Shown: one piece after another, positions 1-16,898 of the stretch
How positions within the stretch are numbered: the first letter of the stretch is position 1
Layout: each line of letters starts with the position of its first letter
DNA from: an uncultured cyanobacterium
Lineage (GTDB): Bacteria; Cyanobacteriota; Cyanobacteriia; Cyanobacteriales; Microcystaceae
Assembly (NCBI GenBank): GCA_963807635.1
Contig: CAWEDJ010000058.1
Location: 1 to 16,898 of the forward strand
Reading direction: 5' to 3'
Length of the DNA stretch: 16,898 bases
Position numbers and translations under genes: made by a program
Notes under the pieces: generated by a model
Database searches by the model: none
Told to the model about the DNA's origin: nothing
The model's input: the letters and a program-made list of their open reading frames with translations, nothing else

Positions 1-689
1 TAAATAATGCGGTCTGCCACATCCAAAATGCGGTTGTCATGAGTCACCATCAAAATCGTACAACCCTGTTCTTTAGCCAATTTTTGCATTAAATTCACTA
101 CATCCCGCCCCGATTTACTATCCAAAGCGGCCGTTGGTTCATCGGCCAACACAACCCTCGGATGACTAACCAAGGCTCTGGCGATAGCGACTCGTTGTTT
201 TTGACCCCCCGAAAGGCCCGTTGGATAATAATGAATACGATCTCCAAGTCCAACCGCTTCTAACATTTGAGTTGCCCGTTCATAGCGTTCTGTCGGAGAA
301 ATGTTTGAATGAAGTTGCAGAGACATTTGCACATTTTGCAAAGCCGTTAAACTTTTGAGTAAATTATGAGCCTGAAAAATATAACCAATTTTGCGACGAG
401 CTTGGATTAATTGCTCCTGATTCGCGCCCAATAACTCTTGATTGAGTAATTGTAAACTACCCTCCTGGGGAGAACGTAGCCCACAAATTAGGGTTAATAA
501 GGTTGTTTTTCCAGACCCCGATGGCCCCGTCATTAAAACAATTTCCCCTGGATAAATATCTAAATTAATATCAAAAAGAGCCTGTTTTTTTAAGGAGCCT
601 TGGCCAAAGTAGTGATTGAGATTTCTAACACAAATAACGGGTTGATTCTCAAGACAGTGAGTTTGATTGGATAACGTAAGAGTTTGCAT
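1..689 (-). CDS. devA: DevA-family ABC exporter ATP-binding subunit (3' end runs off the window)
   Basis: Not in the ORF track. Hand translation from ATG at 689: MQTLTLSNQTHCLENQPVICVRNLNHYFGQGSLKKQALFDINLDIYPGEIVLMTGPSGSGKTTLL...IGYIFQAHNLL...LSGGQKQRVAIARAL...LMVTHDNRILDVADRII. Walker A, Q-loop, signature and H-loop are present; it follows devB-devC. Confidence 0.95.
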   Translation of the reverse strand, partial: MQTLTLSNQTHCLENQPVICVRNLNHYFGQGSLKKQALFDINLDIYPGEIVLMTGPSGSGKTTLLTLICGLRSPQEGSLQLLNQELLGANQEQLIQARRKIGYIFQAHNLLKSLTALQNVQMSLQLHSNISPTERYERATQMLEAVGLGDRIHYYPTGLSGGQKQRVAIARALVSHPRVVLADEPTAALDSKSGRDVVNLMQKLAKEQGCTILMVTHDNRILDVADRII

Positions 690-790
690 AAGTTTTGAAT
701 AATAAATTTTAAAATAATATCAAATCTGCTTTTTAAAATAGTCTTAAAATTTAGTAGAGGTTTAATTTTCAAAACCATAAAACAAAAATC

Positions 791-1960
791 TTAAAAAATA
801 TCAGCAGGATCGGCAGACCGTAATTTTTTAGTCGCAATTCCCCCAGAAATTGTACACATGATAATTGTTAAAATTAAAACTGTAATTGCTCGACTGACGG
901 TCATAAATAGCGGTAAATTCGTGGCATTACGGGTTAATTCATATAAACCAATCGCGATCGCTGAACCAGGGAGAAAACCAAGGAGAGCCAAAATCAGAGC
1001 TTCTTGAAAAACGACGATTAATAAATAGGAATTGCGATAACCCATTGCCTTGAGGGTGGCATATTCAGCCAAATGATCCGCCACATCACTGGACAAAATT
1101 TGATAAACAATGACCACGCCCACCACAAAGCCGATCGCCGTTCCCATTGTGAAAATAAAACCAATAGAAGTATTCTCTGACCAATAAGTTTTTTCAAAAT
1201 CAATAAATTCCGCTTTAGTTAAAACCCTGACATCACTGGGCAAATTTAGCTTTAATGTTTGGGCCATTTGTTGGGGATCAATTCCTGGTTTTAACTTGAG
1301 TAAACCTGCACTAACTTGAGAAGGATGACGACGAGTTAAGATGCGATGAAAATTCAAATCACTGGTGATCACATTCCCATCAGCCGCAAAAGAAGCTCCC
1401 GAAAGAAATAATCCTTTTATATTAATTTTTCGTTCCTGAATTTCGGTAGAAACTGTTTTTCCTTGTTCCAAATTGATTAATGTTGTTGCATAATTCCCCC
1501 GCGAACCTCGATCAAAAAGCAAAACATCAGGCATTTTTAATTTTTCTAAATTCTGCTCCACTTCGGGTATCAAAAAAGCAGATTTTTCTGGCTTAAATCC
1601 TAATAATAAGACGGAAGTTTTGAGATTAGTTTGGGGATTTTTCCAATCCACAAAATCAGCATAAAGAGGATCTGCGCTGGCCACACCATCAAAACTTAAG
1701 GCTTGATATAATCTTCGTCGTGGAAAAGTATCTAAACTAACGATGTTTCTTCCCTGGGGACTAATTAAAAGTAAATCTGCATTAATTGTTTGGTGTAATT
1801 GAGTATTACTATCATAAAGGGCAGTTTGAAAACCCAATTGAATAAACATCAACATATCCGCAAAAGCAATTCCTGCCATTGCGACTAATAATCGACTTTT
1901 TTCTCGACTTAGTTGTAACCAAGCCAAAGGAATTTCACGAGTTTTAGGTACTTTTTTCAT
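791..1960 (-). CDS. devC: DevC-family ABC exporter permease (FtsX/MacB-like)
   Basis: N-terminal PLAWLQL...RLLVAMAGIAFADMLMFIQLGFQ, EYATLKAMGY and C-terminal KLRSADPADIF are typical DevC motifs; operon position between devB and devA. Confidence 0.95.
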   Translation of the reverse strand: MKKVPKTREIPLAWLQLSREKSRLLVAMAGIAFADMLMFIQLGFQTALYDSNTQLHQTINADLLLISPQGRNIVSLDTFPRRRLYQALSFDGVASADPLYADFVDWKNPQTNLKTSVLLLGFKPEKSAFLIPEVEQNLEKLKMPDVLLFDRGSRGNYATTLINLEQGKTVSTEIQERKINIKGLFLSGASFAADGNVITSDLNFHRILTRRHPSQVSAGLLKLKPGIDPQQMAQTLKLNLPSDVRVLTKAEFIDFEKTYWSENTSIGFIFTMGTAIGFVVGVVIVYQILSSDVADHLAEYATLKAMGYRNSYLLIVVFQEALILALLGFLPGSAIAIGLYELTRNATNLPLFMTVSRAITVLILTIIMCTISGGIATKKLRSADPADIF

Positions 1961-1997
1961 GGTTTTTCTCGAATTTTTTATTCAAAAAAAGGTTTTA

Positions 1998-2030
1998 TCC
2001 CCCTAAATCCCCCTTGATAAGGGGGACTTT
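1998..2030. repeat. REP-like cyanobacterial short palindromic dispersed repeat between devB and devC
   Basis: TCCCCCTAAATCCCCCTTGATAAGGGGGACTTT contains the perfect stem TCCCCCTT-GAT-AAGGGGGA (2008-2026) in an AT-rich spacer. It resembles the CCCCCTT...AAGGGGG intergenic repeats common in cyanobacteria (recalled). Confidence 0.65.
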
Positions 2031-2098
2031 AAATCATTAAGTATTTATGGTAATAATAAGATTCATATTTTTCTAAAATTTATAAGAAATATTGTGAA

Positions 2099-3400
2099 TT
2101 ATTGAGTTTTAATTGCAACCGTCACTTGGAGATTTGTAAAGGCTTGAACTTTAGGACTACTAGCAGGATTAAGTTGAATTTTGACTTCCACAATTCGAGC
2201 ATCGGTGGCGGCAGTGGGATCAGTATTTAAAACATTATTCTTGTAAATTTGTAACCCAATTTCTTTGACTCGACCGACCGCCTCTCCCGAAAAAGCATCA
2301 CTAGTCACAATCGCTTTTTGTCCGATTTTTAGCCGTTTAACATCGGTTTCATAGACTTCAGCTACCGCGATCATCTGATTGGTTTGCCCCAGTTCGACAA
2401 TACCGTTATTACCGACAATTTCTCCGTCCCAGGTATGGATTTTTAACACCTGGCCGATCCCTCGGCGATCGCACATAGGCAAGGGCGAATTTGCCTGGGC
2501 TTTTTTGACCGAGGCGATCGCAGAATTCACGTCAGCTTGGGCCGCTTCCACATCAACAAGACGAACTTCAGTAACTTTATTTAAAGTAGAACGAGCCTCA
2601 TTAATTTGCTGTTGACCCGTCCGTTCAATGCGTTCTAGGGCGGCTTTTGCTTCTTTAATTTGTTGCCGAGTCGTGCGCTCTGTCCGTTCTAAATTTGCTT
2701 TGGCTTCGGCTAACTGTTGACGACTGGTTTCTAGATTTAACCCCTTACTGTCGTAAATAGAGGCAGAAACGGCTCCTTCTTTACTTAATTGTTGATAGCG
2801 TTGATATTCTACTTTAGCATTGGCTAATTCGGCTTTTAATTTACGAATACTCGCTTTTTGAGAGGAAATATCCCCCATTAATTGAGCCTCTAATCGATCA
2901 ATGGTTGCCTGTTGGGTCTGGCGATCGCCGTTTAACTGAGCTTCTATGCGTTGAATCGTGGATTGTTGCGCCCCAATTTCCCCTGTTTTGGCCCCTGCTT
3001 TCACCTGTGCCAATTTAGATTGATTGACCTTTACCTGTTCCTTGGCCTGTTCTAATTCTGCCTGTAGGCGATCGCGACTATCGAGAACCGCAATAATTTC
3101 TCCTTTTTTGACTAAATCTCCCTGTTTAACCAAAAGTTGAGCCACCCGACTGCCACTCGTTGAAGCCGCAAGTTTAATCACTTCTCCCTGGGGTTCCAAA
3201 CGCCCTAATGCTGTCACAGACTTGGCTACAATGGGTTTAGCGACAGGAAGAGGTTCGGGTGTTTTTGCTTGGGTAAATCCGTAACCAATTAAGCCAATTA
3301 CAGCGATCGCGCCTATGCCGATTATGACGCTCCTCCGTTGTCCTGTAGCGTTAGGAACGGTCGTATTGACTGATTTTGCGGGCTTTTCCAGAGTCTGCAT
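2099..3400 (-). CDS. devB: DevB-family membrane fusion (periplasmic adaptor) protein
   Basis: N-terminal TM helix, VTALGRLEPQGEVIKL, long coiled coil, VAEVYETD and DARIVEVKIQL. Compensating indels at ~2456 and ~2488 give SPLPMCDRRGI where the alternative frame reads ALAYVRSPRD. Confidence 0.95.
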   Translation of the reverse strand: MQTLEKPAKSVNTTVPNATGQRRSVIIGIGAIAVIGLIGYGFTQAKTPEPLPVAKPIVAKSVTALGRLEPQGEVIKLAASTSGSRVAQLLVKQGDLVKKGEIIAVLDSRDRLQAELEQAKEQVKVNQSKLAQVKAGAKTGEIGAQQSTIQRIEAQLNGDRQTQQATIDRLEAQLMGDISSQKASIRKLKAELANAKVEYQRYQQLSKEGAVSASIYDSKGLNLETSRQQLAEAKANLERTERTTRQQIKEAKAALERIERTGQQQINEARSTLNKVTEVRLVDVEAAQADVNSAIASVKKAQANSPLPMCDRRGIGQVLKIHTWDGEIVGNNGIVELGQTNQMIAVAEVYETDVKRLKIGQKAIVTSDAFSGEAVGRVKEIGLQIYKNNVLNTDPTAATDARIVEVKIQLNPASSPKVQAFTNLQVTVAIKTQ

Positions 3401-3451
3401 CGATAAAAACCTCCAAGGGAAATGAGGGTCAGTTAATCTGTCGGGTGATGA

Positions 3452-3518
3452 CTATGCAAAAAAATGAATATAAACTTTGCATAATAAGAATGTATAGTAA
3501 ACAAATTGTATATGTCAA
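3452..3518. promoter_or_regulatory. Divergent devB/padR control region with a putative PadR operator and devB promoter
   Basis: CTATGCA-N6-TGAATAT (3452-3471); perfect inverted repeat TATGCAAA-N15-TTTGCATA (3453-3483); minus-strand TTGACA (3518-3513)-N18-TACATT (3494-3489) pointing at devB. Confidence 0.6.
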
Positions 3519-3530
3519 GGAGAAAATTTA

Positions 3531-4082
3531 ATGGCGTTACCCCAGGCTCTTTTGGCCTCTCTATTGGTAGATGGCCCCTGTAGCGGTTATGACATGGTGA
3601 AGCGGTTTGATGAAAAAATCAGTTGTTATTGGATGGCTTCCCATCAACAGGTTTACAAAACCCTACGGGAACTGGAAAACGCTGGTTGGGTAAGCTCCGA
3701 AACCATCACGCAAACCAGTCGTCCCAACAAAAATATTTACAGCATCACCTCCCTGGGTAAAGAAAACTTAGCCCATTGGGTACTTACGCCCAGTGAACCG
3801 ACAACCATCCGCGAAGATTTAATGATCAAAACTCAGGTTGGTTTTCTGGTTCCCCGTCCCGCTATTTTGGATGAATTGAAGCGTCGTCATCAAATTCACC
3901 TAGAAAATTTGGCGGTTCTTAAAACGATTGAAAAAGAAGAATTTGGCAAGATAGAAACCCTTTCTCTAGCGGAAAAGTTCGACTATTTAACTCTGCGTCG
4001 AGGGATTAGATTTGAATCCGATTGGGTGCTGTGGTGTGAAGAAGCGATTGAAATGATTGAAACCCATCAAGAAGATCAATAA
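3531..4082 (+). CDS. PadR-family transcriptional regulator (AphA-like, with C-terminal dimerisation domain)
   Basis: MALPQALLASL...SGYDM...WMASHQQVYKTLRELE..GWV...RPNKNIYSIT..G winged-helix motif; C-terminal YLTLRRGIRFESDWVLWCEE; RBS AAGGAG at 3517-3522. Confidence 0.92.
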   Translation: MALPQALLASLLVDGPCSGYDMVKRFDEKISCYWMASHQQVYKTLRELENAGWVSSETITQTSRPNKNIYSITSLGKENLAHWVLTPSEPTTIREDLMIKTQVGFLVPRPAILDELKRRHQIHLENLAVLKTIEKEEFGKIETLSLAEKFDYLTLRRGIRFESDWVLWCEEAIEMIETHQEDQ

Positions 4083-4184
4083 CATCAGACATAATCAATG
4101 AAAATTTTACACGCTTAAAAATATTTCTGGAGTGATCGGCGATCGCTTTTACAATAAGAACTGTTAATTACTCAGGTAACTTTT

Positions 4185-4718
4185 ATGAAATGGGTTGTTT
4201 CTCTCTTTCTCGTCCTATCAGTGGTTTTATCGGTTAATTTAACCGCAATGCCGTCTGCCCTAGCAAATTCTGCAATCAACCAACCCACAATTCTGGCCGC
4301 CCTTTCCCTGGTCTCCAATCTGTTTCGGGGTTCCGTTCCTAGCAACCTCGGCGTAAAAAATCAGCAATTATCCCCCTGCCCCGCTTCTCCTAATTGCGTA
4401 GTCAGCCAAAATGGAGACAAAACCCATGCGATCGCGCCGATTCCCTATCAAGGCAGTCTAGAACAGGCGAAAGAAACGTTAGTCAAAGTTTTGTCTGTTG
4501 TTCCTCGCACCGAAATTATTGAGCAGACCGACGATTATATCCAAGCCGAATCCAGCAGTAAATTATTGGGATTTGTTGACGATGTCGAATTTTATTTCCC
4601 CAAAGATGCCAAAATAATCCAAGTACGATCAGCTTCTCGATTAGGAGATTCTGATTTAGGGGTTAATCGCAGACGCATTGAGCAAATTCGTTTAGCAATG
4701 AAGGACTTAGGCGTTTAA
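4185..4718 (+). CDS. DUF1499 domain-containing exported protein
   Basis: Signal-peptide-like N terminus; LSPCPASPNCVVSQ, GFVDDVEF and VRSASRLGDSDLGVNRRRIEQIR are DUF1499 motifs. Confidence 0.9.
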   Translation: MKWVVSLFLVLSVVLSVNLTAMPSALANSAINQPTILAALSLVSNLFRGSVPSNLGVKNQQLSPCPASPNCVVSQNGDKTHAIAPIPYQGSLEQAKETLVKVLSVVPRTEIIEQTDDYIQAESSSKLLGFVDDVEFYFPKDAKIIQVRSASRLGDSDLGVNRRRIEQIRLAMKDLGV

Positions 4719-4782
4719 TTTTAACTGGAAAAAGCGATCGCCTATCAAAGATAAATTGTATAACCAAAGAACTGTTGAAATA

Positions 4783-6319
4783 ATGTTAAATAAACGCTCT
4801 AGTGGAATTTTATTACATCCGACTTCCCTCCCCAACCGTTTTGGTATAGGAGATTTGGGGGATGTGGCCTATCGGTTTATTGATTTTTTATCGTCTAGTA
4901 ATCAAAGTATTTGGCAAATTCTACCCTTAGGGGCCGACGGGTTACGGTGATTCTCCCTATCTTTGCTATTCTTCTTTAGCGGTTAATCCCTTACTCATTA
5001 GTCCCGAAAAATTGGTAGAAGAGGGATTATTAGAAACCTATGATTTAGATAATATTCCTGCGTTTCCCTTGGATACTGTTGACTTTGAAGCAGTTAGGCA
5101 ATTTAAAGTTCCCCTATTTAAAAAAGCCTGCGATAATTTTCAAAAAAAATTCCTTAAAACTTTAACAGTTGATTTTCATAAATTTTGTCAAGTTCAAGGT
5201 TATTGGTTAGAAGATTATGCCCTCTTCATGGCTCTCAAAGAATTCCATGCAGGCAGCAGTTGGAATAGTTGGGAAACCGATCTCGTTAAACGAAAACCAG
5301 AGGTTTTAGCGGCTTGGAAAGAACGTCTCAAAGAAACGATTTTCTATCATCAATTCTTACAATTTATCGTTTTTCGTCAGTGGGCTGCACTTAAAATCTA
5401 CGCTAACGACCAAGATATTTACATTTTTGGGGATATTCCCATTTATGTTGCCCATGATAGTTCCGATGTCTGGGCTAATCCTGATATTTTTTGCCTCAAT
5501 GAAGAAACGGGGAATGCGGCCCTCATGGCGGGGGTTCCTCCTGATTATTTTAGTGAAACAGGTCAACTGTGGGGAAATCCTGTTTATAACTGGGAAAAAT
5601 TAGCAGAAACGGATTTTGCTTGGTGGATACAACGATTTAAGGCAACTTTGCAGTATGTTGATATTGTCCGCATTGACCATTTTCGAGGATTTGATGCCTT
5701 TTGGGGCGTTGTTGAAGGAGAAAAAACTGCCATCAATGGAGAATGGGTTGATGCTCCTGGTCGTGCTTTTTTAACCACTCTTAAGGAGAATTTGGGGGAA
5801 AATTTACCGATTGTGGCGGAGGATTTGGGCGTAATTACTCCTGGTGTCGAAGCTCTGCGGGATGATTTTGGTTTTCCTGGGATGAAAATTCTGCATTTTG
5901 CCTTTGATTCAGACCGAGCTAATTCTTTTTTACCGTTTAATTATACGAATCGTAATGCGGTGGTTTATACGGGAACCCACGACAACGATACAACGGTCGG
6001 TTGGTTTCAAGCGCGATCGCCCGAAGAACAAAAACGAGTCACCGATTATTTAGGCTGTGTTTGTGAGCAAGGCATCCATTGGTCTTTAATTCGATTAGCA
6101 ATGGGATCTGTCGCCAATCTCGCCATTTTCCCCCTACAGGATATTTTAGGGTTGGGTAATGAGTCTCGCATGAACCTACCAGGCACAGCCGATGGCAATT
6201 GGGGCTGGCGTTACCGAGAAGACTCTCTAAACAGTTGGATGAAGGAACATTTGGGATGGCTAACTGAACTCTATGGTCGTCGGGTTTATCATCCCCCCAA
6301 AGCTGAGGAGCGGGAATAA
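4783..6319 (+). CDS. malQ: 4-alpha-glucanotransferase (amylomaltase, GH77); one +1 frame break at 4930-4933
   Basis: RSSGILLHPTSLP, WQILPL then GPTGYGDSPY after removing one G, GVPPDYFSETGQLWGNP, RIDHFRGF, AEDLG, YTGTHDNDT. Joins track ORFs 4756-4950 and 5012-6319. Confidence 0.95.
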
Positions 6320-6347
6320 TCCTTACAGCATCGGGACGAGTTGAATA

Positions 6348-8166
6348 TTACCAAGGATCGACAATGGATTTGAAGGGAGCGATGACTGTGTCTTCCTTGC
6401 CTTCATTTTCGTCATCGGGTAATAAAAATTCTTCGATCGCCAGTTCAGATTTCAGATCCGCAACAGTAGAATTTGCAGGCTTGGGAGTCACAGAGGGCGA
6501 TCGCGGAGTAACTTCTTTTTTAAAAGCCCCCCATTTTTCGGGATTAGCAAACTCTTCATAAAGCTGAGTATCGCTAATCAAAGTAACTTCTGAGAGATCA
6601 ATCTCTGCATCATCAAGAGCCATAAGCGGCAGGGTTTGAGGAGAAAAGTCATCGCTTTCATCAATAAACTCCTCGTTTAACTCAGGAGCCGTTGCCGTCA
6701 TCAATTTTTTGAATTCCACAAAAGCCTTATTGACATCCGCTAGGGATTTTTCTAAATCCGTTAATCGTTTTTGAAAGTCAGGCGATAAAGTTGCAACAGG
6801 CTGAACTTGACCGAGGGAAAATAGAGCATCGGGAAAGACACGGAAAAATTCCTCTAGGGTTGTTTCTCCTGCCAACACTTGGTCTAGAGCATCGTTAATG
6901 AGGGTTTTCATTCCCTGGGCGAGGACAACTTCCCTCAATTTTTCAGGCTCAGTATTCTGGGCAATAACAGAACGCAGACTAGGGTTAATCGTCAGGACTT
7001 CATAAACTCCCACTTGCCCGTGATAGCCCGCCCCATTACATTGACGACATAATCGGCCTTTCAGTCGATATTGCTGAATTAATTCCTGGTTGAGGGTATT
7101 GGCTCGATAAAAATGACTCGATTGACGTTGACGGGGAGAAAGTTGTAATTGCTGTAATTCTTCCTTTTCGGGTTGATGCACCAAGCGACAAGTCGGACAA
7201 ACGCGGCGGAGTAATCGTTGGTTAATAATGCCACTCAGATTTTCTGCTAAAAAGGACGGTTTTACCCACTCGCTTAATTGCGCGATCGCCGAAACCGCAT
7301 CTTGGGCAGAGAGACTGGTCAACACCAAATGCCCCTGATTAACGGAGTCCAGAACAGCCTGAGCCGTCTCCCAATCCTCCATTTGATCCACCAGGATCAC
7401 ATCCACATCTTGACGAGCTAAAGAGTCTCAGGGCCTGAGCATAGGTAAAACCGTGATCTCGGTCAACTTCCACTTGAGTAATGCCAGGAAGGGTTCGACG
7501 AATCGGGTCTTCAAGGCTGGCTAAATTACGATCTTTTTGTTGAGCTAGGCAAGCTTCTAGGGTGGTAGAAATTCCAGCATAAGCAGGCCCCGTCACCAGA
7601 ATTAAACCTGATTTACGGTTATTTAGAGCTTTTATCGCGGTTTGACTTGTTTTATCCGAAATGAGTGTCTCTACATCAGCCAGTTCACTCACGGATTCCA
7701 CAATACGAACAACGATCTTTTCCCCATAGAAACTGGGTAGGGTATGAATAAAAAAATAAACAGGATTACCGTTATAACTTTTACGCAGTCGTCCCTTTTG
7801 AGGAATTTTGGTTTGGGTGATATCCAATCCAACCATTGCTTTGAGACGATTAATGATCGGAGTTATCATTTTTTTTGGGAGGGGATCAAGCAGCGATCGC
7901 AAATTCCCCCCCTGACGAATCCGAACAACCAATTTATTTTCTTCTGGCTCAAGATGAAGCTCAGATGCTTTTTCCCGCATTCCCATAATGAGAATTTTAT
8001 TGACCAGCCCGATGATCGGAGCCTCGTCCTGGTCAGGAACACGATTCAAATTTTCCTCGATAGGGCGTTGACCCTCATGAAACGGTGCTTCTTCAAAAAT
8101 TTCCGTCACATCAACAACGGTGGCCTCGACCTCCGCCTTAGAATTCTTGTCAGAGTATTGATTCAC
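6348..8166 (-). CDS. GspE/PilB-family protein with degenerate ATPase motifs (PilB2-like); +1 frame break at ~7421-7430
   Basis: GTG start with GGAGGG RBS. APIIGLVNKIL, ASELHLEP, YGEKIVVRI, LEDP, RQDVDVILVD, GHLVLTSL, QRLLRRVCPTC, CRQCNGAGYHGQVGVYEVL, GMKTL and GETTLEE match the family. Joins track ORFs 7339-8166 and 6348-7406. Confidence 0.88.
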
Positions 8167-8350
8167 CTAGCCCTCCTAGAATTTGTGAGGAGAATAATTT
8201 TTGAACCAATGTTCAGAAGCGGGAAGCCAGAGGGGTCAACACCAAAAAACACAGCTCAAAATCTGCAAAAGAAGTTACTACCTATAAAATACCCAACCTT
8301 TGGCCAAAGTTCACCAAGGTTGGGAAGAAAAGTCCAAGAGAATTGACAAT

Positions 8351-9748
8351 TTATCCCTGGGGACGAGCAGGAACTGCCGCTAATTGTTCATTTCGCATCA
8401 AGTTTGCCATCGCATATTCCAAATGGGTTCCCGCATCAACGGCGACCCAACCGTTATTGGTTAAATGCCGCCATTCAAAGTGCAAGTGAGTCCCCGTCGA
8501 TAGACCCGTACTACCCACACGACCAATAACTTCACCTTTTTGTACCGATTGTCCTGCTTTAACCAATACTTCCGAAAGGTGGGCATAGCGAGATTCTTGA
8601 GTTCCTTCTAGGTGACGAAGAACAACCATCAGTCCATAGCCGCCTGACCAATCCGCCATCGAAACTTCACCCGCATAGGCCGCTAAAACGGGCGTTCCTG
8701 TGGGCGCACCTAAATCCGTTCCTGAGTGCATCCGACCTGTTCCTGTGACAGGATGAATCCGCCAACCAAACGCTGAAGTCAGAGGGACTGCCATCGGTAA
8801 GGGGAAGAGTAAATCCGTATTTTCCTGTCTGACATTGGGAGCCGTAGGAGCGTAGGAAGTGGTGGCGCGGTTGTATTCCTGTAGGGGGGCAAGGGCGATG
8901 GAGATTCCCCGACGGATAATGGGTTCTAGGCTAACGACTTGATTGGGATTGATATTGCTGGAATTATTGCTATAGGACGAGCGATTGGGACGATTACGAT
9001 AATACTGGGAAGAAGACGGTTGGAACGCGATCGCTGTTACAGGGGAAATGCGGGGAGAACGACGAAGGAAATTATTGGCAGAAACCCTCGTCTGAGTACG
9101 GGCTAGTCGTTGATAACGAGGAACAACAGATTGGGCAACGGTGGCATTGGATGAACGACGACGGGATGCCGTAGCACCGCCACAACCCCGATTGAGGGAG
9201 CCACCTTGCACGACAGTCCGACAACCCGTTGACCGTTCACTTAAAACAACAGAAGGAGTTGAATCGGTTTTTGGCGATTTCCCAACAGAATAATCTGTCG
9301 TATCAATATAACTATTTTTACCCTGTAGAGAGTTGCGGATGCTAGAGGGTTGGGTTTCGATGGGAGCGTTACCCACGACGGGGGAAGTGGTGGAAATAGA
9401 AATTCTGGGAGCCGAGAGCCTGACCCTGGGAGTTGCAACCGCACTTTGGTCTGGATTGGAGCGACGACGACTAGCACGAGAGGGGGATGGAGCAACGATG
9501 TCTACTTTGGGACGGGGGGCCGCAATGGGGGCAACGCTTGGAGGGGCAGGCGTTGAATCCACAAAGCTGGGGGCGGGGGCATCGGGAATGCTTAGGGTTT
9601 CTGTTGCGATCGCCGAAGGAATCAAAAAATTAGTGCTTAAAAGTCCGAGTCCTCCCAGGATAGCAACACTCTGTTGAAAGATTTTTTTAGCGTTGCCGAT
9701 GGGGGCTGTTGTAGATTTAGGAAATTTAGAAGACATCATTGGTTCCAA
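8351..9748 (-). CDS. M23-family metallopeptidase with long low-complexity N-terminal region
   Basis: TSAFGWRIHPVTG..RMHSGTDLG (HxxxD), GGYGLMVVL, YAHLS and STGTHLHFE (HxH); hydrophobic export-signal-like segment. The start may instead be ATG at 9739. Confidence 0.92.
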   Translation of the reverse strand: MEPMMSSKFPKSTTAPIGNAKKIFQQSVAILGGLGLLSTNFLIPSAIATETLSIPDAPAPSFVDSTPAPPSVAPIAAPRPKVDIVAPSPSRASRRRSNPDQSAVATPRVRLSAPRISISTTSPVVGNAPIETQPSSIRNSLQGKNSYIDTTDYSVGKSPKTDSTPSVVLSERSTGCRTVVQGGSLNRGCGGATASRRRSSNATVAQSVVPRYQRLARTQTRVSANNFLRRSPRISPVTAIAFQPSSSQYYRNRPNRSSYSNNSSNINPNQVVSLEPIIRRGISIALAPLQEYNRATTSYAPTAPNVRQENTDLLFPLPMAVPLTSAFGWRIHPVTGTGRMHSGTDLGAPTGTPVLAAYAGEVSMADWSGGYGLMVVLRHLEGTQESRYAHLSEVLVKAGQSVQKGEVIGRVGSTGLSTGTHLHFEWRHLTNNGWVAVDAGTHLEYAMANLMRNEQLAAVPARPQG

Positions 9749-9840
9749 TACTCACACCTAGAGATTTCGCGTCGTAATAATTCTATCGGTTAACCTGAAA
9801 ATTGCCAAGTTAATAAAGTCGAATCCGTTCTTCCCCAACA

Positions 9841-10380
9841 TTAAACTTCGGGAGGAGGCGGAGTGGGTAATTTGCGGATTTCTGAATAAAACGCGCTATA
9901 ACTAAAGCGATCGCGTTGTTGGATTAGGCTCGTCCGCAAGCGTAAATTGGCACTAGCAAACCACAGCCGTTCCTCGGTATAGACCGTATCAGACTCTAGA
10001 ATGAGCGTTAAACTTTCATCGGCGGCTAAGAGATAGCGTCCTGACAGCATCAAACTGCCTGGTTTGGCGACACTGCGAAATAATTTTCCCGTCAATCCTG
10101 TTTCATTTTCGGGTAAAAACAGCCATAGCGTTGAACCCTTTTGTTTCGTTGCGCCCCAATCTCCGACGGTTTCCCAACTGGTTTTGATTCCTCCCAAGCT
10201 TTGGGCAGAATTGATTTGATAGGCTTGACAGAGAGATTGGAGTTCGGCATCCCCAGGGTTAATTTTCTCCATATTCAGTTCTGACTTTTGATTTTCAGCA
10301 TTATTCTGATCAAAGTCGTAACGGGTACGCTGGGAAAACCATTTTCCTGTACAGGATTCCAAAAAGGCTAGAACTTCCAT
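9841..10380 (-). CDS. cpcU: CpcS/CpeS-family phycobiliprotein lyase, CpcU-like
   Basis: GKWFSQRT, EERLWFASANLRLRTS and SAFYSEIRK define the family. The WETVGDWGATKQKGST segment resembles CpcU rather than CpcS (subfamily call from memory). Confidence 0.8.
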   Translation of the reverse strand: MEVLAFLESCTGKWFSQRTRYDFDQNNAENQKSELNMEKINPGDAELQSLCQAYQINSAQSLGGIKTSWETVGDWGATKQKGSTLWLFLPENETGLTGKLFRSVAKPGSLMLSGRYLLAADESLTLILESDTVYTEERLWFASANLRLRTSLIQQRDRFSYSAFYSEIRKLPTPPPPEV

Positions 10381-10425
10381 GAATAGTTGAAGATTTGCAA
10401 GGGACGAATACTGACAAAATTAATT

Positions 10426-11095
10426 TTAAGTCATTTCGAGTCTTTGTAGAGAGTAAATTGCGGCTTGTCTGACCTGGGGGTGTTCATCTTTCACAAAGAA
10501 ACGGAGGGCGGATAGGCTTTGATCGGAGGGTAAATTGCCCAAGGCTTCGGCTAGACGTTGACGAATTAACCAATCTTCCGAACTGGCAAATTTTAAAATG
10601 GCTTCAACCGTATCGATCGCTTTAATTTCTCCTAATGCTGCGATCGCGGCCTGCTGGACAACGGTTTCTGAGCTATCAAGGGCTTTTAATAAAACTTGTT
10701 TCGACCGAATATCCTGCAAATTACCGAGGGAAACCGCCGCACTAAAGCGCACTAACCATTCCGTATCCTCATAAAAAGCGCGAACAAGGGGTTCTAAGGC
10801 TCGTCCGTCTTTCAAATACCCCAAGGCACCCGCCGCATCGGCCCGAATACCGTAATCAGGGTCAGTTTCTAATAATTTGGTCAAAATAGCGAAGCATTCG
10901 TCGGTCTGTTTAATCCCTAGCGCGAAAACGGCCATGGATCGCACTTGAAGCATTTCATCATCTAGAACTTTTTTGATCAGGGGAACGGCATCTTCATCGG
11001 CAACTTCTCGCAGGGAAACCAAGGCCAACACGGCGATCGCGGGAATTGGTGCTTTCTAGCTGGGTCGCAATTTGTTCGAGGGTGAGTTGACTCAT
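10426..11095 (-). CDS. nblB: HEAT-repeat NblB-like phycobilisome-associated protein; +1 frame break at ~11032
   Basis: True N terminus MSQLTLEQIATQLESTNSRDR from ATG 11095, then one extra base beside HIP1 11033-11040, then LALVSLRE...DYGIRADAAGALGYL...WLVRFSAAVSLGNL...DWLIRQRLAEALGNL. Confidence 0.82.
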
Positions 11096-11206
11096 GGGGG
11101 TTTCTCAACATTTCTTAATATTCTTTCTCATATTGTAACGAGGGAATGGGGGAATTGTATTAATGCTCAGAAATTCGGCGTATTCAGATTTTGGGTAAAA
11201 GTCGCG

Positions 11207-11239
11207 ATCGCCTTTCATCAAGTTACAAAACTCGCGATC
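11207..11239. repeat. 33-bp direct repeat, left copy (HIP1-bounded)
   Basis: ATCGCCTTTCATCAAGTTACAAAACTCGCGATC; 32/33 identical to 11849-11881. It begins inside intact HIP1 11204-11211 and ends in broken GCGATCaa. Confidence 0.95.
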
Positions 11240-11264
11240 AAACTCTATTACTCAATACCTTAAT

Positions 11265-11507
11265 CTATGCCAATTCTAAATGTGTAACTGGAATTTTTTC
11301 CGTTTTTTCAGGGGTTTTTAGTCCAGTTGCTACAGCATGAACAGTATGCAATATTTCAGCAGAATAATAACGATTGCCGCAGTTATTACACACACCAATC
11401 GTCACGTCTTCAAGAATGACAAAACCATCTCTATGTTTGAAGACTTCTCGTTTAATAAGGCGAGGTTGAACCGTTCCTTCACAGTATTCGCATTGATAGC
11501 CGTACAT
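11265..11507 (-). CDS. YgiT-type zinc-finger protein (MqsA N-domain-like antitoxin), 80 aa
   Basis: MYGYQCEYCEG...VILEDVTIGVCNNCGNRYYSAE has two CxxC pairs. ATG 11507 lies 4 nt after the upstream gene's stop; no HTH domain follows. Confidence 0.85.
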   Translation of the reverse strand: MYGYQCEYCEGTVQPRLIKREVFKHRDGFVILEDVTIGVCNNCGNRYYSAEILHTVHAVATGLKTPEKTEKIPVTHLELA

Positions 11508-11511
11508 GGAG

Positions 11512-11807
11512 TTAGCCCTCAAGTTTGGTGATTTCATAAACTGTAATAATCAAATAACGTCCGCTAGTGGCGAAACGCCCAACTACCCCGACGGGAGTTT
11601 GTAGATTAACTGCGGTTCCTGCAACAATGTATTTTGATCCCCTGGGATCATCTTTTTCAATCCGAACAACACGACCGTTTAAAATCGCTGTTTCTACATC
11701 GATGATGGTTAGATAGTCTTCGCCATTTCTTCCATTGCATGGGCTGACATATCGTATTGTTGCAATCGGATTTTTTGACGGATACGATCAATGTCGTTGT
11801 TTGACAC
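11512..11807 (-). CDS. DUF4258-family putative RNase toxin; -1 frame break at ~11722
   Basis: Not in the ORF track. From GTG 11807: MSNNDIDRIRQKIRLQQYDMSAHAMEEM[A]EDYLTIIDVETAILNGRVVRIEKDDPRGSKYIVAG...RYLIITVYEITKLEG*. The SxHA.E.M, D+E.AI.NG and IITVY motifs and the pairing with a YgiT finger are typical of DUF4258. Confidence 0.85.
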
Positions 11808-11813
11808 GAGCTA

Positions 11814-11863
11814 AATTTTGTTACGATTCGGTGATCATAGCAAAATTAATCGCCTTTCATCAA
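11814..11863 (-). promoter_or_regulatory. Putative toxin-antitoxin promoter with overlapping inverted repeat
   Basis: Minus strand TTGATG (11863-11858)-N18-TATGAT (11839-11834) with extended TG. Inverted repeat AATTTTGTTACGAT (11814-11827) / ATCATAGCAAAATT (11834-11847), 12/14. Confidence 0.6.
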
Positions 11864-11881
11864 ATTACAAAACTCGCGATC
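11849..11881. repeat. 33-bp direct repeat, right copy (HIP1-bounded)
   Basis: ATCGCCTTTCATCAAATTACAAAACTCGCGATC. It begins in broken HIP1 (ttaATCGC) and ends inside intact HIP1 11876-11883. Confidence 0.95.
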
Positions 11882-11985
11882 GCGTTGTTGATATTTAAAG
11901 ATGAATAGGGGATCTAGGTCAGTGAAAAGAAATTTTAAGTAATAGAATTAAGATTGTCTAAATTTCACTGTTATCTTCTTGCAAT

Positions 11986-12033
11986 ATGCCGTTAAGTTGG
12001 AATGAAATTAAAAGTCGGGCGATCGCCTTTTAA
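11986..12033 (+). pseudogene. 5' remnant (15 codons) of an MmeI-family type IIL restriction-modification gene
   Basis: ATG CCG TTA AGT TGG AAT GAA ATT AAA AGT CGG GCG ATC GCC TTT TAA = MPLSWNEIKSRAIAF*. This matches the MmeI N terminus as I recall it (MALSWNEIRRKAIEF) at 10/15 and ends 4 nt after HIP1 12019-12026. Confidence 0.75.
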
Positions 12034-12966
12034 CAATTAGAAGAAGAAAGGTTGGCGATCGCCTGGGAAATAAAAGGTAAAATTTGAGGATTACTCGCGT
12101 TTTCCTGCCCTTCCGTAAAAACCGTTAATAAATAGGGTTGTTTGTTGGGAATTTCAATATAGGCCGCATCATGGCGTACCTTACTTGTCCAGCCAGCCTT
12201 TGACCACAATTGAGCATTTTTGGGTAAAACTTCCCCTAAAAAGCCTGTAACCTGATTTTCTTCTCCTGCTTCAGGTTTCGCTACGTTTAAAGACCGTTTT
12301 AATAATTTCATCATTTGTTGCGATCGCACCGAAGAAACCGCCACACCGCCAACAATACTATGCAATAAACGAGCAACCGCATCGGTAGTTAACATATTGC
12401 GATTATCCAGCATTTTTCCCACAAAAGCCCGTTCTCGACCATGGGGCCTTCATTCCAGGGTTTTTGATTCACATTAATTCCGTTTAATTCTTCCCACCCT
12501 AAATTTTGAAAATAACGATTGACTAAATTGCGTTGATGTTTCCAGGTTTCAAAGGGCGCGTCGGGTAATTCGGGGCCGCTGGTTGTTCCCGTCAAAGTAT
12601 CCACAATTAAACTCGTGGCATCATTACTCGAATCCACGATCATATCGGTAATCGCCCGTTCTAATTCGGCAAACTTTCGATCATGTTACCTTCTAGCCAT
12701 TCCGCGATCGCAACGAGATAAAACAATTTGACCAAACTAGCAGGATAAATGCGTTCAAAACTGCGATAACTAGACCCCCGCACTGAATGCTTCCAAAATT
12801 CTTCTGCTGAGATAGCCCCGCCCGTATTGACAATTACTGGCTCATCATAAACGATCCAAGTGAGAGCAATTTGATCCCGTTTTAAACTAGGAAATTCCTG
12901 AAAAGCTGAATCTAAAATCGTCTGGACAGTTTGGTTGAGAGCTTGATCGGGACGGAAAAAAGTCAT
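12030..12966 (-). CDS. Class A beta-lactamase-like serine hydrolase; two -1 frame breaks (~12443, ~12671)
   Basis: YPASLVKLFY (SxxK), DSSNDAT (SxN) and WSKAGWTS (KxG). The three track ORFs join as ...IES[L]AELERAITDMIVDSSND... and ...WNEGP[Y]GRERAFVGKML... Confidence 0.88.
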
Positions 12967-12994
12967 GAGTTGAGAAACCAGAGATTTTTTTTAT

Positions 12995-13189
12995 CAGTAA
13001 AGAAGGCTTTTAAAACTTCTCATTTTCAGACGCTTTACATTTGACGGTAATACGGTATGAGAGACAAAAAAAGCGTTTCGTTACCGATTTTATCCGACAA
13101 CAGAACAAGAGTCCCTTTTGCGGAGTACTTTAGATTGCGTAACATCAGTTTACAATAAATCTCTCCACAAGAGAACCCAAGCTTGGTAA
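12995..13189 (+). mobile_element. tnpB: Decayed IS200/IS605-family remnant: left-end hairpin plus 5' fragment of tnpB
   Basis: 13070-13189 reads KAFRYRFYPTTEQESLLRSTLDCVTSVYNKSLHKRTQAW*, the typical TnpB N terminus (KAYxYRFYPTxEQxxLLxxTxGCxRxVYN). ATG 13057 is one base out of frame across an A7 run. Imperfect upstream hairpin GTAAAG (12997-13002)...CTTTAC (13033-13038), preceded by TTTAT. Confidence 0.85.
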
Positions 13190-13263
13190 CTTCATTGAAA
13201 AAATCAAGCCCTTCCTCTTTTTTCCTCTCGGCAGGCAGGAAAGTTTCTTAATACCAGAACTGG

Positions 13264-13455
13264 TTATCTTCCGACCCGAATGCCACGAAGAAAACTCAAT
13301 AATCCAAAGACCTTCAAAATCCAGATAATCAGGGCGACGACAACCACAATATTCAAAATTCTTTTGATCTGACTATCCATTGGGATATAGCCGTTGACCA
13401 GCCACAAGAGAACCCCAACTACGATGATAACCAACGAAAACTGAACCAAGTCCAT
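13264..13455 (-). CDS. Small two-TM membrane protein, Thivi_2564-family-like (63 aa)
   Basis: MDLVQFSLVIIVVGVLLWLVNGYIPMDSQIKRILNIVVVVALIIWILKVFGLL...IRVGR; GAGG RBS at 13465-13462 favours ATG 13455. Confidence 0.8.
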   Translation of the reverse strand: MDLVQFSLVIIVVGVLLWLVNGYIPMDSQIKRILNIVVVVALIIWILKVFGLLSFLRGIRVGR

Positions 13456-13532
13456 AACTAACCTCAATTTATGGCTATTTCACACAAGCTAAGATACAGA
13501 CTCTCACCATATAAAAAATCAATGAAGTTTTT

Positions 13533-13616
13533 GTGAACTATCTACGGCAACGAAATAGCTCTCGGGCTTCAGAAAACCGACCCATAAAAAAAAGAACAAA
13601 CACTGGGTCATTTCTG
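13533..13616 (-). mobile_element. Possible decayed IS200/IS605 right end / omega-RNA-like structured remnant
   Basis: Minus strand ends GAAGCCCGAGAGCTATTTCGTTGCCGTAGATAGTTCAC, like the GAAGCCC-hairpin-TAGTTCAC right ends I recall. Adjacent stem CAGAAA..GACCCA / TGGGTC.TTTCTG (13570-13616). Confidence 0.35.
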
Positions 13617-13661
13617 ACAATCAGTTACTTGTTCTAATTTTCTAATGATTACAAAGTTGTA

Positions 13662-13692
13662 TTGGGTTAAAATCTTAAACGGCTTAACCCAA
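13662..13692 (-). terminator. Stem-loop downstream of murA, possible terminator
   Basis: Perfect 9-bp inverted repeat TTGGGTTAA-N13-TTAACCCAA, 30 nt after the murA stop; no clean U-tract. Confidence 0.45.
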
Positions 13693-13722
13693 ACTAAATA
13701 AAAACGATATGAGTCGAGTTAT

Positions 13723-15084
13723 TTAGACTAAACTCTCGGTATTGCTCAACAATTCAGAGGGAACATTTACTCGATGGAGATTCGCACCTAATTTACGCAA
13801 TTTTCCTTCAATATCATCGTAGCCCCGATCTAGGTGTTTTAAGCCTTGAATCGTTGTTTTACCCTCCGCCGCTAAACCTGCTACCACTAAGGCCGCAGAA
13901 GCACGGAGATCGGTGGACATGACAGGCGCACCCGATAAGAAAGGAACCCCTTGAACGACAGCCACATTTCCTTTGACTCGGATATTGGCTCCCATGCGTT
14001 GAAGTTCGGCAACGTGTTGTAAACGATTTTCAAACACCGTTTCTGTCACCATGCTGCTACCTTCACTCATGGCCAGCAACGCCATGAATTGAGCCTGCAT
14101 ATCGGTCGGAAAGCCAGGATAGGGCAAGGTTTCAATATCGGCTCCTTTTAGGGCCAGGAATTAAACGAATACGATCAGGGGAATCGATAATCACCTTGGG
14201 CCAATTTCTCGTAATTTTGCGATCGCCGAAGCTAGATGAGCGGGAATCACGGGAAAAAGACTAATTTCAGAGTGGGTAATCGCTCCTGCAACCAAGAAAG
14301 TCGCCGCCTCAACGCGATCGGGCAGAATAGGATAATCCGTCGAGTGCAGGCGTTCTACCCCGCTAATGACAATTGTATTGGTTCCTGCACCCATAATTTT
14401 TGCCCCCATCGAACAGCAAAAATTCGCGAAATCAATAATTTCTGGCTCCTGGGCCGCATTTTCAATAATGGTTTCCCCGTCGGCCAGGGTTGCCGCCATC
14501 ATGATGGTTTCCGTTGCACCGACACTGGGATAATCCAGATAAATTTTGGCTCCTGTCAGACGCTTGCGATTGCCTTTAACACTGGCTTGGACAACCCCAT
14601 GCTCAATGATCACATCCGCTCCCATCGCTTGCAGACCCCGCACATGGAGATCCACAGGCCGCGCCCCGATCGCACAACCCCCAGGAAGAGGTACGCGAGT
14701 TGTTCCTAAACGGGCGAGTAATGGGCCAATCACAAAAAAGCTGGCCCGCAATTGGGAAACCAATTCATAGGGAGCTTGAGATTGACCGATATTTCGAGCA
14801 TCAAAATCGAAAATATCTGCATTCTGCTCTATCTTTACGCCGATAGCCGATAAAATCTGGCTCATGCGGGTGATATCAGCGAGGTTTGGCAAATTCCGTA
14901 GGCGGCAATCATCTGAACAGAGGATCGTTCCTGCCATAATGGCCAGTGCGGAATTTTTTGCCCCGCTAATTCTCACTTCGCCTTTTAGGGTCGAACCGCC
15001 AAAAATTTCAATAACGGGCTGATTTAGATTCTCAGACTCCAAAGTATTTGTAATGGTGTTTGTTTCAATATGAGTAGGTTTTAT
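13723..15084 (-). CDS. murA: UDP-N-acetylglucosamine 1-carboxyvinyltransferase; two frame breaks (~14152, ~14199); start uncertain (TTG 15042 or ATA 15084)
   Basis: [65 protein letters not shown] and HLDRGY. The intervening frame reads [15 protein letters not shown], followed by [12 protein letters not shown]. Confidence 0.97.
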
Positions 15085-15246
15085 GACGTTACCCTCCGAT
15101 GGTTAGATGATGATATAAAAATTATGCACATAAAAAATCGCTCCTGAATTATACTAGAAAACTGTAAAATGTCTAGTTTTTTTTACTAAATTTCTAAAAT
15201 TCAGACCGCGATCGCTGATAACGGGAGAAAGTTTTCTCAAAAAAGA

Positions 15247-15276
15247 TTGACTAAATAACCTTTTATGCGCCATGAT
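15247..15276 (+). promoter_or_regulatory. Putative sigma70-type promoter of tRNA-Leu
   Basis: TTGACT (15247-15252)-N18-CATGAT (15271-15276), 35 nt before the tRNA. Confidence 0.5.
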
Positions 15277-15311
15277 GATTTATTGGTTACAAAAAAACTA
15301 AAAAACTATAG

Positions 15312-15395
15312 GCGGTACTGGCGGAATTGGTAGACGCGCTAGATTCAGGTTCTAGTGTTCGCAAGGACTTCCGGGTTCGAGTCCCGGGTTCCGCA
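15312..15395 (+). tRNA. trnL: tRNA-Leu(CAG)
   Basis: Acceptor stem GCGGTAC/GTTCCGC plus discriminator A; D arm GCGGAATTGGTAGACGC; anticodon arm CTAGA-TTCAGGT-TCTAG (CAG 15346-15348); long variable arm; T arm CCGGG-TTCGAGT-CCCGG. CCA is not encoded. Confidence 0.97.
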
Positions 15396-15500
15396 TTTAG
15401 TTCAACTTTGCCAAATCTAGGTCGCACAATAACTTTAAATTAGTGAGAAGATGAACAAAAAAGCCAGTCATTCTTACAAAGTTTATTCGCGAATTTCGGC

Positions 15501-16293
15501 ATGATTACCAGTTCGCAAAATCCCCTCGTCAAACAAATTCGTAGGCTCCATCGCGCTAAAGGACGACAGGAGCAGAATTTATTATTATTAGAAGGAACAC
15601 ATCTCCTAGAGACGGCTTTGGAGGTGAATTGTTCCTTAGAAACTGTCTGTTATAGTCCTCAATGGCAGGTTAAATATTCCCAACTTTACGAACAAGTTTT
15701 AACGCGATCGCGCCGAGTGGAATGTGTGAGTCCTGAAGTGTTGCAACAATTGGCTACGACGGTGAATCCCGATGGCGTGATTGCAACCATTGACCGAGAT
15801 TTTCAAAATTTAAGCCCGATAAAGTCTCCGAAGTTAGGATTAATCCTCGAAAGAATCCAGATTCAGGCAATTTAGGCACGATTATTCGTTCTGCCGTTGC
15901 GACAGGTGTGGAGGGTCTTTGGACGAGTGAAGATAGTGTGGAGTTGGATAATCCCAAGGTATTGCGGGCTTCTGCGGGAGCCTGGTTTCATTTGCCGAAG
16001 AAATCTAGTCCTGATTTGGAAAAATTAATTCAAGACTATCAAACCCAGGGAATACAGGTAATTGCAACTCAGATGAATGCACCTAAAACCTATTGGGAAA
16101 CGGATTTTAGGCGATGAGTATTATTCTTCTGGGCAATGAAGGGACGGGGTTAAGCGCAGATTTGGCTAACTTAGCGGATGAAACAGTCAGCATTCCTTTG
16201 GCTTCTCGGGTGGAATGTTTCGATATGGCGATCGCAGCGGCTTTGTTGTTGTATGAAGCGCAACGACAAAAGGCTAGTTTGGAAAAACGGTGA
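15501..16293 (+). CDS. TrmH/SpoU-family RNA methyltransferase; two -1 frame breaks (~15860, ~16115)
   Basis: MITSSQNPLVKQIRRLH...LLEG; restored LERIQD(S/P)GNLGTIIRSA, NPKVLRASAG and IILLGNEGTGLS; ends AIAAALLLYEAQRQKASLEKR* at TGA 16291-16293. Confidence 0.92.
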
Positions 16294-16408
16294 GATTGAT
16301 AAGTTTTACGAAAAGTGCGATCGCATTTCTTGGTTTTTAATAAACGCGATCACGAGAATCTTCATAGTAAAGCGAGATTAACTTGAGAAAAAAAACAAAA
16401 TAGATTCG

Positions 16409-16793
16409 CTAGAATTGTGTTTTCCAAACCAATGCAATAGCGATAATAGCAGGAGCCGTTTGGATATATAAAGTTTTTAGGTTTTTAGCTTCTGTTGAGT
16501 CCTTATTGGGTAAGGTCATCGCTCCAAAGATTCCTGCGATCGCCACACAAATCAGAAAAAAGAGTCGTAATTCAAAAGTATTTTCCTGGGCAAACACTGA
16601 CCAAAGAGTCCTGCGGCAATGAAGCTGTTGTAAATGCCTGCATTTTTGGCGATCGGAGCAGTTCTAAGGGCATATAGGATAAAAAACCAAATAGTTTTTC
16701 TAAAAGGTAGGTGGTGAAGAAAATTTCTCCTACTGCAAAACCAAAATGGATTAGGGCATTAAGAATGATGGCAATTTGTGTTAGTAATGTCAT
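16409..16793 (-). CDS. DUF1304-family membrane protein; two -1 frame breaks (~16603, ~16670-16690)
   Basis: MTLLTQIAIILNALIHFGFAVGEIF...; the middle frame reads TAPIAKNAGIYNSFIAAGLF (cf. NQGLYNGFLAAGL); then WSVFAQENTFELRLFFLICVAIAGIFGAMT...YIQTAPAIIA. Confidence 0.8.
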
Positions 16794-16898
16794 TGCAATT
16801 GGCTCCTGACTTTTCCCATTAAGTCTGAAACCGACCACAGAATAAGGGTTTCAAGCTCTTCACTATTTTCAACAATTTAGGTTAAGAAAAAGCCCTAA

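Follow-up and report, generated by a model that had tools for sequence, protein, structure and literature searches.

HIP1 sites as likely joints for swapping a predicted toxin-antitoxin cassette and other small accessory genes in Microcystaceae cyanobacteria

The window, a 16,898-nucleotide stretch of a contig from an uncultured cyanobacterium of the Microcystaceae, carries two small genes that belong to toxin and antitoxin families and overlap by 26 nt, the arrangement of a type II toxin-antitoxin (TA) module (Table 1). The predicted antitoxin scores 34.1 bits against TIGR03831 (cut-off, 20.2), and the toxicity of its DUF4258 partner is predicted from the family match. As far as the available text of PMC11980606 goes, DUF4258 is a BECR-fold toxin family without experimental description, with DUF4258-MqsA fusions on record that a YgiT-finger partner fits; the family table there gives the order antitoxin-toxin, whereas at this locus DUF4258 comes first and its partner falls below the cut-off of the MqsA model. 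The DUF4258 frame is one base short near 11721 in both contigs of the source genome that hold it (source genome, G000), and since it is intact in the sister species G004 (98 aa), the extra base is present in six sequencing runs, and similar frameshifts affect the neighbouring beta-lactamase-like gene, this loss is probably an assembly error. That neighbour, a class A beta-lactamase-like gene (12030-12966), occupies three frames here and a single 312-aa frame in G004, and its splits and those of several other genes in the window are likely assembly errors as well. Long open frames with the same start as the nearby MmeI-type methyltransferase stub are found in genomes G014 and G001, and loose ends from several runs continue the stub; a contig of run X8 runs past 12024 and comes back to 11985, which suggests a further insert, a few kb long, flanked by repeats of ~40 bp with the HIP1 core at their end. 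A domain search finds HEAT/PBS-lyase repeats in the gene that the initial annotation called nblB.

Table 1 Features of the cassette and its borders, in window coordinates
Feature	Position	Strand	Remarks
Left outer HIP1	11204..11211	none	Intact in the window; alternative alleles depart from the window here
Left copy of the 33-bp direct repeat	11207..11239	+	HIP1 part, 22-nt spacer 'A', HIP1 part
Left inner HIP1-like site	11234..11241	none	Reads GCGATCAA; edge common to copies at other loci
YgiT-type zinc-finger gene, predicted antitoxin, 90 aa	11265..11537	-	TIGR03831
DUF4258 (PF14076) gene, predicted BECR-fold toxin	11512..11807	-	Pfam match
Promoter-like site	11834..11863	-	TTGATG, 18 nt, TG-n-TATGAT; 9/12; -35 in the right spacer, -10 inside the cassette
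Right inner HIP1-like site	11846..11853	none	Reads TTAATCGC; cassette edge in G014
Right copy of the 33-bp repeat	11849..11881	+	A diverged copy accompanies the cassette in G002
Right outer HIP1	11876..11883	none	Intact in the window
MmeI-type methyltransferase gene stub, 15 codons	11986..12030	+	Broken 4 nt beyond the HIP1 at 12019-12026
HIP1	12055..12062	none	Similarity to congeners G001, G002, G003 and G005 starts at or within 7 nt of this site, on the beta-lactamase side

The initial annotation placed the TA pair between two nearly identical repeats, and the repeat listing of the window confirms this, with 32 of 33 positions identical at a distance of 642 bp. Its description of the outer HIP1 sites as intact and the inner ones as broken holds in the window and is not conserved: the left outer site reads GCGATCAC in G004 and in runs X9, X13 and X14, the left inner site varies to GCGATCGA in G004 and GTGATCGC in G014, and the right inner site is TTGATCGC in G014. 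When up to nine mismatches are allowed, the 33-mer recurs in the source genome (4.03 Mb in 107 contigs, 93.7% complete, 4758 HIP1 sites) only on contig C59, which overlaps the window at 98.4% identity and is not an independent copy, and at two places with eight mismatches; a sequence this rare in 4.03 Mb is not repeated by chance. The segment 11197-11211 also matches the region of the right outer HIP1 at 14 of 15 positions, 672 bp away, and this is the span absent from the cassette-free allele described below. A staggered cut between bases 3 and 4 of HIP1, considered as the origin of the repeat ends, fits those in the window and fails in G004, where the match is one base longer, and at other loci. 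Promoter-like sites number three in the scan versus 2.7 in shuffled sequences, so that the one at the right border is a weak candidate not above background.

Among 41 genomes compared, only G004 is collinear at the locus; it is filled and has both repeat copies. No orthologous empty site occurs in these 41 genomes, of which G001, G002 and G005 have the two flanking genes on different contigs, and the HIP1-N22-HIP1 empty allele that the initial annotation anticipated in relatives was thus not found there. The cassette itself lies at different loci in other relatives, with its edges at HIP1. In G014 the pair is found elsewhere at 90% identity, the similarity extending from the left inner HIP1 to 8 nt beyond its right counterpart; the spacers on the outside differ and the 33-bp repeat is absent. 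Run X8 has the G014-type flank ahead of 11234. In G002 the pair lies at yet another locus (87% identity); its left side has a HIP1, and a diverged spacer copy is found on the right only. More distant copies (71-79%) in G006, G013, G033 and G044 match within the genes only. The spacer of the window also precedes other genes, in G001 (two clear cases and one variant), on G000:C40 and on one metagenome contig; pattern scans for the 33-mer gave one metagenome match and two genome matches, none of which is an empty allele of this locus. The earlier claim of a compact mobile cassette is therefore upheld by G014 and G002, where the cassette lies elsewhere and HIP1-like sites form its edges. A local tandem duplication or an assembly artefact without mobility would be in keeping with the many single-base frameshifts and overlapping contig ends of this assembly, but G004 has both repeat copies, a single contig of run X1 contains the whole stretch, and the cassette occupies unrelated loci in G014 and G002, which largely refutes such a reading and makes it highly improbable.

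Sequencing runs offer a second view of the locus. Seven of 24 listed runs were compared, all as contigs, which drop rare variants; RNA runs, whose shares were small, were left aside. Run X12 has a 130-nt contig (depth 3.4, with a filled contig at 7.3) in which position 11177 is followed by 19 different letters and then by 11869, so that a single HIP1 is left and most of the 22-nt spacer is lacking. This sequence would be expected if the 672 bp separating the outer sites had been lost or had never been there, and it may reflect a later deletion; it was placed at 82% likeness, and joints at low likeness may derive from other organisms. A loose end in run X13 has nearly the same letters as this joint and does not indicate its allele of origin. 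In run X9 a minority contig (depth 16.9 versus 139) departs from the window 4 nt past the left outer HIP1 into other sequence, so that three alleles pivot on this site: filled, cassette-free (X12) and with another insert (X9). The single-HIP1 contig of X12 is weak evidence against the paired-HIP1 empty site proposed by the initial annotation, since contigs drop rare variants; paired-HIP1 empty sites do occur at two other loci, described below. The 642-bp circle, or a joint skipping these 642 bp, that it had also proposed is absent from the contigs of the seven runs, in which rare variants are lost.

We find that small genes between HIP1-touching direct repeats recur in the source genome, as had been suspected. 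Non-coding repeat pairs number 315, of which 101 are short and complex; 30 of the 101 touch an exact HIP1 where at most 11.1 are expected, a test in which HIP1 bases were left unscored and in which the 30 include this locus twice as well as overlapping array pairs. Ten of 20 HIP1-touching repeat loci inspected have Pfam toxin, antitoxin or PIN matches. For a controlled comparison, 70 of 74 matches from six Pfam searches were retained as TA genes (the four dropped were a duplicate, a match in a long frame and two at the start of a contig; 69 could be scored), and 324 genes of 1546 eligible served as controls, not matched for non-coding flank. Seventeen of the 69 TA genes lie between repeats, versus 8 of the 324 controls, and the repeats touch an exact HIP1 for 8 TA genes versus one control. 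For the other nine bracketed TA matches the repeats have no contact with an exact HIP1, and parts of paralogous genes account for some of the 17. Family-wide, repeats bracket 14 of 30 BrnT loci and none of 30 glutaredoxin loci, the latter having more non-coding flank; ten of these 14 BrnT repeats have a HIP1 within one mismatch and only two an exact one, and four g11 loci look like one ancestral event.

Other relocated modules show similar edges to a varying degree. A YefM-YoeB module (G000:C46 versus G004:C44) and a YafQ module (G000:C73 versus G002:C94) have edges at HIP1 on both sides, without the repeats seen in G000. A ParDE module (G000:C23 versus G003:C785) starts at HIP1 and brings its right spacer along, as the window cassette does in G002. 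One end only is at HIP1 in the YafQ copies of G005 and G001 and in the C43 module in G004, and neither end is in the BrnTA copy of G001:C41. A PIN-like pair on G004:C174 gave no Pfam match at 1e-5 and was left out of the confirmed TA genes. Between loci L187 (G001:C112) and L167 (G000:C93), the position of sequence resembling the BrnT end of the cassette differs: relative to the neighbouring TA pair it is upstream in G001 and downstream in G000. This hints that the order of cassettes has been shuffled, at a point where the G001 contig starts. Small coiled-coil genes that begin with MATTIETDLKE or similar form tandem arrays on G000:C47, C75, C31 and C67, often between HIP1-touching repeats. A second dispersed class in several contigs of the source genome, REP-like palindromic repeats, is without HIP1; one pair of these flanks a gene that, by its look, we take to be a RAYT transposase.

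The comparison of G000 with 2.05 Mb of G004 (~4.6 Mb; 1.28 Mb aligned, 94.2%) permits an account of gains and losses. From 346 collinear gaps, 84 clean indels of at least 100 bp were obtained, of which 9 touch HIP1 versus 3.6 expected (P 0.012). The excess lies in the indels with a flank overlap of at least 15 bp, where HIP1 is touched by 6 of 8 and 0.57 are expected; for the remaining 76 indels the count is 3 and the expectation 3.06. Among the six, one is a repeat within a gene, and in another (16 bp) half of the overlap is HIP1 itself. A BrnT/BrnA pair in G004:C23 stands opposite a HIP1-N20-HIP1 empty site at G000:C99:22880, and a 4.2-kb block at G000:C40:43146 with BrnT and PemK matches stands opposite HIP1-N13-HIP1 in G004:C19. 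The 28 non-syntenic segments have 56 ends, of which 16 are no more than 8 nt from a HIP1 (expected at most 7.3%); HIP1 is present at both ends in only 3 of the 28. The joints of natural gains and losses thus fall at HIP1 above chance. A further 5.4-kb block, at G004:C156:12887-18285 (L096), lies between two HIP1 sites where G000:C39 has one HIP1; it holds a gene for a 1400-aa protein, protease-like by eye at its N-terminus, and two small genes.

These same counts bear on the strongest rival explanation, in which HIP1 is merely the commonest GC-rich 8-bp match, so that slippage or illegitimate recombination lands there passively and TA genes simply sit in variable regions. HIP1 is the most frequent non-coding 8-mer in the source genome (1134 copies), and its share of identical non-coding 8-mer pairs, 4.9% overall, reaches 25% among those with at least 4 G+C and 60% among those with at least 6 G+C; the 16 of 56 break ends at HIP1 (29%) agree with the 25% figure. 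The variable length of the repeats (8 to ~100 bp), the position of HIP1 at their start, middle or end, and the TA pairs found between repeats without HIP1 are all as a passive process would have them, and by its title Robinson 1997 (via PMC4390886) reports similar excision rates in E. coli. Passive microhomology leaves unexplained, however, why non-coding HIP1 pairs are in excess at spacings of 18-30 nt (90 pairs, 6.9 per nt of spacing versus 0.44 at 31-48), and why a conserved 45-bp unit lies at cassette borders across two genera. Also at odds with it is the finding of preprint 10.1101/2024.09.10.611283 that integration in PCC 7002 rose as much as 7-fold when a single homologous HIP1 was added, and more when it was methylated. 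On balance we regard the passive reading as possible but doubtful.

The spacers of paired HIP1 sites are mostly locus-specific. BLAST and profile searches find one family of ~45 bp spread over the genus and G014. The profile has 53 matches versus 3 for a reversed control, the 53 being 11 in G000, 6 in G004 stretches and 36 in loci mostly picked for the 45-bp unit; its copies are found beside TA pairs, XisHI and a flavodoxin gene. When 89 genomes were scanned with a strict pattern for the unit, G000 alone matched, the pattern being too tight. The spacer of the window was considered as a shortened member of this family, but its match is not significant: 20 of 59 spacers reach the same score (P 0.06 by shuffling). 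Nor do paired-HIP1 units form an extended hairpin, an idea rejected because their arms pair no better than swapped arms (2.25 versus 2.62), and 29 long aligned units yield zero consensus pairs for a hairpin. Non-coding HIP1-pair spacers in G000 are polar, a T-rich arm standing opposite a C-rich one; their C fractions correlate at -0.49, compared with ~0 beside a single HIP1. The flavodoxin gene (L267:758-1270, G004:C67) has a copy of the 45-bp paired-HIP1 unit on either side; its N-terminus resembles proteobacterial FldA, and it is possibly a captured foreign gene.

Such units raise the question of a dedicated system, in which paired-HIP1 units would be att sites for a putative recombinase and circles of cassette plus unit would integrate at a resident unit, with shuffling of the integron or dif kind. 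This is how the filled and empty pairs would arise in which the empty allele has one paired-HIP1 unit, and it suits both the BrnTA locus of G000:C93, where the genes lie between two copies of a 54-bp repeat with a central HIP1 that is a single-copy site in G004, G001 and G005, and the three-copy arrays at C43, C47 and C98, as well as the 45-bp unit that brackets TA pairs and the flavodoxin gene. Against it, the repeats are mostly locus-specific and variable in length, the window spacer does not match the 45-bp unit significantly, the 29 aligned units have no consensus hairpin, and the contigs of the seven runs contain no circle joint. The searches for an enzyme point the same way. No integrase or transposase is recognisable by eye in the ORF list of the window, in agreement with the initial annotation; its further proposal of an att-like use of HIP1 finds no counterpart, the tyrosine-recombinase and integron-integrase searches having returned no dedicated att-type recombinase. 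In G000 (93.7% complete) the integron integrase model TIGR02249 reaches 48.3 bits at best (cut-off, 265), and the six tyrosine-recombinase matches are on C28 and C93, four of them in a row at G000:C28:108082-111726, which we take to be RIT-like. The attC core motif is RYYYAAC ... GTTRRRY, and the sole pair of cores per strand in 11101-11990 falls inside genes rather than at the cassette border or the unit. The 25 longest of the 178 inverted repeats listed include none at the cassette ends, and the inner ends of different cassettes share, by eye, no motif beyond HIP1. We consider a dedicated recombinase unlikely.

Comparison with known systems places the locus among cassette systems and HIP1 recombination events alike. 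Integron arrays and CALINs, like the loci described here, hold small accessory and TA genes arrayed between repeated sites; unlike them, this locus is without IntI, attC cores or a conserved hairpin, and its cassettes appear to carry parts of promoters. The system functions like an integrase-free cassette system and is not an integron. TA cargo is frequent in Acinetobacter dif modules, whose pdif sites are fixed 28-bp XerC/XerD sites (XerC-6-XerD) in alternating orientation, whereas the sites here are direct, variable in length and HIP1-based; the comparison with the dif consensus was made by eye. As in the available descriptions of those modules (pdif/XerCD; PMC13141974, PMC6449649), accessory modules of one or two genes are shuffled between short repeated sites. 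SDR5 (Elhai 2008), as excerpted in PMC4390886 and PMC13756078, is also a short repeat tied to HIP1; in heterocystous strains its 21 nt split a single HIP1 between bases 3 and 4, whereas the present spacers lie between two HIP1 sites and border gene cassettes. The 352-bp smtB deletion is a HIP1-flanked illegitimate excision (Gupta 1993; Robinson 1997; both as cited in PMC13756078 and PMC4390886), in which, as here, a segment bounded by two HIP1 sites is gained or lost, HIP1 forms the joint and no dedicated recombinase is known; it concerns single laboratory events at an 8-bp repeat, whereas here whole TA modules recur at different natural loci, often with repeats of 25-60 bp around HIP1. In the HIP1 site-specific plasmid recombination of Synechococcus PCC 7002 (Akiyama 1998, as cited in PMC4390886 and PMC9239245) two DNAs are likewise joined at HIP1; that is, by these citations, a plasmid fusion with no paired-HIP1 unit or TA cargo mentioned, whereas here chromosomal gene cassettes are involved. 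The available text of PMC5861425 concerns kilobase-scale periodicity.

Taken with these precedents, we find it likely that HIP1 serves as a joint for swapping small accessory genes in these bacteria. For the window itself, we propose that the predicted DUF4258/YgiT module was moved by host recombination joining HIP1 to HIP1, with addiction preserving TA modules, a proposal to which we assign an even chance of being right. Host recombination would cut and join modules at HIP1, the cassette having no integrase of its own, and we infer an order of events in which two exchanges at HIP1 sites 30 bp apart copied the intervening spacer and left the 33-bp repeat as a by-product. At this locus the spacer probably came with the cassette, because G002 has it on the right side and the cassette-free allele of X12 is without most of it; elsewhere the target appears to have supplied the stretch that was duplicated. 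Addiction, in which loss of the antitoxin frees the toxin, would then retain TA modules between otherwise deletable repeats, and would account for the TA enrichment between repeats, since repeat-flanked DNA is readily deleted and addiction would select against its loss. We favour host recombination because there is no integron integrase, the tyrosine recombinases lie elsewhere, attC cores are absent, and repeat length and HIP1 position vary; counting against it are the small share of clean indels at HIP1, the few non-syntenic segments with HIP1 at both ends, the module copies that end away from HIP1, the repeat-bracketed TA genes that touch no exact HIP1, and the conserved, dispersed 45-bp unit, which exceeds what bare HIP1 joining requires.

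The function of HIP1 has been open for 30 years, and prior evidence for a role in recombination consists of a few laboratory events. Literature searches returned no account of HIP1-bounded TA cassettes; to the recombination already known, this analysis adds natural filled and empty alleles, relocated modules and controls that tie HIP1 to the edges of mobile TA cassettes. It offers a route by which transposase-free TA modules may spread through cyanobacterial genomes, and names substrates (a 612-672 bp module and the 45-bp unit) with which a HIP1-specific enzyme could be told from passive microhomology. In cyanobacterial engineering it could help to guide the integration of markers. A bolder reading, which we offer as a speculation with the weight of probability against it, is that bloom-forming cyanobacteria of the family have an integrase-free cassette system, in which a host enzyme reading HIP1, perhaps methylated HIP1, would capture, array and reshuffle TA and accessory genes at paired-HIP1 units, the 45-bp repeat among them. 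If true, such a system would give HIP1 a concrete job, as a cyanobacterial counterpart of attC or pdif sites.

Follow-up and report, generated by a model that had tools for sequence, protein, structure and literature searches.

In Acinetobacter, toxin-antitoxin (TA) and other accessory modules are shuffled at short pdif/dif sites by the host machinery, with no recombinase encoded in the module; pdif sites are 28-bp XerC/XerD sites that often stand as inverted pairs on plasmids. In Neisseria, which is transformable, the variable intergenic modules of the dRS3/NIME arrangement are framed by a short palindrome present in many copies, and a phage integrase targets dRS3. Integrons and CALINs, as described in the accessible part of PMC4889954, are head-to-tail arrays of small co-oriented genes, rich in TA and defence functions, with a repeated site between them. 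For HIP1, the palindrome GCGATCGC, the available portions of the literature record the smtB deletion (Gupta 1993), plasmid recombination in PCC 7002 (Akiyama 1998) and excision assays (Robinson 1997), as covered in PMC13756078, PMC4390886 and PMC9239245, and a homologous, methylated HIP1 increases integration in PCC 7002 according to the available text of 10.1101/2024.09.10.611283. The role of HIP1 has nevertheless been described as open for three decades (PMC5861425, PMC13756078, in the sections available), and the accessible text of PMC4390886 finds no evidence tying HIP1 to homologous recombination. A further element, SDR5 (Elhai 2008), inserts in one HIP1 between bases 3 and 4 and, in the parts available of PMC5861425 and PMC4390886, is reported only in Nostocaceae.

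The window, by which we mean the whole 16,898-nt stretch of DNA analysed here, is a contig (C58) of a 4.0-Mb cyanobacterial assembly (G000, 94% complete) with 4758 HIP1 sites, or 1.18 per kb. Another contig, C59, duplicates C58:10092-16898 at 98.4%; it is a second assembly copy of the same contig end and carries no independent evidence beside C58. Comparisons were made with six genomes of the genus (G000 to G005, of which G003 is 84% complete) and with a sister genus (G014), and the antitoxin of the TA pair is 98% identical in a Snowella sp. record (L057). RNA runs contained only small shares of the window. A sequence-only reading had proposed that three related paired-HIP1 units separate defence-type inserts in this DNA, in the manner of a recombinase-free miniature integron. 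The features of the interval are as follows.

10426..11097, minus strand: HEAT-repeat (PBS lyase/NblB-like) gene, left flank (Pfam HEAT_2/HEAT_PBS)
11196..11203, plus strand: arm left of unit 1, TAAAAGTC, which varies between strains
11204..11241, plus strand: unit 1, with an exact HIP1 (11204-11211), a 22-nt interior and a worn HIP1 (11234-11241); 45 bits with unit model R1
11265..11537, minus strand: YgiT-type zinc-finger antitoxin-like gene (TIGR03831, 34 bits, above the cut-off)
11512..11807, minus strand: DUF4258 toxin-like gene (Pfam DUF4258; 98 aa, intact in G004)
11834..11863, minus strand: predicted sigma-70 promoter of the TA pair (TTGATG-18-TG.TATGAT), its −35 box within unit 2
11846..11883, plus strand: unit 2, with a worn HIP1 (11846-11853), a 22-nt interior and an exact HIP1 (11876-11883); 49 bits with R1
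11986..12033, plus strand: stub of 15 codons of an MmeI-type restriction-modification gene, matching the 5′ ends of full genes in G001 and G014 (Pfam MmeI domains)
12009..12062, plus strand: the "unit 3" of the sequence-only reading, MmeI codons joined to the 3′ end of the beta-lactamase-like gene, with two exact HIP1s 36 bp apart
12030..12966, minus strand: beta-lactamase-family (serine hydrolase) gene, right flank (Pfam Beta-lactamase2; 312-aa ORF in G004)

Three of these genes are interrupted in the assembly. The left-flank gene is split by an extra base at 11031 that is absent in three metagenome runs, and it forms a 222-aa ORF in G004; the right-flank gene is split by read errors at 12442 and 12670. 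The toxin-like gene lacks one base at 11721, probably through a read error, because the frameshift is absent from G004 and corrected in two of the four runs (X3 and X4). Each of the four assembly indels is corrected in two to four of the four runs, and all four genes of the interval are intact in G004.

The coordinates proposed for the units were correct on re-reading, and so were the two 33-mers (11207-11239 and 11849-11881), which differ by one base; besides C59, the rest of the genome has one worn copy, at C40. The description of the units as HIP1 pairs was accurate in that each contains two HIP1-like sites, but only one of them is exact (11204-11211; 11876-11883), and the worn partner retains six of eight positions in unit 1 and five of eight in unit 2. 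The string of TAAAAGTC, HIP1 and CTTT at 11196-11215 does recur at 12009-12030, with two extra bases. A 12/12 flank match is reached by only 21 of the 6871 HIP1 pairs within 1.2 kb, so that the match between units 1 and 3 exceeds usual chance; the remaining 20 appear to be duplicates of longer repeats. As a third homologous unit, however, unit 3 is ruled out, since its score with the unit model is 11 bits (E 0.02), whereas units 1 and 2, both of which helped to build that model, reach 45 and 49, and since it is a coding chimera: its left half consists of codons 9-15 of the MmeI-type gene and its right half of the coding 3′ end of the beta-lactamase-like gene. The proposal of a restriction-modification stub was borne out, as 11986-12030 corresponds to the first 15 codons of an MmeI-type gene with full versions in G001 and G014; the stub ends 4 nt past its internal HIP1 (12019-12026). 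The arm at 11196-11203 is similar both to the MmeI codons at 12009 and to the AAAACTC that precedes HIP1 in the right arm of the unit family; it may have been left by an earlier unit, as its right arm, or be a second remnant of MmeI. A search for the origin of 11884-11985 found no source. The HIP1 at 12055-12062 lies within the last codons of the beta-lactamase-like gene and is kept in five of five genus relatives.

Unit 2 sits at the 5′ end of the TA cassette, and in G002 and G014, too, this cassette is preceded by a homologous unit. The promoter prediction that overlaps it is weak (three sites found, compared with 2.6 expected in shuffled sequence), and its −10 box recurs in homologous loci. 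The unit could be imagined as a fixed −35 element, which suits the DUF4258 cassette; elsewhere it lies 35-92 nt from start codons, and this candidate was rejected. So was the unit as attC site or terminator, given its weak folding and the lack of any terminator prediction at unit 1 or unit 2.

The two flanking genes had been taken for a conserved frame. Both genes are conserved, but only two of the six genus genomes, G000 and G004, have them side by side; they have other neighbours in G001, G002 and G005, while the contigs of G003 do not decide. The notion of a stable two-gene frame therefore fails, the adjacency being limited to two sister genomes.

The content of the interval was compared across strains by matching contigs of four metagenome runs (X2, X3, X4 and X11, from four studies) to the window at 85% likeness. 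G004 has the same content as G000 here (95% over 2.6 kb), so that these two are invariant, and X4 carries the window arrangement; in X3, X2 and X11 all or part of it occurs alongside another form. Four other alleles, three from the metagenome contigs listed and one from a relative, each break within about 7 nt of a HIP1, in agreement with the proposed repeated gain and loss at HIP1; each metagenome allele is one contig, at a depth of 3.4-16.9, from related strains. In the X2 contig (depth 3.4, with 51 letters on the short side), 11177 is joined to 11869 via 19 other letters, which leaves an empty site with one HIP1 and no TA pair. The X3 contig departs from the window at 11215, 4 nt after the HIP1 at 11204-11211 in unit 1, at a depth of 16.9 compared with 139 for the TA allele; its other cargo had no match in 10 genomes, and the first codons of that cargo resemble the MmeI continuation, which is a hint only. 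One X11 contig matches the window only from 12019, a HIP1 edge, and the sequence of G003 departs exactly at the HIP1 at 12055. In a second X11 contig, 11883 is joined to 11260; a circle, a tandem copy or a variant of unit 1 would each be possible. The interval is a variable defence-gene hotspot.

The unit belongs to a genus-level family, laid out as two HIP1 sites in direct orientation around 22 or 31 nt. A model of it (R1), built from 13 aligned copies with no structure included, gave matches at E < 0.001 in all six genus genomes and in G014 among the 89 genomes searched from the taxonomic family; 72 candidates were scored per genome, the built-in copies match by construction, and matches at E 0.001-0.01 outside the genus were taken as chance. 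Copies outside the training set scored 16-33 bits. The unit is not a high-copy mobile repeat, the strict pattern being present in three of the 89 genomes, all members of the genus, and in one metagenome contig.

At several loci in the genus, units separate co-oriented TA, Uma2, methylase and other genes. One array (L136) has four unit copies among eight co-oriented ORFs, with a cargo of Uma2, methylase, Uma2, ParE/Phd, a 251-aa gene and DUF2442, all read in the same direction, and its ParE/Phd cassette stands between two units. The orthologous site consists of just one HIP1 in G000, whereas in G004 it is occupied by an ATPase-like gene. On contig C205 of G004 the methylase, Uma2 and large gene follow one another without the ParE/Phd cassette, joined at the right HIP1 of the unit. 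Two further contigs, G002:C45 and G005:C67, represent one locus with common flanks, which holds the DUF4258 pair in one genome and a lone Phd-like antitoxin in the other. The DUF4258 cassette was found at three unrelated loci and the Phd-like antitoxin cassette at five; both carry a HIP1-like site shortly after the last stop codon as well as the unit upstream. At one locus (L034) a unit separates the promoter from the 3′ end of one and the same antitoxin cassette. Around 19 copies of the unit, the neighbouring genes share one direction in 16 of 17 cases on the left and 17 of 19 on the right, a count that omits ORFs shorter than 62 aa (with the MmeI stub, 16 of 19 right genes) and comes from related rather than independent loci.

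HIP1 sites are also spaced unevenly in G000 and G004. The numbers of pairs at 11-18, 27-34, 44-51 and 130-137 bp were 0, 89, 8 and 37 in G000 and 0, 58, 4 and 26 in the analysed pieces of G004, and the excess at 27-34 bp is mostly non-coding. It is not a general trait of the phylum: in the 24 other genomes (of 60 sampled) whose baseline count reached 10 pairs, the ratio of pairs at 27-34 bp to those at 44-51 bp was 0.6-2.7, versus 11 in G000. Small indels touching HIP1 made up 9 of 61 at lengths of 20-39 nt compared with 4 of 114 at other lengths. This is a modest sign of gain and loss of single modules; the unit is one family of such modules.

Whether breakpoints fall on HIP1 above chance was examined between G004 and G000 over 1.80 of the 4.6 Mb of G004, in 101 pieces chosen by contig number and size. 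From 149 candidate gaps, 114 indels of at least 250 bp and free of Ns were retained. Ends lay within 2 nt of an exact HIP1 in 23 of 228 cases (null 6.8), although a conserved motif may itself attract alignment ends. The excess was clear for replacements (16 of 154 ends; null 3.6, maximum 10 in 200 shifts), whereas clean indels (7 of 74 ends; null 3.2, maximum 7) did not exceed the null maximum and are borderline. A HIP1 lay within 8 nt of an end for 13 of 28 TA/defence indels (null 3.5, maximum 8) but for only 1 of the 18 others (p=0.003), in a test of G004-side cargo whose Pfam labels were assigned after the distances were known and hence not blind. Events with DUF29 (three) or DUF7689 (one), those whose cargo had no label and those with cargo on the G000 side alone did not enter this test. 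The other 15 of 28 TA/defence indels end away from HIP1. The proposed preference for HIP1 accordingly holds for replacements and for TA/defence cargo. Among the clean indels, 11 have a flanking repeat of at least 5 bp; the repeats of at least 20 bp contain HIP1 in six of six cases, at a chance of 0.074 each, one of the six being a paralogous DUF29 coding repeat, and one of the five shorter repeats is HIP1 itself. Twenty G000 regions, chosen mostly for their HIP1 ends, contain PIN, GmrSD, PemK, Argonaute, HEPN and SMODS genes, together with ABC transporters and transposases.

The MmeI-type gene provided a control, with 31 5′ ends from 30 loci and L048. Six of these ends contain an exact HIP1, and four of the six are cut no more than 4 nt away from that site; the four represent three different junctions. 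The other 25 ends contain a one-base variant, and none of them is cut there. These counts overstate independence, because 24 of the 25 variant copies come from one genus, and passive HIP1 abundance predicts the same direction.

Since strains differ by whole genes edged on HIP1, HIP1 is likely to be the crossover point for gain and loss of defence genes. The interpretation that we favor, with somewhat better than even confidence, is that the alleles of the hotspot differ by whole modules edged on HIP1 and that host recombination crosses over there, without an integron integrase. A cassette would be a HIP1-to-HIP1 module consisting of unit, promoter and genes. Donor DNA would arrive, probably by natural transformation (ComEC and DprA are present), pair with the chromosome through HIP1 and the arms of the unit and be joined there, the crossover taking place at HIP1 plus 10-40 neighbouring bases. 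The joining would probably be aided by nicking or protein binding at methylated HIP1. A crossover between two sites on one chromosome would delete the cassette and, where a HIP1 lies inside a gene, as in the MmeI-type gene, would leave a stub.

Sequence alone does not separate such HIP1-anchored host recombination from passive microhomology. One could envision that HIP1, with 4758 copies, is simply the commonest microhomology in the genome, that general slippage and RecA recombination delete or duplicate dispensable genes between repeats, and that nothing sets the units apart from other short repeats; there would then be neither an activity specific to HIP1 nor a system. We regard this as possible but rather doubtful. 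All of the breakpoint data, including the MmeI control, fit abundance alone, and in 91 of the 114 indels neither end lies within 2 nt of an exact HIP1; the flanking repeats are imperfect and of many lengths, and one, as noted, is a coding repeat. For E. coli and Synechococcus, comparable rates of HIP1 excision were reportedly obtained by Robinson in 1997, a result that would also fit a passive role. What this explanation does not readily account for is the presence of the same cassettes, the DUF4258 pair at three and the Phd-like antitoxin at five unrelated loci, with HIP1 edges; it also leaves unexplained why one unit family precedes unrelated genes that are co-oriented, and why HIP1 pairs are in excess at 27-34 bp (89, versus 8 at 44-51 bp and 37 at 130-137 bp).

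Another scenario is that a dedicated site-specific recombinase, for example a XerC-like protein, reads the paired-HIP1 unit and moves circular cassettes in the manner of XerCD/pdif. The conserved and oriented unit family, the presence of XerC-like tyrosine recombinase genes in all six genus genomes, the 11883-11260 junction, which could be a circle or a tandem, and the unit between promoter and 3′ end at L034 would agree with it. The XerC-like genes are unlinked to the arrays, however, and no recombinase gene was found in the arrays examined. The core site of a tyrosine recombinase is 6-8 bp, unlike the 22-nt spacer of the unit; the interiors are 22 or 31 nt and many units are partial, and breaks occur at either HIP1 of a unit, at single HIP1s and at HIP1s within genes. 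We consider a dedicated enzyme very unlikely. The description of the locus as recombinase-free holds only with respect to the integron integrase (IntI), for which nothing scored above the TIGR02249 cut-off in any of the six genus genomes; XerC-like genes are present, though unlinked.

Traces of integrons were sought around the same TA pair in other cyanobacteria, at 79 DUF4258/YgiT loci drawn from the best 80 of 206 matches. A HIP1-like site lies within 35 nt of the stop codon at 7 of the 79, which rules out HIP1 bounding of this pair as a phylum-wide feature. An attC-type hairpin follows the pair at eight loci (12 pairs, 7 with compensatory changes), a set that was picked by hand because an automatic attC scan found only three of the 79 loci, one of them false; a collapsed core follows it at 12 of 79. 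A full IntI is encoded in two of the five genomes tested (those of L065 and L081) and was not found in the other three (those of L091 and L059, and G014). Over about 30 nt the attC sites of L059 and L065 are identical; beyond that point the one in L059 becomes a HIP1 array, one example of how a cassette could change systems. That the present order is a fossil, an eroded integron array (CALIN) assembled by IntI and attC long ago, with HIP1 repeats filling the gaps as attC decayed, is likewise very unlikely, for in spite of the hairpins, the collapsed cores, the L059 boundary and the two IntI genomes, the unit has no attC boxes and folds at only −1.9 to −5.9 kcal/mol, stands at the 5′ rather than the 3′ end of the cassette and occurs in genomes with no IntI above the cut-off (the six of the genus and G014), and the alleles still differ among close strains. 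These alleles and the differing cassettes at orthologous sites already suggest that nearly identical strains without IntI have swapped cassettes in recent times, which a fossil array would not do.

Returning to host recombination at HIP1, a bolder version can be offered as a tentative and rather improbable conjecture: the lineage may have replaced the integron by a genome-wide palindrome, a HIP1-directed host pathway inserting and removing HIP1-bounded TA/defence modules, with some cassettes taken from true integrons via a HIP1-like spot in attC and with the 30-bp pairing of HIP1 as the footprint of the pathway. If this is true, then HIP1 would have a natural function, serving as the site of attachment in a distributed system of defence cassettes that needs no integrase. 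Evidence for HIP1 recombination has so far consisted of a few laboratory events; alleles found in nature, sites with and without cargo and a control that differs by one base amount to a direct test in wild genomes. They link HIP1 with the gain and loss of anti-phage genes among freshwater cyanobacteria and predict where such cells accept DNA with very short homology, which is relevant to cyanobacterial engineering.

In comparison with known systems, the locus is most like HIP1-mediated recombination, in which, as far as the available accounts go, crossover likewise occurs at GCGATCGC between direct copies and no enzyme is known; those precedents are single laboratory events, whereas here there are natural gains and losses of TA/defence genes, arrays and a conserved HIP1-bounded unit. 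Recombination at HIP1 is already known, but no description of natural HIP1-bounded TA/defence cassette arrays or of 30-bp HIP1 pairing was found in the openly readable full-text literature (main texts, outside subscription journals). SDR5, in the published text available, resembles the unit as an element of 21-22 nt tied to HIP1; the interior of the unit, by contrast, lies between two separate HIP1-like sites, is low in copy number and marks cassette edges, and the SDR5 hallmark, a 21-nt insert splitting HIP1 after base 3, is absent from it. The dRS3/NIME arrangement differs in motif and cargo. The sites in the window are chromosomal, direct and HIP1-based, unlike those of pdif modules, and by eye, against the usual dif layout, the HIP1-22/31 nt-HIP1 unit does not have the layout of a 28-bp XerC/XerD site. 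The likeness to a miniature integron is real in the co-oriented cassettes with a repeated site, but ends at the genus without IntI and at a unit that lacks attC boxes and a strong hairpin, lies 5′ of the gene, overlaps a predicted promoter and crosses over at a genome-wide octamer. The interval works like an integron or a pdif array without qualifying as either; it is a form of HIP1-mediated recombination, and there is a genuine chance that it makes up a system in its own right.

The spacing of HIP1, the octamer palindrome common throughout these genomes, was examined in the whole source genome (G000) and in pieces L145-L244 of its genus relative G004. In both sets, HIP1 pairs 27-34 bp apart were strongly over-represented, those 44-51 bp apart were few, and none were found at 11-18 bp. 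The excess at 27-34 bp is not a phylum-wide trait. The non-coding interiors of the pairs have a polarity in both genomes, with CTT at one end and AAAAC at the other.

HIP1 also lies at an edge of three defence hotspots of the source genome:

C28:1827-5556, PemK, Argonaute and a PD-(D/E)XK nuclease, where G004 has an HNH gene
C105:31676-34293, a SMODS gene, where G004 has HigB-like/SLATT genes
C40:43146-47292, GmrSD and PemK, flanked by two copies of a paired-HIP1 site

The paired site at the last of these, doubled around the GmrSD and PemK genes, is present in one copy in G004. At L251 (G003:C548, from a second genus relative), a small coiled-coil-like gene lies between two HIP1-like paired units whose interior differs from that of the known unit; these possibly represent a second unit family.

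Because sixteen contig pairs of G000 have more than 3 kb in common at their ends, at 95-100% identity, the assembly contains redundant or strain-variant copies. Within the window, several housekeeping genes are broken into overlapping ORFs at 4756-6319, 6348-8166, 13723-15042 and 15501-16293, which are probably additional read errors; the read-error check of split genes covered 10400-12900.

In L338 and at L048:6277-6318, the 5′ end of an MmeI-type restriction-modification gene is joined at HIP1 to what we take to be the 3′ part of a thiG-like gene, the gene that lies upstream of the MmeI stub in G014, a genome of a sister genus. The fusion is either a HIP1-to-HIP1 duplication or a misassembly.

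Tandem HIP1 arrays border the DUF4258/YgiT-type toxin-antitoxin pair in L081, L082 and L090 (Pseudanabaena and an unclassified cyanobacterium) and likewise in L031 (8740-8900 and 10055-10170). These arrays have a period of 25-31 bp, and their interiors differ by lineage.

At L059:2771-2890, an attC-type site matches its L065 counterpart without a difference over about 30 nt and ends at a HIP1-like spot, where a HIP1 array takes over. In a Pseudanabaena genome (L306:1500-3942), attC-like cassettes come after a full intI. Their genes seem to encode a cold-shock protein, a PTS IIA protein and a flavodoxin, and in two of these cassettes HIP1 stands immediately 3′ of the stop codon.
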